A stretch of DNA of 64,000 nucleotides. Origin: Coleofasciculus chthonoplastes F2-STO-03. GTDB taxonomy: Bacteria > Cyanobacteriota > Cyanobacteriia > Cyanobacteriales > Coleofasciculaceae. Shown here piece after piece: positions 1-64,000 of the stretch. The notes beneath the pieces were generated by a model that was not told the DNA's origin, made no database searches, and was given only the letters and a program-made list of their open reading frames with translations. A program made the position numbers and the translations under genes. How positions within the stretch are numbered: the stretch's first letter is position 1; each line of letters opens with the position of its first letter. Location: positions 28,712 to 92,711 of the forward strand of contig JAVJWO010000165.1 in assembly GCA_040222015.1 (NCBI GenBank). Reading direction: 5' to 3'.

Positions 1-1
1 A

Positions 2-382
2 CAAGCAACTTTGGAACTAGAGAATAGTGAGCATCTAGATTGGTATCGATGTATTATAGGCATCAATGAGTTTATAAAATCCCATCATCAAAGTATTAGA
101 CGAGTAGAAGATAAACAAATTGGTTGGTGGTTTATTAAACCTCGTGATGGCAAAGTTTCGTTGGATCAAGTAAAAGATAAAGTAATGTTCTATTTGTGGG
201 ATAGTGTATTTGCCAGAGACAAAAGACCTTTAGTGCAACTTTTTGCAGAATCATTGAATGACACAAACTTAACTACTTATGCCGATTTCGTGAGGTATGC
301 AGAAGAGTTTATCAAAAATATGCATAATAGTGTACTTACTTTAGAATATGAAGATGAGTTAGAATATCTTCCTGATTTTTGA
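2..382 (+). CDS. C-terminal part of McrB/LlaJI-R1-like AAA+ GTPase restriction subunit (gene starts before window)
   Basis: Frame open from window edge; EDKQIGWWFIK...DKVMFYLWDSVF resembles McrB-family C-termini; directly upstream of a LlaJI-type nuclease. Confidence 0.65.
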   Translation, partial: QATLELENSEHLDWYRCIIGINEFIKSHHQSIRRVEDKQIGWWFIKPRDGKVSLDQVKDKVMFYLWDSVFARDKRPLVQLFAESLNDTNLTTYADFVRYAEEFIKNMHNSVLTLEYEDELEYLPDF

Positions 383-385
383 ATA

Positions 386-2224
386 ATGATAGATTTTAAA
401 GAACTGCAATTAGAGGTTAATAAAACCTATTCATTTGTAGGTATAGAAATACGAAAGTCCCAGCTAATATTATGCTTGCCTAAAGGATTTGATCCAAGCT
501 TGTTTACTACTTACGACAGCAAGCGAGACTTGTTTTTTCAGTTTTATAGGGTATTGAATCATTTCAAAGAAATTTGCCTCCAGAAAGATTATCTTAAATT
601 AGACGCTGATATCAAAACTCAGGATAGGGACGGTGTAATCAGAAATCAGGGAAGTATTCAGCGAATCAGCTTACCTGATGTTGAGATAGAAGAAAGTATT
701 TTTTACTCGAAGTTAGATCTGATTGATTCTATTCTCAACGCTTATGATGAGCTTAAAATATTGTCTTTAGCTGATAGATTGGGAAAATCGGAGAAAATAG
801 ACTACAGCAAACTGCATTCATTTCTACACCGTGCGGTGTATTTGGATAACGGCGTAGCATATATTGATGCTATGACATTACCCCGGCAGATGATGCATTA
901 CCAGCCCACTGATATCGTTGGTATGTACTGCTATATCCTGGTAGAGGTTAAGCAGCAGTTGCATGAAGAAGTTAGCGGTGAAGTTACTGCTTTAGCCGAA
1001 CGGTTTAAGCACAAGTATATTGATGCCGAGTCTGGCTTATTTCATGCTGAGTATAGCAGTCAAACTGTTGATAGTCTTAAAGATGCACTGGAATTAATTG
1101 ATAGAAACACTGCCCTTAAAGATACAGATTACTGGTATTTTCATGATGCAATTGAGTTATTTTTGCATGGGGAGCTATCTCAAACTGATGAAGGAAAAAT
1201 CTGGGGAATAAAAAACTTTTATAGTGTTTGGGAGTCCATGTGCCTGACGTACTTAGCAAAGACAGTTTTACCCGAATATATCTTGCACTTAGATACCAGA
1301 TTTCTCTCTAATAATGTAGTATCATTAGCTAATAGTAATACCAAGATAGTGGATCTAGCTAATGTCTTTAGTATTAATGGTAGGCGATTAGTACCAGATG
1401 CGGTTGTATTTTCTACTGGTTTCCATGAATTTAGGTGGAGAGAAAAAAATACTATTTTCTTGAAAAAACAAACTTATAAGGGGACTACATGGGATGACTA
1501 TGGCTATACAACTAAATTCGAGTCACCTGATTTTGCTGAAGTTGATTTGAAAATAGCTTATGAAGGTCAGCCTTTAAATAAACATACTTTTGAAGAGTTA
1601 GAAAAAATTTATAGGAATCAAAATAATCAACTCATTATCAATAGTCAATTGCCTAGCAATTTTTATTCCTTTTGGGAAATAGATCTTAAACAGTTAAGTT
1701 TCAAATCGCTAGATATGATATTTAAGCTAAATCACGTTTTTTACGTGGCTTTAAATAAAGCTATCTTTACTCCAGATAAATTTGAGAAATTTTTATTGGA
1801 TGAGTTTGGTTTTAATGAAGACAATGTCTTTAATAACTCCTTGTTTAGACGTGAGCTAATAAAATTAACAATAAAAGAATTAATTGATGAATTTACAAGT
1901 TTTACAAGTTTTTTCCGCACAGTATGCTCTTTGAAAGTGATTGACATAAAATACTTATCCCTAGCCTACTGTCGCGACATTAAGAATCGTCGTTATCTTA
2001 AAGAAGAAAGTATCAGAAAACAATTTGTCTATGAATATCTCTTGCAAAAATTTGTTGGTGGCAATGATAGTTTTAATGATTTAGATATTAAGAGTGAGTT
2101 CTGGATACCTTCCTGTCAAAATGATTCTGAGATCATCAAGGAAGTTGAGCCAGAGTACCTAGAGGGATATATTAGTTTAAAAAATATCAATTTTGCCGCT
2201 CTTGTTAATAGCTACTTAGATTAG
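386..2224 (+). CDS. LlaJI/McrC-like PD-(D/E)xK restriction endonuclease subunit
   Basis: YSFVGI..LPKGF N-terminus, FYSVWESMC, LVPDAV and VIDIKY motifs; AT-rich. Confidence 0.65.
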   Translation: MIDFKELQLEVNKTYSFVGIEIRKSQLILCLPKGFDPSLFTTYDSKRDLFFQFYRVLNHFKEICLQKDYLKLDADIKTQDRDGVIRNQGSIQRISLPDVEIEESIFYSKLDLIDSILNAYDELKILSLADRLGKSEKIDYSKLHSFLHRAVYLDNGVAYIDAMTLPRQMMHYQPTDIVGMYCYILVEVKQQLHEEVSGEVTALAERFKHKYIDAESGLFHAEYSSQTVDSLKDALELIDRNTALKDTDYWYFHDAIELFLHGELSQTDEGKIWGIKNFYSVWESMCLTYLAKTVLPEYILHLDTRFLSNNVVSLANSNTKIVDLANVFSINGRRLVPDAVVFSTGFHEFRWREKNTIFLKKQTYKGTTWDDYGYTTKFESPDFAEVDLKIAYEGQPLNKHTFEELEKIYRNQNNQLIINSQLPSNFYSFWEIDLKQLSFKSLDMIFKLNHVFYVALNKAIFTPDKFEKFLLDEFGFNEDNVFNNSLFRRELIKLTIKELIDEFTSFTSFFRTVCSLKVIDIKYLSLAYCRDIKNRRYLKEESIRKQFVYEYLLQKFVGGNDSFNDLDIKSEFWIPSCQNDSEIIKEVEPEYLEGYISLKNINFAALVNSYLD

Positions 2225-2229
2225 CCGAA

Positions 2230-2832
2230 ATGTCATCAACAAAAGAACAACTCCTGCAACGAATAGAAGCATTAGGGCTACAGCAAGCCCTCTTTCCCGC
2301 AAATGGAGAGCCAATTAATGAAATTGTATACCAGCTCGAAAACCTTAATCCCATTCCCAACCCACTCCACCCCGACTCTCTTCCCTCTCTACTCGGTAAC
2401 TGGGAATTGATCTACGCCTCAAGAGGAACCGTTGTTACCCGCCAACTGGCATCAATTCCAGATTTGGGGGAAACCCTAAAAATCAAACGGGTGTGGCAAA
2501 CCTTAGTTGCAGGTGATACCCAGAAAATCTGTGCCTCTAACGGTGCATTTCTGGACTTACCTCTGCTAGGAGAATGGCGGTTACAAGCTGATGGAGTTTG
2601 GACGTGGGACACTCCCGATCGCACTGCTAATGTTACCTTTAATGCATTCTCCCTGCAAGCAACCAAACCCTTTAATCTGGAAAACTGGAGCCTTCCTGAA
2701 TTGAAAATCCCCGTCTGGGAATTCTTCCGCAATCAGGCTTTATGGACAACCTCCTACCTCGATCCAGAAATCCGGGTAGGGCGAGGTGCAACAGGCAATC
2801 TGTTTGTATTTCGTCGTCGCGATCGCCTCTGA
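2230..2832 (+). CDS. PAP/fibrillin family protein
   Basis: QLENLNPIPNP, LLGNWELIYAS and TSYLDPEIRVGRG..GNLFVF fibrillin motifs. Confidence 0.85.
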   Translation: MSSTKEQLLQRIEALGLQQALFPANGEPINEIVYQLENLNPIPNPLHPDSLPSLLGNWELIYASRGTVVTRQLASIPDLGETLKIKRVWQTLVAGDTQKICASNGAFLDLPLLGEWRLQADGVWTWDTPDRTANVTFNAFSLQATKPFNLENWSLPELKIPVWEFFRNQALWTTSYLDPEIRVGRGATGNLFVFRRRDRL

Positions 2833-3014
2833 TACACAACCTTAACATTTATAGTCAGAAAGGGGAGAGCGCGACATAGAGGAAATTAACCGACGTCTAA
2901 ATTGAATCTAATCAAAGTCCCCCTTTTGAAGGGGGATTTAGGGGGATCTAAACTTTGGGCGCTAGTCATACAAAGTCTTAATTTGACACCAATGCACGTC
3001 GGTGCGCCCCTACC

Positions 3015-3980
3015 TTATCGCTGAATTTGAGCGAAGATTTCGTCTAATATCTCTTGCGCCCCTTGCTGACGTAATAGTTGAGCCAGTTCCACCCCTAAAG
3101 CTTCCGCCTCAGTCGCCTCCCCGGTCACGGTATCTTTAATTAAGCTTGTTCCATCTAAACGGGCAACCATACCTGTAAGGATTAGGCTATTCCCTTTAAT
3201 CTCTGTATTTACGCCAATGGGGACTTGACAACCGCCTTCGAGTTCTCGTAAAAATGCCCGTTCTGCATAACACCGTTGTGCGGTTGGGGAATGTTCAATG
3301 GCTTTGAGTACATCCAAGATTTCTGGATCATCCCCCCGACATTCTATGCCCAACGCCCCTTGTCCAACGGCATGGAGGGAAATCTCCGAGGGTATAACTT
3401 GGTGGATGCGATCGCTCATATCCAATCGTTTTAACCCAGCGGCGGCTAAAATCAAAGCGTCAAACTCTCCAGCATCCAGTTTTCCGAGTCGGGTATTCAG
3501 ATTTCCGCGAATATCTTTAAACGTGAAATGGGGGAAGTGGTAGCGCAATTGTGCCAAACGCCGCAGGGATGAGGTGCCAATTACCGCACCTTCGGGAAGC
3601 GTATCCAGTTGCTTACCTTGGTGCTTAGCGTGAACCACCAATGCGTCAGCGGGGTTTTCGCGTTCCGTCACACACCCCAAGACTAATCCTTCTGGTAACG
3701 CGGTGGGCAAATCCTTGAGGGAATGCACCGCTAAATCAATCTCCTGATTCAGCATCCCTACTTCCAATTCCTTGGTAAAGAGTCCCTTATCACCAATCTT
3801 GGAGAGTGCCACATCCAAGATTTTATCCCCGTGGGTACTCATCGTCTGGACTTCAAAGTCCCGATCCGGGTAGTGTTTTTTTAGTTGTTCCTGTACCCAA
3901 TAGGTTTGCACCAAAGCCAATTGGCTTTTGCGGGAACCGATACGAATCGTGCGAGCAGGACTGGTAACAGTGGAGGACAT
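3015..3980 (-). CDS. hemC: Hydroxymethylbilane synthase (porphobilinogen deaminase)
   Basis: [41 protein letters not shown]. Confidence 0.98.
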
Positions 3981-4146
3981 AGAGCGATCGCGTCAAACAA
4001 ATATAAAGAGTCACCTACACTAGACTACCGCAGTTTGGTCATTCGGTCTTTGTCCTTTGTCACTCTTCCCTATTCCCTGTTCCCCTTCCCCTGTTCCCTT
4101 GTCATTACCAATAACGATAAGTTGGTTTTGGTAATCTCAGTATTCG

Positions 4147-4691
4147 TTATACGCTGTTGCGATTTTGCACCGTATTTGCCAAGGGAATCGGTGAAAGTTG
4201 GCGGGTGGTATCCGAAAAATCGATAATGGTCAACGTATCGTGGGGATTAAGTCCCTGGATAAAGCGGCGCATTAATTCCTGACATTTGTTTAAAGGTTCG
4301 CCACTTTGAGAACCAGAAGTGTCAATCAAAAACACTACATCTTTGGGGACGAATTCATCCGGGTTATATTCAATCGCCGGAATCAGATAAACCGCAAAAT
4401 GTCCGCCACGATTGTCGGTTTGAGAGAGGACTGTAGTTTGCGTGCGATCGCCTGCGACTTGATAGCGTAAAATTAAGTCCTTATTGGGAATGGTATCTCT
4501 TCGAGATAGCGTGACTCGTATTCGCTGTTCTTAGCGCTCAATTTGAATCTGGTGTAAGGGAGAATCCACATCTTTAATCTCAACCCCAGCATCAATATCC
4601 ACGGTTACATTAATATCATGTCCAGAACCGGTTCCAGGGGGTACAATTGGCGCATTTAAGCGGGACGCATCGGGGACTAAATCGGTGTCTT
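4147..4691 (-). pseudogene. Internal fragment of VIT/vWA-domain protein with in-frame stop
   Basis: Frame reads DTDLVPDASRLNAP...QIER*EQRIRVTL...PNKDLILRY...KDVVFLIDTSGSQSG (MIDAS); stop at 4531-4533; both ends missing. Confidence 0.75.
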
Positions 4692-5021
4692 GATATAGAG
4701 TTAATTGAAACGATCGTGGTTTATAAATTTCCGCAATTGAGTCGGCAGGAGATTGCAGCAATGTTTGGATTGAGTGAGTTGAAGCAGACGCGAGTCTATC
4801 AGGAAGCGCTGGAGGAAGGAAGGCAACGAGAGGGAGTAGTGCTGGTTCTCCGTTTGCTCAATCGTCGAGTTGGAGTAATGAGTCGAGAACTCCAAGCAAA
4901 GGTTGAAGCGCTATCGCTGGAGCAAGTAGAGGCATTGGCAGAGGCGTTGTTGGATTTTTCTGGAGTGGAGGAGTTGGTGAGTTGGTTGGATAGGCAGGAT
5001 GAGCATCCTCCAGTGGCTTGA
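4692..5021 (+). pseudogene. C-terminal fragment of Rpn/DUF4351-type protein
   Basis: IELIETIVVYKFPQLSRQEI..ELKQTRVYQEALEEG..LSLEQVEALAEALLDF; N-terminal part absent. Confidence 0.7.
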
Positions 5022-5087
5022 TAAAATTCTGCCCGGAGTTTAAACTCCGGGCTAATAGCTTAAGTCCACTGAAGTGGACTGAAAACC

Positions 5088-5241
5088 CTGGTTGACTGAC
5101 AAAACTTAACCCCCTCATCCCCCAACCCCTTCTCCCACAAGGGGTGAAGGGGAACCGGAAGAGTTGAAGCTTCTCAAAGTCCCTCTCCCGCTTTGGGAGA
5201 GGGATTTAGGGTGAGGGCAAAGGACTTTTGTCAGTCAATCA
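5088..5241. mobile_element. Cyanobacterial MITE (Nezha-like) inserted in a REP-like repeat
   Basis: TIRs CTGGTTGACTGACAAAA / TTTTGTCAGTCAATCAA; 10-bp target duplication ACTGAAAACC at 5078-5087 and 5242-5251. Confidence 0.75.
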
Positions 5242-5324
5242 ACTGAAAACCTTGTCCAGTCCTCTTTAGAGGACTTTTGCTATTAGCCAGGGAATTGATT
5301 CCCTGGCGGATGGGGCTTCACCAT

Positions 5325-7709
5325 CTACATTGGCTTCCAAGTATTCAGGGATTCTCGAATAGAAGTCAAATCACTCAGATACTCATTTAGTGCGGTTTTT
5401 TGATCCTCAAGTTTTGCACGAATGTGATCAGCCTCAGCTTCTTTCGTCTCCCGATCCCTCAGCAAGGTGTCAAGAACCTCTTGACACCTTTTCATGTATT
5501 GGTTGATTTGCTTCTCAGCCATATTGAAGTCTGCTGAAACCTGTACTTGAATCACTCGCTGTAAAAGTTCTCGGCTTCCAGATGCCTGATTATTTATCTT
5601 CTCCTTGATTACCCGTGCCGTTTCGTGCAAGTCAACTTCGTAGAAGGAGTTTTCCTCTGTAATTTTGACATCAACTTCATATGGCACTTCTTCTATGTAA
5701 AAATCAACAGGCTTGCATAAACTATCACCTACCTTCATTCTGAGTTCTGAGCGATATTTAGTTTCTCTCTTTAACCTCGTATATACCTTTACTTGATGTT
5801 GGATTTGTGCATCTATTCCTTCAAATTAAAAATTAGGAAACTGGATGGTATTAATGTTTAGTTCAACTTGCAATGATTCTCCAAGATAACTTGACAATTC
5901 ATTTGATATTTCTTGGATATCCTTTTGGATCTTTTCTACCAACTCCTCTCGAATTCGTGTTCCTTCTCTGACAAGAGCGTCTTGTGTGTCTATCCACCAA
6001 CTCTGAATGTGAGGAGAGCAAAAGTTATTGATAATATTCCCAATTTTTTGGGCTTCTTCACTGTTCTTAACCCTAATTTTGTATGGATCTAACTTTTCAT
6101 ATTGCTCAAATTCAGGATTATTAAATGATTCGGGTATGGTGTTAATCAGAATATCTAGTAGAGGCGATATTACTTTGAAAGATTTAGCGAAGCTTTTCCC
6201 TACGCCAGGAATATGCTCTAACATAGAACCTGCTATGTTCTTAATATTTCTGAAGAGATTTTTTACACCAAAATCATCATTACTCTGTATGATTTCTCCA
6301 GATATGGGTATAACTTCAGACTTTGGGCGCTTAGAATCTCTGGCATCAGCAATTTTCTTAATCTCATCATCAATTTTTAACTTAGCACCCTCAGCAAAAG
6401 CACTGATTCCTTGGCTAAACCCCCTAATTAATATCTGTTTTTGTTCTTCTACAGAGTCTTCTACAGTCTTAACCTTCCTTTTAGCAGATTCAGAGCGCTG
6501 CCTAAACTCTTCTACCTTTTGTTTGAGAGCTTCCAGTTCCATCTCCCAACCTCGGATTTGTGTATTGAGAGTATCTTCTATTGCTTTTGCCGCTTTATCA
6601 AGTTTTGCTAAAACATCATTCAAAAGATTCCATCCCGAATTTTGAATGATAGTTTGAATAACTGTATCCTCAACAGTAGGGATTCCACTATCTTTTAAAG
6701 CTTGTGGTGCAATCTTTCGAGGCGCAGGAGTAACGAGATCGCCTTCCTCATTCTCTGTAGCATACTTGGCACTAAAGAACCTTTTGAAGTCCTTTAGCTG
6801 GCTCTCTGCTGCTGTACTTTGCTGAATTAGCTTCGCCAATAACCCTTGCCATGCACTTACAGGGTAGACATTTGGTTCTGGAATGCCAAAGCTGATCAAC
6901 GTTTCCTTTAAATCTTTAATTACATCAGCAATTTCTCGATCCCTCTCTGACTTCCGGTCAACTTTGTTGAGGATAAAGTAAATTTTTCCGGTGTTCTCTG
7001 CCAGAAACTCTCCACGCTGTTCTATTAAATCTTGCAGCAACTCTGAATTAGTGTTGTCTTTAAACGAAGAGTAATCCAAAACAAACAAAATTGCATTACA
7101 AGTGCGTAGAGCTTCTAATGCCGTCTGTTTCAGTGCAACTGTATTGAATCCAGTAGACTGCCATTCATTTGGTCCCGGTGTATCAACTAAGGTGAAGCCT
7201 GCCAGAGATGAGTATTTACTGATTGCCTCAATGGGATGCCACAGTTCAAAACGTGTGGTGTTGTCAGAGTTATTATTCTCTCGAATTTCACGGGTACGAT
7301 TAAGAAAATCTTGCCGAATCTTTCCACTGTCACCCTTAGCAATTAGAATGGGCTTCCTTTGTCCCTGTCGATACTCCAAAAGATTGGGTACTTGTCCAGC
7401 TTCCAACAGGCGGACATCGGTACGGCAAACGGTACAGGCTTCTGATTCACTCGCTAAAATATCCGCACCAATCATGGCATTTAGGAAGGTACTCTTACCT
7501 GCCTTCATTGCAGCAATCACGGCGACTTGATACTTTTGAGCTTGCAAAGCCTCCAGAGCTTTGTTGAGTTCATCCTCAATACTGTGCAATCCCTCGCTAT
7601 TATTTCCCTCACTGCGGCGTCCCTCTTCAATCTCTCGAAGGTACTGCAAAAGCCGCGTACCAGTGCTATGGATGCTTTCGTATGTCGCTTGGAACTGCTC
7701 AGAAGACAT
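5325..7709 (-). pseudogene. Bacterial dynamin-like GTPase (CrfC/LeoA-type) split by one in-frame TAA
   Basis: AAMKAGKST, DTPG and NKVD GTPase motifs; ORFs 5826-7709 and 5325-5738 share a frame: FPNF*FEGIDAQIQ... Confidence 0.8.
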
Positions 7710-7736
7710 TCTGTAATGACCTTTCCGCGAAAGTAG

Positions 7737-7973
7737 CTAACTTAGCAACAGTCTAGCTGAACAAAACAAAATTGAAACTCCTAGCTCGCGAGCCAAAGCA
7801 ACTGCCCGATCCACTCGTGGCAGTTTGACCCCATTTTCCCAGTCGTAAATCTGGCGCTCAGAAACTCCCATACGGTTTCCTAGTTCAGCTCGGGTAAGTC
7901 CCGCAGCTTCTCTGAATAGTCTTAATTGAGATTTCCCTTCGTTTGAATCAGTCATAGCGGAACTAAAATTCAT
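7737..7973 (-). CDS. XRE-family HTH transcriptional regulator
   Basis: LRLFREAAGLTRAELGNRMGVSERQIYDWENG..P. Confidence 0.85.
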   Translation of the reverse strand: MNFSSAMTDSNEGKSQLRLFREAAGLTRAELGNRMGVSERQIYDWENGVKLPRVDRAVALARELGVSILFCSARLLLS

Positions 7974-8020
7974 GAACTTTAGCTCTTGACAAGGACAAGC
8001 AACCGGAGCTAAAGTTCATG
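7960..8020. promoter_or_regulatory. Putative XRE operator array
   Basis: Perfect 15-bp inverted repeat CATGAACTTTAGCTC (7971-7985) / GAGCTAAAGTTCATG (8006-8020) plus a variant at 7960-7974, overlapping the XRE start. Confidence 0.55.
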
Positions 8021-8539
8021 TTGTGAACAGGATATAAAGACCAGTAGGTTTATTTCTGGTTTATCAAAAACATCCGTTGGTTGCTCTGAACGATAAACAA
8101 AGACTGACTGTTCCTCTGGATCAATGAGCCATCCCATCTGGCTATCGTACTTTAAACAGTGCAGAATATTCTTAGTAACTTTTGTCTGGCTTTGGTCTGG
8201 GGAGAGAATTTCAATCGTCCAGTCAGGCGCGATCGCAAAAACATTCGCTACCTTACCATTCTCCTGACGTGGAATCCGCTCCCAAGTAAACACACCAATA
8301 TCAGCCACAATTGAGCGTCCGCCAAATGTACACCGAAGTTCCGAAAACGCCCGGGCAATCCGCTTTGATCTGAGGGCGGCGTTAATGGCGGGGGCTAACT
8401 CAGTTTGAATGGCGCTGTGTTCTCCTTGAGGCATGGGTTTTTGGATAATTTTCCCGTCAATATACTCGCTCGCAGGTTCTGTTTCTGGCTGTTCGAGAAA
8501 CTCTTCTAATGTCAGGATTTGAGTCGGTGTTTGTACCAT
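8009..8539 (-). CDS. Uma2-family endonuclease (possibly 3'-truncated)
   Basis: LTLEEFL..SEYIDGKIIQKPMP..APDWTIEILSPDQS. Confidence 0.85.
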   Translation of the reverse strand: MVQTPTQILTLEEFLEQPETEPASEYIDGKIIQKPMPQGEHSAIQTELAPAINAALRSKRIARAFSELRCTFGGRSIVADIGVFTWERIPRQENGKVANVFAIAPDWTIEILSPDQSQTKVTKNILHCLKYDSQMGWLIDPEEQSVFVYRSEQPTDVFDKPEINLLVFISCSQHEL

Positions 8540-9344
8540 TGATTTACCTTTACCAGCAGACATTCATACGGTTTTTATAGCAATAGACACATCGATTAGG
8601 ACGTTCGGCACCATTGTAGAGACGCGCCATGGCGCGTCTCTACATAAATGATGTGTCCTAACAGCCATGGCGGTTGCTATACTTGCTATTGTATTAAGCT
8701 TAGGACTTACCTAAAGCATCACTGTAGGGGCGCATGGCGTGCGCCCATAAAATGTGATGCAAATCTATTCCACAATTTTAGCTGTGTCAGTCCAGTAGCG
8801 TAAGCTGTTCGGCATTTAAACCTTAATATCAATAATGGCGAAATCATTGCAGTGCGTTAAGCGAAGCCATGCCGCAGGCTTTGCATCTTGCTCGCTACTA
8901 TAGCAGGTAGCTCTGGTGTATTTACAACTTCCATACCTGAAGCTGATTCCAGATGAAAAGTTCGTACAAACAAAGTGTAACTAGACCAGCGCGAAGCGCT
9001 ATAATACCCAATTTAAATGCATGACAGCTTAACGCACCTTTACCACGATATGTGGTGTAGCTAATAATAGGGCACGATAGTATCGTGTCCCTACGAAGCT
9101 CTCCAATATAACTTGACATTAGTAACACACGATGATCACTTTCAGGAAATTCAAAACCGACTAACTGTTGCTTGGTGAGTTGTGCGATCGCGCTGTTCCC
9201 TCTTCATTACCAATAACGATAGGAATAAAAGACTATGAGCGATGAAGGTTACGTTAAGTATCAATGGCAGTGAAGGGTGAATTGTAGGGGCGGGTTTAGC
9301 CGTTAAAACTCGCTTAAGAGCCAATAACTGATCAACAAAACCCG

Positions 9345-9552
9345 CCCTTATTCAGATAGGGATGGGTTTAGCCACTAATATCGTTGTAAGTTAGGTAAAC
9401 CACAGGACACTTAACAGGATTTAGGGCTTTAGCCCTAACTACGAACCTGCCCTTATTCAGGTAGGGATTGGTTTAGCCACTAATATGTTGTAAGTTAGGT
9501 AAACCATAGGACACTTAACAGAATTTAGGGCTCGCATCCCTAACTACGAAAC
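9345..9552. repeat. Tandem duplication of a ~104-bp unit
   Basis: GCCCTTATTCAG..GGTTTAGCCACTAATAT..GGACACTTAACAG..CCCTAACTACGAA present twice. Confidence 0.85.
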
Positions 9553-9691
9553 GAACTTGCATAAGTCTTACCCGCTGGGAAATATGTGGTAGTAGACTCT
9601 ACTCACCACGGATTTACTACCCATACAGCAGCTTTCTTTGGTGAGTGCGATTGGTCTTGAGAAAATCAAAGCTGCTGTTCTGGAAAAGACA

Positions 9692-10750
9692 ATGAACAGT
9701 TCTATAAAAATTGTACAGTATATCAAACCATCTCATTTATTTCTCGCTGCTTATGGGATGTCGATATCTCTCACGATTTGGGCAATCCAATCCGATTCCT
9801 ACACTGTCTTTATTGCCTTGGTTTGCGTCATCGCCTCCATTATTGGTGCAAATTTAGCCCATCGTTGGGTGATGCAGGGCGTTACCTTGGATACCATCGA
9901 TAAAGCGCTGAAACATCATCAGCGACTGGTGTATATTATTCTATTTGGGATGGGTGCGATCGCGACGAGTTTGGCTTCACTTATTCTGCTACAAGGTGTC
10001 AAGGTTACAGACTTAACCATTTTTGCCACAAATCTGCTATTACCCCACTGGATTCCGACAATTATTTTACTTTATATTGCAGAATATCTAAACCTTTTTA
10101 TCCTCGGATTAGGATGTTTTGCTTTAGGATTGGTTGTGTTTTTCGTGGGATTTGGTCGAGGAATCTCTCAACCTCTACCTTTATTAATGGCTACCGTTAT
10201 CGGAATGATACTACCATTAGCCATATTTAGCCATTACTTACTCCCCGTCACAGGGATGCTAGGCGAACCTTTTGTGGTTGAGGGCGTGGTGCTACAAACC
10301 ACTTCTCATACCTGCGCCCCGGCTAGCATTGCGACTCTGGCTCGTTGGGTAGGCTTAGACCCCAGTTTATCAGAGCGAGATGTGGTTCAACTCACCCATA
10401 CGAGTCGATTGGGAACCACGGCTTTAGCCGAAATTCGGGCAATGCGCCAGTTAGGACTCGCGCCAAAGTACCAACGTCAGTTAACTATAGCTGATTTAAT
10501 TACCACGAATCAACCGGCTGTTCTCAGTGTCAATGAAGATGTAGATGGCGTCATCTTTTTACATGCTGTTGTCCTATTATCTATCAATCCAGAATCACAA
10601 ACTGTAACAATTGGCAACCCTCTCTATGGGCGTCAGGTGAAAACTTTTGACCATATTAACGGATATTGGACAGGTGATGCTGTATTTGTCAACAATCCCA
10701 AAGCCCAAAAATTGCATAACCCCAACTCGGCTAGAGATATACCGCAGTAG
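9692..10750 (+). CDS. Membrane protein with C-terminal peptidase C39-like domain (paralog 1)
   Basis: Several TM segments then QTTSHTCAPAS...HAVVL...IGNPLYG; start moved to ATG 9692 by comparison with paralog 2. Confidence 0.75.
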   Translation: MNSSIKIVQYIKPSHLFLAAYGMSISLTIWAIQSDSYTVFIALVCVIASIIGANLAHRWVMQGVTLDTIDKALKHHQRLVYIILFGMGAIATSLASLILLQGVKVTDLTIFATNLLLPHWIPTIILLYIAEYLNLFILGLGCFALGLVVFFVGFGRGISQPLPLLMATVIGMILPLAIFSHYLLPVTGMLGEPFVVEGVVLQTTSHTCAPASIATLARWVGLDPSLSERDVVQLTHTSRLGTTALAEIRAMRQLGLAPKYQRQLTIADLITTNQPAVLSVNEDVDGVIFLHAVVLLSINPESQTVTIGNPLYGRQVKTFDHINGYWTGDAVFVNNPKAQKLHNPNSARDIPQ

Positions 10751-11022
10751 ACTCCACTCGCCACGGATTTACTACCCCATACAGCAGCTTTCTTTGGTGA
10801 GTGCGATCGCACCCTATAGCCATCCTATTCGAGTTGGGAGTTAGATTCCCCACAAGTCGGGATTCTCAGCCTGACGAATCCGGGTTAATTCCTATAGGTA
10901 AACCACTCAAATTTTGCGCCATTATGTACTAATGTAACAGAGAGTGGGCAAGAAATCCAAAGGTTGAAACGCTTCCAATTTTTGGGTTCAAAACAATCAA
11001 AGCTGCTGTTGTTGAAACAACG

Positions 11023-12012
11023 ATGAACAGTCTACTCAAACTTCCGCTTAAACCGCAGATCACATTGCCTCAACTTTTCCTCGCGGCTTATATCCTAGGG
11101 GTTTCCCTAACCCTTTGGGCAATGCGATCGCACTATCTCATCCTATTTATTACCCTGTTTTGCCTGATTCCTCTCAGTAGCGGTGCAATTGTGGGAAATC
11201 GTTTAGCCGCCCAAGCCACTCTCTCTAACAACCCAAAGAATTACCGCCGCAAGATTAATCGCATATTTCTCGCGATCGCGACAACTGCAACGGTTATTAT
11301 TCTCGGTGTACAGTTCAATATTTATCGCTTTCTACCCTTAATTGTTCGCTTATATCTCGGTGCTTATCATAAGCCCATTATCCTGGCGTTGGGATGCTTA
11401 ACGTTAGGGCTAGTCGTATCAATTGAGTTGTCTGGACAACGTTCTCGCCGACGGTTACGTCTGCTGCTGGGAGTCGTCGTGGGAATAATGCTACCGTTGG
11501 TGATTATTCTGTATTACACATTACCCATAACTGGGATGGCAAGTGAACCGTTAGTCATTGAAGGAGTTGTTCTCCAAACCACATCTCACACTTGCGCCCC
11601 AGCCAGTATCGCTACACTAGCCCGATTGGTGGGATTAGATCCAAATTTATCGGAACGGGATGTGGTTAAACTCACCCATACGACGCGAAAAGGAACTTAC
11701 TCATTAGGTTCAATTCGGGCAATGGAAAAGCTGGGTTTAGCGCCGAACTATCAAAGGGGTTTAACAATTGATGATTTAATTGCGGCGGATCAACCGGCTG
11801 TACTGACAGTCAAAGAACCTGTAGATGGCGTAATATTTAACCATGCCGTCGCCCTGTTATCGGTTGATGCCAAAGCGCAAACGGTAACCATTGGGAATCC
11901 GCTTTATGGGCGTCAAGTCCTGACATTTGATCAGATGAAAGACTATTGGATAGGTCAAGCTATATTTGTTACCTATCCACCCACGCTAAAACACGTAGAC
12001 TTGAGTGAGTAG
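11023..12012 (+). CDS. Membrane protein with C-terminal peptidase C39-like domain (paralog 2)
   Basis: Same QTTSHTCAPAS / HAVAL / GNPLYG motifs. Confidence 0.75.
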   Translation: MNSLLKLPLKPQITLPQLFLAAYILGVSLTLWAMRSHYLILFITLFCLIPLSSGAIVGNRLAAQATLSNNPKNYRRKINRIFLAIATTATVIILGVQFNIYRFLPLIVRLYLGAYHKPIILALGCLTLGLVVSIELSGQRSRRRLRLLLGVVVGIMLPLVIILYYTLPITGMASEPLVIEGVVLQTTSHTCAPASIATLARLVGLDPNLSERDVVKLTHTTRKGTYSLGSIRAMEKLGLAPNYQRGLTIDDLIAADQPAVLTVKEPVDGVIFNHAVALLSVDAKAQTVTIGNPLYGRQVLTFDQMKDYWIGQAIFVTYPPTLKHVDLSE

Positions 12013-12307
12013 TGAGTAGGTTGGGTTTCGACTTCGCTCAACCTAACAGAGTATAGCTAACTTGTGTTGGGTCTCACTCCAAAGACCCAACCTACCTCTG
12101 GATCAGAATGGTAGTCGGGTTGAACCGAATTAAGCTATAAATCAAGACCTTACGTTTGGCGTCTACCATAACTTAAACTATCTTAACTATCTGCTTGAGA
12201 CTAAACCGATTCAACTTCCAATTGATCGAGCAGTTCCCTAATCTCAACCGTTAACTTTAATGTCCACCCACTTAGTACGGTAAACACATTCCCTTGATTA
12301 AGTTGCT

Positions 12308-12335
12308 AGAAAAGAATTATTATCAATTAATGATT
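12308..12335. promoter_or_regulatory. Possible Fur box
   Basis: AT-rich AAGAATTATTATCAATTAATGATT upstream of iron-uptake-type genes. Confidence 0.35.
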
Positions 12336-12352
12336 GTCACGAGCCGTCGCTA

Positions 12353-13345
12353 ATGAAAAATCCACATCTAGGATCAAACATGAAACCATGGACTCGCCGC
12401 CAGATACTGAAGGGGGGATTAATCGGCGCTGGAGTGACGAGTGCCGCGATCGCAGGACAAACCTGGATACGACGTTCCACCTCTAGAGTACGCATTCCTG
12501 AGAGTCCAGAGACAACACCGGATCAGTTTAACCCCATGTCTGTGTTGCGAGACTTTGACTCTGGCACGATTAAACAGGAAAATGGGCGCACCATTCGTGA
12601 ATTTGAGATTGTTGCTAAAAATTCTTCTCTACAACTCAATAGTGCTGTGTCCTTCGTAAGCTGGAACTTTAACGATCGCGTTCCCGGACCCACTTTACGC
12701 GCCACCGAGGGCGATCGCATCCGGGTTATTTTCCGGAATCAAGGCGGACATTCCCACAGTATGCATTTTCATGGCACTCACCCGTCGGAAATGGATGGGG
12801 TGAAACCGATACGCCATGGTCAGGAAACGATTTACGAATTTGAGGCTAAACCCTCTGGTGTCCACCTCTATCATTGCCACATTGCCCCTGTGACCCGCCA
12901 TATCAGCAAAGGACTTTATGGCATGTTCATTGTAGATCCTCGCCAAAAACGCCCTCCCGCTGATGAGATGGTTCTGGTGATGGGTGGATATGATATCAAT
13001 AATGATAATCAGAATGAACTCTACGCCTTTAATGGTATCCCTGACTACTATTTAGACCATCCCATCCCGATCTATCAAAACCAACTCGTGCGTCTGTATC
13101 TGCTGAATATGATTGAGTTTGATCCGGCGGCGACGTTTCATATTCATGCCAATCTGTTCCAGGTTTATCCCACCGGGCGCACTCTTACCCCTACCCTGGA
13201 AACGGATGTAATTACCCTGGGAACGGCGGAACGGCATATTTTGGAATTTTCCTACCCCTACCCCGGTGAGTATATGTTCCATCCCCACCAAGATGCGATC
13301 GCGGAAAATGGCTGCATGGGCAAGTTTGATGTGATTCCCCTGTGA
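12353..13345 (+). CDS. Tat-exported two-domain multicopper oxidase
   Basis: TRRQILK Tat motif; HSMHFHG, YHCH, FHIHAN and MFHPHQ copper motifs. Confidence 0.9.
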   Translation: MKNPHLGSNMKPWTRRQILKGGLIGAGVTSAAIAGQTWIRRSTSRVRIPESPETTPDQFNPMSVLRDFDSGTIKQENGRTIREFEIVAKNSSLQLNSAVSFVSWNFNDRVPGPTLRATEGDRIRVIFRNQGGHSHSMHFHGTHPSEMDGVKPIRHGQETIYEFEAKPSGVHLYHCHIAPVTRHISKGLYGMFIVDPRQKRPPADEMVLVMGGYDINNDNQNELYAFNGIPDYYLDHPIPIYQNQLVRLYLLNMIEFDPAATFHIHANLFQVYPTGRTLTPTLETDVITLGTAERHILEFSYPYPGEYMFHPHQDAIAENGCMGKFDVIPL

Positions 13346-13438
13346 GCCATATTTCTTTTTTCCTCAGTTATTGCAAAATACTGTCAATAGCTGTAGACTA
13401 AGAACCGTTCACTCAGTTATTGCTAAAAATTCTTAACA

Positions 13439-14254
13439 ATGTCATCGGTTCGTTTTTTATCCCTCACGGGTGCAGCCGCGACTCTAATTGCCCTGACAAG
13501 CTGTGGCAACCCACAAACCTCTACTCCTGCCACGCCAGAGGCTAACGGTTCACCCGCAACGACTAGCCAAACTACGGCGTCACTATCCACCGCCACGGAT
13601 CAGCAGCCGGATGTTGACTACATGACCACGTTAGGCTTAATGAAAGGGCATCTGTTGGTGGCAAAGGAACTCCTCGATCAAGGAAAACCTGACCAAGCGG
13701 AACCCCATATCGGTCACCCGATTGAAGAACTCTATGCGGATGTAGAAACTCAGTTACCTAAACGCAATGCTAAAGACTTCAAACCCACGTTAACGACATT
13801 GCATGATTTCGTTAAATCTAAACCCAATGCGCCGAAGATAACCACAGAATATAAGGCGGCGATGCAAGGGATTGATCAAGCAATTGAGGCTTTACCCGCT
13901 TCTGTGCGTCAGTCTCCCGACTTTATCCTTAGTGTCATTAACCGAATGCTGAGTACCGCCGAGGAAGAGTATAGCGCCGCGATCGCGAATGGCAAAATTG
14001 TGGAGACGATTGAATACCAAGATACGCGGGGATTTATCCTCTATGCCAACAGTCTTTATCAAAACATTGCGGATCAGGTGAGTCAAGACTATCCTGATGC
14101 GGCTCAAACTCTCGAATCCAGCCTAAATGAACTCCAGAACGCTGTACCCAGTGCAACTCCTCCAACAACTCCTGTGAAGACACCAGAGGAGGTATCAACC
14201 CTCACTCAAACGATTCAACAAACCAGTCAAACTATCACCCCCTCCCCATCTTAA
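13439..14254 (+). CDS. Lipoprotein, probable metal/iron-binding partner of the multicopper oxidase
   Basis: Lipobox LTSC; MKGHL..PHIGHPIEELY, EYQDTRGF. Confidence 0.65.
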   Translation: MSSVRFLSLTGAAATLIALTSCGNPQTSTPATPEANGSPATTSQTTASLSTATDQQPDVDYMTTLGLMKGHLLVAKELLDQGKPDQAEPHIGHPIEELYADVETQLPKRNAKDFKPTLTTLHDFVKSKPNAPKITTEYKAAMQGIDQAIEALPASVRQSPDFILSVINRMLSTAEEEYSAAIANGKIVETIEYQDTRGFILYANSLYQNIADQVSQDYPDAAQTLESSLNELQNAVPSATPPTTPVKTPEEVSTLTQTIQQTSQTITPSPS

Positions 14255-14472
14255 GTAGAATGTCACGGACTGGTATGCTGGTGGGCAATGCCCACCCTAC
14301 GGTCTCTCAAGGGTTTGGATATAAAGCTAACGATATTAAGTTAGGGAAATAGCTCTCCAACCCTGACATAAGACGAATGACGTAGCTTGCTTCTTTTCGG
14401 GAAGCGAGTATGACGAATGACGAATGACGAATGACAAATGACGAATGACGATTAAAGAATAGGTGTGAGGAT

Positions 14473-16203
14473 ATGAAACAATCAAGTTTACTGTGGAACT
14501 ATGGGGTGGTTAGCCCGACAATTTTAGCGGCAATATTGGGTGTGGGAGTGAGTGCGATCGCAACTGAAGTCGATTCGCTTCAAACAACCGCCCCCCTTGC
14601 CATTCCAGCCAATCCCAACCATGAAACCATTGTGCCCCTAACCCCGATCGCTCAACGTCCTCATCTTAATCTTAGTGACGATTCCAGCGATGAGATTTGG
14701 GAGCAACTGAACCACTACAGCAACGAGACAAACACCTTGGATCAAGTAACCAATGTCTCTCAGTTACGGGATGTATCGCCTGGAGACTGGGCGTATGAAG
14801 CCTTGCGATCGCTCGTTGAACGCTATGGTTGTATTGCGGGATATCCTGATGGCACCTATCGAGGAAACCGTGCGATGACTCGTTATGAATTTGCCGCCGG
14901 GTTAAATGCCTGTTTACAGCAAATCGAACGCTTAATCGCAGGGAATAATGGTGTTGATGGAAGTGACTTAGAAACCTTGCGACGATTAATTCAGGAATTT
15001 GAAGCCGAACTCGCCACCCTGGGAGCGCGGGTAGATAATTTAGAAGGACGAGTCGCCTTCTTAGAGGATAATCAGTTTTCCACAACCACCCAACTATCCG
15101 GCGAAGTCGTCTTTGGTTTAGCGGGCGTGGCTGCGGGAGAGGATGCCAATGGAGATGATATCGATAATATAACCATTTTTGGTCATCGCACCCGCCTAGA
15201 ATTAAATACCAGTTTCACCGGGGAAGATGTACTCAGAACCCGACTGCAAGCTGAAGGTTTAGGTTCTCTGACAGAACAGACGATTACACCCGAAGGGGAT
15301 CTTTTCTTTGCCGGAGCAACGGATAGTGATGTTGTGATAGACGCTTTACTCTACGATTTTCCCCTTGGTGAAAATACCCGTGTTGTCATTGATGCCAATG
15401 CGGGTGCATCTGATGACTTTGCCAGTACCGTTAATCCCTTCCTGGATGGTGATGGGGGTAGTGGGGCGCTGTCTCGCTTTGGAACAAGGCATTCCATCTA
15501 TTATTATCTGGATGGTGCAGGTATCGGGATTAATCATGCATTCGGTGACAAGCTAGAACTCAGTGCCGGCTATTTAGCGAGTGAGGCGGCTGATCCCGGA
15601 GATGATACTGGCATATTCAATGGTCCTTATGGGGCGCTTGCCCAGATCCTGTTTAAGCCCAGCGATAGACTGAATATTGGATTAACCTATATCCATTCCT
15701 ACAATCAAGACACCGATACTGGCAGCCGACGCTCCAATTTTCGCAGTTTTACCGAAGACGCGATCGGTAATGCTGTCCCCACATCTAGCAATTCTTATGG
15801 TGTAGAACTATCATGGCGATTAAGCGATCGCTTCGCCCTTGGCGGTTGGGTGGGCTATACCCAAACCACAACCCTTTCGACGCTGGATGGACAAATTGAT
15901 CGCGGTGACTTAGATATTTGGAATTGGGCGGTTAGCTTAGCTTTCCCGGATTTAGGCAAAGAAGGGAGTGTCGCTGGGATTTTGGTGGGGATGGAACCGA
16001 AAGTTACTGATTCTAGCGTTAATATTCCAGGATTCAGTACCGAGGATGATGATACGTCGCTGCACATTGAGGCGTTTTATCAGTATCAGTTAACTGATAA
16101 CATTGCCATTACACCGGGAATCATCTGGCTCACGGCGCCTGATCACGATAATGATAATGAAGACATTGTAATCGGGGCTATCCGCACCACCTTTAGCTTT
16201 TAA
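14473..16203 (+). CDS. SLH-domain cyanobacterial porin (iron-uptake/OprB type)
   Basis: QLRDVSPGDWAYEALRSLVERYGCIAGYPDG SLH; FSTTT; C-terminal IRTTFSF. Confidence 0.92.
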   Translation: MKQSSLLWNYGVVSPTILAAILGVGVSAIATEVDSLQTTAPLAIPANPNHETIVPLTPIAQRPHLNLSDDSSDEIWEQLNHYSNETNTLDQVTNVSQLRDVSPGDWAYEALRSLVERYGCIAGYPDGTYRGNRAMTRYEFAAGLNACLQQIERLIAGNNGVDGSDLETLRRLIQEFEAELATLGARVDNLEGRVAFLEDNQFSTTTQLSGEVVFGLAGVAAGEDANGDDIDNITIFGHRTRLELNTSFTGEDVLRTRLQAEGLGSLTEQTITPEGDLFFAGATDSDVVIDALLYDFPLGENTRVVIDANAGASDDFASTVNPFLDGDGGSGALSRFGTRHSIYYYLDGAGIGINHAFGDKLELSAGYLASEAADPGDDTGIFNGPYGALAQILFKPSDRLNIGLTYIHSYNQDTDTGSRRSNFRSFTEDAIGNAVPTSSNSYGVELSWRLSDRFALGGWVGYTQTTTLSTLDGQIDRGDLDIWNWAVSLAFPDLGKEGSVAGILVGMEPKVTDSSVNIPGFSTEDDDTSLHIEAFYQYQLTDNIAITPGIIWLTAPDHDNDNEDIVIGAIRTTFSF

Positions 16204-16597
16204 CTCACATCTTGCCCCATTCAAGGTTAAGCCAAATTGTATTGGCGTTACCCTAATACCAAATCCGGGTTAGCTACCCCCGTTATAACCTAGTCCGCGC
16301 AGGCGGACTTTGTTTGTGTAGCCGCGATTTCAATCGCCTCCTCTTACTGAGAGGCATAGTAACAACCAGTAACGTTTTCTCTGGAATTTTTAAATAACTA
16401 ACACATTATAACAATTTAATGAAAAATCTGCCATCATGCACCTCCTTTTTCTTTACAAAATCTTCATGTAAATAAGGATTTATATTGATGTAAAAAAATA
16501 AATTTTTGATGAAGTAACAGAGATGTATAACATATTGACTTTAAAACGATTTATTCTAGAAATAGATAAATAATAATTTCATTGGCAGGACGAAAAA

Positions 16598-18487
16598 ATG
16601 AAACGTCTCGCTCAAACCGCTGCATCAGTTACAATCATTGCCACGGCAACAATTAGCTATTTACCCAATAGAGCCGAGGCAATCACATTCAATAGTGGAG
16701 GAAACGCTATTGAAACAAGCGCCATTAAACAAGGCTCCCTGAGTAAGCTAATGTTTGATTTAGCGCCAATGGCTGTTAATGGAGGCAATTATTCTGGGCA
16801 GAATGCCTCATTTTCATTGCAGACCTACAATAATAACGTAGTCATTGATGCTGTTGCCGCGAGTGACGTCAATTCTCTCTTGTCTGATTTACAAGGATTA
16901 GGATTGCAAAATGCTTCGATATTTGGCTCCTTTGTGTCAGGGATGCTGCCGATTGATGCTCTCGCGTCTGTAGCACAATTAGAAAGCTTAAAATTTGCTA
17001 AACCAGCCTATAAACCTATAACCAATGTCGGCAAAACAACCAGTCAGGCTAATGTCGCCTTACGTGCAGATATAGCGCGTGAGCAGTTTGGTGTAGATGG
17101 AACCGGGGTGACGATTGGAGTTTTATCGGATAGCTTTAATTTTTCTGGTACAGCCGCAGAGGATGTGGCGAATGGAGATTTGCCATCGGGTATTCAGGTG
17201 CTCAAAGATCTACCCAATGACGGGAGTTTAGGTGACGATATCTTTGGTATCGATGAAGGTCGTGCCATGATGCAACTGATCCATGATGTGGCTCCAGGCG
17301 CAGATTTGGCGTTTCACACGGCGGCTTTTAATGAAACCGATTTTGCCCAAGGGATTCTGGCACTCGCCGATGCAGGTGCGGATATTATTGTCGATGACAT
17401 CTTTTATCCCACTGAGCCAATGTTCCAGGATGGAGTCATTGCTCAAGCCATTGATACTGTCGTTGCTCAGGGTGTTTCCTATTTCTCGGCGGCGGGTAAC
17501 GATGCTCGACAGTCTTACGAAAGTGCGTTTAATGGCAGTAATCTGTTTGAGGAGTTAGTCGGCGGTGAATTTCATGATTTTGATTCAGGTGCAGGCGTTG
17601 ATGTTTTCCAAAGTTTGACGATTCCTGAGAATAGCGGATTTGGTATCTCGTTCCAGTGGGATTCGCCGTTCTTTTCGGTGAGCGGTGGTGCGGGTTCTCT
17701 TAATGATCTGGATATTTTCCTGTTTGATGAGTCAGGAACGAATATATTGGCGAGCAGTGTTAATCAAAATGTGGGGAATGATGCGGTTGAATTTTTCTCG
17801 TTTTTCAATGATGGCTCATTAGGGACAGATGGGTTTAACTTAGCGATATCAAAGGTAGAGGGTTTAGATCCTGGATTGATGAAGTATATCTTGTTTGGCG
17901 AGGGTACGCTGAACGAGTACGATACTGCCAGTGGAACGGTGTTTGGACATCCTAATGCTAGGGGAGCAGAAACTGTTGGCGCGGCGTTTTATCAAGATAC
18001 ACCCGAATTTGGTGTTGATCCAGCTTTATTGGAGCCATTTTCCTCAGCAGGACCCACGCCGATTCTGTTTGATACGGCGGGTAATCGCTTGGCAAATCCG
18101 GAGATTCGCTTGAAGCCAGAGATTATTGCGGCTGATGGAACGAATACAACCTTTTTTCCACCTCCTTTCTTAGATCCTAGAGATCCCGAAGGTGATGGGT
18201 TTCCCAACTTCTTTGGTACGTCGGCGGCTGCTCCCCATGCGGCGGCTGTGGCGGCTTTAATTTTGGACGCTGCGCCGGATATGAGTCCAAGTGAAATTTA
18301 TCGTATATTGGAAACGACTGCTCTGGATATGGAGAGTCCTGGTTTTGACTTTGACAGTGGTTTCGGTTTAATTCAAGCCGATCGCGCTGTAGCAGCTGTT
18401 GTTCCGGAACCGGGTTCGGTGTTAGGTTTGCTGGTATTCAGTGCTGTGGGGATAGGTGTTCGACTATTCGGGAAGAAGCTTAATTGA
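16598..18487 (+). CDS. Secreted S8 (subtilisin-like) peptidase with PEP-CTERM anchor
   Basis: GVLSDS, DEGRAMMQLIHDVAPGA, SAAGN, GTSAAAPH; VPEPGSVLGL tail. Confidence 0.88.
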   Translation: MKRLAQTAASVTIIATATISYLPNRAEAITFNSGGNAIETSAIKQGSLSKLMFDLAPMAVNGGNYSGQNASFSLQTYNNNVVIDAVAASDVNSLLSDLQGLGLQNASIFGSFVSGMLPIDALASVAQLESLKFAKPAYKPITNVGKTTSQANVALRADIAREQFGVDGTGVTIGVLSDSFNFSGTAAEDVANGDLPSGIQVLKDLPNDGSLGDDIFGIDEGRAMMQLIHDVAPGADLAFHTAAFNETDFAQGILALADAGADIIVDDIFYPTEPMFQDGVIAQAIDTVVAQGVSYFSAAGNDARQSYESAFNGSNLFEELVGGEFHDFDSGAGVDVFQSLTIPENSGFGISFQWDSPFFSVSGGAGSLNDLDIFLFDESGTNILASSVNQNVGNDAVEFFSFFNDGSLGTDGFNLAISKVEGLDPGLMKYILFGEGTLNEYDTASGTVFGHPNARGAETVGAAFYQDTPEFGVDPALLEPFSSAGPTPILFDTAGNRLANPEIRLKPEIIAADGTNTTFFPPPFLDPRDPEGDGFPNFFGTSAAAPHAAAVAALILDAAPDMSPSEIYRILETTALDMESPGFDFDSGFGLIQADRAVAAVVPEPGSVLGLLVFSAVGIGVRLFGKKLN

Positions 18488-18593
18488 CTTAAAGCTGGTG
18501 GGCAATGCCCACCCTACGGTATATCAAGGGTTGCGGCGATTTCACAATGCTGACTGGAGCGTGCCATTGGAGTTAAAACGGGTTGAATCAATC

Positions 18594-19331
18594 ATGCGCC
18601 AACTGCAAATCCCTCTAATCACGTTTATTTTTTGTCTACTCGTCAGTTGTGGCGAGAACAACTCTCCAAACCCGACAGATACATCATCTGTGTCTTCTCA
18701 AGATGCATCATCGGCGCAGCCATCATCTCCTCGCACCTCACCTGGCGAAAGTCCCACGGTTGATCCTCCTGAATCCACTCAATCGGTTCAAACCCAACGG
18801 ATCTCTGCAAAGGGGATTGGATTGGCACAAGTGGGGATGACGCTGGTTGAACTGAAAGAATTGCTGGCAGATCAAGCTGAGTTTCAGGTGATGTCACCCT
18901 TTATGGTCGATTTTGATGCGATCGCGATCGTTCAAGAGGGTAAACCACAATACTACATCTTGTATCCGGCGGGAATACCGATGAGTGACGACGATATCAT
19001 CGAGGCGCTAGTTACAGATAATCTCAATTACCAAACCGTTGACGGTGTTGGACCCGGAACCCCCCTAAACCAAGCAGAAGAGGTTTACGGAGAGGCGACT
19101 CTGACCTATAACACTGTTAACGAGTCGCGGGAATACGTCAAGTTTGCCCAACACCCGTCTCCTGACATAACGTTTCGGCTTGGTGCGGCGAATGATGATA
19201 GCTTGGCTGGAGTCTATCCCTCACCCCAAAAGGAATTTAACCAGACGAAGGAGTATAAGGATACGGCGACGATTCGTTTTGTGGAAGTGTATTGTGGAAA
19301 GGATTGTCCTGTACAACCTCTGCCCAATTGA
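18594..19331 (+). CDS. Hypothetical lipoprotein
   Basis: MRQLQ...LLVSC lipobox; Ser/Pro-rich linker. Confidence 0.7.
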   Translation: MRQLQIPLITFIFCLLVSCGENNSPNPTDTSSVSSQDASSAQPSSPRTSPGESPTVDPPESTQSVQTQRISAKGIGLAQVGMTLVELKELLADQAEFQVMSPFMVDFDAIAIVQEGKPQYYILYPAGIPMSDDDIIEALVTDNLNYQTVDGVGPGTPLNQAEEVYGEATLTYNTVNESREYVKFAQHPSPDITFRLGAANDDSLAGVYPSPQKEFNQTKEYKDTATIRFVEVYCGKDCPVQPLPN

Positions 19332-19361
19332 TGCATAACCCAGAAAAAATCCCTGTTAGTT

Positions 19362-19385
19362 GCCCGGAATCGTTCCGGGCTTTTT
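19362..19385 (+). terminator. Rho-independent terminator
   Basis: GCCCGGAA-TCG-TTCCGGGC-TTTTT. Confidence 0.75.
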
Positions 19386-19471
19386 AGTTGGGGCATGGGT
19401 TGTGCGATCGCGCTTGAATCGTCCTCTCTATAAGCTTTTGAGCCAATCTCAAAAATTTTTTGCCCAAACCC

Positions 19472-19500
19472 TTGACAAATTTGTAGTATATTTGTAGTAT
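19472..19500 (+). promoter_or_regulatory. Sigma70 promoter of the tRNA array overlapped by two TGTAGTAT direct repeats (probable repressor operator)
   Basis: TTGACA(19472-77)-17 bp-TAGTAT(19495-500); TGTAGTAT at 19482-89 and 19493-500. Confidence 0.8.
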
Positions 19501-19508
19501 ACATTTAA

Positions 19509-19567
19509 GAGCGAAGGGGAAAGAGCCAAACCGCTTGACTCCAGACGCTCATACCGAACCTTGAAAA
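19509..19567 (+). promoter_or_regulatory. rrn-type antitermination leader (BoxB-like hairpin + BoxA)
   Basis: GAGCG...CGCTC stem followed by GAACCTTGAAAA (19556-19567), matching cyanobacterial rrn BoxA. Confidence 0.7.
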
Positions 19568-19598
19568 CTGAATATGTAACACATTTTTTCATCAATGT

Positions 19599-19671
19599 GG
19601 GGGCGTAGCTCAATGGCTAGAGCAAAGACCTGTCGAGTCTGAGGTTGCGAGTTCAAGTCTCGTCGCTCCCG
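19599..19671 (+). tRNA. tRNA-Asp(GTC)
   Basis: Cloverleaf, acceptor GGGGGCG/CGCTCCC, loop CT-GTC-GA. Confidence 0.9.
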
Positions 19672-19677
19672 CTATCT

Positions 19678-19751
19678 GGCTCCATCGTCTAGGTGGACAA
19701 GGATCTCTGATTTTCGCTCAGAAGACACGGGTTCAAATCCCGTTGGGGCTA
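19678..19751 (+). tRNA. tRNA-Glu(TTC)
   Basis: GGCTCCA/TGGGGCT; TCTGA-TT-TTC-GC-TCAGA. Confidence 0.9.
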
Positions 19752-19846
19752 TGACATTGATGAACTAGGTCAAGTTGTCAAGGGGTTGAAGGGAATACTG
19801 ACAACTCCTACCTTGACCTTTAAAAGAAGCAGATTATTTGAGGAAG

Positions 19847-19919
19847 GGGAGTATAGCTCAACTGGCAGAGCATACGGCTTTTAACCGTCTGGTTGCAGGT
19901 TCGATTCCTGCTGCTCCCA
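19847..19919 (+). tRNA. tRNA-Lys(TTT)
   Basis: GGGAGTA/TGCTCCC; loop CT-TTT-AA. Confidence 0.9.
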
Positions 19920-19929
19920 CTCAATTTTT

Positions 19930-20002
19930 GGGAGTATAGCTCAGTCGGCAGAGCAGCACCCTCATAAGGTGCCAGTCGCAGGTTCAATCCTTGCTACTCC
20001 TA
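19930..20002 (+). tRNA. tRNA with CAT anticodon (elongator Met or Ile2)
   Basis: GCACC-CT-CAT-AA-GGTGC. Confidence 0.85.
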
Positions 20003-20009
20003 CTGCTCC

Positions 20010-20081
20010 AGCCTCATCGTCTAGTGGTTAGGACGCTGCCCCCTCAAGGCAGAAAGAGGAGTTCAAGTCTCCTTGGGGCTA
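20010..20081 (+). tRNA. tRNA-Glu(CTC), C at position 33
   Basis: AGCCTCA/TGGGGCT; CTGCC-CC-CTC-AA-GGCAG. Confidence 0.8.
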
Positions 20082-20084
20082 TCT

Positions 20085-20191
20085 GGAGAGGTGGCTGAAT
20101 TGGTGAAAGCACTTCCCTGCTAAGGAAGCATGGGGCAACCCATTGCAGCTACTCTTCGAGAACGCTCCGCGAACAAATCCTGTCCTCTCCG
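20085..20191 (+). tRNA. tRNA-Ser(GCT) with T-arm disrupted by a short insertion (probable pseudogene)
   Basis: GGAGAGG/CCTCTCC; CTTCC-CT-GCT-AA-GGAAG; long variable arm; GCAG[CTACTCTTCGAGAACGCTCCGCGAA]CAAATCCTGT. Confidence 0.8.
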
Positions 20192-20230
20192 CTTTGTGTA
20201 GTATATCGAACCAGACATACTACATATCCT

Positions 20231-20313
20231 GGGTCGGCTCGCCTATTAGGGTGGGCAACTGTCTGTAAAACAGCCGCTTTCATGCGTTGCAGGTGCGAAT
20301 CCTGCCCGACCCA
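20231..20313 (+). tRNA. tRNA-Tyr(GTA)
   Basis: GGGTCGG/CCGACCC; loop CT-GTA-AA; long variable arm; T-loop TGCGAAT. Confidence 0.85.
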
Positions 20314-20344
20314 TTGAATTTTGGTTTCAAAGTTCAAATCGAAT

Positions 20345-20418
20345 GTAGGGATAGTGTAACGGCAACATCTCGGTCTCCAAAACCGAGGATCTGAGTTCAA
20401 ATCTCAGTCCCTGCGCCA
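20345..20418 (+). tRNA. tRNA-Trp(CCA), CCA end encoded
   Basis: TCGGT-CT-CCA-AA-ACCGA. Confidence 0.9.
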
Positions 20419-20429
20419 ATCAAACATTT

Positions 20430-20503
20430 CCCCTGGTAGCTCAGTTGGGTAGAGCGCTTGCCTGAAAAGCAAGAGGTCGTCAGTTCAATACTGACCTAGG
20501 GGA
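20430..20503 (+). tRNA. tRNA-Phe(GAA)
   Basis: CTTGC-CT-GAA-AA-GCAAG. Confidence 0.9.
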
Positions 20504-20510
20504 CTGGCAT

Positions 20511-20585
20511 TGCCCTATAGCTCAATGGTAGAGCCACGCGCTGTTAACGCGGGGGTTGTAGGTTCGAGTCCTACTGGGGCAGCCA
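20511..20585 (+). tRNA. tRNA-Asn(GTT), CCA end encoded
   Basis: TGCCCTA/TGGGGCA; loop CT-GTT-AA. Confidence 0.9.
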
Positions 20586-20590
20586 TTTAT

Positions 20591-20665
20591 TGCCCTGTGG
20601 TGTAACTGGCAGCATATCTGACTTTGACTCAGACGGTCTAGGTTCAAAACCTGGCGGGGCAGCCA
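20591..20665 (+). tRNA. tRNA-Gln(TTG), CCA end encoded
   Basis: TCTGA-CT-TTG-AC-TCAGA. Confidence 0.9.
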
Positions 20666-20671
20666 AATGAT

Positions 20672-20745
20672 GCTCTTGTAGCCCAATGGGAAAAGGCACC
20701 ATCCTAAGAACCTAGTTGTTGCTGGTTCGAGTCCAGTCAGGGGTA
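20672..20745 (+). pseudogene. Degenerate tRNA (probably Leu); anticodon stem does not pair
   Basis: Acceptor GCTCTTG/CAGGGGT, D arm and GGTTCGAGTCC T arm present; ACCATCCTAAGAACCTAG unpaired. Confidence 0.6.
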
Positions 20746-20754
20746 TTGGTGATA

Positions 20755-20831
20755 CGCGGGGATGAAGCAAGAGTGGCTTGCTAGGCTCATATCCTGGATA
20801 TCAGCAGGTGCAACTCCTGCCCCCGCCACCA
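20755..20831 (+). tRNA. Initiator-like tRNA-Met(CAT), CCA end encoded
   Basis: CGCGGGG/CCCCGCC with C1:C72 mismatch; CTAGG-CT-CAT-AT-CCTGG. Confidence 0.8.
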
Positions 20832-20835
20832 AAAT

Positions 20836-20907
20836 GCAGGTGTGGTGTAATGGCTAGCATAGAAGCGTCGTATCCTTCTGATGCGAGTTCGACTCTCGCC
20901 ACCTGCT
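20836..20907 (+). tRNA. tRNA-Thr(CGT) with C31:C39 mismatch
   Basis: GCAGGTG/CACCTGC; GAAGC-GT-CGT-AT-CCTTC. Confidence 0.65.
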
Positions 20908-20931
20908 TCAAAGTACACACCGACTCGCGAC

Positions 20932-21537
20932 TCAGGCAAAGTTTGAACGTTCACCTTCCCAAATCTGAAGTTGTCGTTCAGCCGCAACGATACAATTGAG
21001 AAACTTGGGTGGATGTAAAAAGTTGTCATAAGCAACTGCCATCTGTCTAGCCGCTTCGTGATAGGGAATTTGCCCTATTCCTGTGCCTAACCCAGGACAG
21101 GCAATCCTATCAATTTTTCGGGTGGCATTTTGATTGTATCGTCGAACCGCCAAAAGCATTGCCCACATTGCTGTGTATGGGATATCAGTGCCAGCAATCG
21201 ACATGGGTACTCGCATGGTGGGTGTATGAGCTAAAAAAGGGTGTTTTGGATGACCCGTTTCCACGATGAATGAGGTGCCAACAGGCTGTTCACCTAGGAA
21301 TTCTTCCAGGATGTGCTGCTGAACGTTGGTCATCAGGGAATTACCAAAAAACCGCACAATTTCTGCATCCATGCCCCCATCCATCATGCCAAATGAATTG
21401 GCAGGGCTAACTAAACAGTCAAATTCGGGCAACCACTGGAAATAGTCGTTGACGATTTCTACGTTGGGTAAATAGCTGAAATACTGTTGAAATGCTGCAA
21501 ACAGTTGTGAACTGGGAGCTACAAGTATTAACTTCAA
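20932..21537 (-). CDS. Macrodomain (ADP-ribose processing) protein
   Basis: DCLVSPANSFGMMDGGMD, HTPTMRVP, ACPGLGTGIG; GGAGG RBS before TTG start. Confidence 0.9.
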   Translation of the reverse strand: MKLILVAPSSQLFAAFQQYFSYLPNVEIVNDYFQWLPEFDCLVSPANSFGMMDGGMDAEIVRFFGNSLMTNVQQHILEEFLGEQPVGTSFIVETGHPKHPFLAHTPTMRVPMSIAGTDIPYTAMWAMLLAVRRYNQNATRKIDRIACPGLGTGIGQIPYHEAARQMAVAYDNFLHPPKFLNCIVAAERQLQIWEGERSNFA

Positions 21538-21671
21538 GTTGTGAACTGACCTCCGCTTAGAACGCTATTTTAAGGGCAAACTAAGGGGAGTGTCAACGTA
21601 CTGGAGTGATTATTGGCAGTTATGAAAATATACTGTTCGCGGTCACAAACTGAGCTTTTGTTATGGTTCAC

Positions 21672-21749
21672 AGAGTCCTGAGCGAAGCATCTGGTGAGAT
21701 TCTTGACTCCGCTTCAGTTCCTTCGCTTCGCTCAGGACTCAGAATGACA
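21672..21749. repeat. REP-like palindromic element
   Basis: GAGTCCTGAGCGAAGC ... GCTTCGCTCAGGACTC inverted repeat. Confidence 0.6.
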
Positions 21750-21915
21750 GACTCTTAGGACTTACGCAAAAACCCTATCTGTAGGGTGTGTTAGCGTAGC
21801 GTAACGCACCTTAACCAATATATATTTTGAATACAGGTGTTGAATTAAGCCGTTTTGCCCGTGCTAATCTTGCCACCTGTTTATCCATAATTTTTATAGA
21901 AGAGGAGGTGTAGAA

Positions 21916-22545
21916 ATGACTACGATGACGGTAACTGATGCTTTGGCAGAGTTGACGCTGTTGGAAAAACGGATTGATTCGGCACGAGGCAATTTAGATA
22001 ATAATACGTTAATTGCTGTTGTGGAAGTCGGCAAGGTGCCAACAGGCTATAAATCAAGAGAAGACCATGCCTCTAAAGCACGCGCAGCTTTACAACGAGT
22101 TGATGCTTTAATTGACAGACGACGCACCATTAAACGAGCTGTTGTTTTGTCGAATGCCTCCACCATGGTTTCCGTCGCGGGTCAAGAAATGACAGTGGCT
22201 GAAGCTATCGAGATGAAGAATTTCATCGTGTACTATGAGGCAGTTTTTCACACGATGGTATCGGCGTATACTCGCACTCAGAATGAGTACAAAACCGCTC
22301 AAGCACGAGTGAAAGATCGACTGGATAAGTTAGCAAAGGAGGTGTTGGGTAAAAATGCTGCGTCTGAAAAATATCAATCTCTGGCGGATAGTTTCTTAGA
22401 GCGAGAAGGTGTCGAATTGCTCGATCCCACTAACCTCGCAGAAGAGAGCGAGAGACGGCAAGTATTTGTTGAAGAGTTTAAATCAACGGTTGACCGGGTA
22501 CTGTCAATTAGCAATGCCCGCACCATGATTGAGATTCCCGACTAA
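21916..22545 (+). CDS. Coiled-coil protein of unknown function, remotely DIP1984/DUF6847-like
   Basis: Strong RBS AGGAGGTG; repeated MTVxxA motif (MTVTDAL / MTVAEAI) and SNAxT motifs; family assignment by recall only. Confidence 0.7.
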   Translation: MTTMTVTDALAELTLLEKRIDSARGNLDNNTLIAVVEVGKVPTGYKSREDHASKARAALQRVDALIDRRRTIKRAVVLSNASTMVSVAGQEMTVAEAIEMKNFIVYYEAVFHTMVSAYTRTQNEYKTAQARVKDRLDKLAKEVLGKNAASEKYQSLADSFLEREGVELLDPTNLAEESERRQVFVEEFKSTVDRVLSISNARTMIEIPD

Positions 22546-22550
22546 ACTAG

Positions 22551-22832
22551 AAGTGCTGGTCACTCGAAAGTCTCTAAATTTATGGTATTAGATGGATAGC
22601 TCAATAGCGTAGAGCACATGCTAGTAGAAGCATGAGGTGTCGATTCGCAACCGACTCCATCTACCACTACCTTTAAAGCTTAACGCTCAACGCTTAACGC
22701 TTAAAGTTCAATCGTTAAAGGTTAGACAGTTAACCCTCAAACCATAAAGGTTAACGATCGATAAAATCCAGGGCGTTGGTTGTAGGTTCCATAAAACCTT
22801 GAGGTTCCCACCTGGCTGAGTGGTCAGCATTT
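22551..22832 (+). ncRNA. Putative structured ncRNA with embedded tRNA-like domain and heptamer repeats
   Basis: 16-bp closing stem 22551-66/22817-32; tRNA-like fold 22590-22666; T(T/C)AANNN x12 at 22673-22757; CCAGG/CCTGG stem. Confidence 0.7.
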
Positions 22833-22940
22833 CATATTATGTCTGGTTGAATACTCACTGAATAAAGCCAATGACCTAGCTGGCTTAGTGCTTCACGAAT
22901 ATGACAAATGACAAATGACAAATGACAAATGACGAAATCC

Positions 22941-25900
22941 TTATTCCCATTCTCGCCACTGGTTCGCCCAGTTTTGGAAAATTCCCAGAATTTGCTCCCG
23001 TCGCTGTTCAAAATTAGCGGCAATGCTAATAAAAATGATGCCAGCGATTAAGCCAATGACCCATTTGGAAAAGGGATAGCGAAAACTTAAAACAACTAAC
23101 TGGTAAAATACCGTTAGAACAAATGTTGCTGTACCAACCATTAAAAATGCCCGAATTCGCAGTCCTAATCCAGCAAATAGGACAATCAGGCTAATGATTC
23201 CCGGAATGAGTCCAGTCTCTTGATGGAAAAAGAACGCGGCTAAACAAATGATGCTACTACCCAGTAAGCGGAGATAATGACGAGTTTGTCGTTTTCGGGG
23301 ATGTCTTAATTCTGGATCAATTTGGGCAATGTAGAGGCAAGATCCACCAATTAGGGCAGCATACCATAAGGGTTCAGTGATCTGTTGATTAACCAAAACC
23401 CGCCAGATTGCCCAATCAACAAAAAATAGACTCAAATATGTCCAGCGTAAATTAGACTGGCGGTTGGCAACCCAGGTATAAAATCCGGCAACGGCTAGTA
23501 AATTGATGGAAGATAGGGTTTGATAATTGAGGCAAACCGTTAGTAAAGGAGAGATAATGGCGTAATGTTGCCAAGGTTTATCATTCCATCCCCATCGTCG
23601 CCAAGGCAGTTGAAAAAGCGCGATCGCGAATAAACAAGCCATTACCCCTCTCCAAGGGTCAAATATACTCAACTGTGTCCATGTCAAACGCGCATAAACA
23701 CCTGTGGCGGCGACTTCGGTTAATCCGGCGTATATCCAGAGGTTAGCAGCCATGTAGAGACGTGCCATGGCGCGTCTGGGAGATGGGGGAGATGAGGGAG
23801 ATAACTGGCGTTTTTGTCTTATACGCCCCTGTAATAACGCATAAATAGCCAGTATCCAACTGATGGCAAGTCCGATGGTTCTCAGATTTGGTGTTGTTCC
23901 CACAGACATTCCCGCCGTTAACACCATCAGCAAACTGGCAATTGCCCAATGAATGTGGGCGGTGATTTTAATTTCAGTGATACTGAGGTTGAGAAGGGTG
24001 GAACGATCGCGCGATTGCCAAAACCAAGCCAACACTCGATAAATAACCGCGATCGCAGCCGCTACACCTCCTAGAATAGTAAAGCCATCTGCCGGATTTC
24101 CGCCATCGGCTTGCATCATCTGGTAAATTACCAATTCATACCAAGCAATGGAAATACCTGCTAGGGAAAGATAGGTGATCCCTTTCCAGGGAAGACGGCG
24201 ACGCCCTACGCCTATACCGGTTAATGCTGCACCGAGGGTGAGTAACCCGGTATAAGGGGTGAAATACGTCCAACGTAAACTAACGCCAATTAGGGCATAA
24301 ATTAAGGGTAAAATCTCCAGTGCATCCCTAGATGCGCCAGACGCGCCATGGCGCGTCTCTACAGGTTCCTCTGTATCCCCCTCTAAACGGGCAAACCACC
24401 AATCGGTGAGGAATAGTATCACAAGTGCCAGGATAATGTTGGCGGTGGCTAAGGTTAAGGATGAACCATTTCGTAACAGAATCGTATCCGCGATCGCTAA
24501 TTCGATTGCCCAACTGATGCCATAGACACCAAACTGTGTAAATGATCGCCAACAGCGAAACCAAATCGCACCGCCCATTAACACTGATGCGGCTAGGTAA
24601 TGCCAACTGGATGAAATGAGTTCGACGTAACTCTGGGTACTGTGCAGCGTTAGGAATCCTAATTCTGTAGAAGACAGGGCAATTGCCCATCTATCTGAGG
24701 CTTGGGCGTACAAGGCGGCTAAATCGCCAGATTGGGGAATTAAGCTAGCCCGTAGCAGCCACAATCCGAAACTTGCGATCGCACCAACCAAATACCAATC
24801 GGCGACAGATAGGGCGGGTAATCCGGGAATTCCTTGCCACAGCCATGCAGCAAAAAAGCTGAGGGCAAAACCAATCGTAATGACGGCGGTTACCGTTTGG
24901 CGCAAATAGCGACTATTCAGGAACATTACCACTGTGGCTACCCCTAAGCCAATCAGCCGACTCTGCGGTGAGGCTAGGGTTAGCCCTTGTACTAGAAATA
25001 ACGCGATCGCACTCCACGAAACTGCCTGAATGCGCCGCGATCGCTGAGTAAGACTGGCAACTCCAGTTAAGGTTAATGGGGTGAGTAACCATAAAAGTCC
25101 CCAAGGGTTAACCCTGAGCGAAGTCGAAGGGTGCGTGGGAAAGGGAATCAAATAGGTAACACTTTCCCCAGCCAGTAACACATAACTGATACCAGCGAGG
25201 ACAAAACCAATGTGCCAACAACTTAGATACCAACTCTGTTTGGGGACAGAAAACGGAGGATTTGCTGCTACCGTTTGCCCTTCCTGCCTTCTGGAAACCT
25301 CCTGCCTCCTGCCCGGTTGGTGAGCCTGTCGAACCACTGCCTCCTGCCTTCTGAAAGGTTCCTGCCTTATGCTCAGACTCCATTCTGCCACCATTAACGC
25401 TAACAATAAACTTGCCCAGAGGGGTTCGTTGAGAGTCGGAAACCATCCATCGATAAACGAACAGAGGGTTAATAATCCGGCGATATGGGTGAGATAAACT
25501 AGAGGAATTCGCAGCGGAGGGCGGCGATGAGTAACAATAGCCAGGGTGACAGTGGAGAGTAAAAGATTAAGCGATCGCGCCGTCGGATTCAGGCTACTGA
25601 TTACCGTTAACATCACACCCAATCCTAATGTGAGTCCTTCTCCAAACCGGGCTAATTTAGGATTCGACTTCCGATAGAGCCAATCGGTCAAACCTACCCA
25701 CAGAATAATGTAGGGAAATAGGACGACACCCCACCAAGCTTCCACGTTTGAACCCACCTGTTGAGAGAGGAAACTGACTACCTCATCTTGTACCGCCAAT
25801 GGGATTAATCGCCATAGTAAAAACAGCGTTTGCAAGCCAATCAAAAAGATAGCAGCTAAATCCAGACGCCGCCGAGAATACTGTAAGCGCTGGGCGAAAA

Positions 25901-26987
25901 ACCCAATCGCCAACCCACTAACCGCCGTGGCTTGCCAAGGAATTTCTTCTCCTACCGAAACCAACCAACCGATCAACAGTAATCCCCCGCCAATTCCATC
26001 CCAGACTTTTGTACTAAAGGAGGAAACAGACTCACGCGCGTCGGCTGAAGGCTTTCCCTGTCGCGCCAACAACCAACCACAGATTCCCATGGCTAAACCA
26101 AATTGGACAATTGGCACATTGATCACGAAAATCGCCCGTCCCAGCAACACCGTTAGGGCATAAATCACCACTAAACTACCGGTGGGTGGATTATTCGGCA
26201 CAGATGGAGAAGCGCGAGGGGTTGAAGCGGCAGAGGGGAGAAACATCGCAGTTCCGATGACGCCTAAATAAACAGCGACTAATGGAACCTGTGACCAATT
26301 CCAACCCCAGTGTAGATAACTTAACCATAAAACTAGAGAAGCACGGGAGGTAAGCCGGAATGAGTTGGTTTGGATAGACGGATTGATAACCGTAATTCCC
26401 GTTAAACTTAACGCCGCAATACCAACAACTATCCATTCCCAGGGATGACGCCCTAACCCAAAACCATCCATTGCCCAAAAATTCACTGGGACTAAAAGCA
26501 GGGCAATCAGTTGTAAGGTTTGAGAGGTTAATTTTAAATTAGAACGTTTTCCCGCCCACAGGCTAATGCCCCAAAAGACAATGGTATATGCCCATAACAC
26601 ACCATACTGTCCCGCTGGTGGAAAATTCTGCCATTGAGTTGCGGCGAGGACACCGGAGGAGACAACAACCAGAAAGACACCCAGAAACAGCAGCCAGCGT
26701 ACACTCAGTTCCTCTTGCCATGACTGCCAGATGCGGGATAGGGGCGACACAGTAGGAATAGGAACGGGTTCCTCTACCTTGGTTTCCACCTTCCGGGATT
26801 GGGGGCGAGAGGGAAGCGGCGCAATTGCTGGTTGAGGGAGGCGACAAGATAAATAGAGTTGTCCTAATTGTTTAACTTGGGCATCACTGATTAAACCCAA
26901 GCGCAACCAGGTTTCTAAACCTTCGAGTAACTTGGGATTGGAGGCAGAAACAGTGAGTTCAATTCTCAGAGAGCGTGGCGAGGACAT
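22941..26987 (-). CDS. Large polytopic membrane protein (DUF2157-like)
   Basis: Many TM segments; ELSVRWLLFLGVFLVVVSSGVLAA; likely start MSSPRS at 26987. Confidence 0.75.
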   Translation of the reverse strand: MSSPRSLRIELTVSASNPKLLEGLETWLRLGLISDAQVKQLGQLYLSCRLPQPAIAPLPSRPQSRKVETKVEEPVPIPTVSPLSRIWQSWQEELSVRWLLFLGVFLVVVSSGVLAATQWQNFPPAGQYGVLWAYTIVFWGISLWAGKRSNLKLTSQTLQLIALLLVPVNFWAMDGFGLGRHPWEWIVVGIAALSLTGITVINPSIQTNSFRLTSRASLVLWLSYLHWGWNWSQVPLVAVYLGVIGTAMFLPSAASTPRASPSVPNNPPTGSLVVIYALTVLLGRAIFVINVPIVQFGLAMGICGWLLARQGKPSADARESVSSFSTKVWDGIGGGLLLIGWLVSVGEEIPWQATAVSGLAIGFFAQRLQYSRRRLDLAAIFLIGLQTLFLLWRLIPLAVQDEVVSFLSQQVGSNVEAWWGVVLFPYIILWVGLTDWLYRKSNPKLARFGEGLTLGLGVMLTVISSLNPTARSLNLLLSTVTLAIVTHRRPPLRIPLVYLTHIAGLLTLCSFIDGWFPTLNEPLWASLLLALMVAEWSLSIRQEPFRRQEAVVRQAHQPGRRQEVSRRQEGQTVAANPPFSVPKQSWYLSCWHIGFVLAGISYVLLAGESVTYLIPFPTHPSTSLRVNPWGLLWLLTPLTLTGVASLTQRSRRIQAVSWSAIALFLVQGLTLASPQSRLIGLGVATVVMFLNSRYLRQTVTAVITIGFALSFFAAWLWQGIPGLPALSVADWYLVGAIASFGLWLLRASLIPQSGDLAALYAQASDRWAIALSSTELGFLTLHSTQSYVELISSSWHYLAASVLMGGAIWFRCWRSFTQFGVYGISWAIELAIADTILLRNGSSLTLATANIILALVILFLTDWWFARLEGDTEEPVETRHGASGASRDALEILPLIYALIGVSLRWTYFTPYTGLLTLGAALTGIGVGRRRLPWKGITYLSLAGISIAWYELVIYQMMQADGGNPADGFTILGGVAAAIAVIYRVLAWFWQSRDRSTLLNLSITEIKITAHIHWAIASLLMVLTAGMSVGTTPNLRTIGLAISWILAIYALLQGRIRQKRQLSPSSPPSPRRAMARLYMAANLWIYAGLTEVAATGVYARLTWTQLSIFDPWRGVMACLFAIALFQLPWRRWGWNDKPWQHYAIISPLLTVCLNYQTLSSINLLAVAGFYTWVANRQSNLRWTYLSLFFVDWAIWRVLVNQQITEPLWYAALIGGSCLYIAQIDPELRHPRKRQTRHYLRLLGSSIICLAAFFFHQETGLIPGIISLIVLFAGLGLRIRAFLMVGTATFVLTVFYQLVVLSFRYPFSKWVIGLIAGIIFISIAANFEQRREQILGIFQNWANQWREWE

Positions 26988-27179
26988 AGTTTTCTGGAGT
27001 TCGTTCGTAGTAGGCACGCTTCGTGCCAGAAGAAGCGCTGAAGCGCTTACTACAAACAGATTAATTAATCCTAGCATCAGATTTTCCAGTTGATGATTGA
27101 TGACTCAGGGCAAGTTGTTCCGTTAGTGGTGGGGAGGGCGGGTTTTGTTTTTCCGTTATTTCTGAATAGCTCAATTTAG

Positions 27180-27247
27180 TCCCTAAACCCGCCCCTACAA
27201 TTGTCCCTAAACCCGCCCCTACAATTGTCCCTAAACCTACCCCTACA
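27180..27247. repeat. Short tandem repeat TCCCTAAACCCGCCCCTACAATTG x~3
   Basis: Direct inspection. Confidence 0.8.
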
Positions 27248-27310
27248 GAGGGCTAAATCTACCCCTAGAATTGACGTATAAGGTATAAATTATTACTTAT
27301 GAACCGGATT

Positions 27311-27546
27311 GCGATCGCGCCTTGCGTACCCTGACTTCTAAGAGCCTACATACTTAGTACGAGAGGAAGAGTAACGCTGTTCTATTAACAGTGGGCGTTT
27401 GAGAACGAGGAGTGCGAAGAACCCGATAGGTTGGCTTAGAGGTAGCCATCCTTTAAAGAGTGTGTAATAACTCATCGGCGGAGTCCCTCTAGTAACTGAG
27501 AAGGCGCATAACAACGCTCTGGTAACTTGCACGCGAGGGCGATCGC
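27311..27546 (+). ncRNA. Putative ncRNA mimicking the 23S rRNA sarcin-ricin loop and GTPase-associated centre
   Basis: SRL hairpin 27351-27373 (AGTACGAGAGGA); H43/H44 copy 27423-27478 with compensatory changes; 5' and 3' ends complementary. Confidence 0.8.
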
Positions 27547-27596
27547 ACAATTACAGGATCTTGGACTATAATAGTACAAAAATACTAATTAAAATT

Positions 27597-28058
27597 ATGC
27601 CGATTTATTTCTACAGCACCCGTGAAAAACCCTACGGTTGCTTTTCCAACTTCTCTCGCCATGGTTTTGAGTTAGATGGTTGTTGGTGGGCAACGAGTGA
27701 ACATTACTTCCAAGCACAGAAATTTGTCGAGACGGATCGTCCTTGGTTCGACAAAATCCGCGAAGTAAAAACGCCTAAAGACGCTGCCAAAATGGGCAGA
27801 AGTCGGCAACACCCTCTCCGTCACGATTGGGAACAGGTCAAGAATGAAATTATGAAGCGGGGAGTGTTGCAGAAGTTTGAAACTCATGCTGATATCCGTG
27901 AGATACTTTTGGCGACAGGGGATGAGTTGATTGTCGAGAATGCCCCCAGAGATTACTACTGGGGATGCGGTAAAGATGGCAGTGGTAAAAATAAATTGGG
28001 AGAGATTTTAATGGCAGTGCGAGAGATATTGCGTCAACCTCTTACAAATGACAAATGA
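27597..28058 (+). CDS. NADAR family protein (YbiA/DUF1768)
   Basis: YGCFSNFS, TSEHYFQAQKF, LLATGD..IVE..DYYWG.G..G.GKNKLG.ILM. Confidence 0.93.
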   Translation: MPIYFYSTREKPYGCFSNFSRHGFELDGCWWATSEHYFQAQKFVETDRPWFDKIREVKTPKDAAKMGRSRQHPLRHDWEQVKNEIMKRGVLQKFETHADIREILLATGDELIVENAPRDYYWGCGKDGSGKNKLGEILMAVREILRQPLTNDK

Positions 28059-28118
28059 CAAATGACGAATGACGAATGACAATCTCCACCGTTAGCTTTT
28101 ATTGTGTCCACCCACTTA

Positions 28119-28191
28119 GGGTCTGTAGTTCTAATGGGAGAACGCCTGTTTTGCACACAGGAGGTTGCGGGTTCAACCCCCGCCAGATCCA
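28119..28191 (+). tRNA. tRNA-Ala(TGC)
   Basis: G3:U70 present; CCTGT-TT-TGC-AC-ACAGG. Confidence 0.9.
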
Positions 28192-28195
28192 TGAT

Positions 28196-28271
28196 GGTGT
28201 CTGAAGCCAAAGCGGTCGCGGCGCTTGTTTGTGGAACAAGTCAATAGCGGGTTCAAGTCCCGTCAGACACC
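28196..28271 (+). tRNA. tRNA-His(GTG)
   Basis: G-1:C73; CTTGT-TT-GTG-GA-ACAAG. Confidence 0.9.
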
Positions 28272-28278
28272 CTTCAAT

Positions 28279-28365
28279 GGAAGATGCCGCTGAATGGACG
28301 GCAAGCGGTCTTGAAAACCGTGGTACGGCAGCGATGCCGTAGGGGTTCGATTCCTCCATCTTCCT
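28279..28365 (+). tRNA. tRNA-Ser(TGA)
   Basis: GGAAGAT/ATCTTCC; loop CT-TGA-AA; long variable arm. Confidence 0.88.
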
Positions 28366-28369
28366 TTAT

Positions 28370-28441
28370 CCACCGGAAGCCGAAAAGTGAGGCGCTGTGC
28401 TGATAATGCAGAGGTAGAAGGGGCAGTACCTTCCCGGTGGA
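28370..28441 (+). tRNA. tRNA-Ile(GAT), atypical T-loop
   Basis: CCACCGG/CCGGTGG; CTGTG-CT-GAT-AA-TGCAG; T-loop GGCAGTA. Confidence 0.75.
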
Positions 28442-28446
28442 TTCAT

Positions 28447-28517
28447 CCCTCTGCCAGTGGATTCTGGCACTGATACTACGAATATCGGATGCGGTGGTTC
28501 AATTCCATCCAGAGGGG
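28447..28517 (+). tRNA. tRNA-Arg(ACG), atypical D arm
   Basis: CCCTCTG/CAGAGGG; TGATA-CT-ACG-AA-TATCG. Confidence 0.78.
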
Positions 28518-28558
28518 TTTGATCGGGGGTGAGTAGCTGTAATCAAAAAGCTGGAAAC

Positions 28559-28924
28559 ATTTACCCATTATTGCCCATGCATTGGGTAGAGACTTGTCCC
28601 GATGGAATGGGTTCGACAAGAGTAAGTAGTCGGACACAAGTTTTGGGAACTGTATAAAGTTTTGTAAGCATTACCGCAACGCTTGTGACATAAAAATTCG
28701 TGCTGTTTTACATTTCTTAACACAGAGCCGTTTATTTATGTCCGACTACTTATGTATACTTTTTGGTGTACCTATCCAGCCAAAAACCACAGCTAGATAG
28801 GTGACTTTATATAGCCGCCAGTTAGGTGGTGTTAGCCTGTGGACTGGTTAAGTGCCGTCACTGCCAGGATGAAGCAGGAAGTAAGTTCCAATGATGTCCA
28901 TGCTTTGGATAAGTTTGGGTAAAT
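28559..28924 (+). ncRNA. Putative multi-hairpin ncRNA in tRNA spacer, interrupted by a MITE
   Basis: Closing stem ATTTACCCA/TGGGTAAAT and several internal hairpins. Confidence 0.45.
28623..28752. mobile_element. MITE with TA-flanked TIRs
   Basis: TAAGTAGTCGGACA ... TGTCCGACTACTTA perfect 14-bp inverted repeat. Confidence 0.7.
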
Positions 28925-28933
28925 CTTATATAA

Positions 28934-29006
28934 CGGAATGTAGCTCAATTGGCAGAGCAGGTGACTCTTAATCACTGGGTTGCAGGTTCGATTCCTGTCA
29001 TTCCCA
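28934..29006 (+). tRNA. tRNA-Lys(CTT), C1:C72 mismatch
   Basis: GGTGA-CT-CTT-AA-TCACT. Confidence 0.85.
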
Positions 29007-29011
29007 TTTGT

Positions 29012-29036
29012 TCGGGTGTGGCGCAGTTTGGCTAGC
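29012..29036 (+). pseudogene. 5' fragment of a tRNA (Pro-like), truncated
   Basis: TCGGGTGTGGCGCAGTTTGGCTAGC followed abruptly by AT-rich sequence. Confidence 0.6.
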
Positions 29037-29074
29037 TAATTAATATTATAATAGTTATACTGCGGATAAAACTA

Positions 29075-29308
29075 ATGTCTGTACAAGCCATGAAAATACA
29101 AGATCTAAAACTAGAACTAATTCAGTGGATTTTATTATTGCAAGATGTTCAACTTTTAAATGAGATCCAGACTATCAAAGAAAATTCAGCGGAAAATATA
29201 GTCCCTACTAAGCCTCGCCAATTTGGTTGTGGCAAAGGTATTTTTAGTTATGTGGCAGATGATTTTGATGCAACACCTCCGGGTTTTGAAGACTATATGC
29301 TACCATGA
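29075..29308 (+). CDS. Antitoxin (DUF2281/VapB-like)
   Basis: KPRQFGCGKG...ADDFDATPPGFEDYM; ATGA overlap with PIN toxin gene. Confidence 0.8.
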   Translation: MSVQAMKIQDLKLELIQWILLLQDVQLLNEIQTIKENSAENIVPTKPRQFGCGKGIFSYVADDFDATPPGFEDYMLP

Positions 29309-29685
29309 ACTATTTAATTGATACTCATATCTTAATTTGGTTTCTTGAAGGGAACACTAACCTTTCTAAGCAGGCACAAGACTTAATCGGTAATCCTGCT
29401 AATTCCATTTATGTCAGTCAAGCGAGTTTGTGGGAAATGACCATTAAGATTAGTATCGGCAAGTTGTCTTTGTCGATTTCATTGTCTGAGTTAGAAATTT
29501 TTCTAATAAATAATCAGTTTCAAATTTTAGACGCTAAGTTTAGTCATTACGAAATATTGCAGCATTTGCCCTTTCATCATCAAGATCCTTTTGACCGCTT
29601 GATTATCGCTCAGGCAAAAGCCGAAGATTATATGATCATCACAAATGATAATCGCTTCAAACTGTACAATGTAAAATTGGTGTAA
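29305..29685 (+). CDS. VapC-family PIN-domain toxin
   Basis: LIDTHILIW, SLWEM.IK, HQDPFDRLIIAQA, ITND. Confidence 0.92.
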   Translation: MNYLIDTHILIWFLEGNTNLSKQAQDLIGNPANSIYVSQASLWEMTIKISIGKLSLSISLSELEIFLINNQFQILDAKFSHYEILQHLPFHHQDPFDRLIIAQAKAEDYMIITNDNRFKLYNVKLV

Positions 29686-29957
29686 TTTGAACATCATCGG
29701 GGCTTTTCTGGATTACTTATTCAATCAAGCTGCGTTTATTGTTTTCAATAGATTAGCCGACACAAACGACACGCAACAAACAGAAAATTGGAGTAGGTTT
29801 CTACATCCAGAAATACGCGATCGCATACATTCAAAACTGACTAAACTCCGTACTTTACGCCGATCAGATTCCCAGAACACCGGTTTCTGGTGAGGACGAC
29901 AACAAATCAGCATTTTAGGTGCGTTAGCGAAGCGTAACGCACCCGATTAAATTAATT

Positions 29958-30923
29958 CTAAGCCAACTTACTTAACTCTCCATTACTCTCCTCTGTTATT
30001 ATCGAACCAATCCCATCTAACGTCGCTGGAATCGTGCGCGGGTCCATAAACATGATCTTGCTGCTGTTACTACTACCAATTTTTATCCCCATATCCAAAT
30101 AGTTTTGTGCCAATAAAAACTGTAGTGCTTGGGCTGATGAGGGAGCAGTGTTTAACTTTTTGCTAAGAATATCCATCGCGGCGGCTGTCCCTTGCGCCTT
30201 GAGAACTTGCTGCTTTTGTTGCGCTTCCGCCTCCAAAATAGCGGCTCGTTGACGCGCTTCTGCCTCAATGATTTGTGCCTCAGCTTCCCCTCTGGCACTA
30301 TTAACCACTGCTTCTCGTTCTCCTTCCGATGTCAGAATTGCCGCCTGTTTTTTCCGTTCCGCTGACATCTGTAATTCCATCGCCCCTTGCACGGTTTTAG
30401 ATGGCACAATATCCCGCAATTCTACCCGTGTTACCTTGACTCCCCACGGTGCTGTGGCAATATCTAATTCCCGCAATAGCATTTCATTCACTTCAGTGCG
30501 GGCGGTAAAGGTTTGGTTCAGTTCAAGTTTCCCCATTTCTGAGCGAATTTGAGTTAACACTAAATTCACCATGGCGGCTTTCAGATTCTGAACTTTGTAA
30601 TAGGATTTTTCTAAATTAATGACCCGCCAATATACCACAGCATCCACACTAATCGAAACATTATCACGGGTAATGCAATTTTGCGGTGGAATCTCTAACA
30701 CTTGTTCCCGAATCGTTTGCTGACAGGCAATCTGATCGAGAAAAGGAATGACAAAGTTTAAACCGGGTTCCAGTTTTTTACCATCATATCGACCTAGGGT
30801 TTCAACTAACGCCTCTTCTCCCTGCTTAATGATTTTGACACTCCCGGCTAAAGTCGTCCCAGTTAATGCGATAAATGCCATAAATAACCACTGATACATT
30901 TTAATTCTCCTGTTGAAAGACAA
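29958..30923 (-). CDS. SPFH/stomatin-like protein
   Basis: [34 protein letters not shown]. Confidence 0.92.
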
Positions 30924-31000
30924 TTTGATTGAATGTGAATCGATTAGCCATTAAATGTTACTGGCTTGATGGTTTGCGAATATTGCGGAGAAAGAACCCA

Positions 31001-31543
31001 TTATGCTCGAAATAAATGTTCCGGCAAAACAATTAATGTGTTATCTTCTTGTCCAACAACATAAACGGTTTGATTGGCAGGAATACTCATGTGCCGTTCT
31101 TGACAACGCGCTGCCCAAGAACTGCCTTCATAGAGAACTCGTCCGGTTTCTCCTAGTGAAATTTCCGTTAATGTTTTGGCTTCCGTTGCTTCTGGAACTT
31201 TAAATTTTTTCCGCTTGAGCAACATCGGACGTATCCAGATAACCGAGGCGGTAGACAATACCATCCAGTAAGCCACCTGCCAGCGAAATGCGATAAATCT
31301 TGTCATTCTAAACAAGCTAAACGCTATGATTAGGGAAATAATTCCCATTGATAGAGGCACAAGTCTGAACTTTTGGGTGAAGGCTTTTGGCAGAAACAAC
31401 TCCAGTAGGCAAAGTACAACACCACTACCTAACCAGAACAAGGATGGATGAGGAATAAATGCGGATTTCGTAGTCGCTTGTGCCAGAATTGTTTGGGCAT
31501 CAATGCGATTCACTTCTGTCTGCATTAACAGCAATGTGAACAT
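31001..31543 (-). CDS. NfeD-like protein
   Basis: TM helices then GETGRVLYEGSSWAARC...EDNTLIV OB-fold. Confidence 0.85.
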   Translation of the reverse strand: MFTLLLMQTEVNRIDAQTILAQATTKSAFIPHPSLFWLGSGVVLCLLELFLPKAFTQKFRLVPLSMGIISLIIAFSLFRMTRFIAFRWQVAYWMVLSTASVIWIRPMLLKRKKFKVPEATEAKTLTEISLGETGRVLYEGSSWAARCQERHMSIPANQTVYVVGQEDNTLIVLPEHLFRA

Positions 31544-31591
31544 CTGACTATTTTCAAATAGAAGGACGAATGCAAATGGCGAATGACCAAC

Positions 31592-32104
31592 TCATGGCAT
31601 TACAATCAACGTATTATCCTCTCGCCGCAACACATAAACCGTTTGGTTAGGTGCGATCGCAAGTTCGGGATCGGCACAACAGGCTTGCCAAGAGGAACCC
31701 TCATACATCACTCGTCCCGTTTCTCCCGGTAATATCTCGGTTAACACCTGGGCTTGAGTCGCCTCTGGGATAGTATATTTAGGACGCCGAATCAACATAG
31801 GGCGCAACCAGATCGCAAACGCAAAGGATAATCCCATCCAATACATCACCTGTAAGCTAAACCCGTCATACATCAGAAATTGCCACTCAAACCCCAGTGC
31901 GATCGCGCCCTGCCATACAATAAATGAGACAAGTAGCGCACCTACACCCATCATTAGGGCAATAAACCGGAATCGCTTCGCCCAAGATTTGGGGATAAAG
32001 AATTCAACTAGGCAAAGTAGAACACCTGCAATCAGCCAAAATATAGGGGGAGTAATCCGAAAGGTTGATTGAGTCGTCGCCTGTGCCAAAACTTGGGATA
32101 ACAC
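31592..32104 (-). CDS. NfeD-like protein (paralog)
   Basis: GETGRVMYEGSSWQACC...REDNTLIVMP. Confidence 0.85.
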   Translation of the reverse strand: MLSQVLAQATTQSTFRITPPIFWLIAGVLLCLVEFFIPKSWAKRFRFIALMMGVGALLVSFIVWQGAIALGFEWQFLMYDGFSLQVMYWMGLSFAFAIWLRPMLIRRPKYTIPEATQAQVLTEILPGETGRVMYEGSSWQACCADPELAIAPNQTVYVLRREDNTLIVMP

Positions 32105-32363
32105 ATGAATGTCCTCGTGAACTCAGTTAATCGCAAGGGTTTTTTCTTGCTAATTCCTATTAAACTCGGTGGTGATTTGAGTTCGTGATGGAGTTATTTG
32201 AGTTCTTATCGAGTTCTCATCGACTTCCGAGTCAGTCTGTCATTCGTCATACTCGCGCAAGCGAGAAGCAAGCTACGTCATTTGTCATTTGTCATTATTT
32301 AACCGTTAAGGAGGTAAAGACTCGTAGGGTGCGTTAGCGTAGCGTAACGCACCTTTACCCCTG

Positions 32364-32539
32364 GATCAAACTAAACGATATGTCGAACATTTTTCTAAGA
32401 CAGACACTAAACAATGGTCATTACGCGAATATGACGAATCAGATGAGGCGATCTCGTTCTCCTCACTCGATTTTGAAATTTCTTTAACTGATGCGTATAA
32501 CAAGGTTAAATTCGAACCAGAAAATGCTGAGTATGAATA
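32364..32539 (+). pseudogene. 3' remnant of a Uma2-family gene
   Basis: DQTKRYVEHFSK...WSLREY...LDFEISLTDAYNKVKFE*. Confidence 0.6.
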
Positions 32540-32694
32540 ATATAACACTAAGCATTGAGGGTAATACATTCACAAATTAACAATGGATAAAATTCTGTAG
32601 GGGCGGGTTTCACGACCACCTTTTGGGTTACACCCAGATGTAACTAAACCCGCCCCGAATCAGGGTTCTAGACTTACAGTAAAATGTTATATCA

Positions 32695-33864
32695 TTAAGC
32701 CAATCCCCGCAGCAGTGATTGTACTAATAACTGAAAGTGAGTCGCTTCATGAGTTGCCATAACCGAAATGCGAATCCGACTGGTGGGAACCGTAGGAGGA
32801 CGAATGGCTGGGGCAAAAATACCTACCGTTTTTAGCCGTTGTGCCATGTTCAAAACATCTTTAACATTGGGAAATTGAAGGCACAAAATTGGCGATTCAG
32901 AGGGCAATATATTCAGCCCCGGTAACTTTTGCTGAATCAAAGACTTGAGCATTTCTACATTCTGCCACAGTCGATCGCGACGTTGCGGTTCTGTTTGGAC
33001 AATTTCAACCGCCGTTAACGCCGCTGCTGTATCAGCCGGAGATAATCCGGTGGTATAAATCCAGCTAGGGGCGCGATTTCTCAAGAAATCAATCAGAGTC
33101 GCTGAACCCGCAATATATCCTCCCAAACTCCCCAATGCTTTACTCAATGTTCCCATTTGAATTAAGGGGTATTCCGTACAACCAAAATGTTCTACACAGC
33201 CTGCACCTGTAATGCCTAAAACACCAGTCGCATGGGCTTCATCGACTAATACCATGCTGCTAAATTGATCCGCTAGTGAAAGAATATCTGGCAAGGGACA
33301 TAAATCCCCATCCATACTAAAAACGCTATCAGTTGCAATGAGACAGCGGCGGTAATTGTGGCGATGGTGAACCAGTTGACGCTTTAAGTCTTCCATATCC
33401 CTGTGGATATAGTTGATTACCGTCGCACCACTTAAAATTGCCCCATTCTTGAGGCTAGAGTGATTATACTGATCTGCCAGAATCAGATCACGCTTCCCGA
33501 CTAAAGCCGCGATCGCACCGATATTTGCCAGATAACCCGAACTAAACACCAATGCATCTTCGGTTTGTTTCAGAGATGCGATCGCACATTCTAATTCTCG
33601 ATGCAATTCCCGATGTCCACTGAGTAACCGAGAACCGGTACTACCTGTACCATAGTGCTGAGTCGCTGTAATCGCGGCTTGAATTAAACGCTCATCTCCC
33701 GCCAATCCTAAATAATCATTACTGGCAAAATTAATGACTTCTTGCCCTTCCAGTTTTACCACCGCACCGGGGCGATTTTGCAGCGTTTGCACTGAACGAT
33801 ACCAGTTAGCTTTATGGATAGTAGAAAGAGAGTCTTCTAACCAAGCATAAGGATTGGTTGTCAT
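32695..33864 (-). CDS. bioF: 8-amino-7-oxononanoate synthase
   Basis: [43 protein letters not shown]. Confidence 0.95.
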
Positions 33865-34138
33865 AAGTAGAAAGTTAACGGTTGAGATTAGGGAACAGGC
33901 AACAGAAAACAAACTGTTCGGCATTTAAAGCCTAATGTAAAAAATTACGAAATCCTTGCTTGTAGTGCGAGCATCTTGCTCGCTATCATTCCCAATTTAA
34001 ATGCGTCTTAGCTTACTCGTTTTCCGTCACGCCAGTAGGGTGGGCATTGCCCACCAGCCTTAATAATCGTGACATTCCACATAAGGTTGAGATTAGGAAA
34101 CAGGTAATAGGGAACACACAATTGAAATGTGTCTTAGC

Positions 34139-34354
34139 TTACTCGTTTTCAGAAGCCGGATCAACTTTATCCTGTTGAGTTTCCCTATTCGTCACACTCT
34201 CAACCAAACCCATTTCAAAGGCAATTTCTGGTAAATCTTCAGCCTTATATTTTCCTGGTTGAAACATCTGTCCAGGGGTTAGACACATCTGTTTGAGTTC
34301 AACAACTTCAGTGGGAGCGAATAATCCTTTCCATCTTCTATTCTCAATACCCAT
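34139..34354 (-). CDS. Small hypothetical protein
   Basis: ORF with upstream AGGAG; flanked by copies of the same repeat. Confidence 0.45.
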   Translation of the reverse strand: MGIENRRWKGLFAPTEVVELKQMCLTPGQMFQPGKYKAEDLPEIAFEMGLVESVTNRETQQDKVDPASENE

Positions 34355-34498
34355 CGCTGATAACTCCTACGGTTATAAAGACGAAATCCTTGTAGTGCGA
34401 GCATCTTGCTCGCTACTAATACCCAATTTAAATGCGTGAAAGCTTATTCCACTATTTTAGCTATTTTAGCGGTACCACAACTGTATTTCATACTTGAT

Positions 34499-35128
34499 TT
34501 ATAAATTTTCTCTCACCCAAGCACGAAACGTTTTCAACAGCGCAATTTCGCCCATTGTTTGACGCTGCTGAAGAAATCGGCTCATTTCATTAACGGATAC
34601 TAAAGGAAAAGCCAAACTAGATTCACACTCAACATATTCTCCTTCTACCCGTTGATAGAATCGCAAAACTTGCCCATTATACCGCCAAAGTTCAGGGACA
34701 CCTAGCGCCGAGTAAATCCCCAACTTATCCACAGAACTGCTGGTAATATCAATTTCACTCGCTAAGTCAGGGGGCGGATCAATTTCTAAATCAATGTTTT
34801 GCCGACCTCGAACAGCGGGTTCATTTTGGATATAATAACAATTATCCGGTTCTATCCCTCGCTTGACTATTTCTCGTTTCAGTGTTGTCGAACCAGCGCT
34901 TTTAATCTCAATGTTTAACTCTTCAGCTAATGCAATAATGAAATTACCCAAATTAGCCTTAGGATTCTCATGGTCAAAACGAGGCGTCCTAATTTCCAAC
35001 GTACCGCCGTCATAAGCAAACCGATAACCCCTATCTTCACCCGTTTCTACCAATAATACTTCAAACGTTTGCCAGCTAATATTCCGCAGGACAGTTCGTT
35101 GTTCAGCTAGAGTTGAGCTTATCAACAT
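34499..35128 (-). CDS. Uma2-family endonuclease
   Basis: ISWQTFE, GIEPDNCYYIQN, PPPDLA.EIDIT, LGVPELWRY. Confidence 0.88.
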   Translation of the reverse strand: MLISSTLAEQRTVLRNISWQTFEVLLVETGEDRGYRFAYDGGTLEIRTPRFDHENPKANLGNFIIALAEELNIEIKSAGSTTLKREIVKRGIEPDNCYYIQNEPAVRGRQNIDLEIDPPPDLASEIDITSSSVDKLGIYSALGVPELWRYNGQVLRFYQRVEGEYVECESSLAFPLVSVNEMSRFLQQRQTMGEIALLKTFRAWVRENL

Positions 35129-35271
35129 ACCTATAATCTCAATTGAATGGCACTAACCTACTCTCCCCAAAAACCTCTGCGTACCTCTGCGCGTACCTCT
35201 GCGAACCTCTGCGTTAAAAAAAATCCCTAACCACCCAAAACTGTAGGGTAGGCATTGCCCACCCCACAACT

Positions 35272-36534
35272 CTACTCCATGACACTCTTAAAAAAATCAA
35301 TCGTCTCTTTCAACGCCTGAACAAACACGTCAATCTCTTCCCGCGTATTATAAAAATACAAACTCGCCCGCGCCGAACCCGTTACCTCTAAAATTCGGTG
35401 CAACGGTTGAGTACAATGATGACCCGAACGAATCGCTACTCCTTCATGGTCCAATAACGTAGACACATCACTCGCCGCCAATCCCTCAACATTAAACGAA
35501 GCCAAAGCCGCCCTTCCTTTCCCCTCTGCAGTCGGTTGAGGACCATACAGGGTCAAATCAGGAACATCCCGTAACTGCTGAAACAGATACGCCGTCAATT
35601 CCTCCTCATAAGCATGGATTTTATCCATACCAATCCCCATTAAATAGTCTACCGCCGCACCCAGCGCGATCGCTTCCCCAATCGCAGGGGTTCCGGCTTC
35701 AAATTTGTGGGGCAATTCGGCGTAGGTAGAATAGTCGAGAAAGACTTCGGAAATCATCTCACCCCCACCCATAAACGGCGGCATTTCCAGCAACAAATCT
35801 AACTTGCCATACAAAAAGCCAATCCCAGTCGGCGCACACATTTTGTGACCTGATGCGACTAACCAGTCACAACCCATCGCCTGCACATCAATGGGTGTAT
35901 GGGGGACAGATTGGCAAGCATCAATCAATACCTTAGCGCCATACTGATGTGCGATCGCACAAATCTCTTCAACTGGGTTAATACATCCCAACGTATTCGA
36001 GACATGGACAACACCAACTAACTTTGTCTGCTCAGAAATCAGAGACTTGAACTGTTCTAAATCAAACTCCTGAGTTTCCGTCAGTTCCACATACTTCAAC
36101 ACCGCCCCCGTCTTCTGAGCAATGATTTGCCAAGGAACAATATTGCTGTGATGTTCCATCACCGAGAGAATGATTTCATCCCCTGGCTGCAACGTATTTA
36201 ATCCCCAGCTATACGCCACCAAGTTAATCGCTTCTGAGGCATTTCGGGTAAAAACAATCTCATTCCGCGACGCCGCATTCACAAACGCCGCCACCTTATC
36301 CCGCGCTGACTCATACGCTTCTGTGGCGCGGACACTCAACGCATGGGCGCCTCGGTGGACATTAGCATTGTCCTTTTCATAGTAATTTTGCAACGCATTC
36401 AGCACCGCCAACGGTTTCTGAGAGGTGGCAGCACTGTCAAAATAAATTAACGGTTTATCGTGAACTTTCTCCTGCAAAATGGGAAAGTCAGAACGGACGA
36501 TAGCAGCTAGGGTTTTTTCTTGGGTAATGGTCAT
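35272..36534 (-). CDS. sufS: Cysteine desulfurase SufS
   Basis: [20 protein letters not shown]. Confidence 0.97.
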
Positions 36535-36631
36535 TGGTTATTCGTCATTCGTCATTTGTCATTTGTCATTGCTCTGTCGTCAACTGTCCTGAAAACCGCT
36601 ATAAGTTTACCTTTAGTGGTGGATATCTTGC

Positions 36632-37360
36632 TCAATAACTCCACCGCCAAATCTCATCACGAACAGAGCGTGCAGCTGTAACAAGAGGTTTTGTAATAGT
36701 TAAATGATCATACCAGTGTCCTCCAGCAAGGCTACTGATTGATCCCTTTTGGGTAGACAAGCTAGGGTGACTCACTAGACGAACCACCTCTGGATGAAAT
36801 CGGCGGAACAGTGTTAAAGCACCATCCATATACATCCGCCCACCTCTGGGATGTCCTGGTGGATTAATCATAGTTTCCTCAAGATACTGAACCAGTTTGT
36901 CAAGTACACGACCATTAACACAGTAGCAGTGTATCCATTTGAATCCCTTGGAAAAGGGTACTAGACCAAACGGATACCCACGAAGTTCGCTTTTAAGGGG
37001 ATGACCTAAATAGCATAAGTCCCAGTCTGAACTCGCTAACTGTTGAACAAGTTTCTCTTGCTTGTCCTTTCTTCTGAGGCAACGACGGAATATTGCATCA
37101 TCTTCCAGTATCCAAACTCCTTCCAGATTGTCTTTTGCAGACTCTCTAAAAGCCTCAAGGTGGCTGAGGAAATTTCCGTAAACACTCCGCGAAGGAAATC
37201 CATTCGTCTCTTCTGGTCGAGGTGCATCGGGTATTCTCACCTTTGATGCAGTAATATCAATGCCGATAAATGCTAATTCTTGCTTCAGTGCACGATATCG
37301 ATCCTCTCGCTCCGGCAGGTGAATAATGTATAAGCGATCAAAGTAATCTATTAAGTCCAT
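36632..37360 (-). CDS. Glycosyltransferase family 25-like protein
   Basis: YIIHLPEREDR, FLSHL, ILEDDA. Confidence 0.75.
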   Translation of the reverse strand: MDLIDYFDRLYIIHLPEREDRYRALKQELAFIGIDITASKVRIPDAPRPEETNGFPSRSVYGNFLSHLEAFRESAKDNLEGVWILEDDAIFRRCLRRKDKQEKLVQQLASSDWDLCYLGHPLKSELRGYPFGLVPFSKGFKWIHCYCVNGRVLDKLVQYLEETMINPPGHPRGGRMYMDGALTLFRRFHPEVVRLVSHPSLSTQKGSISSLAGGHWYDHLTITKPLVTAARSVRDEIWRWSY

Positions 37361-37384
37361 TTGCCTCTTGCCTTTTGCCTTTTC

Positions 37385-38743
37385 CTAAATTGTTCTACAC
37401 ATCGCACATTGGGAAAGTCTTTGCCGTAGTGAGTCTACCGGGATTCGCTGGAGAATCTCCGCGACAAAGGCATCAATTAACAGATTCCGGGCATTGGTTT
37501 CATTTAGTCCCCGACTTTGTAAATAGAACACATCCTCCGGGTCTAATTGACTCACCGTCGCACCGTGAGAACATTTTACTTGGTCTGCCGTAATTTCCAA
37601 TTGCGGTTTGGTATTCACACGGGCTTTAGCTGAAAGCAATAAATTGCGATTCAATTGAGCCGCATTAGTAAATTGAGCCGCTTGCGGCACGAAAACCTTA
37701 CCATTGAAGACGCCGTGCGCCCGGTCATCTATGATACATTTGTGCAACTGGTTGGTCATGCTATATGGATGATTCAATAGCACCGCACTGTGGGTATCGG
37801 CTACCTGTTCCCCACCAATCATGGTTAAACCCTTCAGTGTGGTTTCAGTCGCCTCACCGGTTTGCACGATTTCTAGATTATGTCGGGATAGTCTCGCCCC
37901 TAAACTAATCGCGTTACAGGTATAGCGGCTATTCCGGGCTTGGGTGACGGCTGTTTTACCAATGTGGAACCCATCAATCGCTTCTCGCTGATTCCGGGTA
38001 TGGATAACCTGGGCGTCATCCTCAATCCAAATCTCCGTCACTTGGTTATTGAAATAAGGACGATTTACCGGAATATCAGGACATCCTTCTACATTCGCTG
38101 CGTAATGTTCAATCAGATTCACCACCGAACCCGCTTCAGCAACCACTAGACAGCGCGGTTGGCAAATGACAGGTACGTCGTTAGTGGTGGAAATAAACAG
38201 CAGATGAATCGGTGTTTCAACTACTTTGTTTTTGGGTATCCACACCACCGCCGCATCCGTGAGTCCCGATGTATTTAGGGCGGTGAAGACATCCGACGCC
38301 CCTTGTTGCTTGCCTAGATAATTGGGGATTCGTCCCTGATATGCCGCAGGTAAACCCGCCAAATTCCCCACATATACGCCTTCGGGTAATCCATGCACCG
38401 ATGATAAATCTGGTGCATATACTCCATTGACAAAGACTAATCGACTATCTGGGGTTTCAGGTAGGATGAGGGAGGTTAGGTCTAAGTGTTGCAGGAACTG
38501 TTCAAAAAACGCCTCCACCCCTTGGAAATTCACCGCCAATAACGGTGACAAATCCGTAAACCGCCATTCTTCATCTCGACGGGTAGGAATCGCTAATTCT
38601 TCCACAATCGCCGCCGCTTGATCCCGCAGTTGCCCGATAGTGGCGTTTAATGGTCCTCCAACAAAGGGTTCATCTTGGCGACATTGGTCTAATAACGCCT
38701 TTAAATAAGAAATTTCCGGTTTTGCAGATAGTTGTATACTCAT
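37385..38743 (-). CDS. sufD: Fe-S assembly protein SufD
   Basis: DEEWRFTDL, KPQLEITAD.VKCSHGATV. Confidence 0.97.
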   Translation of the reverse strand: MSIQLSAKPEISYLKALLDQCRQDEPFVGGPLNATIGQLRDQAAAIVEELAIPTRRDEEWRFTDLSPLLAVNFQGVEAFFEQFLQHLDLTSLILPETPDSRLVFVNGVYAPDLSSVHGLPEGVYVGNLAGLPAAYQGRIPNYLGKQQGASDVFTALNTSGLTDAAVVWIPKNKVVETPIHLLFISTTNDVPVICQPRCLVVAEAGSVVNLIEHYAANVEGCPDIPVNRPYFNNQVTEIWIEDDAQVIHTRNQREAIDGFHIGKTAVTQARNSRYTCNAISLGARLSRHNLEIVQTGEATETTLKGLTMIGGEQVADTHSAVLLNHPYSMTNQLHKCIIDDRAHGVFNGKVFVPQAAQFTNAAQLNRNLLLSAKARVNTKPQLEITADQVKCSHGATVSQLDPEDVFYLQSRGLNETNARNLLIDAFVAEILQRIPVDSLRQRLSQCAMCRTI

Positions 38744-39531
38744 TAGACAATCACCTCAGCCGCCGCTTCTTCTATTACCCAGTCATAACCACGGGATTCT
38801 AATTCTAATGCCAATTCCTTACCCCCGGTTTTGAGGATGCGCCCTCCTGCCATGACATGGACATAATCCGGTTCAATATAATTGAGCATCCGTTGGTAGT
38901 GGGTAATCAAAATCATGGCATTGTCGGAAGTTGCCAACTGACTCACCCCATTAGCGACAATCTTCAGTGCGTCAATATCCAAACCGGAATCCGTTTCATC
39001 GAGAATTGCCAGTTTAGGTTCTAACAGCGCCATTTGCAGAATCTCATTCCGCTTCTTCTCACCGCCAGAGAAGCCTTCATTTAAACTCCGTTCTAAAAAG
39101 CTGGGATTCATCTTGACAATTTCCAGCTTTTCTTCTATGAGATCCTCAAAGTCAAAGGTATCAATTTCCTCTAATCCCTGATGCTTGCGGCGGGAATTAT
39201 AGGCGACGCGCAGGAAGTCTAAATTACTGACACCAGGAATTTCTAAGGGATACTGAAATGCCAAAAATACGCCAGCTAATGCTCGTTCTTCGGGTTCGAG
39301 TTCCAGCAGATTTTGTCCTAGAAAGGTGATCTCGCCCCCTGTAACTTCATAGGCAGGATGTCCGGCTAACAGCTTAGAAAAGGTACTTTTGCCGGAGCCA
39401 TTTTGTCCCATAATGGCGTGAATTTCTCCCGCCTTCACCTCCAGGTTTAAGCCTTTGAGGATTTGTTGTCCTTCAACCGTTGCCGTCAAATTGCGGACGG
39501 ATAAAATTACGTCGCTATTTTCTCTAATCAT
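38743..39531 (-). CDS. sufC: Fe-S assembly ATPase SufC
   Basis: [28 protein letters not shown]. Confidence 0.97.
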
Positions 39532-39748
39532 TGCTCGTTACTACAGGGTTTTGCCAATTCTGATAGATGAGATGGGATGGGATGGGATGTTCCAGACGTA
39601 TCATACTACGTCTCTACAATCGGGGCGGATGTAGGGTGCGTAGGGTGCGTTAGCGGAGCGTAACGCACCATTTCAAGCGTAACGCACCATTTCAAACGAT
39701 AGTCGTGAAACCCGCCCCTACAGAGGCGTCATGGTACTTACCCAATCC

Positions 39749-41188
39749 CTAACCCACGGCTCCTTCTAATTTCAGACTCAATAATTTATCGGCTTCAGCG
39801 GCAAATTCCATCGGCAGTTCGTTGAAAACATCCTGACAGAATCCACTGACAATCATGGAAACCGCGTCTTCTTCGGAGATTCCCCGTTGAGTAAAGTAGA
39901 ATAGCTGATCCTCGCCAATTTTCGAGGTTGAGGCTTCGTGTTCAACCTTCGCCAGGTTATTTTCAACTTGAATATAAGGGAACGTATTTGCCTCAGCAGT
40001 ATCCCCAATCAACATGGAATCACACTGGGAATAATTCCGCGCCCCTTTTGCTTTCGGACTCACTTTCACTAAACCCCGATAGCTATTCTTAGAATTGCCA
40101 GCGGAAATCCCTTTAGAAATAATCGTGCTACGGGTATTTTTGCCAATATGCACCATTTTGGTTCCCGTGTCGGCTTGCTGCATATTATTGGTTAACGCCA
40201 CGGAGTAAAACTCACCGACTGAGTTATCTCCGACTAGAACACAACTGGGATATTTCCAGGTAATCGCTGAACCCGTTTCTACCTGCGTCCAGGAAATCTT
40301 GGAGTTAACCCCTTTGCACAAACCGCGCTTGGTGACAAAGTTATAAATTCCACCTTTACCCTTTTCATCCCCTGCAAACCAGTTTTGTACGGTGGAATAT
40401 TTAATATCGGCGTTATCTAGCGTGACGAGTTCGACAACGGCGGCGTGGAGTTGGTTGGTGTCGTACATGGGTGCAGTACACCCTTCTAAGTAACTCACCG
40501 AACTCCCTTCTTCAGCGACAATCAAGGTGCGCTCAAACTGTCCCGTGTCCCCAGCATTAATCCGGAAATAGGTAGACAATTCCATGGGACATTTGACGCC
40601 TTTGGGAATAAACACAAAGGAACCGTCACTAAACACCGCCGAGTTCAGAGCAGCAAAGTAATTATCGCCGACGGGAACCACACTACCCAGATATTTCTGT
40701 ACTAATTCTGGGTGTTCTTGCAGCGCTTCGGAGATGGAACAGAAGATAACGCCAGATTCAGCTAATTTTTCTTTAAATGTGGTGGCGACGGAAACGCTAT
40801 CGAAAATCGCATCCACGGCGACGTTAGACAGTCGCTTCTGTTCAGATAGGGGAATCCCCAGTTTTTCAAAGGTTTCCAGCAGGGCGGGATCAACGTCCTC
40901 TAGGCTGTTCAGCTTTTCCGTTTTCTTTTTCGGGGCGGAGTAGTAAATGATATCCTGATAGTTGATGGGCGGATAGTTAACGTGAGACCACGTCGGTTCC
41001 TCCATCTTCAACCATTGGCGATAGGCTTTGAGACGAAACTCCAGCATGAACTCCGGTTCGTTCTTCTTGGCAGAGATCAGGCGGACTACGTCTTCATTCA
41101 AGCCACGGGGAATGGTATCGGCTTCGATATCGGTGACAAAGCCGTACTTGTAGGGCTGGTTGACTAATTTTTTAACAGTAGCAGTCAT
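39749..41188 (-). CDS. sufB: Fe-S assembly protein SufB
   Basis: [24 protein letters not shown]. Confidence 0.98.
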
Positions 41189-41303
41189 TCGCTTGTGTAT
41201 TCTCTCTTCGATTAATTAAGGATGGGAGGTGGTGAGTCTGTTGTTACCAGTTTTACAGGGTTCGGGCTGATTGCGGTAACGTTGCACTAGCTCTAGACTA
41301 AAA

Positions 41304-41357
41304 CAACACCTTTGTTGTTTAACTCTATTGTAGGTTATATTAACAACTAAGATGTTG
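41304..41357. promoter_or_regulatory. Two SufR operators (CAAC-N6-GTTG)
   Basis: CAACACCTTTGTTG (41304-17) and CAACTAAGATGTTG (41344-57), 26 bp apart, between divergent sufB and sufR. Confidence 0.85.
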
Positions 41358-41397
41358 TCAAAGTCAACTACATTTCTTCTCTTGCCCTAACATAAGC

Positions 41398-42075
41398 GTG
41401 ATTTCACCCCAAAAGCCGATGACCACCATTCAGCAATCTTCTACCAAGCAAGACATTTTGCAGTATTTACTCAAACAGGAGCAAGCGATCGCGCATTCAT
41501 TAGCGGAAGCTCTGGAGATTAGTCCCCAAGCGATTCGCCGTCACCTGAAGGATTTGGAGGCTGAGGGACTGATTGAGTATCAATCGGTATCCATGGGGAT
41601 GGGGCGTCCTCAACATGTTTACCGCTTGAGCAAAAAAGGACGCGATCGCTTCCCTAACCATTATGGTGAGTTTGCCGTGTCTTTGCTAGACACCCTGGAA
41701 GAAACCGTGGGTCGGGATCAGGTGAGTACCATCCTCCAGAAACAGTGGGAACGCAAAGCCCTGGAATACCGCCAGCTTTTGGGTCAAGGTTCATTAGCCG
41801 AACGAGTCGCCAAATTGGTAGAACTGCGCCAAAGTGAAGGATACATGGCGGAATGGTATCCGGTCGAATCCAGCGATGCTAGCGAGTCAACTCATAACCA
41901 GTTTATTTTCAGAGAACACAACTGTGCAATTTCCAACGTCGCTGAATCCTTTCCCAGCGTCTGCGGACATGAGTTAGAAATGTTTGCCGCTATCCTACCC
42001 GATTGTCAAGTCGAGCGCACCCACTGGATTAATCATGGAGAACATCAGTGTGGCTATTTGATTAAGGGGAAATAA
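41398..42075 (+). CDS. sufR: Fe-S cluster regulator SufR
   Basis: HTH ISPQAIRRHLKDL; EHNCAI...VCGHE...C..C. Confidence 0.95.
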   Translation: MISPQKPMTTIQQSSTKQDILQYLLKQEQAIAHSLAEALEISPQAIRRHLKDLEAEGLIEYQSVSMGMGRPQHVYRLSKKGRDRFPNHYGEFAVSLLDTLEETVGRDQVSTILQKQWERKALEYRQLLGQGSLAERVAKLVELRQSEGYMAEWYPVESSDASESTHNQFIFREHNCAISNVAESFPSVCGHELEMFAAILPDCQVERTHWINHGEHQCGYLIKGK

Positions 42076-42078
42076 TTT

Positions 42079-42132
42079 GTCATTGGTCATTGGTCATTGG
42101 TCATTGGTCATTGGTCATTGGTCATTGGTCAT
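42079..42132. repeat. Heptamer STRR (GTCATTG)n
   Basis: About 7.5 tandem copies. Confidence 0.9.
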
Positions 42133-42399
42133 TTGAAAGAACCGTATAACCGTAGGGTGCGTTAGGCGTAACAACTCATATTTATTATCCTTCTAATGGG
42201 AATGTCGCCGTAACGCACCATGATTTGGGTCATTGGTCATTGGTCAGATAACTATAGTAAGTGGTCGGGGCGGGTTTACTTAAGTGATTGGTTTGGGTCA
42301 AAATTTTATAGGTAAAACCCGCCCCTACATCTTCCCCGGCTTCCCCTGCTCCCTCTGCTCCCTCTGCTCCCTTATCTCGCCATCTCCCCCACTTTACGT

Positions 42400-42651
42400 A
42401 TGTCTCAACAACCAACAACACAATTTTTAAGTCCAGAGGAATCTGCTGCGGTAGATAAAGCGTTACTCGCATCTCATGAGAAGTTTTTAACCCGATTAAC
42501 TATTTCATCCCTGCGCCTTTTAACCCATATTGCCCAAGACACAGGAGTGGCTGTGGAAGAGTTGACGCCTCAGCAGGTGATTGATTGGTTTGAAAACGAT
42601 AGTAAGATTCGCCGTGAACAGGGATCGGATGCCGCGTTTTTGAAGTGGTGA
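42400..42651 (+). CDS. Small conserved-looking cyanobacterial protein
   Basis: FLSPEESAAVDKALL...KFLTRLTISS...FLKW. Confidence 0.7.
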   Translation: MSQQPTTQFLSPEESAAVDKALLASHEKFLTRLTISSLRLLTHIAQDTGVAVEELTPQQVIDWFENDSKIRREQGSDAAFLKW

Positions 42652-42950
42652 TTTCCCTGGCTTCTCTGAAATCCGATATAACCAAGCTGGATCAACGGGA
42701 TTCGTCCTGTTGATTAATTTATTTTTAGAGAAAAATAGAGCTTTTTGTTTTAGTATTCGCACCTAATTTGTCAAGGTTCAGACAATAAATATTGATAGAA
42801 GTTAACAAAACTAAATTTATTCAAAAAAATAAAATTAGTTCACTAAAAATTCATAGATTTAGCGGGTAATTTTATACGGATTTTTCCTATTCGCTAGTGA
42901 AGGTTAATTATGATGGCGAGTAGACGAAACTCCTGCTTAGAGGTAATTCC

Positions 42951-43799
42951 GTGAAACTTCAATTAACTTTTTTACTATCAGTCGCCTTCGTCGCTGGTGT
43001 AGCGGCAAAAGCGCAAGCGGCGAATTTTTTTACCTATAATCCGAATGAGCAAGAAATTTATCACAGCACATTTGATAACGCAAATGATTGGCAGCTAAAC
43101 AATACTACTGTCGCTCAGGGTGAGCTTCAGGCTAATCCGGAGGCGAATTGGGCATCAGCCTACTACGATCTCTCATCGTTGAATCAATTGGATTTAGATG
43201 AGGGTGATATTGCTCTTTACTGGAGCGCTCGCACAGATCGAAGCAAGCCAGAACTGGGTAAGTTCTTTATGGAACTGAATGTTGCACCAACAGATACCCA
43301 GGAACCGCGCCAAATTAACTGGAATATCCGTCCTGTTTCTCCCCGTGATGGCAATTTCCGCAATTTACCCTATCTACTTTACGTTGATCCCGGCTTTAAT
43401 ATTCCCCATGAGGTTGAACAAGAACTGGTTGTTCCCGATCAATTTCCTGATACTGAAACCTATGAGAATTTCCGACTCACATTGAGTAAAACGGGAGTAG
43501 ATACAGTTGAAGTCACGCCCTACTATTGGCTGAATGATAATTGGCAAGTGTTTTCAGCCAAAGACGGTTCAACGCTACCCATGAGCGTCAGTATTCAAGA
43601 TAATCTGGTAGGTCAAGACTATTTTGAGTCTCTCAGCTTTCGGTTTCGCCAAAATCGGTCATATCTGGATGCGGTTGCCATTACTCGGATTCCCACCGAT
43701 TCAGAACCCGTTGATATTCCAGAAGCGTCTACAACGTTAGGTTTATTCGCCATAGGTGCTTGGGGAATCCGTAAGTTTGTTCAAAAGCTGAATCGATAA
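42951..43799 (+). CDS. Secreted PEP-CTERM-type protein
   Basis: Signal peptide AQA; IPEASTTLGLFAIGAWGIRK tail. Confidence 0.8.
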   Translation: MKLQLTFLLSVAFVAGVAAKAQAANFFTYNPNEQEIYHSTFDNANDWQLNNTTVAQGELQANPEANWASAYYDLSSLNQLDLDEGDIALYWSARTDRSKPELGKFFMELNVAPTDTQEPRQINWNIRPVSPRDGNFRNLPYLLYVDPGFNIPHEVEQELVVPDQFPDTETYENFRLTLSKTGVDTVEVTPYYWLNDNWQVFSAKDGSTLPMSVSIQDNLVGQDYFESLSFRFRQNRSYLDAVAITRIPTDSEPVDIPEASTTLGLFAIGAWGIRKFVQKLNR

Positions 43800-44018
43800 G
43801 AAGAATTAACACGCTTCCTAGTGCAGATTTGGTATCACTGAGATTTTGTACCATTCTCAATAAGCAAAATTGTCAAAAAATTGTAGGGTGCGTTAGCGAA
43901 GCGTAACGCACCATTTAAGCGTAACGCACCATTTTTATGACTAAAGGAAACTTTTAAAATAAATTTTGGCTAATAACCATTTTCTAGGATGCGATCGCGA
44001 CAGCTTTCCCTGCTAGCA

Positions 44019-44804
44019 CTATCGCAGTTGTTGCTCGGTTAACACTGTATTAACCCAGACGCGCTCATCTGCTAACAATGGCGGTACGGGTTCTTGCGTA
44101 TAATCGATTGCCAAATCATAACTGGCTTGCTCGTACACATTATTCAACAATACCTGTAAATCGACTACGGGTTCTGCATCGCCCGACTTCAATGGCAAGG
44201 GAAATGAGGGAATCGTATCCGGTAAATTAAAGGCATATAAATCAGCTTGAGGACGACGCTCTCCTCGACTAACTAAAATGCGATAATGAGTTTGACCATT
44301 GCTATGATATACTGGCATGGGTTGTCCCTTCCGCAGTAAATCAATTTCTACTAAATGAGTTGAACTGCCGAAGATTTTATGGCGTTTAGTTTCATATTTA
44401 TCGCGTCCTTCTCCGGAACGTTTATTAATCGGAGAGAGTATCTCAATAACAGTTACAACTTCACCCGTGGCGACTTCTCGCACTTCTAAATACCCTTGCT
44501 TAATTGTTTCCGGTACAGGAACTTCTACGATTTTGGGTTGAGTTGGAGATGGGGCGACAGCAACATTACTCATCGGTTGTTTCGTTGTCGCCTGTGAACG
44601 TTTGACCGTTAAATCGGGAATACCCACGAGTAGGGATTGTTCGCCAGCGGTTTCATACAGACGCACCTCAACCGCCACTCTGTATTTTGGGCGCAATTGA
44701 GGAGAAAGTGACCTAGCTAATTCAACAATTAGCCAGTGATGGATTCCGGGCCAGATTTCTGGGTGTTCTAGGTAAGGGTTCATCCCCGGAAACGGGTTCG
44801 GCAT
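44019..44804 (-). CDS. DUF4058 family protein
   Basis: MPNPFPGMNPYLE, VIEILSP.NK, HLVEIDLLR. Confidence 0.88.
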   Translation of the reverse strand: MPNPFPGMNPYLEHPEIWPGIHHWLIVELARSLSPQLRPKYRVAVEVRLYETAGEQSLLVGIPDLTVKRSQATTKQPMSNVAVAPSPTQPKIVEVPVPETIKQGYLEVREVATGEVVTVIEILSPINKRSGEGRDKYETKRHKIFGSSTHLVEIDLLRKGQPMPVYHSNGQTHYRILVSRGERRPQADLYAFNLPDTIPSFPLPLKSGDAEPVVDLQVLLNNVYEQASYDLAIDYTQEPVPPLLADERVWVNTVLTEQQLR

Positions 44805-44911
44805 AAATTTCCCTCCTTGGCGTTCGATTCTCGTTGCTTAAATTTTATCGTCGTTTTGCCCTAGCGCTGGAAATTCGCGGCATCAGACAGCTTATTTAAA
44901 TGCGTGTTCGC

Positions 44912-45628
44912 TTAATAGGGATGAGATTGCAGCCAAGCGGTAATCTGTGGGATTTGACTCACTGTACTTTTCAGCGTCTCTAGGTTTGGATAAGGCTGCA
45001 ACAAATCCTTTGGCGGTTGATATGGTCCATCTGGTTCTGGGATGTAGGCAAATGCAGTGGGATCATTCCATAATTTCCCCGTATGATCATATATACACAG
45101 AATGTCAAACACCGCGATATCTGCCCAGGTTAAGGATGAGCCAACCAGAAATGAAGAAGCTTGATTTTGAGTGATTAGTTGCTCAAGTTTCTCTAAGTGC
45201 ATGGGTACAGATGTGGCAAAATACTCGTTTAATCGCTTCACCTTAACGGATGCGTCTCTCATTTTCATAATGAATTGACCTTGTTCCACCACCCGGTCAA
45301 CATAACACCCATATAGTAGATCTTGGAGGTCTCTCCAGGCATCAACGATCATATCGGATAGGGCTGCCTGTAAATGGTCTATGGGATAAAGTTCTGCCTG
45401 TTTAGCGGCATAACGTGCGATCGCGCATGACTGGCTGATTACTGTATCCCCCAGCTTCAGAATCGGTAGTTGACCAAAAGGAAGCTCCCCACTGGAGCGC
45501 ATTTGCCCGTACTCTTCAAAGGAGAGTCTTTGATCGTCAAAGGGAACCTCGCCACAGGTGAAAATAAGGCGTGAAAGTTCGGCTCTACCTTTCCCTTGAA
45601 AATACACTAAAACAGGAACGTCTTTCAT
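44912..45628 (-). CDS. Glutathione S-transferase
   Basis: YF..KGRAE, PFGQLP.L, SQSCAIARY, FLVGSSLTWAD. Confidence 0.88.
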   Translation of the reverse strand: MKDVPVLVYFQGKGRAELSRLIFTCGEVPFDDQRLSFEEYGQMRSSGELPFGQLPILKLGDTVISQSCAIARYAAKQAELYPIDHLQAALSDMIVDAWRDLQDLLYGCYVDRVVEQGQFIMKMRDASVKVKRLNEYFATSVPMHLEKLEQLITQNQASSFLVGSSLTWADIAVFDILCIYDHTGKLWNDPTAFAYIPEPDGPYQPPKDLLQPYPNLETLKSTVSQIPQITAWLQSHPY

Positions 45629-45644
45629 GATACTTTTTCAGTCC

Positions 45645-45767
45645 TTAGATTTGAATCAATTTGATGCAGGGTTGACAAATTTGTTCGCTGAGTTGGCGGA
45701 TTTGTTGGTAGTAGGCTGATAAGGATAGTTTGTTTGAGGTTTGAGAATCAGGATGGGTGATTAACAT
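45645..45767 (-). pseudogene. 5' remnant resembling the EgtB N-terminus
   Basis: YYQQIRQLSEQICQP then early stop. Confidence 0.45.
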
Positions 45768-45865
45768 TATTATTATTAGGGATAATAAACATTGCCGTTT
45801 AGTGGCACCTTTGGAAACGAGAGTTGGGTTGTCGGTGTGGCTATATACATAAAATTGCTTTTTTG

Positions 45866-46564
45866 TCAAATCTGCCCCGGAGTCTGTCCTGTAAATTGGG
45901 TCTGATACACCCAGGTTTGTAAATACAGATCTGGTTGTCCTTTGGGTTCCGCTTGATATTTATCTCCCCGTTCGGTTAATGTCCATTTTCCTTGTGTTTC
46001 TAAGTCCGTCATTTTGTCTTTAAAGTCACTGCTTTCGTAGAAGTTAGGGCGTAGGGTAAAAATAATGTATCCTTCGGGTTTAGTAACACGAATTAATTCA
46101 TCAAACGAATGGCTCGGAGCATGTCCATAAGTAAATACGCCACAAGCTGTAACCGCATCAAAGGTAGCTGTGGGAAAGTCTAAGGGTTCGCCTAATATCA
46201 TTTGGCGTAACTGGGTGTAGACATGCTTCTTTTGTGCCTCAGCCAGCATTCCTGGGGAAAGGTCAATTCCGACTAGGTTGTCATAGCCTTCCTTGTGCAG
46301 CCATTGACCCATTGTACCTGTGCCTGCGCCAGCATCTAAGATTAGGGCATTTTGGGGGACGTATTTAAGTGTGAGATCGACGATAGGTTCGCGGTTGGGA
46401 CGACCAAAGGTTTCGGTTAAATCGCGTTCGTAGTCCTTTGCCCATTGGTTATAGCGATCGCGGAGTTGGCGATTATTTGGCGAACTATAAACCCACTGGA
46501 TTTTATCTGACATAGTTATCTTGATTATCAACTTTTGGCTGAAAATACTTTCCAGCATTGGCAC
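45866..46564 (-). CDS. Class I SAM-dependent methyltransferase
   Basis: YNQWAKDYE, ILDAGAGTG, GIDLSPGML; alternative start at 46513. Confidence 0.88.
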   Translation of the reverse strand: MPMLESIFSQKLIIKITMSDKIQWVYSSPNNRQLRDRYNQWAKDYERDLTETFGRPNREPIVDLTLKYVPQNALILDAGAGTGTMGQWLHKEGYDNLVGIDLSPGMLAEAQKKHVYTQLRQMILGEPLDFPTATFDAVTACGVFTYGHAPSHSFDELIRVTKPEGYIIFTLRPNFYESSDFKDKMTDLETQGKWTLTERGDKYQAEPKGQPDLYLQTWVYQTQFTGQTPGQI

Positions 46565-46673
46565 AAAAACAGATAACGTAGTGGAAGCGTTTCCCCTGAA
46601 TAGTTACAAATTGTTTATTAATGATTAAGTCTAGTGTTTCGAGCATATTTATAACTTTATTGTTATTGTTTTT

Positions 46674-49600
46674 TCATAGAAAATTTTTGAGTGGTTGGGC
46701 TAAACTCTGAACCTGGGGTTCCATCATCATGGTGAAATGATTTCCGGGAACAATTTGAACATCTAAGGGTTGGGAACAAAGCTGACTCCAGCCCCAAGTT
46801 GGGTCTTGTTGCGTCATCACTTTATCCGGGAGAAAATTATCTCCTGGGTGAATTTCACTCGCTCGCAACAGGGTGATTGAGTTGGGATAAACCTGCGAGG
46901 GGACATATTGAGTCATGGCTTGCATATTGGCTTTATAAACCTGAAACAGTCGCCTCAATTCGATTTCGCCAAATACCTGTCCCACCTTTTTCAAAGCCAA
47001 GAGAAGCAGGTTAATTTGCTCGTCCAAACTCAAAGAGTCAAGAGAGGATGGTAGGTTTAAGTCTTGCTCTAGGGAGCGTTCAAACATCCTGGCAAGACTA
47101 ATCATATAGTTGCTGTCATGCCAATGAATGGCATCTTTTTCATGTTCGACAACAGGTACTTGAATATCCATAATTGCCAGTAGAGAAACTTCCTGCCCTT
47201 GAGCCTGTAACTGGTTGGCGATTTCAAACGCCACTTTTCCCCCAAAGGAATGCCCAGCGAGAAAATAAGGACCATGGGGTTGTATCTCTTGGATGGATTT
47301 GATCTGGTGAGCGGCAATATCAGCCATATTGGTATAGGGTTCAATGTCTTCATCCAAACCCAGCGATCGCAACCCATAAAACGGTTGCTGATTTCCCAGA
47401 TAACGGGCTAAGGGTTCCAGTTCAAACACATTGCCTAAAATTCCCGGCAGACAGAACAAGGGGGGTTTATTACCGTGAGGTTGAATCGCCACTAGGGTGG
47501 AGCAGTAGTCACTCTTACTGTTAGGTGAAGTTGGGGTTAACTCGGCTAAACCCAGAACCGCGATCGCGAGATAATCAACCAGGGCTTCTAAGGTTGGATA
47601 GTCAAACAGTAGAGTCGATCGTAAATTACATCCCAAACTCCTTTGTAGATAACTTCGCAACTCAATTGCCATCAACGAGTCTAACCCTAAATCAAATAAC
47701 CGTTGCCCTACCTGAATGTTTTCCGGTTCCTTTAAGCCTAGAGTTTTCCCTACCAATCCTCGAACATGAGACGTGAGCCAATCTCGACGCGCTGATGCGG
47801 GGATTCGCTCCAACTCTAACTTGAATGACGGCGTTGATTCCTCCGGTGCAGCCGCAACATTTGACCTCAAATACTCATAGAAAGGCGGCACTTGTGGCAA
47901 TCCACCCATCCATTTTGACCAATCGGTCATCGGTAGTACAGTAACTTGGGTGGCATTTTCGGCGATTAATTTGCCCAGCACTTGAAACCCGTCTGAATCG
48001 GTAATCAAATCAATCCCTTGAGCCGCTAATCGCAACTGTTGCTCTTGGCTGAGTTTAGCCGCCATCCCCACGTCACTCCAAGCGCCCCAGTTTACAGATA
48101 GAGCGGGTAGATTTAAAGCGCGACGGTAATGAGCCATTGTATCCAGGAATGTATTGGCAGCGATATAATTTCCTTGCCCCACCATTCCGGTAATGGATGC
48201 TGCCGAGGAGAAACAAATAAACAAGTCTAAGGGTACATCTTTGGTTAACTGATGTAAATTCCAGGAACCTGTCACTTTCGCCGCCATGACTGTCTCAAAT
48301 CTTGCCCAGGATTGTTTTTGCAGCACCCCATCATCTAACACGCCAGCGGCGTGAATAATCCCGCGTAGGGGTTGGGGACAAGCGGCGATTAAGTGAGCCA
48401 CATCCTCATACTGGGCGACATCGGCTTTCACTACCAAAATTTCTGCTCCCTTTTCCTCTAATTGGCGGATTTCTGCGCCGACTTCTGGTGAGTTTATGCC
48501 TCGGCGACTGGCTAAAACGATATGTTTGGCGCCTTCCTCAATTAGCCATTGAGCGGCTTTAATTCCTAAACCGCCTAACCCGCCAGTAATTAGATAACTG
48601 CCCTCGCCTCGAACTACGGTTGAAGATGGCGACGCTGACATGGATATGACAACTTTGCCAATATGTTTGGCGCCTGCCATATATCGGAAAGCATCAACAA
48701 CATTTTCTAGGGAGAAGACTTTCATCGGTAAGGGTTTCAGGCTACCCTCGGCAAACCCGGATAAGAGGTGAGCAAACAGGGAAGGGAGTAAATCTGGGTT
48801 TTGCTGGTAGGCTTCTCCTAATTCAAAAGGAAAATAAGCGGCATCGGGGCGGAGTTGTTGAACTTTCTGATTATCCCAGATATCGATTTTACCGAGTTCG
48901 ATAAATCGTCCATTCTGGGCAAGGATTTCAAAGCTTTTATCGATAAACTCTTTATTAAAGCTATTTAGGACAATAGTCACCCCTTGCCCATTGGTAAGTT
49001 GTTTAATCTCCTCCGCAAAGGCTAAGGTGCGGGAGTTCATTACATGATTAATTCCCATTGCCTTGAGAAACTCCCATTTTTTCTGACTCGCCGTGGCAAA
49101 AATTTCTGCTCCCGCCCGTTGCGCCAGTTGTACAGCGGCTTGCCCGACACCGCCTGCGGCAGAATGAATTAAAATGCTCTCACCTGCTTGAATCTTCCCT
49201 AACTCGTGCAGGGCATAGTCAGCGGTGAGAAAGGCAGCGGGAATCGCGGCGGCTTCTTCAAAACTGAACCCTTCCGGTTTGAGGGCAACCTGAGTCGCTG
49301 AGACGGTGACAAAACTCGCTAAACTTCCTGTCGCAAACGCCATCACGCGATCGCCTATCTGGAAATTAGAAACATTTTCCCCAACTGCAACAATTTCCCC
49401 AGCACATTCAAACCCAAAGGAAACCTCCCCAGGATGACTAATTCCTAATTCCTTTTCATAATACTCCCGCAGCATTCCCAGGGCATTGAGTACATCGCGG
49501 AAGTTTAACCCCGCCGCCCGCACCTGAATTTCTACTTCATCGGCTTCCGGTTGACGGCGCCTTAGGGGGGCTAACTCCAGATTGTCTAAGGTGCCGTAAC

Positions 49601-52600
49601 TGTCAAGTTTTACCCGTACTGGAGTGGTGCTAGGATTGGCGCTGATTCGGGATTGAGGCTTAAATCCTTTGAGTCGGGGGACATAACGCACCCCTTGACG
49701 ATAGCCGATTTGGTCTTCATTATCATCCTCAGCAAACAGTTCATCGAGTAGCGCTTCTACTGATGATGCCCTGTCTGCCGCCAATGGGTCCAAGTCTAAA
49801 CGCTTACACTGTAATTCAGGATATTCTAGGGAAATAGCTTGACCTAACCCCCATAACGGCGCCTGGGAGACTTGGATGGGAGCCGAATCAATCGGTTCTG
49901 CCCCTTGAGTAACCAGCCATAAACGGGGGGATAGTTTCGCATTTGATAGGGCTTGCACCAGATGCAAGGCACTCCCCGTTTGTAGTGAGCGCTTTAGCGC
50001 CTCCGCCTCCATCTTACTTTTGACGGGATCTGGAAAACCTCTCTCCAAACCTCTCTCCTGAAAGAAGAGAGGCTTTGAATTCTCCCTAGGGGGCTGGGGG
50101 GTTAGGTTTGATATCGATTTTTCTAGATGGCGTGAAAAGTCAGCCCCTTCAATACTCCACACATGCACCACTCCCTGCCAAGAAAAGGGGTTATCTTTCA
50201 GCAGGCGTTGAAACTCTTGTGGATTTGCGGGATTAATTTGATAGTATCCGGCGACACCATCTGGTTTTGCTGCTAATTCTAATTGTTGATAATTATCACC
50301 GGGAATCACCAGGGTACAGGAATGTCCTTTTTCAAACAGACTCTGGGCTAAGGCTTCACCAATGCCATTCCCGTCGGCAAAGATTAACCAATTTCCGGGT
50401 TCACTCCCTTGAGGGCGAGGAATACCCTGACTCGGTTGCCAAACGACTTCGTATAGGTGATTCTCTAACTCTGAGCGGTGAGTGATGTTCCGTTGATTGG
50501 CACGTCGTAGGCATAAGCCAGAAACCAATGCCACCAAATTTCCCTGATCATCAAACAGGTGAACCTCTGCATTCAGGATTTCGCGATCGCGGTTTCTTCC
50601 TGGTTTCAGGGTGGCATAACTCCATAAATTCCGACGGGGAGGATGATAGAGTTGCAGATGGTCTAAAACCACGGGTAAATAGGTGCCCTCGGGTAAAATA
50701 GCGCCCAATAGATGCAGACTCGCATCCAGTACGGCTGGGTGTAAGGTATACTCATCCATTGCCTGCCAAACCCCGTCTGGCACCCGAATTCTGCCCAGAG
50801 CCACTCCATCCCCTTTCCATAGTTGTTCTATGCCTTGAAAACTCGGACCAAACTCGATATCGTGCGATCGCCTGTTCGTAGTGGGCGCTTTAGCGCCCAC
50901 ATTCCGTCTTTGATAAAATATTTCAGCGGATATCTCTTCCCTACATTGCTCCTGCCAAGCCACCAACTCAAAAGGAATAGGTTGCGGTGCTGCTTGGTTT
51001 ACCTCTCCCGGCTTCCCGACTAAAACATCCCCGAAACCCTGACGTATCCAAGTCGGGTTTAGCGACATTTCCCCAGCCGCCATCCGACTATAAATCTGGA
51101 ACGAATAGATATCATTTCCTTTCGGCGTTAACACCAGTTGTAGGGTGTTTGATTCCGCCAGCACCAGGGGCTGCTCAATAAACACCTCTTGCAACGTAAT
51201 AACTTTACCGGGGAACATTGTTTTCCCTGCCGCTAACGCCATTTCTAAATAAGCAGTTAGGGGTAGAATCGCCTGCCCAAAAATGCGATGATCTGCCAAA
51301 TAAGTCAAATTCTGCCCATCTTGACTAATTTGGGATTGGAAGCGAATTTCTGATGTCCCCGCTAAATCCAATCGTTCACCCAGTAAGGGATGGCTCGTAG
51401 TGGGCGCTTTAGCGCCTTCGTTGGGTTCAATCCAATAGCGTTGTCGTTGAAACGGATAAGTCGGCAGATGTTCGCGGCGACGCGGGTAATCGCGATCAAA
51501 CCCTGCCCAATTCACCGATATCCCGTTCAGATACAGTTGTACCAAACTGCTTAACAGGGGTTGCCAATCGGTTTGGGATGGGCGCAAACTCGGCAACCAC
51601 AACCCCTGATGTTCAGGTAAACACTGACGCCCCATTCCTAATAAAACGGGTTTGGGTCCAATTTCGACGTATATCTCTACCCCCTGCTGTTCTAAACGCT
51701 TCATACTGGCGGCAAATTGCACCGGTTGTCGGATGTGACGCACCCAATACTCTGGAGTCGCTATCTCATTTTGCGCCACGGCTCCAGTAACATTACTGAT
51801 TACCTTAATCTGGGGGGAAGAAAAGCTAACCTGTTGAGCAATCCTCTCAAATTCTGCCAACATGGGTGTCATTAACGGCGAATGAAACCCATGGGAAACG
51901 GTTAAGGGTTTCATTTTAATCCCCTCAACCGCTAAGGTTTCACAAATCTGATTAATCACATCCCGTTTCCCGGAAATTACCACACTTTCGCTGCCGTTAA
52001 TCGCAGCAATGGAGACATCATTTTCATATCCTTCAATCGCGGCTTGCACCCGTTTCTCAGATGCCATCAGCGACACCATTGCCCCATCATCGGGTAAAGC
52101 CTGCATTAACTTCCCCCGGTGAGCAATTAAGTTCAACCCCTCTGCCAAACTAAACACCCCAGCCACACAAGCGGCGACATATTCCCCGACACTATGCCCC
52201 ATTACCAGATCAGGTTCTATGCCCCAAGCTTTCCATACCTGAAATAGGGCATATTCTAGGGCAAATAAAGCGGGTTGAGTATAAGCGGTTTGATTTAACT
52301 GGGTTGCCGATGACTTGTCCCCATACAGTACCTCAAGTAAAGGGATTTCTAGTTGAGAACGGAGAATTTCATCGCACTGTGCCATCGCTTCCCGAAATGT
52401 CGGTTGTGTCTCGTAGAGTTGGCGCCCCATATTCGGGTATTGAGAGCCTTGCCCGGTAAACAAAAAGGCGATTTTACCGATTTTTTCCCCCGGAGTCTCC
52501 AGTCGGCTCATGTTCCCAGAACCATCAACCAATTGTTCTCGAAGTTCGGCTTTTGATGCCACGATAACTGCCCACCGATGCTGAAATTGTTTCCGCCCCA

Positions 52601-55600
52601 CGTTGGCGGTAAAACATATATCGGATAGTTCTACCTCTGGATGAGTATCCAGATAGGTGATATAGGCTTCCTTTAACTCCGACAAGGCTTTTTTCGTTTG
52701 AGCGGATAGGGTAAATATATGAAATGGACGTTCCCTATTCCCTATTCCCTGTTGCCTGTTGCCTGTTGCCTGTTGCCTATTCCCTATTCCCTGTTCCCGA
52801 TTCCCCATCCCAGGCGCTTCTTCTAAAACGACATGAACATTGGTTCCCCCCATACCAAAAGAACTTACCCCAGCGCGGCGTGGCATCCCCTTAGTTTCCC
52901 ACTCCCGGCGCTGATCATTCACAAAAAATGGACTATTGGCAAAATCAATCCGGGGATTCGGTGTTTCAAAGTGCAAACTCGCCGGAATTACCCGATGTTT
53001 CAGTGCCAAAACCGTTTTAATTAACCCGGCAATTCCCGCTGCATTCGCCAAATGTCCGACATTGGTTTTCACCGAACCAATGGCACAAAACCCTTTGGCT
53101 GGAGTGGTTTCCCGAAAAGCCTGAGTCAGGGCGGTAATTTCAATTGGATCACCCAGGGGAGTACCCGTACCATGGGCTTCCACATAACTAATTGTATTCG
53201 CCTCAATTCCCGCCACAGTTAGGGCTTGGGCAATCACCGCCCCTTGCCCTTCTACCGAAGGGGCGGCATAACTCACCTTTAATGCCCCATCATTATTAAT
53301 TGCCGAACCTTTAATCACCGCATCAATTTTATCCCCATCCGCGATCGCATCCGCCAATCGTTTCAGCACCACGATGCCCACACCATTGCCAAATACGGTG
53401 CCAAGTGAGTGAGCATCAAAGGCGCGACAATGCCCATCGGGAGAAAATACGGCGCCTTGTTCATAAACATATCCCGTTTTTTGGGGCAAACGAATCGCCA
53501 CCCCCCCAGCTAATGCCAGATCACATTCACCATTCAGTAAACTCTGACAGGCACTATGCACCGCCACCAAGCCTGTCGAACAAGCGGTTTGAATCGTGAC
53601 GCTCGGTCCAGTTAAATTGAGTTTATAAGACACCCGCGTGGGCAGAAAATCTGGGGCTTGTCCGATTGTCATCTGCACATCGCTCACGGTTTCTAAGAAG
53701 GAGCGATTATTGCCATACCCTCGACTCAAACAAACATGATTGGTGAAGTAAGTATTAATCCCGCTACCCGCATAAACCCCGATCGCGCCATGATAGGTTT
53801 CTGGATTATATCCGGCATCCTCCAGAGCTGTCACCGCACATTCTAAGAAAATCCGTTGTTGTGGATCAAGGATTTCCGCTTCTCTGGGAGAATAGCCGAA
53901 ATATTCCCGATCAAATTGGTCAATATCTGCTAAAATTGCCCCCGCTTTCACATAGTGAGGATTTTGTCGCCACGTCGGATCAGCCGGCACCAATTCCTGA
54001 TCAGAAAACCGGGAAATAGATTCCACCCCATCCAGCAAATTCTGCCAAAATGTTTGAATATCCTTTGCCCCTGGAAACCGCCCTGCCATACCAATAATTG
54101 CAATCTCCTGATTGTCTACCCCTCGCCTCATCCCTTGAGGGCGATGAAATGGGTTTTCTGATGGCGGCGTTTGGCTCAAGTGCTGGGCTAAACGGCGAAT
54201 GGTGGGATACTGAAATAGGGCAACCACGGATAAATCTGAACCAAACCGTTCGACTAATTCTTTATGCACCTGAATCAGGAGTAAAGAATTGCCACCCAAG
54301 TCAAAAAAGTTATCATCAACGCCAACTGCATCTAACTGCAACACCCCTTGCCAAACCTGGGCAATCTCTTGCTCAATTTCGGTTCCCGGTAACACTAAAT
54401 CCGTGGCTAATGCTGGGCGCGATCGCTCTGGTGCGGGTAACGCCTTTCTATCTATTTTCCCATTCGCATTCAGGGGCATTTTGTCCAGGATGACAAAAGC
54501 AGAGGGTATCATATAATCCGGCAACTGCTGTTGTAAATAGCGACGCAATTCCGGTTCTAATTTACGGGCAAGTTTTCCCTTCAGGGGATTATTGGTATAG
54601 TCTCTCCAGGATACACCTGTGGAGGAGTGGAAAACGCGATCGCCGAGGACATCGGTCAAGAAACCGGGTTTCTCGTCAGGATGACAACGCAATATCAACC
54701 TTTCACCCAAAGAAACCCGGTTTCTAGTAATAGAGTCTGTTTGTCGTTGCAGGAACACATCATAGCAATCTGCCGGGTCCTTTGACTGATTCACATAGAC
54801 GGTATAGGGAAACACCTGACTTAATGCCCACCACGCTTCCGGTTCGATGCCCTTTCCTACCCAACTCTGCAACCGCGATCGCATTTCGCCCACCGTCACC
54901 GTTTCTTGGTTATTTTCTCTGAGCCATTCTACCAGTTTAATCTCTACCCCTAACCGAGGATTGGGAATCCTTTTAATGCCTAATCCTTCTGGCTGACTCT
55001 CCTCCAGAATCTGCCGAATTTTGGGCAAACTCAACTCATCTTTTCCCCAATCTAACCCGGTAATTTCTGGAGTAGAACCCGTCTGGTTTTCAATATGCAG
55101 AACCACATCGTAGCGAAACCGGGTTAATTCGTTGTGAGAGCGCCCCCGCTTGAGTTGAATTTCTACGTGACTGATTCGCTCTAACTGTTCTCCTAACGCC
55201 AAGAACAAATCCGGATCAATCACCAATTCCTCTTCATTCTCGATACTTTTTTGCCAGCGTTGTCGCAACTGTTCTTTCGATAATTCCTGGGGCGATCGCG
55301 CCAATTGTACCGAAGCATGAAACGCTGCTAATAACGGCAAACTACGGATATCCCCGACAAAAATAAACCCCCCCGGTTTAACCACCCTTGTCGCCTTCTC
55401 CAGCACATCAATTAAATACTCCACACTGGGAAAAAGCTGAATCACCGAATTAATAACCACCCCATCAAACGACTGGGGTTCTATCCCGGCAAAATTGTCC
55501 GCCGCTCTCTGACATAACTCCACCTGTTCCCAATTTCCCGCCAACGTTGCCATTTGCCGCGTCACATAATCGAGGGCTTCTGGGGAAATATCCGTCCCCA

Positions 55601-57371
55601 AATACTTAGCACAGCTAGGCGCAATTCTAAACAAAAGCATCCCGGTGCCGCAACCAATTTCTAACACAGTTTTGGGATGATTTGAGCAAATGCGAGCAAC
55701 CGTCGTTTCTACCCATTCGTGCATCTGTTGAGCGGGAATCGGTTGACCCGTATAACTATCATTCCAACCCACAATATTAAAGGTTGGATCATCCTGATCC
55801 GGCGTCTTATCCCTTTGGCTGTAGATCGCATTATCCACCTCCTGCCATTGAGCAATCTGTTCCGCTTGCGCCTCTAAATCAGCCTCCTGATCACCGACAA
55901 CATACGCCACCAACCGTTTATCTCCCGGCGTATCTTCCCTCGCCATAACCACCGTTTCTTTAACTTCAGGATGATGACTTAAAACTGCTTCAATTTCCCC
56001 CAATTCAATCCTAAACCCACGAACTTTTACCTGATCATCGGTTCTCCCCAAAAATTCAATGGTATGATCGGGTAAGTATCTGCCTAAATCCCCAGTTTTG
56101 TAAAGTCGGGGAAATTGAGAGAATTCTTGTTCCTCCCCAAACGGGTTCGGAATAAATTTCTCCTCGGTTAAATCGTCCCGATTTAAATAGCCTTTAGTGA
56201 TGCCCGCTCCACCAATATAAATTTCTCCCGGCTGCCCCATCGCCACGGGGTTCAGATCGGGATCGAGTAAATAAATTTGGGTATTTTTAATTGGACGACC
56301 AATTGGCACTTTGATTAGCTCGGCTTTGGGTTCACATTTATAGACACTCGCCCAAACCGTTGCCTCAGTGGGACCATATTCGTTATAAAGAGACGTAGTG
56401 TTTAACTGTTGATAATGAAGGGGAATTAAATTATGAGGACAGGCTTCGCCGGCAACAATAACCACGCGCAAAGACGCCAATTCTTCCGGTGCTGATTGCT
56501 CTAAAAGTAAACGATATAACGAAGGCAAGCAAAGTAAATGAGAAATCCGCTGCTGCTGAATTAATGCCGTTAATCCCCTTGGCTCCTGGTGAAAATTAGG
56601 CGGCGGAATCACCAGCGTTCCCCCCGTACACAACGTCCAAAATATCCCCGCCACAGAGCTATCAAAAGCAAAGGAAGAAAGTAATAAATAAGCCGTTAAT
56701 GGTTCCGGGTAATAGTCAAGGCGAGCCGAGGTGGAATGAACCAGATTTTGGTGAGTAACTAACACCCCTTTAGGTTGCCCGGTTGAACCAGAGGTGTAAA
56801 TAACATAAGCTAAGTTATCTAATTTTGCCCGATGGCTGGGATTGCCAGCACTTGCCTGGAAAATGGTTTCGCCATCCCTATCTAAACAAACTAAACGTAC
56901 CCCACAAGCCCCTTCGGGGCGGGTGTGGGGTGTGGGGTGTGGGGTGTAGGGGAGGAGACTACCCCCTACACCCTGCGCGAAGCGCACGTCACTTTGGGGA
57001 ATCCGGTTTACCCATTTCTGTTGGGTTAACAGTACCGATGGCTGGGCATCTTGTACCATGAAAGCCAGACGTGGTTGAGGATAGGCAGGATCGAGGGGGA
57101 GATAGGCAGCCCCTGCCTTGAGAATGCCCAAAATTCCCACAACTATATCTAGCGATCGCTCCATGCAGATGCCCACCAGCATATCAGCGCCGACACCGAG
57201 AGAGTGCAAATAATCGGCGACTTGATTACTCCAAGCATTTAACTGCTGGTAAGTGAGTTGTTCGTTGGCAAACGCGATCGCGACAGCATCAGGAGTCTGC
57301 TGCACCTGCTCTTCAAACCACTGATGAACGCAGTGCTCCTGGCTCTTGTCCGTTTGGGCGTTATTCGACAT
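46674..57371 (-). CDS. Hybrid NRPS-PKS: A(MT)-PCP-KS-AT-DH-ER-KR-ACP-TE
   Basis: YTSGSTG, LEIGCGTG, LGGNSL, TACST/HGTGT, GHSVG/HGFH, HPLLG/H...P, HSAAGGVG, GGLGGLG, GLDSL, GHSFG. Confidence 0.93.
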   Translation of the reverse strand: MSNNAQTDKSQEHCVHQWFEEQVQQTPDAVAIAFANEQLTYQQLNAWSNQVADYLHSLGVGADMLVGICMERSLDIVVGILGILKAGAAYLPLDPAYPQPRLAFMVQDAQPSVLLTQQKWVNRIPQSDVRFAQGVGGSLLPYTPHPTPHTRPEGACGVRLVCLDRDGETIFQASAGNPSHRAKLDNLAYVIYTSGSTGQPKGVLVTHQNLVHSTSARLDYYPEPLTAYLLLSSFAFDSSVAGIFWTLCTGGTLVIPPPNFHQEPRGLTALIQQQRISHLLCLPSLYRLLLEQSAPEELASLRVVIVAGEACPHNLIPLHYQQLNTTSLYNEYGPTEATVWASVYKCEPKAELIKVPIGRPIKNTQIYLLDPDLNPVAMGQPGEIYIGGAGITKGYLNRDDLTEEKFIPNPFGEEQEFSQFPRLYKTGDLGRYLPDHTIEFLGRTDDQVKVRGFRIELGEIEAVLSHHPEVKETVVMAREDTPGDKRLVAYVVGDQEADLEAQAEQIAQWQEVDNAIYSQRDKTPDQDDPTFNIVGWNDSYTGQPIPAQQMHEWVETTVARICSNHPKTVLEIGCGTGMLLFRIAPSCAKYLGTDISPEALDYVTRQMATLAGNWEQVELCQRAADNFAGIEPQSFDGVVINSVIQLFPSVEYLIDVLEKATRVVKPGGFIFVGDIRSLPLLAAFHASVQLARSPQELSKEQLRQRWQKSIENEEELVIDPDLFLALGEQLERISHVEIQLKRGRSHNELTRFRYDVVLHIENQTGSTPEITGLDWGKDELSLPKIRQILEESQPEGLGIKRIPNPRLGVEIKLVEWLRENNQETVTVGEMRSRLQSWVGKGIEPEAWWALSQVFPYTVYVNQSKDPADCYDVFLQRQTDSITRNRVSLGERLILRCHPDEKPGFLTDVLGDRVFHSSTGVSWRDYTNNPLKGKLARKLEPELRRYLQQQLPDYMIPSAFVILDKMPLNANGKIDRKALPAPERSRPALATDLVLPGTEIEQEIAQVWQGVLQLDAVGVDDNFFDLGGNSLLLIQVHKELVERFGSDLSVVALFQYPTIRRLAQHLSQTPPSENPFHRPQGMRRGVDNQEIAIIGMAGRFPGAKDIQTFWQNLLDGVESISRFSDQELVPADPTWRQNPHYVKAGAILADIDQFDREYFGYSPREAEILDPQQRIFLECAVTALEDAGYNPETYHGAIGVYAGSGINTYFTNHVCLSRGYGNNRSFLETVSDVQMTIGQAPDFLPTRVSYKLNLTGPSVTIQTACSTGLVAVHSACQSLLNGECDLALAGGVAIRLPQKTGYVYEQGAVFSPDGHCRAFDAHSLGTVFGNGVGIVVLKRLADAIADGDKIDAVIKGSAINNDGALKVSYAAPSVEGQGAVIAQALTVAGIEANTISYVEAHGTGTPLGDPIEITALTQAFRETTPAKGFCAIGSVKTNVGHLANAAGIAGLIKTVLALKHRVIPASLHFETPNPRIDFANSPFFVNDQRREWETKGMPRRAGVSSFGMGGTNVHVVLEEAPGMGNREQGIGNRQQATGNRQQGIGNRERPFHIFTLSAQTKKALSELKEAYITYLDTHPEVELSDICFTANVGRKQFQHRWAVIVASKAELREQLVDGSGNMSRLETPGEKIGKIAFLFTGQGSQYPNMGRQLYETQPTFREAMAQCDEILRSQLEIPLLEVLYGDKSSATQLNQTAYTQPALFALEYALFQVWKAWGIEPDLVMGHSVGEYVAACVAGVFSLAEGLNLIAHRGKLMQALPDDGAMVSLMASEKRVQAAIEGYENDVSIAAINGSESVVISGKRDVINQICETLAVEGIKMKPLTVSHGFHSPLMTPMLAEFERIAQQVSFSSPQIKVISNVTGAVAQNEIATPEYWVRHIRQPVQFAASMKRLEQQGVEIYVEIGPKPVLLGMGRQCLPEHQGLWLPSLRPSQTDWQPLLSSLVQLYLNGISVNWAGFDRDYPRRREHLPTYPFQRQRYWIEPNEGAKAPTTSHPLLGERLDLAGTSEIRFQSQISQDGQNLTYLADHRIFGQAILPLTAYLEMALAAGKTMFPGKVITLQEVFIEQPLVLAESNTLQLVLTPKGNDIYSFQIYSRMAAGEMSLNPTWIRQGFGDVLVGKPGEVNQAAPQPIPFELVAWQEQCREEISAEIFYQRRNVGAKAPTTNRRSHDIEFGPSFQGIEQLWKGDGVALGRIRVPDGVWQAMDEYTLHPAVLDASLHLLGAILPEGTYLPVVLDHLQLYHPPRRNLWSYATLKPGRNRDREILNAEVHLFDDQGNLVALVSGLCLRRANQRNITHRSELENHLYEVVWQPSQGIPRPQGSEPGNWLIFADGNGIGEALAQSLFEKGHSCTLVIPGDNYQQLELAAKPDGVAGYYQINPANPQEFQRLLKDNPFSWQGVVHVWSIEGADFSRHLEKSISNLTPQPPRENSKPLFFQERGLERGFPDPVKSKMEAEALKRSLQTGSALHLVQALSNAKLSPRLWLVTQGAEPIDSAPIQVSQAPLWGLGQAISLEYPELQCKRLDLDPLAADRASSVEALLDELFAEDDNEDQIGYRQGVRYVPRLKGFKPQSRISANPSTTPVRVKLDSYGTLDNLELAPLRRRQPEADEVEIQVRAAGLNFRDVLNALGMLREYYEKELGISHPGEVSFGFECAGEIVAVGENVSNFQIGDRVMAFATGSLASFVTVSATQVALKPEGFSFEEAAAIPAAFLTADYALHELGKIQAGESILIHSAAGGVGQAAVQLAQRAGAEIFATASQKKWEFLKAMGINHVMNSRTLAFAEEIKQLTNGQGVTIVLNSFNKEFIDKSFEILAQNGRFIELGKIDIWDNQKVQQLRPDAAYFPFELGEAYQQNPDLLPSLFAHLLSGFAEGSLKPLPMKVFSLENVVDAFRYMAGAKHIGKVVISMSASPSSTVVRGEGSYLITGGLGGLGIKAAQWLIEEGAKHIVLASRRGINSPEVGAEIRQLEEKGAEILVVKADVAQYEDVAHLIAACPQPLRGIIHAAGVLDDGVLQKQSWARFETVMAAKVTGSWNLHQLTKDVPLDLFICFSSAASITGMVGQGNYIAANTFLDTMAHYRRALNLPALSVNWGAWSDVGMAAKLSQEQQLRLAAQGIDLITDSDGFQVLGKLIAENATQVTVLPMTDWSKWMGGLPQVPPFYEYLRSNVAAAPEESTPSFKLELERIPASARRDWLTSHVRGLVGKTLGLKEPENIQVGQRLFDLGLDSLMAIELRSYLQRSLGCNLRSTLLFDYPTLEALVDYLAIAVLGLAELTPTSPNSKSDYCSTLVAIQPHGNKPPLFCLPGILGNVFELEPLARYLGNQQPFYGLRSLGLDEDIEPYTNMADIAAHQIKSIQEIQPHGPYFLAGHSFGGKVAFEIANQLQAQGQEVSLLAIMDIQVPVVEHEKDAIHWHDSNYMISLARMFERSLEQDLNLPSSLDSLSLDEQINLLLLALKKVGQVFGEIELRRLFQVYKANMQAMTQYVPSQVYPNSITLLRASEIHPGDNFLPDKVMTQQDPTWGWSQLCSQPLDVQIVPGNHFTMMMEPQVQSLAQPLKNFL
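50013..50143. mobile_element. MITE inserted in frame within the PKS gene
   Basis: TIRs CTTACTTTTGACG / CGTGAAAAGTCAG with internal CCTCTCTCC..GAGAGG palindromes. Confidence 0.65.
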
Positions 57372-57550
57372 GGTTCTGGCTCACTCTCTTGTCAAGAGAG
57401 TATCACTATTGCTGTGAGCAATAACGTTTGGCTTTGTCTATAATGACATAACCTGAAACCTTGTAGGGACAATTCATGAATTGTCCCTACAAGGTTTTTC
57501 GGAGATGTCTATTCTAATCTTTGATTGAATGTAGGAGTATGTCACTCAAC

Positions 57551-58942
57551 TTAAAATTCAGCACTCAAGGGTGTGCGGGGGAAGGGAATCACGTCTCGTA
57601 TATTTCCCATCCCCGTCATAAACTGCACCAATCGCTCAAATCCCAAACCAAACCCGGCATGGGCAACAGTACCATAGCGCCGTAAGTCTAGATACCACCA
57701 CAAATCCTCTGGATTCATCCCCTGATTCTGGATGCGCTGCTCAAGAATATCTAAACGTTCCTCCCGTTGGGAACCGCCAATAATCTCGCCAATCTTCGGC
57801 GCTAGCACATCCATAGCGGCAACGGTTTTACCGTCATCGTTCAAACGCATATAGAATGCCTTGATCCCTATGGGGTAATCGCTGACAATAATCGGTTTTC
57901 TGAAGAGTTCCTCTGCCAAATAGCGCTCATGTTCCGACTGTAAATCTGTCCCCCACTCAACCGGATACTCGAACTTGCGGTCAGCTTTTTCTAACTGCGC
58001 GATCGCATCCGTATAGGTAATTCGCTCAAACTGGTTGTTGATAATATTTTCCGCCGTTGCCAGAACGGTATTATCAATCCGCTTATTGAAAAATTCCATA
58101 TCTTCAGGACAGTTCTCCAGTACCGAGGAGAAGACATACTTAAGAAACTCCTCCGCCAAATCCATATCGCCCTGTAAATCACAGAACGCCATTTCCGGTT
58201 CCACCATCCAAAACTCGGCTAAATGGCGGGAGGTGTTGGAATTTTCCGCCCGGAATGTCGGACCAAAGGTATACACATTGCCAAATGTCATCGCCATCAC
58301 CTCGGCTTGCAGTTGCCCACTAACCGTCAGGTAGGCTTGGCGTCCAAAGAAGTCTTGGCTAAAATCCACCAATTGCTCTTCGGTTTTGGGAATCTGGTTG
58401 AGGTTGAGATTGGTTACGGTAAACAGTTCCCCCGCCCCTTCACAATCGCTCGCGGTGATTATCGGGCTGTGAATCCACAAAAAGCCTCGTTCCTGAAAGA
58501 ATTGGTGGATCGCATTAGCACAGGCGTTACGCACCCGTAGCACAGCACCGATCGTATTGGTACGCGATCGCAGATGTCCAATGGTTCGCAAGAACTCAAA
58601 GGAATGGCGTTTTTTCTGGAGTGGATAGGTGGCGGGATCAGCTTCACCATAAACCTGGACCAAATTTGCCCTCAACTCAATTCGCTGTCCTTTTCCCGGA
58701 GATGGTACCAATACGCCAGCAACTTCCACGGACGCCCCAGTATTGACCTGTTGGAGAATCCTTTGATAATCGGGTATGTCAGGATTCAGGATGACTTGCA
58801 AATTTGCCAAGCAGGAGCCATCATTCACCTCCATAAAGGCAAACTCTTTAAGTTCTCGTTTCGTGCGTACCCAGCCCTGGATGGTCACGGTTTCATCCGG
58901 CTGACCGGTGCGTAAAAGTTGTGCGATCGGTTTTTTTTGCAT
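57551..58942 (-). CDS. asnS: Asparagine--tRNA ligase
   Basis: [33 protein letters not shown]. Confidence 0.97.
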
Positions 58943-59405
58943 AATTTTGCCAGTTTACCCAAATCAGTCCCACCTCATTTGCCCATTTATGGACAACTCA
59001 TTCAGCTTTTTTAGCGTCAGTTGAATAGGAAATAAAGTTGGGGATCAATGTAAAACACTATAGAATCAATTGTTTTCGCGAATAAGCGGGGAATTTGTCA
59101 TGAGTTGGAGATAGATAGTTTCACCGCCTTGGTGTGGATCAATCCTTCAAGCTCGGCGACGAGAAATCCGGGCAGAAACAGGATGGGCAGATTTGGCGGT
59201 TCGTTAACTATTGTGAAGGGTTGGGTCGCCAATTGGCAAGAAGAAGAGGGCAATTGGCAAGGAGAAGAGGGCGACCCAATACAATTGAACCAAGGGCGAC
59301 CCGATACAATTGAGCGGATTGGGGTTGTTAATTGATGCAGGCGGGTCGCCCCTACAAGTTATTAATTGATGCCAGTGGATCGCCAGACAAGGTTGGGGGA
59401 GGTGC

Positions 59406-59774
59406 TTAACCTGCACAAGATTTAAGTAACCAACCGATCGCAATCCCCAGTCCCCCGAAGCGAACGGCTTGCCAAAAGGGTTCTTTAAACGCACTCCAGG
59501 AAAAAAGGCGACTCTCTAGATTAAGTTCAATGGTGTCAAGCTGCTCCTTAATTTGCCGGAGTTCAGCTTTCAAAGTGGGTTGATTACGGATTTGACGTGG
59601 CGATTGTCTAATTTGCTCGCGACGGTGCTGAAGCTGGGCTTGTCGCTGTTGATCCCGTTGGACTTGTGTATAGCGCTCTTTGAGAGCTTCCAGCGATCGC
59701 TCGACCTCAGATAACGCTTGCTCAAATTCGTCAGCATCTGGATTTTGCTGATTGGGATCAGAATCAGCGCTCAT
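59406..59774 (-). CDS. Coiled-coil protein with C-terminal membrane segment
   Basis: LESRLFSW..FWQAVRFGGLG. Confidence 0.7.
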   Translation of the reverse strand: MSADSDPNQQNPDADEFEQALSEVERSLEALKERYTQVQRDQQRQAQLQHRREQIRQSPRQIRNQPTLKAELRQIKEQLDTIELNLESRLFSWSAFKEPFWQAVRFGGLGIAIGWLLKSCAG

Positions 59775-59879
59775 AAGGGAACAGGTAACAGTCGATAGGT
59801 GAAAAAAAAGATAAAATCAAACACAAGACCCCAGGGGTTTGAGCCGTGGGATTAGCTTAACAAACTTATACCTAGACCG

Positions 59880-60152
59880 ATGGAATTGACAAAAACCGAT
59901 AGTCTCAAGGACGCCAGTACCCTGGAACTTGCCCAAGCCCTGGCAGAACGCTTAGGGATTACACCCCAAGATTGGCATCGATTAAAGTCGAATCGCCCAG
60001 CTAGAGCCAAGGAGCAAGCAGCAGCGGCTTTAGTCTTTTTGCTCAAGGAACAGCCAGAGGAAGCTCTAGCTCGGCTGCATCAGGCGTCAGGATGGCTGGA
60101 TCACTCGATATCAGCCCCCCCTTGCCCAACCCATGGAAATCGCGATCGCTAG
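59880..60152 (+). CDS. Conserved cyanobacterial hypothetical protein
   Basis: DWHRLKSNR.ARA.EQ...PPCPTHG. Confidence 0.7.
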   Translation: MELTKTDSLKDASTLELAQALAERLGITPQDWHRLKSNRPARAKEQAAAALVFLLKEQPEEALARLHQASGWLDHSISAPPCPTHGNRDR

Positions 60153-60598
60153 GGAATCAAGGGTAACCTTGATCGACTCTTCATGTGTTTACACACTCGC
60201 AGTTCAGTCCCTTGGGGATTCCAGTGAACTTGATCGAAAATTTGGTAGAGGAGGCATAACCCTCTACCATTTTCGGATTCATCATGGGGCAAAATGTCGT
60301 CAGAATTCCCTTGACGACAAGGCGGAGAAAAGCCGGGACCTTGATCTGAGATTATCCACCAATATTCGTCATTGATGACACAAAAGTGAACCATTACGGT
60401 CTTACTCGGGTCTAAATTATTGCCGTGCTTTGCCGCATTGACCAATGCCTCTTGGAGTCCAAGTCGGATCTCCGGTCGCCACTTGCGCGGAATTTGTTCG
60501 ACAAGTAGGTCGAGAATTGGGCATAGGTAAAGGGTAGAAGCAAAGCTAATTGTTCCCCAGTTGCGTTCAACTGGGCGCAAAGATGATACAGCAATCAC
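60149..60598 (-). CDS. pmgA: Anti-sigma-factor-like ATP-binding protein PmgA
   Basis: SFASTLYLCPILDLL, LQEALVNAAKHGN, DQGPGF, GRGL. Confidence 0.8.
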   Translation of the reverse strand: MIAVSSLRPVERNWGTISFASTLYLCPILDLLVEQIPRKWRPEIRLGLQEALVNAAKHGNNLDPSKTVMVHFCVINDEYWWIISDQGPGFSPPCRQGNSDDILPHDESENGRGLCLLYQIFDQVHWNPQGTELRVCKHMKSRSRLPLIP

Positions 60599-60809
60599 TT
60601 AAAAAACCCCTAACTTTTCGTTGGTGGACTGGATGCATGACACAGGCTATTGCCGTGTTTTTTGATCTCATTTTTCTCAAACCAGAATTTCCACACTCAG
60701 GTATGAGTTATAATAAAGGTTTGTCCAGATTTTGTATACTAGCACCCTAATCTTTAGAATGCGCTGATCGAATTTTGTAGAATCCTCATGTTCGATGTTT
60801 TGCATTCAC

Positions 60810-61116
60810 CTCTCGCCTGGGCAGTTACAGACTCGTGCTTTTAACCTGTACGATATGGGTGATTGTTGCCCCGTGAAGGGCGCTTCCGTTTCCGGAGTAA
60901 TGTGGGTCCTCGCATAAGTTATGCCTCGGTACTATCTCCAACACACTGGTTTAACCCTGTAAGCCTGTTTAATGCTGGAGTTCTAGAGCTTGGGGCTGGC
61001 ACGCACCCCAAGGTAGGAACTTTAACGCTTAGACATAACGTAGACCGCGTAGGTCTTAGGCTGGTCAGGTATGGGCTTGATTCAAGCCCCTAGCTGTCTT
61101 CTATGGGGTTCCTGAC
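60810..61116 (-). ncRNA. HEARO/omega-RNA (IscB-type) on a non-autonomous IS200/IS605-derived element without ORF
   Basis: Minus strand GTCAGGAACCCC..GGGGCTTG..CAAGCCC..CTGACCAGCCTAAG..CTACGTT..GGGGTGCGTGCCAGCCCC..TTAAACAG..GCGAGG..ACATTAC. Confidence 0.8.
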
Positions 61117-61363
61117 GCTCAATCTTGAGTTTCTCTGAACATCAGCAGCTTGGTGAGCTTCTTATGGTTGTGGTGAATACTTTCAACTACTGCCCATTGA
61201 TTGGTAGATTGTGGTAGGATAAGTCAAATTTGCCTCTAAGGGGTAGTTTTTCTCTCTCATTAGTTAGAGAATGGAATTTATTTACTATTGTATCGAAACT
61301 CTCCTTTAAACACCAGAGCTTTGTTTGAAATGAGGGTAAATTGGGGATTCGTCATTTGTTAGG

Positions 61364-61412
61364 GAACAGGCAACAGGCAACAGGCAACAGGCAACAGGCA
61401 ACAGGCAACAGG
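61364..61412. repeat. Heptamer STRR (AACAGGC)n
   Basis: About 6-7 tandem copies. Confidence 0.9.
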
Positions 61413-61528
61413 TAAGTAAGGTAGAATTTTGAGTTAACTTCCCCATCTTCTCCTGCTCCCCCTGCTCCCAGACGTAGCATGCTACGTCTCTACATTGCTC
61501 CCCCTGCTCCTGATAACTGATAACTCCC

Positions 61529-62932
61529 TCATCCCTCCTGTTTTTCCAAGAAAGCCGCGCACTCAACATGGGGTGTTTGGCTAAAGAAGTCTGCTGGTTG
61601 AACGTGGGTTAATTGGTAGCCGCCCAGATGACAGAGGCGTTTAAGATCCCGTGCTAGGGTGGCTGGCTTGCAGCTAATGTAGACAATGCGTTGAGGTAGA
61701 ACTGAAAGCAAGGTTTCAATCACTTGAGGATTGCAGCCCTGGCGTGGCGGGTCAAGTAATACGATATCTGGTGTGATCCCCAGTTGCGGCAGCACGGTTT
61801 CTACAGTTCCTGTTTCAAACTTGACATTGGTAATCCCATTAATCTGGGCATTGATTTGGGCTTGCTCCACGGCTGTCCCTTGCACTTCGATCCCCAATGC
61901 CTGATGTACCTGTTTAGCTAAGGGTAGGGTGAATGTGCCAATGCCACAATAGGCATCGACGAGAGATTCAGTGCCTTGGAGTGCCAGCTTTTGCCGAATG
62001 ACATTGAACAAGGCTTCTGCGGCTTCGGTGTTGACTTGGAAAAAGGTATCGGGTCTTAATTGGAACTCTAAATCCGCGAATATCTCCCGCAGATACGGTT
62101 GACCTAGGACATGGGTTTGATCACCGAAAATGACATTGGTACGGTGGGGATTCACATTCACACAAACACCCACCAGGTTAGGATAGCGATCCAGCCAGGT
62201 TTGAGCTTGCGTTTCCAGATTGGTTAAATTGGCATCAGTTGTGACTAAGGTTAAAAGCATTTCCCCGGTTCGGCGTCCAATTCGCAGTGACAGGTGACGC
62301 AATCGCCCTTGATGACGGCGTTCATTGTAGATTGACCAACCTTGTTGCTGAATATCCTGCTTGATTTGGGCTAACAGGGGATTTAAGCGATCATCTTGAA
62401 CGGGGCATTGATTCAGGTTAATTAGCTGATGCGTCCCTTTCTGGTAATACCCAGCTTGAACTTGACCCGAAGACGATCGCCGCATCGGATAGGTGGCTTT
62501 GTTCCGGTAAGCTAGGGGAGAGTCAGCGCTTAAAATCGGGGCAATCTCGATTGAGGTGAAGCCGCCGATACGAGTTAAGGCTTGCTCTATCAGATTTTCT
62601 TTGACTGATCGCTGATACTGGGGATCAATATGCTGCCACTGACAACCGCCACATTTATCTGCCACGATGCAGTGGGGGCGAATGCGATGGGGAGAGGGTT
62701 CGAGAAGTTGATCCAGTTTCGCGATCGCGTAATTGGGTTTGACGCGCACCAGTCTGACTCGGACATGATCCCCAGTCACTGTATTGGGGACAAAAACCAC
62801 GCGATTCCCCAACCGTCCGACACCATCACCACGATCATTTAGGTCTGCGATCGTCAGTTCCAGCAGTTGACCTTGTTGCCACTGATCAGGGGAAACAGGG
62901 GGACGAGGGGGCGAGGAGACAGAGTGATCCAT
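61529..62932 (-). CDS. rlmD: 23S rRNA m5U1939 methyltransferase
   Basis: TRAM domain, CGGCQWQH, FFQVN, DAYCGIG, LDPPR.G, YISC.PATLARD. Confidence 0.93.
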   Translation of the reverse strand: MDHSVSSPPRPPVSPDQWQQGQLLELTIADLNDRGDGVGRLGNRVVFVPNTVTGDHVRVRLVRVKPNYAIAKLDQLLEPSPHRIRPHCIVADKCGGCQWQHIDPQYQRSVKENLIEQALTRIGGFTSIEIAPILSADSPLAYRNKATYPMRRSSSGQVQAGYYQKGTHQLINLNQCPVQDDRLNPLLAQIKQDIQQQGWSIYNERRHQGRLRHLSLRIGRRTGEMLLTLVTTDANLTNLETQAQTWLDRYPNLVGVCVNVNPHRTNVIFGDQTHVLGQPYLREIFADLEFQLRPDTFFQVNTEAAEALFNVIRQKLALQGTESLVDAYCGIGTFTLPLAKQVHQALGIEVQGTAVEQAQINAQINGITNVKFETGTVETVLPQLGITPDIVLLDPPRQGCNPQVIETLLSVLPQRIVYISCKPATLARDLKRLCHLGGYQLTHVQPADFFSQTPHVECAAFLEKQEG

Positions 62933-63259
62933 AAAAATACAATGTAGATGTGTGATCAAAGGTATTGCCAGATTGTTACAAAAGAGGCGTATACAAAAAA
63001 GGCATATAAGGGATGGCTAAGAAGGGCGGGTTTTGTTGTTCAGTTATCGGCTTGGTGAATTAGCATTAGTCCCTAAACCCGCCCCTACACTTGACTTTTT
63101 GCTTCTTGCGACTGCTAACTTTGGTTACTGCACCTGGCGTACCTCCGCACCCCTACACCTTCGCACTGCGTCTCAACCGAAAACTTTTCGCTCGACTGAC
63201 TTTATTTGTTGTAGCTTGAGTCGCTAAACTACAAATGTTATCTAAGTTAACCCAATAAG

Positions 63260-63745
63260 ATGAGCGTAGTTAGCCAAGTTATCCTCAAAGCCGACGACGA
63301 GCTGCGGTATCCCAGCTCCGGTGAACTGATGGGTATTAAAGCCTTTTTGCAGACGGGTGAGCAACGGATGCGTATCGCTTCCACCCTAGCAGAAAATGAA
63401 AAGAAGATTGTCCAGGAAGCCAGTAAGCAGCTATGGCAAAAGCGTCCTGACTTTATCTCACCCGGAGGCAATGCTTATGGGGAACGCCAGCGATCGCTAT
63501 GCCTACGGGACTACGGCTGGTATTTGCGATTGATTACCTATGGTGTTCTGGCTGGAGGCAAGGAACCGATTGAAAAAATTGGTTTGATTGGGGTCAAGGA
63601 GATGTATAACTCTCTTGGTGTTCCCGTCGCCGGAATGGTTGAATCGATTCGTTGCCTCAAAAATGCCTCCTTGGAGTTGCTGAGTCAGGAAGATGCCATG
63701 GAAGCGGCTCCTTATTTTGATTACATAATTCAATCGATGTCCTGA
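63260..63745 (+). CDS. apcD: Allophycocyanin-B alpha subunit
   Basis: [37 protein letters not shown]. Confidence 0.95.
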
Positions 63746-64000
63746 CTCGATACAACATTACTTGGTCATCAGGTCACCTTTGGATTGGTGATTCGGGATT
63801 CGGGATTCGGGATGGGGAAGCCTTTTGCTCATAAGTATAGATTCCCAAATTTCCCAATCACCACCCGAATCGCGAGGGGCTACCCCTTCAACGAAGTAAG
63901 GGGTAGGGGGATAGCGGAAAATGCGAGGGGTCAATCCCCGAAGTATTTTCAATCTCTCTCTTTCTATCTATCTATCCCATGTGGTGGTATAGTTTAGCCA

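Follow-up and report, generated by a model that had tools for sequence, protein, structure and literature searches.

A 282-nt structured RNA with a phased UNAA tract adjoins a DIP1984-fold protein gene in cyanobacterial tRNA arrays and phage genomes

Introduction

The TRAP ring binds 11 (G/U)AG triplets and HutP binds UAG every 7 nt, and CsrB and RsmZ are sponge RNAs with repeated short sites. GOLLD and ROOL, ornate RNAs of phages and prophages, are found beside tRNA genes and sometimes contain an embedded tRNA; cryo-EM work is said to have revealed that both self-assemble without protein into multimeric particles, and some GOLLD copies reportedly have whole tRNAs embedded. YrlA, described with Rsr by Chen and colleagues in 2014, reportedly combines an end-to-end closing helix with a tRNA-like module, and human Y RNAs begin with GCUGGUC. 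RAGATH-27 (Rfam RF03100), which we take to be a member of the Weinberg 2017 candidate set, could not be found by name in the literature; the RAGATH publications among the matches listed concerned, in the excerpts available, other RAGATH motifs or unrelated topics. One of these motifs, the RAGATH-18 reRNA, is described in the available excerpt as the RNA partner of the IS607 TnpB encoded just upstream (PMC11061315).

The RNA described here is located in a window of 64,000 nt (the whole stretch of DNA that was analysed) from Coleofasciculus chthonoplastes F2-STO-03. It resembles the sites of TRAP, HutP, CsrB, and RsmZ in presenting a short motif at fixed spacing on unpaired RNA with free spacers, and shares the period of 7 nt with HutP; it differs from TRAP and HutP in that the motif is UNAA, which occurs about 13 times, and that the putative binder is a candidate protein of the unrelated, helical DIP1984 fold. 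Like GOLLD and ROOL it is an ornate RNA beside tRNA genes, but it is two to three times smaller and has a phased tract and a dedicated protein gene, and the GOLLD and ROOL Rfam models matched neither the window nor the fetched relatives. The closing helix formed from both ends and the tRNA-like module recall YrlA, but the partner gene is not Rsr and the YrlA model remained unmatched. As far as the excerpt on RAGATH-18 and TnpB goes, the likeness to that system lies in a RAGATH motif adjoining an upstream protein gene; in contrast to TnpB, a nuclease domain is absent from the 209-aa protein, nor does the heptad RNA have a guide-like variable end.

Architecture of the locus

The first-pass annotation of the window, made from the sequence alone, had described a closing helix, a tRNA-shaped domain, a tract of heptamers, and a CCAGG/CCTGG stem downstream of the protein gene. 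Direct reading of the sequence recovered all four elements where they had been placed, and the heptamers listed in that annotation were identical to 22673–22757. The features of the locus are as follows.

21902–21908, + strand: GAGGAGG, Shine-Dalgarno-like, likely ribosome-binding site 7 nt 5′ of the ATG (sequence reading)
21916–22545, + strand: gene of the 209-aa helical protein (ORF), stop codon TAA at 22543–22545
22551–22832, + strand: whole conserved RNA, 282 nt, 3′ of the gene in 66/66 assessable cyanobacterial loci
22551–22566, + strand: 5′ strand of P1, AAGTGCTGGTCACTCG; 13 tested pairs 99.0% paired, four with compensatory changes
22567–22578, + strand: single-stranded 5′ motif GAAAA..CUCUAAA, invariant columns, the part common to the RAGATH-27 consensus
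22579–22585, + strand: 5′ strand of the pseudoknot, UUUAUGG, partner 22789–22795; seven pairs 97.9% paired, two compensatory
22590–22663, + strand: tRNA-shaped variable module with encoded ACCA end (Rfam tRNA, 43.8 bits)
22673–22757, + strand: heptad tract, 12 units, U-N-A-A in fixed phase (alignment across 48–65 copies)
22758–22769, + strand: invariant box UCGAUAAAAUCC at the tract end, invariant columns T207–C218
22768–22772, + strand: 5′ strand of P2, CCAGG, partner 22811–22815; 3/5 pairs compensatory
22784–22799, + strand: P3 hairpin, AGGU[UCCAUAAA]ACCU; 3/4 stem pairs compensatory
22811–22815, + strand: 3′ strand of P2, CCUGG (CCTGG in DNA), followed by the conserved GGCUG junction (covariation)
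22817–22832, + strand: 3′ strand of P1, TGAGTGGTCAGCATTT, closing-helix partner of 22551–22566

The RNA starts 5 nt past the stop codon of the 209-aa gene and is a single-copy element in the 7.7-Mb genome. The closing helix P1 comprises 16 positions (AAGTGCTGGTCACTCG/TGAGTGGTCAGCATTT), four of which are G·U, and the loop of P3 (22789–22795) supplies the 3′ pseudoknot strand. Some parts recur far outside the cyanobacteria: Bacillus phage BC-T25 has the box UCGAUAAAAUCC, Brevibacillus phage Jenst has it in the form UCGAUAAAAUCU, and an RGCUG junction is present in the non-cyanobacterial copies.

The module at 22590–22663 exceeds the gathering score of the Rfam tRNA model (RF00005; 43.8 vs 29 bits). 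Its anticodon loop, UAGUAGAA, is not a 7-nt loop with U33: the second nucleotide is A, and the length is 8 nt, which is why ARAGORN makes no tRNA call on it. The orthologous modules share one tRNA body with anticodons of at least nine amino acids in loops of 6–10 nt. In at least 21 of 65 copies the tRNA-shaped part is absent or replaced, and in relatives the site where it is inserted, behind the pseudoknot strand and ahead of the tract, holds a minihelix, two real tRNAs (two whole tRNAs are embedded in the L079 copy), or nothing. The tRNA-shaped insert is variable and dispensable.

Covariation and strand

Covariation supports five helices, the pseudoknot included. Across the 32 pairs tested, 98.6% of the cells were paired, as compared to 30–53% in a control with the 3′ partners slid by 1–3 columns. 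Compensatory changes were found in 12 pairs vs 3.6 in shuffled alignments, and the observed value was above that of every one of 500 shuffles. Within P1, the G·U pairs at columns 8/349 and 15/342 were invariant in all 48 copies, and the G·U or U·G pairs at columns 8/349, 9/348, and 15/342 were kept in 47–48 of the 48. Read from the opposite strand, such pairs would turn into A·C mismatches, and their retention places the RNA on the strand of the gene; it also bears out the earlier suggestion that the G-U pairs of the closing helix favour pairing at the RNA level. The strand cannot be told from the folding energy, which was −82.4 kcal/mol (z −3.46) for the + strand, and lower, −91.9 kcal/mol (z −4.73), for the − strand.

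Outside the cyanobacteria, the best unanchored long-range stem scored at least 12.5 in 9 of 13 loci vs 12 of 260 shuffles. This statistic discriminates weakly and was therefore replaced by one anchored on G|A and RGCUG, by which a stem of at least 10 contiguous pairs was found in 12 of 14 loci, with 6 pairs in L080 and 5 in L087. For the pseudoknot in these loci, narrow search windows yielded a mean best complementarity of 6.6 nt vs 5.0 nt in shuffles, with 3 of 13 loci at the 5% level, and wide search windows gave chance-level values across phyla; the sequence evidence for a pseudoknot outside the cyanobacteria is suggestive.

The heptad tract

In the window, the tract has 85 nt, i.e., 11 heptamers and one octamer. 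The autocorrelation of AA dinucleotides amounted to 10 and 9 at lags 7 and 14, respectively, as against 0 at lags 2–5 and 9–12; five successive T.AA spacings measure exactly 7 nt, which was reached by none of 10,000 mononucleotide shuffles (maximum three). The tract aligns without gaps over 48–65 copies, and in each unit U1, A3, and A4 are unchanged or almost unchanged while the other positions drift. Across copies, U-N-A-A recurs with a period of 7 nt in about 13 units within a stretch of about 90 nt, and the same spacing was seen in T5, BC-T25, KNP2, Jenst, and gut-bacterial loci.

RNAalifold predicted no pairs within the tract. Neither was a conserved reading frame found in it, as the longest open runs had 11–34 codons vs a shuffle mean of 27.8; the tract of the window copy is open for 26 codons. 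A small peptide or a tmRNA-like tag encoded in the tract was ruled out because the frame is unconserved. The fixed phase of U-N-A-A, lacking both a pairing signal and a frame, points to a candidate array of sites at which single-stranded RNA would be bound.

Linkage to the protein gene and distribution

A full-length homologue of the 209-aa protein was present in 68 cyanobacterial loci, 64 of which contained the complete RNA by motif; in two more (L038 and L041) it was detected by profile, and the remaining two (L060 and L064) were left out of the assessable set as contig ends cut these loci, so that the RNA was found in 66 of 66. It also lay 3′ of the homologue in all 14 non-cyanobacterial loci (phage, Firmicute, and Bacteroidota, T5 included), where the cyanobacterial RNA profile matched the + strand just after the homologue with E values from 1e-14 to 0.054, T5 being among the weak matches (E 0.048). 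The first-pass annotation had proposed, as a refutation test set beforehand, to look for the downstream stem and repeats in homologues; they were present in both complete sets, 66/66 and 14/14.

Linkage was also seen from the side of the RNA. A search by the 5′ motif alone recovered 21 metagenome loci, of which 17 had a full gene 18–320 nt upstream on the same strand, two a partial gene, and two gene remnants only. In one of the latter (L219), about 13 last codons of the gene remain next to a near-intact RNA in which two otherwise invariant positions are mutated. Gaps of 130–320 nt between gene and RNA in five loci (L016, L037, L040, L047, and L225) contain other repeats, and the RNA itself is unchanged. 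In viral contigs, a 15-letter pattern of the box occurred in at least 117 stretches, but neither the RNA nor the protein accompanied any of the 80 examined, and these stretches thus match by chance, the pattern being short and AT-rich. All nine phage records examined leave the RNA unannotated. Taken together, this is almost certainly a real, conserved, and gene-linked structured RNA.

Relation to RAGATH-27

The RAGATH-27 model had no match in the window at its gathering score of 76.1, nor in 22400–23000 at E ≤ 10. It exceeds this score in a Blautia relative (L077; 78.2 vs 76.1 bits) and reaches 42.2 bits in a second locus (L075). Both encode homologues with 33–37% identity, and RAGATH-27 starts on the same strand 20 nt past the protein match. 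Conversely, the cyanobacterial RNA profile matched the + strand after the gene in L077 (E 1.7e-6), L076 (1e-14), L079 (2e-9), and L075 (0.0026). The 5′ consensus of RAGATH-27, ..UUGuUUAcCGAAAACUUuAAACUAuAA.., is the counterpart of the 5′ strand of P1 plus the GAAAA..UAAA motif of the window RNA. Of its 86 model positions the first 46 are unpaired and are accompanied by one hairpin which the window RNA lacks; the model has no counterpart for the 3′ strand of P1, the pseudoknot, the heptad tract, or the 3′ domain. RAGATH-27 covers only the 5′ part of Firmicute relatives of the heptad RNA.

The 209-aa protein

The protein is a homologue of the phage T5 gene product T5.085 and matched PHROG 1491 over its full length (E 4.6e-51, residues 1–207 on profile positions 2–209 of 211); the name of this PHROG, “tail fiber”, is a library annotation that is also carried in phage T5. 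The family comprises 253 close relatives, 1975 clusters at 50% identity, and 737 records in deposited phage genomes. An AlphaFold2 model (mean pLDDT 95.5) predicts a long helical hairpin; one of its ends bears a small sheet, and there the two conserved S-N-A-x-T motifs with the invariant residues N80 and N200 are located.

DIP1984 (PDB 3KDQ) was the sole clear structural match, ranking first in Foldseek (probability 1.00, E 3.7e-3) and reaching a Z score of 11.6 with 152 of 152 residues aligned in VIA-align, where the next row scored 7.9; the profile of the protein family hit 3KDQ at E 0.029. The earlier label “DIP1984-like” therefore holds at the level of the fold (Z 11.6, profile E 0.029) but not for the curated DIP1984 models, which gave no match. 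Pfam returned for the window protein DUF6711 alone, below the cut-off (E 0.0038), and no match to DUF6847 (PF20935), which was touched by 3 of 69 relatives at E ≤ 0.01; NCBIfam and the PADLOC defence-system library had no match. Publications on DIP1984, DUF6847, DUF6711, or septicolysin were, among the matches listed, annotation mentions only, and none was found for T5.085 by name. No function is known for the DIP1984 fold, which therefore does not strengthen the case for RNA binding. At pI 5.87 (median 6.0 among 69 relatives) the protein is mildly acidic, with residues 61–90 as the sole basic stretch (net +4), a composition that would usually be atypical for an RNA-coating protein.

Transcription

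Contigs assembled from three metatranscriptomes, belonging to three studies, cover 21825–22829 at a word depth of 199–373 and run contiguously over the stop codon from the gene into the RNA; they stem from a relative about 96% identical, may include DNA carry-over, and do not allow reading ends, strand, or expression level. Their cover is absent at 22853–22891, which is uninformative. phiPsa374 and BC-T25 have a terminator-like hairpin, which includes a U run, behind the RNA and not behind the gene. No promoter-like site was seen between gene and RNA, and the promoter and terminator scan was otherwise indecisive.

Genomic context

The window contains 15 tRNA genes, all on the + strand (19599–20907 and 28119–29006), and the gene–RNA pair sits inside this co-oriented array. 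In 60 of 73 cyanobacterial loci at least eight tRNA genes lie within ±8 kb, all but one on the strand of the gene, and the pair also occurs in the tRNA regions of large phages. The same arrays contain a second mimic RNA, which stands alone and copies the GTPase-associated centre (L11/thiostrepton site) of 23S rRNA. Judging from these sequences, the module is carried in tRNA arrays of cyanobacteria and in the tRNA regions of prophages and large lytic phages. The available text section of a study on such L-arrays (trn operons) describes L-operons with embedded hypothetical ORFs in Calothrix NIES-4105, C. desertica PCC 7102, and Hassallia (PMC8421152), species that also carry the 209-aa gene; by this description the gene–RNA module is embedded in an array of this kind. 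That section mentions neither the RNA nor the protein family, and it places rtcB near some cyanobacterial tRNA arrays (PMC8421152). Nothing on the heptad RNA was found in the literature on tRNA arrays and on the non-coding RNA of T5.

Possible functions

The 209-aa gene and the 282-nt RNA are best explained as one conserved two-part module that is cargo of tRNA arrays and works as a protein–RNA pair, a reading to which, as a whole, we give an even chance. Binding of the heptads by the neighbouring protein as a multimer, proposed because of the tight genetic linkage in both directions, would have a probability just reaching, or slightly short of, the same balance. According to this model, the RNA, which the long P1 helix closes and in which the pseudoknot ties the 5′ strand to the loop of the 3′ hairpin, would be transcribed as a 3′ extension of the gene. 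The DIP1984-fold protein would recognize the evenly spaced UNAA sites via its two S-N-A-x-T motifs (N80 and N200), so that several copies could load side by side on the tract, with P1 and the pseudoknot keeping the resulting, defined ribonucleoprotein particle in shape. As a guess from context, such a particle might have to do with tRNA or with translation when a phage infects the cell or translation is under stress. The phased site track and its dedicated gene, which belongs to a large protein family including that of the model phage T5, make a directly testable system, for which T5 and E. coli are at hand, and would give the first functional lead on the DIP1984/DUF6847 fold, on RAGATH-27, and on the non-tRNA cargo of stress-induced cyanobacterial tRNA arrays.

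In an elaboration that we consider rather improbable, the pair would be a hitherto unrecognized ribonucleoprotein particle of phages and mobile tRNA arrays, in which about 6–13 DIP1984-fold copies would sit in register on a UNAA track of 13 × 7 nt within a closed RNA frame and display the tRNA-shaped arm as a decoy or sensor. Its targets, with the same low probability, would be host factors directed against tRNA or the ribosome, the anticodon loop being free to evolve. Should this apply, long tRNA arrays and phage tRNA clusters would be translation-protection kits and not merely a tRNA supply.

Alternatively, the RNA alone could be a sponge or decoy whose UNAA heptads and tRNA-shaped module capture some factor, either universal or of the host (e.g., a ribonuclease, a tRNA-targeting enzyme, or a protein that binds single-stranded RNA), with the 209-aa protein in a separate or helper role. 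This reading is unlikely, though of appreciable weight. It would agree with the acidic protein, with the L219 RNA that is kept without its gene, with the conserved tRNA body whose anticodon loop drifts freely, and with the travelling of the module with tRNA arrays and phage tRNA clusters, where the 23S rRNA mimic occurs too. However, the motif is unchanged from cyanobacteria to phages of Bacillus, Vibrio, Pseudomonas, and enterobacteria, so that its partner should be either universal or encoded alongside, and the only partner always encoded alongside is the 209-aa gene. The loss or replacement of the tRNA-shaped part in many copies also speaks against this reading.

There is a small chance that the RNA acts in cis, as a 3′ untranslated region that stabilizes the mRNA or serves as an operator for autoregulation of the protein. 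Its start directly behind the stop codon, the lack of a promoter-like site in between, and the RNA-library contigs that cross the junction fit such a role, but about 280–470 nt with five helices, a pseudoknot, and 13 phased sites exceed the needs of a stabilizer or operator, and the RNA stays the same where 130–320 nt separate it from the gene.

Self-assembly without protein into a multimeric particle, as reported for ROOL and GOLLD, is very unlikely. Although an ornate phage-borne RNA beside tRNA genes, with two embedded tRNAs in L079 as reported for GOLLD, invites the comparison, the Rfam models do not match, the RNA is much smaller, its tract is under no self-complementary constraint, and the linkage to the gene would go unexplained.

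A YrlA-like Y RNA serving an Ro/Rsr protein is suggested by a closing helix that begins with GCUGGUC, by the tRNA-like module, and by rtcB, reported near some cyanobacterial tRNA arrays (PMC8421152). We regard this reading as extremely improbable, given that the tRNA-like part is dispensable and that no YrlA or Y_RNA model matched within 22400–23000 at E ≤ 10; for the window genome it is ruled out by the absence of Rsr, TROVE/Rsr (PF05731) having 0 matches in this 99.99%-complete genome with 2 of 14 control genomes positive.

Finally, a tmRNA-like tagging RNA or repetitive DNA of chance or selfish origin (a degenerate STRR, iterons, or a MITE bounded by terminal inverted repeats) has a practically negligible probability and was ruled out by copy number, position, covariation, and frame tests: the inverted ends around about 250 nt, the STRR-like heptamer period, and a tRNA-like part preceding a tract open for 26 codons are countered by the single genome copy at a constant place beside the same gene, by covariation that preserves G·U pairs, by the unconserved frame, and by the absence of a tmRNA call from ARAGORN. 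The first-pass annotation had set the repeats apart from STRRs, the short tandemly repeated heptamer arrays typical of cyanobacteria, and this distinction was upheld, as the element is single-copy, keeps three of seven positions per unit, and gave only 4.6 regular copies (TTAACGC, 22673–22704) in Tandem Repeats Finder. A true STRR, ATGACAA, lies nearby at 22901–22938 with 5.3 copies and is 96% regular.

Structure and strand of the RNA

The 282-nt element that follows the 209-aa gene is a real, structured RNA of the plus strand and is genetically locked to the gene across phyla. All parts of this locus listed by the first-pass annotation could be read in the sequence where it had placed them; these parts, together with the helices of the structural model, are as follows.

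Features of the gene-RNA pair in the window
21916-22545, + strand: 209-aa ORF with GAGGAGG upstream
22551-22566 with 22817-22832, + strand: P1, closing helix, 16 positions with four G·U pairs
22579-22585 with 22789-22795, + strand: pseudoknot, UUUAUGG with loop CCAUAAA
22590-22663, + strand: tRNA-like domain (Rfam tRNA model, 43.8 bits vs gathering score 29)
22673-22757, + strand: heptad tract, 85 nt (11 heptamers and one octamer)
22758-22769, + strand: invariant box UCGAUAAAAUCC, which terminates the heptad tract
22768-22772 with 22811-22815, + strand: P2, inner stem CCAGG/CCUGG (CCTGG in the DNA), read from the sequence
22784-22799, + strand: P3 hairpin
Inner helix, + strand: 3 pairs

The five helices (P1, pseudoknot, P2, inner helix, and P3) were tested on an alignment of 48 distinct RNA copies, in which 98.6% of 1535 cells held standard pairs, compared to 30–53% in a control with partners slid by 1–3 columns. 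Two-sided changes were found at 12 of 32 pairs; shuffles averaged 3.6, and none of 500 attained the observed number. Unaided RNAalifold recovered P1, P2, and P3 (28 pairs, 10 of them compensatory). The initial view that the G·U pairs of the closing helix favor pairing at the RNA level was borne out, as G·U, U·G, and G·U are retained at columns 8/349, 9/348, and 15/342, respectively, in 47–48 of the 48 copies; at columns 14/343, C-G is replaced by U·G in nine copies. Since all these G·U and U·G pairs would turn into mismatches on the opposite strand, the RNA lies on the strand of the gene. Folding energy alone does not indicate the strand, with the minus strand folding lower (-91.9 kcal/mol, z -4.73) than the plus strand (-82.4 kcal/mol, z -3.46). 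Contigs from three metatranscriptomes of three studies match positions 21825-22829 (~96% identity, word depth 199–373) and span the stop codon into the RNA, which is evidence at the level of presence in RNA libraries.

The heptad tract and the protein

The 7-nt period of the tract is not due to chance: AA dinucleotides have an autocorrelation of 10 at lag 7, 9 at lag 14, and 0 at lags 2–5 and 9–12, and the observed run of 7-nt spacings was reached by none of 10,000 shuffles. The RNA is present once in the 7.7-Mb genome, and its repeats had rightly been set apart from the short tandemly repeated heptamer arrays (STRRs) of this genome, a true example of which (ATGACAA x5.3) lies 70 nt beyond. 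That STRR (22901-22938) is typically cyanobacterial, and metatranscriptome contigs reach word depths >300,000 over it, from many unrelated places. The tract aligned without gaps in all copies, with one unit consistently of 8 nt. Within the units, U1, A3, and A4 show little or no variation, position 2 is restricted to U or C, A or C predominates at position 5, and the remaining positions drift. No base pairs were predicted within the tract in the aligned copies, nor was a conserved reading frame found in 65 copies, whose longest open runs comprise 11–34 codons; the run of 26 codons in the window falls short of the mean in shuffles (27.8). Because the motif keeps a fixed phase while the spacers are free and do not covary, the tract would be best read as protein-binding sites arrayed along unpaired RNA.

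An AlphaFold2 model of the protein, with 69 diverse relatives as input, reached a mean pLDDT of 95.5 and predicts long helical hairpins, with four strands forming a small sheet at one end. Its description as DIP1984-like holds as a statement on the fold, DIP1984 (3KDQ) being the sole solved structure that stood out: VIA-align aligned 152 of 152 residues with Z 11.6 (next row, 7.9), and Foldseek ranked 3KDQ first (probability 1.00) with an E-value of 3.7e-3, above the 0.001 line of the tool. The profile match to 3KDQ had an E-value of 0.029. Invariant residues are L10, N80, and N200, of which the two asparagines lie within two S-N-A-x-T motifs beside the sheet; the pI is 5.87.

We infer that the protein would load in register along the UNAA track, and that loaded protein and RNA would together form a ribonucleoprotein particle. 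In the main rival explanation, the RNA serves as a decoy for some other factor. Readings of the element as a 3'-UTR, an RNA-only assembly, a Y RNA, a tmRNA, or repeat DNA are weaker or refuted.

Linkage of RNA and gene

A 90%-clustered protein collection contained 253 relatives at E <= 0.001, the best 120 of which share 71–96% identity and stem from many cyanobacterial genera. Within the phylum the gene is patchily distributed (11 of 121 sampled genomes, single copy in each). A genome scan yielded 78 loci, and the DNA 3' of the stop codon was inspected in 73, with five partial protein matches (L069, L070, and L072-L074) set aside. Both the 5' and 3' RNA motifs were found in 64 of 68 cyanobacterial loci with a full-length protein match; in L038 and L041 the profile detected the whole RNA ~120 nt past the stop codon, and L060 and L064 were excluded as not assessable since contig ends cut the region. 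The RNA, whose closing stem and repeats the homologs could have lacked, thus follows the gene in all 66 assessable cyanobacterial loci, with a length of 210–296 nt. Among the partial matches, the RNA is still there in L069 and L070 and was not found in L072-L074, the contig of L072 stopping at that point.

The converse search, with a 31-letter degenerate pattern of the RNA 5' end, retrieved 21 metagenome loci, at least two of them identical to contigs L061 and L062. A full gene lies 18–320 nt upstream on the same strand in 17 loci, two have a partial match (profile positions 75–206), and two retain gene remnants. In one of the latter, L207, the gene is broken by a small palindromic repeat starting AGGACTTACGCAA (about 1085-1135), and in the other, L219, it is reduced to the last ~13 codons; the L219 RNA scores 271 bits, yet carries mutations at two positions that do not vary among the other 48 copies. 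The AGGACTTACGCAA repeat, which looks like a mobile miniature repeat, also occurs upstream of the gene in the window (about 21756-21811) and separates stop codon and RNA as an insertion in locus L011 (6562-6650).

Beyond the cyanobacteria, PHROG 1491 was matched along the entire protein (E 4.6e-51), and tblastn found 737 matching phage records, 713 of which cover 80% or more of the query. Carriers include T5 and its relatives, Bacillus Bastille-like phages, Pseudomonas phage phiPsa374, and Vibrio, Klebsiella, Lactococcus, Ralstonia, and C. difficile phages. All nine phage records examined have a gap of 260–640 nt 3' of the gene that is unannotated or holds nothing but small or opposite-strand ORFs. 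The cyanobacterial RNA profile matched the gap on the gene strand in eight of eight and then six of six further loci, with E-values from 1e-14 to 0.054, several with high composition bias; the match in phage T5 is weak (E 0.048). Of these 14 loci, 12 have a closing helix of 10–21 contiguous pairs (anchors "..G|A" and "RGCUG.."), the sequence of which differs wholly between phages. The U-N-A-A period was seen in every one of the loci.

The homolog and RNA in phage T5 (L082, NC_005859)
3001-3639: T5.085, RefSeq annotation "tail fiber protein"
3640-4000: unannotated gap of 360 nt that follows T5.085 and holds the T5 copy of the RNA

The "tail fiber" label of T5.085 looks unfounded; its probable source is the PHROG name.

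The Rfam entry RAGATH-27 (RF03100) catalogues the 5' part of the RNA without an assigned function. Its model matches nt 1–83 of the Blautia copy (78.2 bits) and does not match the window copy; since it covers just the 5' end of the former, it represents part of a larger RNA. A literature search returned nothing on the full architecture, the phased track, or the links to the DIP1984-fold gene and to tRNA arrays, although the first account of RAGATH-27, probably part of a supplement, may contain more than this search returned.

The tRNA-shaped module and the tRNA-array context

The tRNA-like domain reported inside the RNA is present in the window; an anticodon loop of 8 nt keeps ARAGORN from calling it. 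The content between pseudoknot strand and tract varies among 65 copies, and the tRNA shape is therefore an optional insert that is variable or missing in relatives. ARAGORN called tRNAs in 27 copies, two with undetermined anticodons. A single conserved tRNA body carries anticodons for Gly, Glu, Phe, Thr, Gln, Asp, His, Lys, and Leu in loops of 6–10 nt, the 8-nt loops in the clade of the window being UAGUAGAA, UAGGAGAA, or UAUUAGAA. A 49-nt minihelix replaces the tRNA shape in nine copies, other copies have unrelated hairpins, and the module of L029 is empty; the 470-nt RNA of L079, a gut Eubacteriales locus (2816-3285), includes two full tRNA genes (62 and 42.6 bits). The tRNA shape thus neither forms the core of the RNA nor represents a decoding tRNA.

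In the window, the gene-RNA pair is flanked by 15 co-oriented tRNA genes (ARAGORN).

tRNA array in the window
19599-20907 and 28119-29006, + strand: long tRNA array of 15 genes in two blocks, with the gene-RNA pair between them

This array is of the cyanobacterial L-array type. At least eight tRNA genes occur within +/-8 kb in 60 of 73 cyanobacterial loci, and all but one of the tRNA genes near the loci share the strand of the gene. As far as its accessible text goes, PMC8421152 describes induction of long tRNA arrays by translational stress and hypothetical ORFs embedded in arrays of species carrying this gene, and does not mention the RNA. Because of where the module travels, its role would concern tRNA or translation.

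Between the first tRNA block and the gene-RNA pair, a 201-aa macro-domain (ADP-ribose-binding) ORF is located on the opposite strand (20932-21537, -; Pfam Macro, E 2e-12). Downstream of the pair, a free-standing copy of the 23S GTPase-associated center (L11/thiostrepton-binding domain) was found at 27423-27478 (+), within a block of about 27389-27510. It matches positions 1093–1148 of the Rfam LSU model with 52.4 bits vs a gathering score of 50, folds into the expected three-way junction, and may represent a mimic of a ribosomal site that the tRNA array carries; it was absent from the output of a second Rfam scan covering 27080-28120 (E <= 0.01). The ~120-nt block around it is conserved downstream of the pair on the same strand in 22 related loci. 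In the lineage of the window, a 1378-aa multi-pass membrane ORF (22941-27077, -) with a weak DUF2157 match alone intervenes between RNA and mimic; in L039 and other lineages the two are ~800 nt apart, and the membrane ORF therefore looks like an insertion. Elsewhere in the window, a HEARO RNA, the partner RNA of IscB-type HNH nucleases, is encoded at 60897-61116 (-) with 136.9 bits.

Follow-up and report, generated by a model that had tools for sequence, protein, structure and literature searches.

Locus, architecture and homologs

The window analysed here is the whole stretch of 64,000 nt, and at positions 27318-27536 of its forward strand it contains an element which scored 223 bits against a covariance model built here from 104 homologs. 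The element encodes a member of a conserved structured non-coding RNA family of about 210-220 nt. It is followed by a NADAR-domain ORF and by the continuation of a tRNA array (Table 1), and relatives have the identical order Arg-element-Ala-His-Ser. The upstream tRNA-Arg is missing from the 64,000-nt window, and a promoter scan gave no sigma-70-type site directly upstream of the element.

Table 1. Features of the element and of its downstream neighbours in the window.
Feature	Position	Strand	Pairing partner or evidence
Outer 5' palindrome GCGATCGC (P0)	27311..27318	+	pairs with 27539-27546; sequence
P1, 5' strand	27323..27328	+	pairs with 27530-27535; helix 1, 92.8% paired, double changes in 4 of 6 pairs
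P2, 5' strand (AGAGC)	27338..27345	+	pairs with 27516-27522; H94-like helix closing the four-way junction
Sarcin-ricin-loop (H95-like) hairpin	27351..27373	+	12-mer at 27356-27367; stem 92.1% paired
P4 hairpin, at the position of H96	27375..27393	+	helix 5, compensatory changes in 7 of 7 pairs
P5, 5' strand, base of the GAC arm	27395..27400	+	pairs with 27502-27507; helix 6
P6 GAGG, H42-like lower stem	27407..27410	+	pairs with CCTC at 27486-27489; helix 7 and similarity to the H42 5' strand
H42-top/H43/H44 three-way junction, L11/thiostrepton-domain look-alike	27423..27478	+	Rfam LSU, helices 8-13, base triple
Unpaired segment TAGTAACTGAGA between P6 and P5	27490..27501	+	near-invariant in the alignment
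P2 and P1, 3' strands, with conserved AACTTGC linker	27516..27535	+	alignment; motif recurs in cassettes with other cargos
Outer 3' palindrome GCGATCGC (P0)	27539..27546	+	partner of 27311-27318
NADAR-domain ORF, directly downstream of the element	27597..28058	+	Pfam PF08719, E 8.2e-44
tRNA-Ala, -His, -Ser, same-strand array continuation	28119..28365	+	ARAGORN

P1 and P2, the terminal stems, form the closing base of a four-way junction, whose arms are the sarcin-ricin-loop (SRL) hairpin, the short hairpin P4 and a long arm P5-P6-P7. The long arm is tipped by an H43/H44 three-way junction in which both the secondary-structure and the tertiary hallmarks of the GTPase-associated centre (GAC) of the ribosome are retained. 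The initial annotation had proposed that the ends of the RNA pair, and P1 was indeed conserved and covarying, with the palindromes of P0 outermost. P1 is lengthened by CCTT/GAGG in the genus of the source strain. Palindromes were present on both flanks of 27 of the 51 array-embedded copies, compared with 5 of the 53 standalone copies.

The 50 proposed base pairs were paired in 93.7% of cells across the 104 homologs, and 29 of them showed double changes, while slid-structure controls were 36-53% paired. Compensatory cells numbered 340 against 85±17 in shuffles, and none of 500 shuffles reached the observed level. P4 was the top covariation signal in an unbiased scan. One pair of P2 (helix 2), the helix likened to H94 of the real domain VI structure of Rfam, was A-U in 44 cases and G-C in 38, and two pairs of P5 (helix 6) exchanged U-A 68 with C-G 19 and U-A 41 with G-C 25. 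The RNAalifold consensus fold mispaired the SRL with the P6 strand, so the structure was set by hand and then tested for covariation. The naive all-against-all scan was noisy past P4; a helix between GGAGTG and the 3' strand of P2 ranked high in it but failed in a divergent clade and produced A/C clashes, and P2 was therefore preferred, as judged by eye. The minimum free energy of the whole element was only weakly better than that of shuffles, with a z of -1.75, and was at least equalled by 9 of 200 of them.

A near full-length copy was found in 27 of 61 relatives. At least 121 genome stretches matched the two-module pattern, and 78 of the 80 loci fetched were true homologs; the matches in a Patescibacteria MAG and a Thermoplasmatota MAG were chance matches, and all confirmed homologs were cyanobacterial. 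The scan of viral contigs gave no match, and only two plasmids of PLSDB hold the element. The trn operon on a plasmid of Anabaena 7120 is experimentally protective. This plasmid, whose inclusion in PLSDB is unconfirmed, was not seen among the two carriers, so tRNA arrays may work without the element.

Both modules were kept, in the order SRL then GAC, in 104 of 104 homologs. Homologs with both modules thus exist as the initial annotation expected, and with the covariation and the separation from intact 23S genes they establish a dedicated, conserved, structured RNA gene. Apart from LSU, no Rfam 15 family matched the element and full-text literature searches gave no earlier description, in agreement with the earlier remark that such an RNA had not been described.

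Resemblance to the factor-binding centre of 23S rRNA

The element is like the factor-binding centre of 23S rRNA in its identical SRL 12-mer, in the sequence and pairing of H43/H44, in a covarying 1072/(1092-1099) triple and in the 5' strand of H42, and its closing helix, SRL and next hairpin resemble the H94/H95/H96 junction. It is unlike 23S rRNA in being about 215 nt rather than 2.9 kb long, with the modules about 50 nt apart and in reversed order. The 3' strand of H42, H97 and everything else are missing, and the element is found in tRNA arrays, not in rRNA operons.

The SRL 12-mer AGTACGAGAGGA, which is the universal 12-nt sequence AGUACGAGAGGA, occurred once in the window when one mismatch or less was allowed; its chance expectation was 0.13, and 13 of 100 shuffles held at least one occurrence. 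It was invariant in the 27 homologs found by BLAST and in 102 of 102 distinct sequences; 77 of the 104 aligned homologs came from a pattern requiring the 12-mer. The C-G pair closing the GAGA tetraloop was present in 102 of 102 sequences, above a Watson-Crick stem with double changes in 2 of 5 pairs. The 12-mer does lie within the TACTT/AGAGTA hairpin claimed for it, and the sequence, register and conserved stem of this hairpin stand; but its folding energy is ordinary (-1.5 kcal/mol for the hairpin alone, z +0.80), and the Rfam search of the element gave no separate SRL match. The sequence would allow the bulged-G cross-strand stack geometry.

The bacterial LSU model of Rfam matched 27423-27478 at model positions 1093-1148 with 52.4 bits (gathering score 50, E 1e-12). 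In a local search the LSU match to the element was 47.2 bits, and the copy in the complete genome G036 matched model positions 1077-1160. The segment folds with -17.5 kcal/mol (z -3.22; 0 of 200 shuffles as good). Helices 8-13 were 97.7-100% paired across homologs, with one pair shared between C-G (63) and U-A (39) and another among G-C (47), A-U (35) and G-U (20). Score, stable fold and covariation confirm the L11/thiostrepton H43-H44 domain proposed for this segment. At 1072/(1092-1099) in 23S numbering, which we take to be the tertiary base triple of the GAC, 97 of 102 sequences had U/U-A and 3 had C/C-G, with 2 exceptions. BLAST against the true 23S genes of two relatives aligned 67 nt at 79-81% identity, comprising the 5' strand of H42, H43 and H44. 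Regarding the H42-like flanks claimed earlier, the 5' strand is similar and GAGG/CCTC covaries, but the remainder of the 3' strand is unrecognisable; only two stems of 4 bp each are supported in this region, GAGG/CCTC and the one at the top, and the internal loop differs.

The loop tips A1067 and A1095 are near-universal in 23S rRNA, and positions 1067 and 1095-1097 contact domain V of EF-G on the ribosome. In the element the tips were not invariant: among 102 sequences, 1067 was A in 88, G in 12 and C in 2, 1095 was A in 94, G in 5 and C in 3, and 1096 and 1097 varied freely. A strict thiopeptide-sponge reading is weakened by this, because the tips are the sites contacted by thiostrepton and EF-G.

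The statement of the initial annotation that no other recognisable 23S sequence is present was too strong, since the closing helix, the SRL and the next hairpin are arranged topologically like the H94/H95/H96 junction in domain VI. This likeness is one of topology and short motifs only. An extended collinear homology 5' of the SRL ('GCGT, 14 nt, GAGC') was rejected as a mis-registration according to the domain VI structure of Rfam.

Two stretches of the element are clearly 23S-derived and the assembly of the source strain lacks its rRNA operon, as would suit a neutral relic, in which pieces of a defunct 23S gene have been rearranged, or an error of assembly. This explanation is effectively refuted. 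As a 23S gene or pseudogene the element would have the modules in reversed order and lack about 1600 nt, and the check for a rearranged or misassembled rRNA operon gave no collinear alignment. The 104 homologs, which span many genera, share the non-collinear order and the boundaries and show compensatory changes; the element invariably has the orientation of the tRNAs, and RNA libraries contain it. The complete genomes G036 and G040 have full, intact 23S genes elsewhere, and because true 23S genes exist separately the element is not an rRNA relic.

Genomic setting, transcripts and the shared scaffold

A same-strand tRNA lies within 100 nt upstream in 51 of 104 copies, which belong to long tRNA arrays; 30 copies have tRNAs within 100 nt on both sides without an ORF between, and 48 have no same-strand tRNA on either side. 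In 28 of these 48, a TGTAGTA-type box was present within 70 nt. The TrcR site at the trn promoter is TGTAGTAT (PMC10272220), and the boxes match it, as putative TrcR-type stress promoters. The gene is transcribed with tRNA arrays or from promoters bearing the TrcR operator motif. Long arrays of this kind respond to translational stress (PMC8421152, PMC10272220), which together with the same-strand tRNAs supports the location in a translation-stress tRNA array named in the initial annotation. Going beyond it, about half of the copies are outside arrays; they follow TrcR-type promoters or precede genes for NADAR, Tpt1, ligase or the OB-fold protein. With the arrays and the TrcR regulon of these two sources the element shares its home, strand, operator TGTAGTAT, HNH, RtcB-type repair genes and GNATs; term searches of the running text of both gave no mention of a non-tRNA RNA in the arrays. 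The regulon includes rtcB and a TIGR02452-family protein (PMC10272220).

Among same-strand genes starting within 750 nt downstream, NADAR followed 17 of 104 copies, Tpt1 5, an RNA ligase with a tRNA-binding domain 5 and an OB-fold protein 25, while in 45 loci the flank contained no tallied enzyme gene. Overall, the genes downstream of copies belong to at least seven unrelated families, including an AAA ATPase. No toxin gene directed at the SRL/GAC site was identified near any copy, no linked GTPase or stalk-protein gene in the flanks examined, and no ribosomal-protein gene among the first downstream ORFs examined. For the OB-fold protein a model with pLDDT 93 matched only OB/S1/CSD RNA-binding domain folds, at Z of about 7 or below; its first AlphaFold model had pLDDT 50, and the PDB sequence search and the ESM Atlas gave nothing.

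For the transcript check called for by the initial annotation, the element was found in RNA libraries, in the form of assembled contigs of related organisms, in which RNA ends are not shown and DNA carry-over is not excluded. A metatranscriptome contig of 194 nt covered 27316-27507 with 4 mismatches at a depth of 2135, and the contig of the flanking NADAR/tRNA had a depth of 35, about 60-fold lower in this one run; in two other runs the depth of the element was equal to the flanks or only about 3 times higher. Uncovered parts of the stretch and runs with a small share were left out of this evidence. The RNA contigs held no circular junction at P1, although contigs cannot settle circularity, and the joints that go back involve a repeat near 28044-28082.

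Ribosomal-protein leaders, for example those of the L10/L11 operons, mimic rRNA binding sites. The element is like them a non-ribosomal RNA that copies a protein-binding site of rRNA. However, such leaders act in cis, are short mRNA segments in front of ribosomal-protein genes and copy a single site loosely, whereas the element is an RNA gene that stands alone, copies two sites almost identically and has no ribosomal-protein gene downstream. A cis-regulatory role, in which the RNA would be a 5' UTR sensing a ribosomal protein, an antibiotic or rRNA damage and controlling the downstream ORF, could account for the loci without tRNA on either side, many of which have a same-strand ORF about 20-260 nt downstream, and for the NADAR ORF of the window, which begins 61 nt past the element. 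It is nevertheless very unlikely, since the tRNA-bracketed copies have no ORF to regulate and the downstream genes are of unrelated families. Neither a terminator nor an alternative fold sequestering the Shine-Dalgarno sequence was seen, and the 60-fold greater depth over the ORF fits a separate stable RNA.

The outer stem is a scaffold common to the element and to tRNA-like cargos, which the same P1-bulge-P2 arrangement holds at six loci (L042, L043, L044, L066, L088 and L105). One cargo type runs from a T arm through a closed acceptor hairpin to a D arm, and it matched the Rfam family YrlA (Y RNA-like) with 34-36 bits (E 6e-6), below the gathering score of 69; tRNA pairs score similarly against YrlA. 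In the manner of Y RNA/YrlA (RF02553) of the Ro60-RtcB repair operons, the element combines a stem of its 5' and 3' ends with an RNA-mimic module and is linked to RNA-repair genes, and the sister cassettes on its scaffold have the YrlA-like tRNA-mimic order. Unlike YrlA, it has no Y-RNA match in Rfam, and it mimics rRNA instead of tRNA. Searches for a Ro60/TROVE gene, too, gave none in the source genome, which is 99.99% complete, and none in four of another five carriers; in the remaining carrier, G040, it is about 4.7 Mb from the element.

On this basis the scaffold could act as a Y-RNA-like tether with a protein partner of its own, for which the OB-fold protein and the AAA ATPase are candidates. 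This partner would then be delivered by the rRNA-mimic module to recognisers of the SRL/GAC, or the module would recruit rRNA-handling enzymes by its look-alike, and the tRNA-like cargos would do likewise for tRNA-handling enzymes. The single scaffold with cargos at six loci, the YrlA match and the conserved OB-fold protein after 25 copies speak for such a tether. We consider it unlikely in view of the missing or distant Ro60/TROVE, the sub-threshold score that tRNA pairs equal, and OB-fold matches whose strength is generic; in the source genome, moreover, the OB-fold protein exists only as a 52-aa fragment.

Possible function and significance

We tentatively favour, with rather less than an even chance of being right, the view that the element is a target mimic or decoy which works off the ribosome as part of a response to RNA damage. 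The RNA would be freed from the array transcript by tRNA processing on both sides and/or by cleavage at the P0/P1 stem, and would fold into an off-ribosome copy of the factor-binding site. Under translational or RNA-damage stress this copy would serve as a target mimic, absorbing attack by rRNA ADP-ribosyltransferases, SRL nucleases or glycosidases, and thiopeptides. The damaged mimic may then be presented to the co-encoded NADAR de-ADP-ribosylase, Tpt1/KptA and RNA ligase, and to RtcB of the same regulon. L11 is expected to bind the copy, as predicted from the conserved fold, and L10/L12 may bind as well. An Rhs toxin is reported to attach ADP-ribose to bases 1095-1098 in H44 of the GAC (PMC8661411), and reversal of guanosine ADP-ribosylation in RNA has been found for no hydrolases other than NADARs (PMC11833690). 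The variable 1067 and 1095-1097 count against a target mimic, because a perfect mimic should keep the loop tips. Also against it, NADAR follows only 17 of the copies, 45 loci have no tallied enzyme gene in the flank, no toxin gene directed at the site was identified near a copy, and a decoy would have to compete with very abundant ribosomes, the relative depth being low in two runs.

The main rival takes the element as a sponge or platform. With L11, and perhaps L10/L12, the RNA would bind EF-G, EF-Tu, IF2, BipA, HflX or stalk proteins, and translation would be slowed or re-tuned, or GTP hydrolysed off the ribosome, during stress. The fold of all 104 homologs unites both docking elements of translational GTPases, with the invariant 12-mer that activates GTP hydrolysis on the ribosome. 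In 'ribosome-in-pieces' experiments, separate synthetic fragments of the SRL and the thiostrepton domain keep binding of factors, L11 and drugs; unlike them, the element joins both rRNA pieces in one conserved natural transcript. The GAC arm exits the junction at the place of H97 in domain VI, and as the GAR touches the tip of H97 on the ribosome (PMC2330231), its geometry may plausibly be native-like. EF-G and IF2 are reported to bind isolated SRL RNA (PMC3496166), and expression is tied to a translational-stress regulon (PMC10272220). The sponge or platform is still rather unlikely: it leaves the linked RNA-repair and ADP-ribose enzymes unexplained, the flanks examined held no linked GTPase or stalk-protein gene, and the positions expected to touch domain V of EF-G vary.

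A fuller and more doubtful picture would see the element as a free-standing miniature of the factor-binding centre, about 215 nt long, in which a domain-VI-like junction holds the SRL and the base of the L11 stalk in ribosome-like geometry. As an RNP with L11, and perhaps L10/L12, it would be mistaken for a ribosome by translational GTPases, rRNA-directed toxins or thiopeptides. It would be made on demand from stress-induced tRNA arrays and be one cargo among those of an RNA scaffold cassette system, in which tRNA mimics are displayed too and ligase, Tpt1 and NADAR act as the repair enzymes.

Screens that mask rRNA with Rfam would probably skip the element, because the LSU match labels its locus 'rRNA', which illustrates how RNAs of this sort escape notice. 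The common scaffold points to a larger family of displayed RNA mimics that is still to be explored. If the element does act as a mimic, it would have no known natural precedent as an RNA copy of the GTPase-docking site of the ribosome, and a new principle of protecting or regulating translation would take its place next to ribosomal-protein leaders, 6S RNA and Y RNAs. It would also offer a 215-nt handle on the cooperation of the SRL with the stalk base, which is usually approachable only with whole ribosomes, and it would give a function to the orphan bacterial Tpt1/KptA and NADAR and to the puzzling long tRNA arrays.

Two sites of 23S rRNA in one RNA gene

The element is a conserved, structured RNA gene which faithfully copies two sites of 23S rRNA, the sarcin-ricin loop (SRL) and the GTPase-associated centre (GAC). 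The universal SRL 12-mer has no second match within 64 kb at one mismatch or fewer (0.13 expected), and is enclosed in a short hairpin as the initial annotation had proposed. Starting 55 bases 3' of the 12-mer, the stretch that had been assigned to the L11/thiostrepton-binding H43-H44 domain matches positions 1093-1148 of the Rfam bacterial LSU model with 52.4 bits (curated threshold 50, E 1e-12; 47.2 bits in local search), which confirms the assignment. Rfam families other than LSU showed no match over the element region. Compared with shuffles, the fold is much more stable for the GAC stretch (z -3.22) but not for the SRL hairpin (z +0.80). The latter value is as expected, because non-canonical pairs hold the motif together, and is no positive evidence.

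Fifty hand-set pairs were evaluated on an alignment of 104 homologs (102 distinct rows). Standard pairs occupied 93.7% of cells, against 88.5% in shuffles and 36-53% with slid partners; both sides changed at 29 of 50 pairs (15.8 in shuffles), and there were 340 compensatory cells (85 ± 17 in shuffles). None of 500 shuffles attained any observed pairing or covariation value. The structure is a four-way junction closed by terminal stems P1 and P2, whose arms are the SRL hairpin, the hairpin P4 (covariation at all 7 pairs) and a long arm running from P5 through P6 (GAGG/CCTC) and P7 to the H43/H44 three-way junction. Positions corresponding to the tertiary triple 1072/(1092-1099) of the GAC change in concert (U/U-A in 97 sequences, C/C-G in 3, exceptions in 2), which argues that the GAC module retains its native tertiary fold. 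The SRL 12-mer is invariant in 27 copies found by BLAST and in all 102 distinct rows, the latter subject to ascertainment, since 77 of the 104 aligned homologs came from a pattern requiring it. The GAC loop tips differ between homologs: position 1067 has A in 88 sequences, G in 12 and C in 2, position 1095 has A in 94, and positions 1096 and 1097 are variable. This variation counts against perfect mimicry.

BLAST against the 23S genes of two relatives, G036 and G040, aligned 67 nt at 79-81% identity (H42 5' strand, H43 and H44), and also the SRL plus a few upstream bases. In real domain VI (Rfam consensus structure), the closing helix H94 is followed directly by H95 (the SRL), H96 and H97. The element repeats this topology with a closing helix AGAGC/GCTCT, the SRL and a mini-hairpin, and carries the GAC arm at the place of H97. 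The claim that no other 23S sequence is recognisable must be narrowed in view of the domain-VI-like junction. On the ribosome the GAC contacts the tip of H97 (PMC2330231), so grafting it at that place would be sensible and may keep SRL and GAC in a ribosome-like arrangement.

Distribution, RNA evidence and a shared scaffold

Near full-length copies (70-99% identity) were found by BLAST in 27 of 61 related genomes from several families of the order. When a single genome of each species was searched for the two-module pattern, at least 121 stretches matched; among 80 loci fetched, 78 were homologs, all cyanobacterial (Nostoc, Microcoleus, Moorena, Fischerella, Calothrix, Tolypothrix, Laspinema, Okeania and others). 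Homologs keeping both modules exist in many cyanobacteria. The pattern had no match in viral contigs, although the initial annotation had suggested looking for homologs in phages. Two matches in non-cyanobacterial MAGs were by chance and not homologs. A neutral relic of 23S rRNA is hardly credible, since such copies recur in 27 relatives and intact 23S genes lie far from the element in the complete genomes G036 and G040. The assembly that supplied the window has a single copy and no assembled 23S gene.

A covariance model was built from the 104 homologs. Across 151 genomes sampled evenly from the phylum it gave 12 full-length copies in 11 genomes; other strong matches (~50-68 bits, model positions ~87-170) were the GAC of true 23S genes, and weak full-model matches (~22-38 bits) were also present. 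In PLSDB the element is confined to two plasmids, a Kovacikia plasmid and a Dolichospermum plasmid, in the second of which it lies in unannotated intergenic DNA. In G002 the full copy is followed 2.7 kb downstream by a partial second copy (L046:8743-8892; model positions 33-189, 74 bits) without P1 and P2, and G004 and G001 have shorter remnants; the window's genome yielded no such partial copy.

For RNA evidence, the window was compared with metatranscriptome contigs of four studies. In run X1 a 194-nt contig matching 27316-27507 with 4 mismatches had a depth of 2135, against 35 for the flanking NADAR/tRNA contig. Contigs over 27310-27567 had depths of 327 (X2; flank 309-399) and 228 (X3; flank 81.5), and Microcoleus-type pieces in a biocrust run (X11) reached thousands. 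The element is present in RNA libraries, as assembled contigs of related organisms in which RNA ends are not visible and DNA carry-over is possible, and is probably expressed.

Weak model matches close to strong ones, like those inspected at other loci, resemble the element in the outer scaffold alone: P1, a bulge of the form CCYWAC, P2, a motif similar to TTACATAC and an AACTTGC linker. This scaffold surrounds other cargos in L042 (2274-2399, 2523-2676, 2732-2857, 2981-3131, 3190-3310), L044:7958-9340, L066:61-175, L043, L088 and L105. Some are ordinary-looking tRNAs using the scaffold CATAC as acceptor 5' strand; one type has the permuted or YrlA-like order anticodon arm, T arm, closed acceptor hairpin, D arm, with differing anticodon loops and 34-36 bits against Rfam YrlA, below its threshold of 69; and some are non-tRNA. 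Because cargos differ on the same scaffold, the SRL-GAC RNA is one cargo of a cassette family; the window's genome has the SRL-GAC cassette only. The arrangement resembles that of Y RNAs, yet a search for Ro60/TROVE genes found none in the window's genome and none in four of five other carriers. A scaffold-tethered, Y-RNA-like recruiter is unlikely.

No prior description was found in Rfam 15 (LSU match only) or in the text of openly accessible papers, in line with the initial annotation. The text of the two trn/TrcR papers (PMC8421152, PMC10272220) does not mention it, nor does that of a survey from 2026 which covered RNA structures across 202 cyanobacterial genomes.

tRNA arrays and TrcR-type boxes

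The genomic setting of the element is one of translational stress and RNA repair. The window looks cyanobacterial in character, and contains GCGATCGC palindromes, a HEARO RNA and two tRNA clusters. Arrays of relatives run on a single strand as ...Gly-Gly-Val-Arg-element-Ala-(Ala)-His-Ser... A same-strand tRNA (tRNA-Arg or a CUA-anticodon tRNA) lies within 100 nt upstream at 51 of 104 loci, and at 30 of these another tRNA follows the element within 100 nt. At 48 loci no tRNA lies on either side within the flank, and 28 of these have a TGTAGTA-type box at most 70 nt upstream. In Anabaena the trn operon has TGTAGTAT, overlapping the -10 box, as its TrcR operator (PMC10272220), and operon and regulon react to translation inhibitors (PMC8421152, PMC10272220).

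Features of the window
Feature	Position	Strand	Evidence or remark
tRNA cluster	19599-20907		same strand as the other cluster
1378-aa ORF	22941-27077	-	separates tRNA array from element
24-nt tandem repeat	27179-27247		2.9 copies, 95% matches; where relatives carry tRNA-Arg
SRL-GAC RNA gene	27318-27536	+	223 bits, 104-homolog covariance model
SRL hairpin	27351-27373		
SRL 12-mer	27356-27367		
GAC stretch (H43/H44)	27423-27478		LSU model match
NADAR ORF	27597-28058		E 8e-44
tRNA cluster	28119-29006		same strand as the other cluster
PIN-domain (VapC-like) ORF and overlapping 77-aa ORF	29075-29685	+	PIN Pfam E 3.7e-18
SPFH/Band-7 protein	29958-30923	-	Pfam E 8.9e-37
HEARO RNA	60897-61116	-	136.9 bits

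In the window the upstream tRNA-Arg is absent, and the opposite-strand 1378-aa ORF (only a weak sub-threshold DUF2157 match in family searches, no match in PADLOC) and the tandem repeat intervene. GCGATCGC-type palindromes occur on both flanks of 27 of 51 array-embedded copies, against 5 of 53 copies without an upstream tRNA within 110 nt, and could form an outer stem usable in excision. At five loci (L017, L019, L020, L032, L034) the tRNA directly upstream has a CUA anticodon (ARAGORN 'Pyl'), at the position that tRNA-Arg(UCU) occupies in other arrays; it is possibly an amber-suppressor-like array member.

An HNH endonuclease is reported to lie upstream of most cyanobacterial L-arrays (PMC8421152), and the slipin-family gene alr0740 belongs to the TrcR regulon (PMC10272220, Table 1). 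The 77-aa/PIN-domain ORF pair starts ~70 nt after tRNA-Lys. A link between the PIN-domain ORF and the SRL mimic is conceivable, because some VapC toxins cut the SRL of 23S rRNA (PMC8661411).

Downstream genes and possible role

At the 104 loci, genes on the element's strand were tallied if they start no more than 750 nt downstream of it. A ~276-aa orphan protein follows at 25 loci, NADAR at 17 (including the window), an AAA ATPase at 6, Tpt1/KptA RNA 2'-phosphotransferase at 5, an Rnl-type RNA ligase fused to a tRNA-binding domain at 5, and GNAT and M90 peptidase at one each; none of these follows at 45. A cis leader is quite improbable as a role for the element.

The orphan gene follows copies without tRNA flanks (L057:1525-2355 on the minus strand and 24 other loci). 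Its family has 1251 close homologs (706 representatives at 50% identity) and no match in Pfam, NCBIfam or PADLOC. The AlphaFold model from a deep alignment (pLDDT 93) has OB-fold-like domains, and resembles no known fold other than RNA-binding domains of the OB/S1/cold-shock type, at a generic level (Foldseek E 5.5e-4 or weaker, VIA Z at most 7.3). Tpt1/KptA followed by a 400-aa AAA ATPase is a recurrent pair, with the element upstream in L031, L089 and L098; in the window's genome the pair lies on a different contig (C72:14221-16012).

The neighbouring genes suggest a link with RNA damage and ADP-ribose chemistry. The TIGR02452 family is PARG-like. A protein of this family and rtcB are in the TrcR regulon (PMC10272220, Table 1), and H44 of the GAC is a target for ADP-ribosylation by a T6SS Rhs toxin (PMC8661411). 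A sponge for a factor or ribosomal protein is possible, if rather doubtful. Tentatively, we read the element as a target mimic or decoy, which may act within an RNA-damage response.

What the first reader, a model, noticed from the sequence alone, without database searches (positions are those of the whole stretch)
27423..27478. GAC copy shows compensatory changes including the 1072-1092-1099 base triple
Aligned by eye to E. coli 23S 1052-1107 (from memory): CCAG/CUGG becomes CCGA/UCGG, U1058-A1080 becomes G-C, and C1092-G1099 becomes U-A together with C1072 to U. The last matches the known C.C-G to U.U-A triple covariation of the L11-binding domain. A1067 and A1095 (thiostrepton contacts) are kept. 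Random decay of an rRNA pseudogene is unlikely to give three coordinated changes, so the tertiary fold appears to be under selection or came from a divergent rRNA.
Basis: partly seen in the sequence, partly recalled or inferred. Interest (0 to 1): 0.8.

Follow-up and report, generated by a model that had tools for sequence, protein, structure and literature searches.

The report
Ribosome factor-site mimic RNA in tRNA arrays
The rRNA-like stretch is one part of a conserved small RNA, encoded among spare tRNA genes of filamentous cyanobacteria, that copies both halves of the ribosome's docking site for translation factors and may act as a stand-in for that site.

Summary
Window 27423-27478 (+) is an isolated 56-nt look-alike of the 23S GTPase-associated centre (GAC). 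It carries compensated stem changes and a U/U-A version of the 1072/(1092-1099) base triple.

It is not an rRNA relic. It is one module of a 216-nt structured RNA (27322-27537). That RNA also carries a sarcin-ricin-loop (SRL) look-alike, 15 of 15 nt identical to a same-genus 23S, and part of helix 42. All sit on a long-stem scaffold that resembles Y-RNA-like (YrlA) RNAs.

The RNA is conserved across filamentous cyanobacteria: 120+ genome hits and 60 metagenome hits. Covariation is strong (22 of 43 pairs). Within the family the base triple switches as a unit: U/U-A in 50, C/C-G in 3, C/U-A in 1 of 54 distinct sequences.

It lies inside long tRNA arrays, and all 1162 neighbouring tRNA genes are on its strand. 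ADP-ribose-removing enzymes (PARG, NADAR, Macro) and RNA-repair genes lie beside it.

My best reading, which is inferred, is a trans-acting stand-in for the ribosomal factor-binding site, made together with the spare tRNAs. A sister RNA mimics helix 69, and phage tRNA clusters carry lone helix-43 look-alikes. I found no description in print or in Rfam.

The parts
27322..27537 (+). Whole structured RNA element (216 nt), the only copy in the window and in the own genome
   Evidence: Covariance model R1 matches at 217 bits, E 2.5e-59, over model positions 1-209. It is the only blastn hit in the own genome. It aligns with 127 other distinct copies.
27324..27329 (+). P1, 5' strand of the outer closing stem; pairs with 27529-27534
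   Evidence: 4 of 6 pairs change on both sides in A1 and 5 of 6 in A3. The window copy has one A-C mismatch.
27341..27345 (+). P2, 5' strand of the second scaffold stem; pairs with 27516-27520
   Evidence: 98% of cells are paired. Pair 28-223 occurs as AU 65, GC 24 and GU 30.
27346..27353 (+). Nearly invariant CUACAUAC box shared with sister scaffold RNAs
   Evidence: Nearly invariant columns in A1. The same box occurs in tRNA-like and helix-69-type sister RNAs.
27353..27367 (+). Sarcin-ricin-loop look-alike; the AGUACGAGAGGA core is at 27356-27367, flanked by stem 27351-27353 / 27371-27373
   Evidence: 15 of 15 nt identical to positions 2638-2652 of a same-genus 23S, E 4.7e-4. The core is kept in 26 of 26 distinct pattern-free copies.
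27375..27393 (+). P4 hairpin following the SRL module
   Evidence: 5 of 5 pairs change on both sides in A1 and in A3.
27395..27398 (+). P5, 5' strand of the long-range helix; pairs with 27504-27507
   Evidence: Pair 90-203 occurs as UA 75 and CG 27. 3 of 4 pairs change on both sides in A3.
27407..27420 (+). Helix-42-like 5' strand (GGAGUGCGAAGA at 27409-27420); 27407-27411 pairs with 27484-27488
   Evidence: 11 of 12 nt identical to 23S 1058-1069. A local alignment scores 29 against 19.5 +/- 3.6 for shuffles, with 6 of 300 shuffles reaching it. The helix is 84% paired, and its register is ambiguous.
27423..27478 (+). GAC look-alike (helices 43 and 44): the finding itself
   Evidence: Rfam LSU model at 52.4 bits. 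The closing stem and helix 43 covary. The triple positions are 27443/27463/27470.
27179..27272 (.). Four tandem 24-nt repeats upstream of the element; role unknown
27561..28058 (+). NADAR-domain gene directly downstream
   Evidence: Pfam NADAR, E 1.1e-43. NADAR lies downstream on the same strand in 14 of 81 loci.
28119..28365 (+). tRNA-Ala, tRNA-His and tRNA-Ser on the same strand
28934..29006 (+). tRNA-Lys on the same strand
19599..20907 (+). Main tRNA array of the island (11 tRNAs by ARAGORN; Rfam lists more)
20932..21537 (-). Macro-domain gene beside the array
   Evidence: Pfam Macro, E 2e-12. A Macro gene lies in 15 of 81 loci.

Best explanation
The GAC look-alike is one module of a roughly 215-nt non-coding RNA carried by the long, horizontally spreading tRNA gene arrays of filamentous cyanobacteria.

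A long stem formed by the RNA's two ends, laid out like a Y-RNA-like scaffold, presents two modules side by side. One is a copy of the sarcin-ricin loop. The other is a copy of the stalk base (helix 42 in part, and helices 43-44 complete with their base triple). In the ribosome these two elements together form the docking and GTPase-activating site for translation factors.

I propose that the RNA is transcribed with the spare tRNAs. In Nostoc-type genomes it would be transcribed from a TrcR-type stress promoter. It would then be trimmed to a stable RNA and act in trans as a stand-in for that site. In that role it would soak up or bait agents that recognise or attack the site. The likeliest agents are RNA-targeting toxins: ADP-ribosyltransferases of the Tre23 kind, which modify helix 44, and SRL-cutting or depurinating enzymes. 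GAC-binding thiopeptides are less likely. The neighbouring ADP-ribose hydrolases and RNA ligases would undo the damage.

Shown: the RNA's existence, conservation, secondary structure, triple covariation, rRNA identity of its modules, and its array and gene context.

Inferred: trans action, the identity of the ligands, and the decoy role.
For: (1) Structure under selection. On 128 distinct copies, 95.1% of cells pair, against 91.0 +/- 0.1 in shuffles (0 of 500 reach it) and 35-52% when partners are slid. 22 of 43 pairs change on both sides. An independent metagenome set gives 96.4% paired and 23 of 43 pairs, though that alignment was fitted to the model.

(2) Both rRNA modules. The SRL is 15 of 15 nt identical and the GAC 44 of 56 identical to a same-genus 23S, and helix 42's 5' strand is 11 of 12 identical.

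(3) Tertiary fold kept. The triple is U/U-A in 50, C/C-G in 3 and C/U-A in 1 of 54 distinct sequences. True 23S is C/C-G in 13 of 13 distinct sequences.

(4) An independent gene, not a leader. 67 of 81 loci have tRNA genes within 3 kb, and 1162 of 1162 of those tRNAs are on the element's strand. A tRNA lies within 300 nt upstream in 59 loci and downstream in 39.

(5) Stress promoter. The TrcR site TGTAGTAT, with at most one mismatch, lies within 100 nt upstream in 13 of 121 loci. Ten of these have a tandem pair about 12-15 nt before the 5' end. Control windows show it in 139 of 3637. L-arrays are induced when translation is impaired (PMC8421152, abstract).

(6) Neighbours. Microbial PARG occurs in 17, NADAR in 15, Macro in 15 and RNA ligase with a tRNA-binding domain in 13 of 81 loci. 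In a same-genus genome the order is PARG, tRNA-Arg, element, NADAR, tRNAs.

(7) Precedent for the attack. Tre23 ADP-ribosylates helix 44 of the GAC (PMC8661411, abstract and passages). NADAR enzymes remove base ADP-ribose (PMC12945103, abstract).

(8) A wider mimic theme. A sister RNA on the same scaffold copies helices 69-71: 26 of 28 nt identical, present in 17 of 251 genomes of the order. Others carry tRNA-like cargo. Helix-43 look-alikes stand alone in 34 viral contigs. None of these is a true 23S, and 28 have tRNA genes, all on the motif's strand.

(9) Contigs in RNA libraries hold near relatives. One example is a 194-nt contig that nearly coincides with the element. This is only a weak hint.
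Against: No binding or activity was tested, and no ligand is known.

The bases called A1067 and A1095, the main thiopeptide contacts (recalled), vary in the family: each is A 45, G 7, C 2 of 54. That argues against a thiopeptide decoy.

The PARG, Macro, NADAR and Tpt1 neighbours (Tpt1) fit equally well with clearing by-products of NAD-dependent RNA repair (recalled pathway). They need not signal anti-ADP-ribosylation.

I did not compare arrays with and without the element, so enrichment of these genes is not shown.

The single-sequence fold is unremarkable and differs from the covariation structure: MFE -55.5 kcal/mol, z +0.50, with 137 of 200 shuffles folding at least as well.

The helix-42-like helix is only 84% paired and its register is ambiguous.

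RNA evidence comes from contigs only. These cannot show ends, strand or level, and DNA may be present in the libraries.

The window copy has no TrcR-type site and no consensus promoter upstream.
Confidence: 0.45

Rival explanations
1. The RNA binds the cell's own partners of the factor-binding site, namely the L10-L7/L12-L11 stalk proteins or a translational GTPase such as EF-G, BipA, HflX or RelA. By holding, storing or activating them away from the ribosome during translational stress, it tunes translation or the stringent response.
For: The parts copied are the natural binding sites of those proteins. Helix 42's 5' strand is 11 of 12 identical, the GAC fold keeps its triple, and the SRL is 15 of 15 identical. 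The RNA is co-encoded with stress-induced tRNAs. Isolated SRL RNA is reported to bind IF2 and EF-G (PMC3496166; search listing and start of the abstract only).
Against: This reading gives no reason for the ADP-ribose hydrolase neighbours. The loop base called A1067 varies. The own genome has single L10 and L11 genes on another contig and no array-linked paralogues. No binding was tested.
Confidence: 0.25
2. The RNA is a Y-RNA-like adapter. A protein binds the conserved scaffold, and the rRNA-mimic module tethers it to whatever recognises the factor site. Alternatively, the module presents a substrate mimic to the array's repair or erasing enzymes.
For: The scaffold is a long terminal stem with an internal loop and an ACUUG box next to the lower stem. 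Sister RNAs with tRNA-like cargo share this scaffold, and they match Rfam YrlA below threshold: 37.1, 33.6 and 26.6 bits against a gathering score of 69. The loop and CUACAUAC box are nearly invariant, which suggests a bound partner.
Against: The own genome (99.99% complete) has no Ro60/Rsr (TROVE) gene. Only 2 of the 16 relatives that carry the element have one, against 11 of the 25 that lack it. The element itself gives no YrlA match at E up to 10. No scaffold-binding protein has been identified.
Confidence: 0.15
3. The RNA is a cis-acting leader that senses a GAC- or SRL-binding protein or drug and controls the downstream NADAR gene and tRNAs.
For: In the window it lies 24-62 nt upstream of the NADAR gene on the same strand. 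rRNA mimicry by mRNA leaders is a known principle (recalled; cited in papers listed).
Against: The downstream neighbour varies. It is a tRNA within 300 nt in 39 of 81 loci, NADAR in 14, and other genes elsewhere, such as a hypothetical protein and ThiF on a Dolichospermum plasmid. No terminator-like site lies between the element and the gene. The r-protein genes are on another contig.
Confidence: 0.05
4. It is a decaying fragment of a 23S rRNA gene, an assembly chimera, or a DNA-level target copy for rDNA-specific homing endonucleases.
For: The pieces are rRNA-like. HNH endonuclease genes are common near the arrays (PMC8421152 section 22).
Against: The SRL and GAC lie about 1500 nt apart in a real 23S but 55 nt apart here. 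The same architecture recurs in 120+ genomes, 60 metagenome contigs and 2 plasmids. Compensatory pair changes and the triple switch are RNA-level selection. The rest of the element is not 23S-like.
Confidence: 0.02

Closest known systems
YrlA / bacterial Y RNA-like RNAs (Rfam RF02553; PMC4201824, passages read)
   Same: A modular RNA in which the 5' and 3' ends form a long stem with an internal loop, and a separate module mimics another RNA (a tRNA in YrlA). It is linked to RNA-repair genes. Sister RNAs in the same arrays carry tRNA-like cargo and match the YrlA model weakly.
   Different: The cargo here is rRNA-like (SRL plus helices 42-44). The element gives no YrlA match. The own genome has no Ro60/Rsr gene, and there is no co-occurrence with it among relatives. 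The 5'-strand motif given for Rsr binding is not matched exactly.
Ribosomal-protein mRNA leaders that mimic rRNA binding sites (recalled; papers listed seen as listing only)
   Same: A non-ribosomal RNA copies a protein-binding piece of rRNA.
   Different: Those leaders lie upstream of r-protein genes and act in cis. This RNA sits in tRNA arrays, far from the single L10 and L11 genes. It also joins two distant rRNA sites in one RNA.
The authentic GAC (L11-binding domain) and sarcin-ricin loop of 23S rRNA
   Same: The same helices, loops and base triple in the GAC, and the same 12-nt SRL core.
   Different: Here they are 55 nt apart on a 216-nt RNA. The triple is fixed as U/U-A in most copies, whereas all true cyanobacterial 23S examined have C/C-G. 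The loop bases called 1067 and 1095 are free to vary.
Cyanobacterial long tRNA arrays (L-arrays, trn operon; PMC8421152 abstract and section 22; PMC10272220 passages)
   Same: The element is a same-strand member of such arrays. In 13 of 121 loci it sits behind the TrcR-type site described for the trn operon.
   Different: In what I read and searched of those papers, only tRNA genes and protein genes are described. Term searches for 23S, sarcin and NADAR gave 0 hits in both main texts. Their supplements were not read.

Membership tests
Bacterial LSU rRNA gene (RF02541) | A match along the roughly 2.9-kb model, in an rRNA operon | tested here: not met
   Only model positions 1093-1148 match, and no other rRNA is in the window. 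The rest of the element is not 23S-like.
GAC / L11-binding domain fold | Helices 43 and 44 and the closing stem, supported by base-pair covariation | tested here: met
   Closing stem pairs occur as CG 105 / UA 22 and as AU 57 / GC 36 / GU 35. One helix 43 pair occurs as GC 115 / AU 6 / UA 5. The same trend appears in A3.
GAC / L11-binding domain fold | Base triple 1072/(1092-1099) kept as C/C-G or U/U-A (covariation rule recalled, not seen in a paper here) | tested here: met
   U/U-A 50, C/C-G 3 and C/U-A 1 of 54 distinct sequences. 25 of 26 are U/U-A in a pattern-free set.
GAC / L11-binding domain fold | Binds L11 (and thiostrepton) and needs Mg2+/NH4+ to fold | not testable with these tools
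   No RNA-protein or RNA-drug prediction was available. The bases called A1067 and A1095 are present in the window but variable in the family.
Sarcin-ricin loop motif | The conserved 12-nt core with its GAGA loop, closed by a stem | tested here: met
   15 of 15 nt identical to a same-genus 23S. The core is present in 26 of 26 pattern-free copies. The flanking UAC/GUA stem is conserved but shows no covariation.
Y RNA / YrlA | A Ro60/Rsr (TROVE) protein partner encoded in the genome | tested here: not met
   None in the own genome. Present in 2 of 16 relatives that carry the element and in 11 of 25 that lack it.
Y RNA / YrlA | A match to the family's covariance model | tested here: not met
   The element gives no YrlA hit at E up to 10. 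Sister RNAs score 26.6-37.1 bits against a gathering score of 69.
Y RNA / YrlA | A long stem from the paired 5' and 3' ends with an internal loop, plus a separate effector module | tested here: met
   P1 and P2 flank a conserved loop, and the cargo modules vary between sister RNAs.
Ribosomal-protein leader | Lies upstream of the gene for the protein it binds | tested here: not met
   The only L11 and L10 genes are on contig C175. The element is on C165.
Member of a cyanobacterial L-array (PMC8421152) | Embedded among many same-strand tRNA genes | tested here: met
   67 of 81 loci, with 1162 of 1162 tRNAs on the same strand. The window has tRNAs at 28119-29006 and an array at 19599-20907.
Member of a cyanobacterial L-array (PMC8421152) | TrcR-repressed and induced by translational stress | tested here: inconclusive
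   A TrcR-type site lies upstream in 13 of 121 loci but not in the window. Induction was not tested.

The most novel reading that the evidence does not exclude
Mobile sets of spare tRNA genes, both cyanobacterial L-arrays and phage tRNA clusters, carry a kit of miniature copies of the translation machinery's RNA hot spots. The kit includes the factor-binding site (SRL plus GAC), the helix 69 bridge, lone helix 43 hairpins and tRNA look-alikes. These would work as RNA decoys or baits against toxins and drugs that attack those sites. That would be an RNA-based layer of protection, or for phages of counter-defence, for protein synthesis.
Probability: 0.3. Interest if true: 0.95.

Novelty: categorically new. 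Interest (0 to 1): 0.88.

Why it matters
The sarcin-ricin loop and the GTPase-associated centre are far apart in the rRNA sequence but work together in the ribosome. A natural small RNA that joins them would show that this pair can be selected as a unit outside the ribosome.

If the RNA binds factors, stalk proteins, toxins or thiopeptides, it would reveal a new way for cells and mobile elements to protect or tune translation. It would also offer a compact natural model of the factor-binding site for structural work.

It adds a non-tRNA component to the stress-induced tRNA arrays and links them to reversal of ADP-ribosylation and to RNA repair. The helix 69 sister RNA and the phage helix 43 elements suggest that the principle is general.

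Tried and rejected
- **Ro60/Rsr as scaffold partner:** rejected. The own genome has no TROVE gene, and there is no co-occurrence among relatives.
- **VWA-domain protein as a hidden Ro-like partner:** a 477-aa VWA-domain protein lies near the element in 10 of 81 loci. It was not found in the own genome and has no PDB sequence relative at E up to 1. Dropped.
- **r-protein leader:** rejected.
- **True rRNA or pseudogene:** rejected.
- **Other copies or sister scaffold RNAs in the window or own genome:** none found with R1 at E up to 1, nor with a scaffold regular expression. My first regular expression was faulty and found nothing, not even the element.
- **Helix 69 mimic in the window:** none, allowing up to 2 mismatches.
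- **Full SRL-plus-GAC element in phages:** 0 hits in viral contigs with the SRL..GAC pattern. No full-length hit in GenBank phages.
- **Promoter or terminator in the window:** no consensus promoter upstream of the element and no TrcR-type site.
- **Single-sequence thermodynamic fold:** not informative (z +0.50).
- **RNAalifold consensus:** misfolds the SRL region, so I set the SRL and GAC pairs by hand from the Rfam structure line.
- **Sequencing runs:** only Logan contigs could be laid. Depth figures and uncovered parts cannot be used, and some X11 contigs are true 23S.
- **Flanks of divergent high-GC metagenome members:** mostly no Pfam hit and no tRNA within about 330 nt in 9 of the 10 checked.
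- **Earlier findings of this scan:** nothing returned.
- **Literature:** nine searches found no description of this RNA. The search for the base-triple paper returned only irrelevant hits, so that rule is recalled.
- **Not run:** Complex prediction, protein structure tools and the large protein searches, because the finding is an RNA.

Full report
**Observation.** Rfam's bacterial large-subunit rRNA model matches window 27423-27478 (+) and nothing around it. The match scores 52.4 bits against a gathering score of 50, E 1e-12, at model positions 1093-1148 of 2925. The structure line of that alignment gives helices 43 and 44 and a 4-bp closing stem.

The own assembly (219 contigs, 99.99% complete) holds no 23S gene at all. 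I therefore used the four 23S copies of a same-genus genome (G002). 44 of the 56 positions are identical. Seven of the 12 differences are coordinated:
- Both inner pairs of the closing stem are swapped (CCAG/CUGG to CCGA/UCGG).
- Position 1072 goes from C to U.

[quoted passage not shown] Positions 27409-27420 are 11 of 12 identical to the 5' strand of helix 42 just before the GAC in that 23S. A shuffle control supports this modestly: score 29 against 19.5 +/- 3.6, with 6 of 300 shuffles reaching it. The remaining parts are not 23S-like. In a real 23S the two sites lie about 1500 nt apart. Here they are 55 nt apart.

**Conservation.** A BLAST search of 41 related genomes found a stretch of about 235 nt in 20 of them. 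Sixteen of those matches cover at least roughly 150 nt, and they come from several families of the order.

Those with informative titles are cyanobacteria, including Nostoc, Microcoleus, Moorena, Okeania, Laspinema, Coleofasciculus, Calothrix and Anabaena. One MAG is labelled Actinomycetota.

128 distinct copies of 204-218 nt align with 76% mean column identity. A covariance model built from them (R1) found full-length copies in 11 of 151 genomes drawn evenly from the phylum. Its other hits were the GACs of true 23S genes. The window and the own genome hold exactly one copy, at 27322-27537, scoring 217 bits. Two cyanobacterial plasmids carry full-length copies.

**Structure.** I set the helices from RNAalifold, from the Rfam GAC structure line and by inspection. 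I then counted pairs on the MAFFT alignment.
- 95.1% of cells pair. Shuffles give 91.0 +/- 0.1 (0 of 500 reach the observed value), and sliding the partners by 1-3 columns gives 35-52%.
- 22 of 43 pairs change on both sides, against 12.1 +/- 1.7 in shuffles.
- The hairpin after the SRL covaries at 5 of 5 pairs.
- The GAC closing stem, helix 43, the long-range helix P5 and the outer stems all show compensated changes.

A second set of 60 metagenome contigs, all full-length by R1 at 105-251 bits, gives 96.4% paired and 23 of 43 pairs. That alignment was fitted to the model, which biases it towards the structure.

Some evidence runs against a simple picture. The SRL's flanking stem is invariant, so it is uninformative. 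The helix-42-like helix is only 84% paired and its register is ambiguous. The single-sequence minimum-energy fold of the window copy is no better than shuffles (z +0.50) and differs from the covariation structure.

**The base triple.**
- In 26 distinct copies found without any sequence pattern, the triple is U/U-A in 25 and C/U-A in 1.
- In the metagenome set, whose search pattern leaves all three positions free, 54 distinct sequences give U/U-A 50, C/C-G 3 (L196, L220, L193) and C/U-A 1.
- Thirteen of 13 distinct true cyanobacterial 23S GACs, from 25 loci, are C/C-G.

The three positions therefore switch together inside this family. That is what selection on the GAC tertiary fold predicts. 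By contrast, the loop bases called A1067 and A1095 each vary as A 45, G 7, C 2.

**Genomic setting.** I examined 81 loci with at least 3 kb of sequence held.
- 67 have tRNA genes within 3 kb, 14.3 on average.
- All 1162 of those tRNAs are on the element's strand.
- The nearest tRNA is within 300 nt upstream in 59 loci and within 300 nt downstream in 39. The median gaps are 71 and 50 nt.

The element therefore sits in the arrays like one more gene. These are the long tRNA arrays (L-arrays) that spread horizontally and that, in Anabaena PCC 7120, are induced when translation is impaired (PMC8421152, abstract and section 22).

The repressor TrcR binds TGTAGTAT at the -10 box of that operon (PMC10272220, passages). 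This motif, with at most one mismatch, lies within 100 nt upstream of the element in 13 of 121 loci. Ten of these have a tandem pair ending about 12-15 nt before the RNA's 5' end. Control windows show the motif in 139 of 3637. The window copy has no such site.

The commonest protein neighbours in the 81 loci are microbial PARG (17), NADAR (15), Macro (15), a retropepsin-like protein (14), an RNA ligase with a tRNA-binding domain (13) and HNH endonucleases (10 and 10).

In a same-genus genome the order is PARG, tRNA-Arg, element, NADAR, then four tRNAs. The window lacks the PARG and tRNA-Arg piece. It keeps NADAR (27561-28058), four tRNAs and, 6 kb upstream, the main array with a Macro gene.

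**The scaffold and sister RNAs.** R1 also gave weak full-span hits near the element in other genomes. These are shorter RNAs with the same outer stem, the same loop (a CCCUAAC-type 5' side and an AACUUG 3' side), the same second stem and the same UUACAUAC box, but with different cargo. Three kinds of cargo were seen.
- tRNA-like cargo. Rfam calls tRNA inside these RNAs, and three loci match the Y-RNA-like family YrlA below threshold at 37.1, 33.6 and 26.6 bits, against a gathering score of 69.
- Plain hairpins.
- A copy of 23S helices 69-71 in one 187-nt RNA, 26 of 28 nt identical to the same-genus 23S, E 4e-7. That RNA is itself conserved in 17 of 251 genomes of the order but was not found in the own genome.

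The layout resembles Y RNAs (PMC4201824, passages). However, the defining partner Ro60/Rsr is not encoded in the own genome and does not co-occur with the element. It is present in 2 of the 16 relatives that carry the element and in 11 of the 25 that lack it.

**Phages.** The full SRL-plus-GAC pattern has no hit in viral contigs. A GAC-type 30-mer covering helix 43 and the following loop occurs in 34 viral contigs.
- None of them aligns to a true 23S beyond 55 nt.
- 28 have tRNA genes within 1.2 kb, every one on the motif's strand.
- None has the SRL core.

Pseudomonas phage Milchi shows the same arrangement in a non-coding stretch just upstream of a tRNA-Met. Rfam names only tRNAs in seven of these loci.

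**Expression.** Only Logan contigs could be laid, so ends, strand and level cannot be read, and DNA may be present in the libraries. Near relatives of the element are held in all four RNA-library runs laid. One 194-nt contig covers 27316-27507 with 4 differences. I treat this as a weak hint only.

**How it most likely works.** The following is shown:
- The RNA is a conserved, structured, array-embedded RNA.
- Its two modules are the two halves of the ribosomal factor-binding site.
- The GAC tertiary fold is maintained.
- Sister RNAs mimic other translation RNAs.

The following is inferred:
- It acts in trans as a stand-in for the factor-binding site.
- The neighbourhood of three ADP-ribose hydrolase families points to protection against RNA-targeting toxins. 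Supporting this, the toxin Tre23 ADP-ribosylates helix 44 of the GAC (PMC8661411), and NADAR enzymes remove base ADP-ribose (PMC12945103).

The same neighbours, together with RNA ligase and Tpt1, fit clearing the by-products of NAD-dependent RNA repair equally well. That pathway is recalled. Titration of the cell's own stalk proteins or GTPases remains a serious rival. A thiopeptide decoy is less likely because the bases called 1067 and 1095 vary.

**Novelty.** Rfam 15 has no family for this RNA; its only hit is the LSU model. Nine full-text searches found no description. The main texts of the two L-array papers have 0 hits for 23S, sarcin or NADAR. Their supplements were not read, and subscription journals are outside the library. 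The earlier notes of this scan returned nothing.

Noticed in passing
L181:5380-5566 (G127); also L250-L260: A 187-nt sister RNA on the same scaffold carries a copy of 23S helices 69-71, 26 of 28 nt identical to a same-genus 23S. It is conserved at 70-83% identity in 17 of 251 genomes of the order and was not found in the own genome.
   Followed up: partly
L262-L295 (IMG/VR contigs); L261:1169-1190 and 1498-1537 (Pseudomonas phage Milchi PQ464597): Lone helix-43-type GAC hairpins stand in phage tRNA regions. They occur in 34 viral contigs, none of which is a true 23S, and 28 have tRNA genes, all on the motif's strand. Several share a further conserved block downstream. Rfam names nothing there.
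   Followed up: partly
L180:1079-1203, L181:5981-6104 and 5804-5951, L183:157-292 and 1295-1424, L182:5671-5792 (-): Short RNAs in the same arrays share the element's outer stems and CUACAUAC box but carry tRNA-like cargo. Some match Rfam YrlA below threshold. Others of 76-79 nt carry only a hairpin.
   Followed up: partly
window 27280-27320, compared with L179:4941-5961: A 41-nt stretch just upstream of the element is 95-100% conserved in same-genus genomes but lies about 1 kb further upstream there. A microbial PARG gene and a tRNA-Arg sit in between. The window has lost that piece, and GCGATCGC sites flank the element.
   Followed up: partly
L179:8621-8819 (G002): A decayed second copy of the element (82.8 bits) lies 2.4 kb downstream of the intact one in a same-genus genome. 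Its SRL core is lost and its GAC is largely kept.
   Followed up: no
window 27179-27272: Four tandem copies of a 24-nt unit lie directly upstream of the element. Their arms are complementary to 27136-27145.
   Followed up: no
window 29075-29685: A small ORF followed by an overlapping PIN-domain ORF lies just after tRNA-Lys on the same strand as the element. It looks like a VapBC-type pair.
   Followed up: no
window 60897-61116 (-): A HEARO RNA (the HNH endonuclease-associated RNA and ORF family), 136.9 bits.
   Followed up: no
own genome G000: No 23S rRNA gene is present in the 219-contig assembly, although its completeness is 99.99%.
   Followed up: yes
L029:1087-2520 and 9 other loci: A 477-aa protein with a C-terminal VWA domain and an unassigned N-terminal part lies upstream of the element in 10 of 81 loci. 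It was not found in the own genome and has no PDB sequence relative.
   Followed up: partly
L194:1-297 (-): A Tpt1/KptA RNA 2'-phosphotransferase gene lies directly downstream of a metagenomic copy of the element on the same strand.
   Followed up: no
L220, L193, L248, L190, L226: These divergent, GC-rich (0.57-0.67) metagenomic copies of the element have no tRNA gene within about 330 nt. Two of them have the C/C-G triple. They may come from other lineages.
   Followed up: partly
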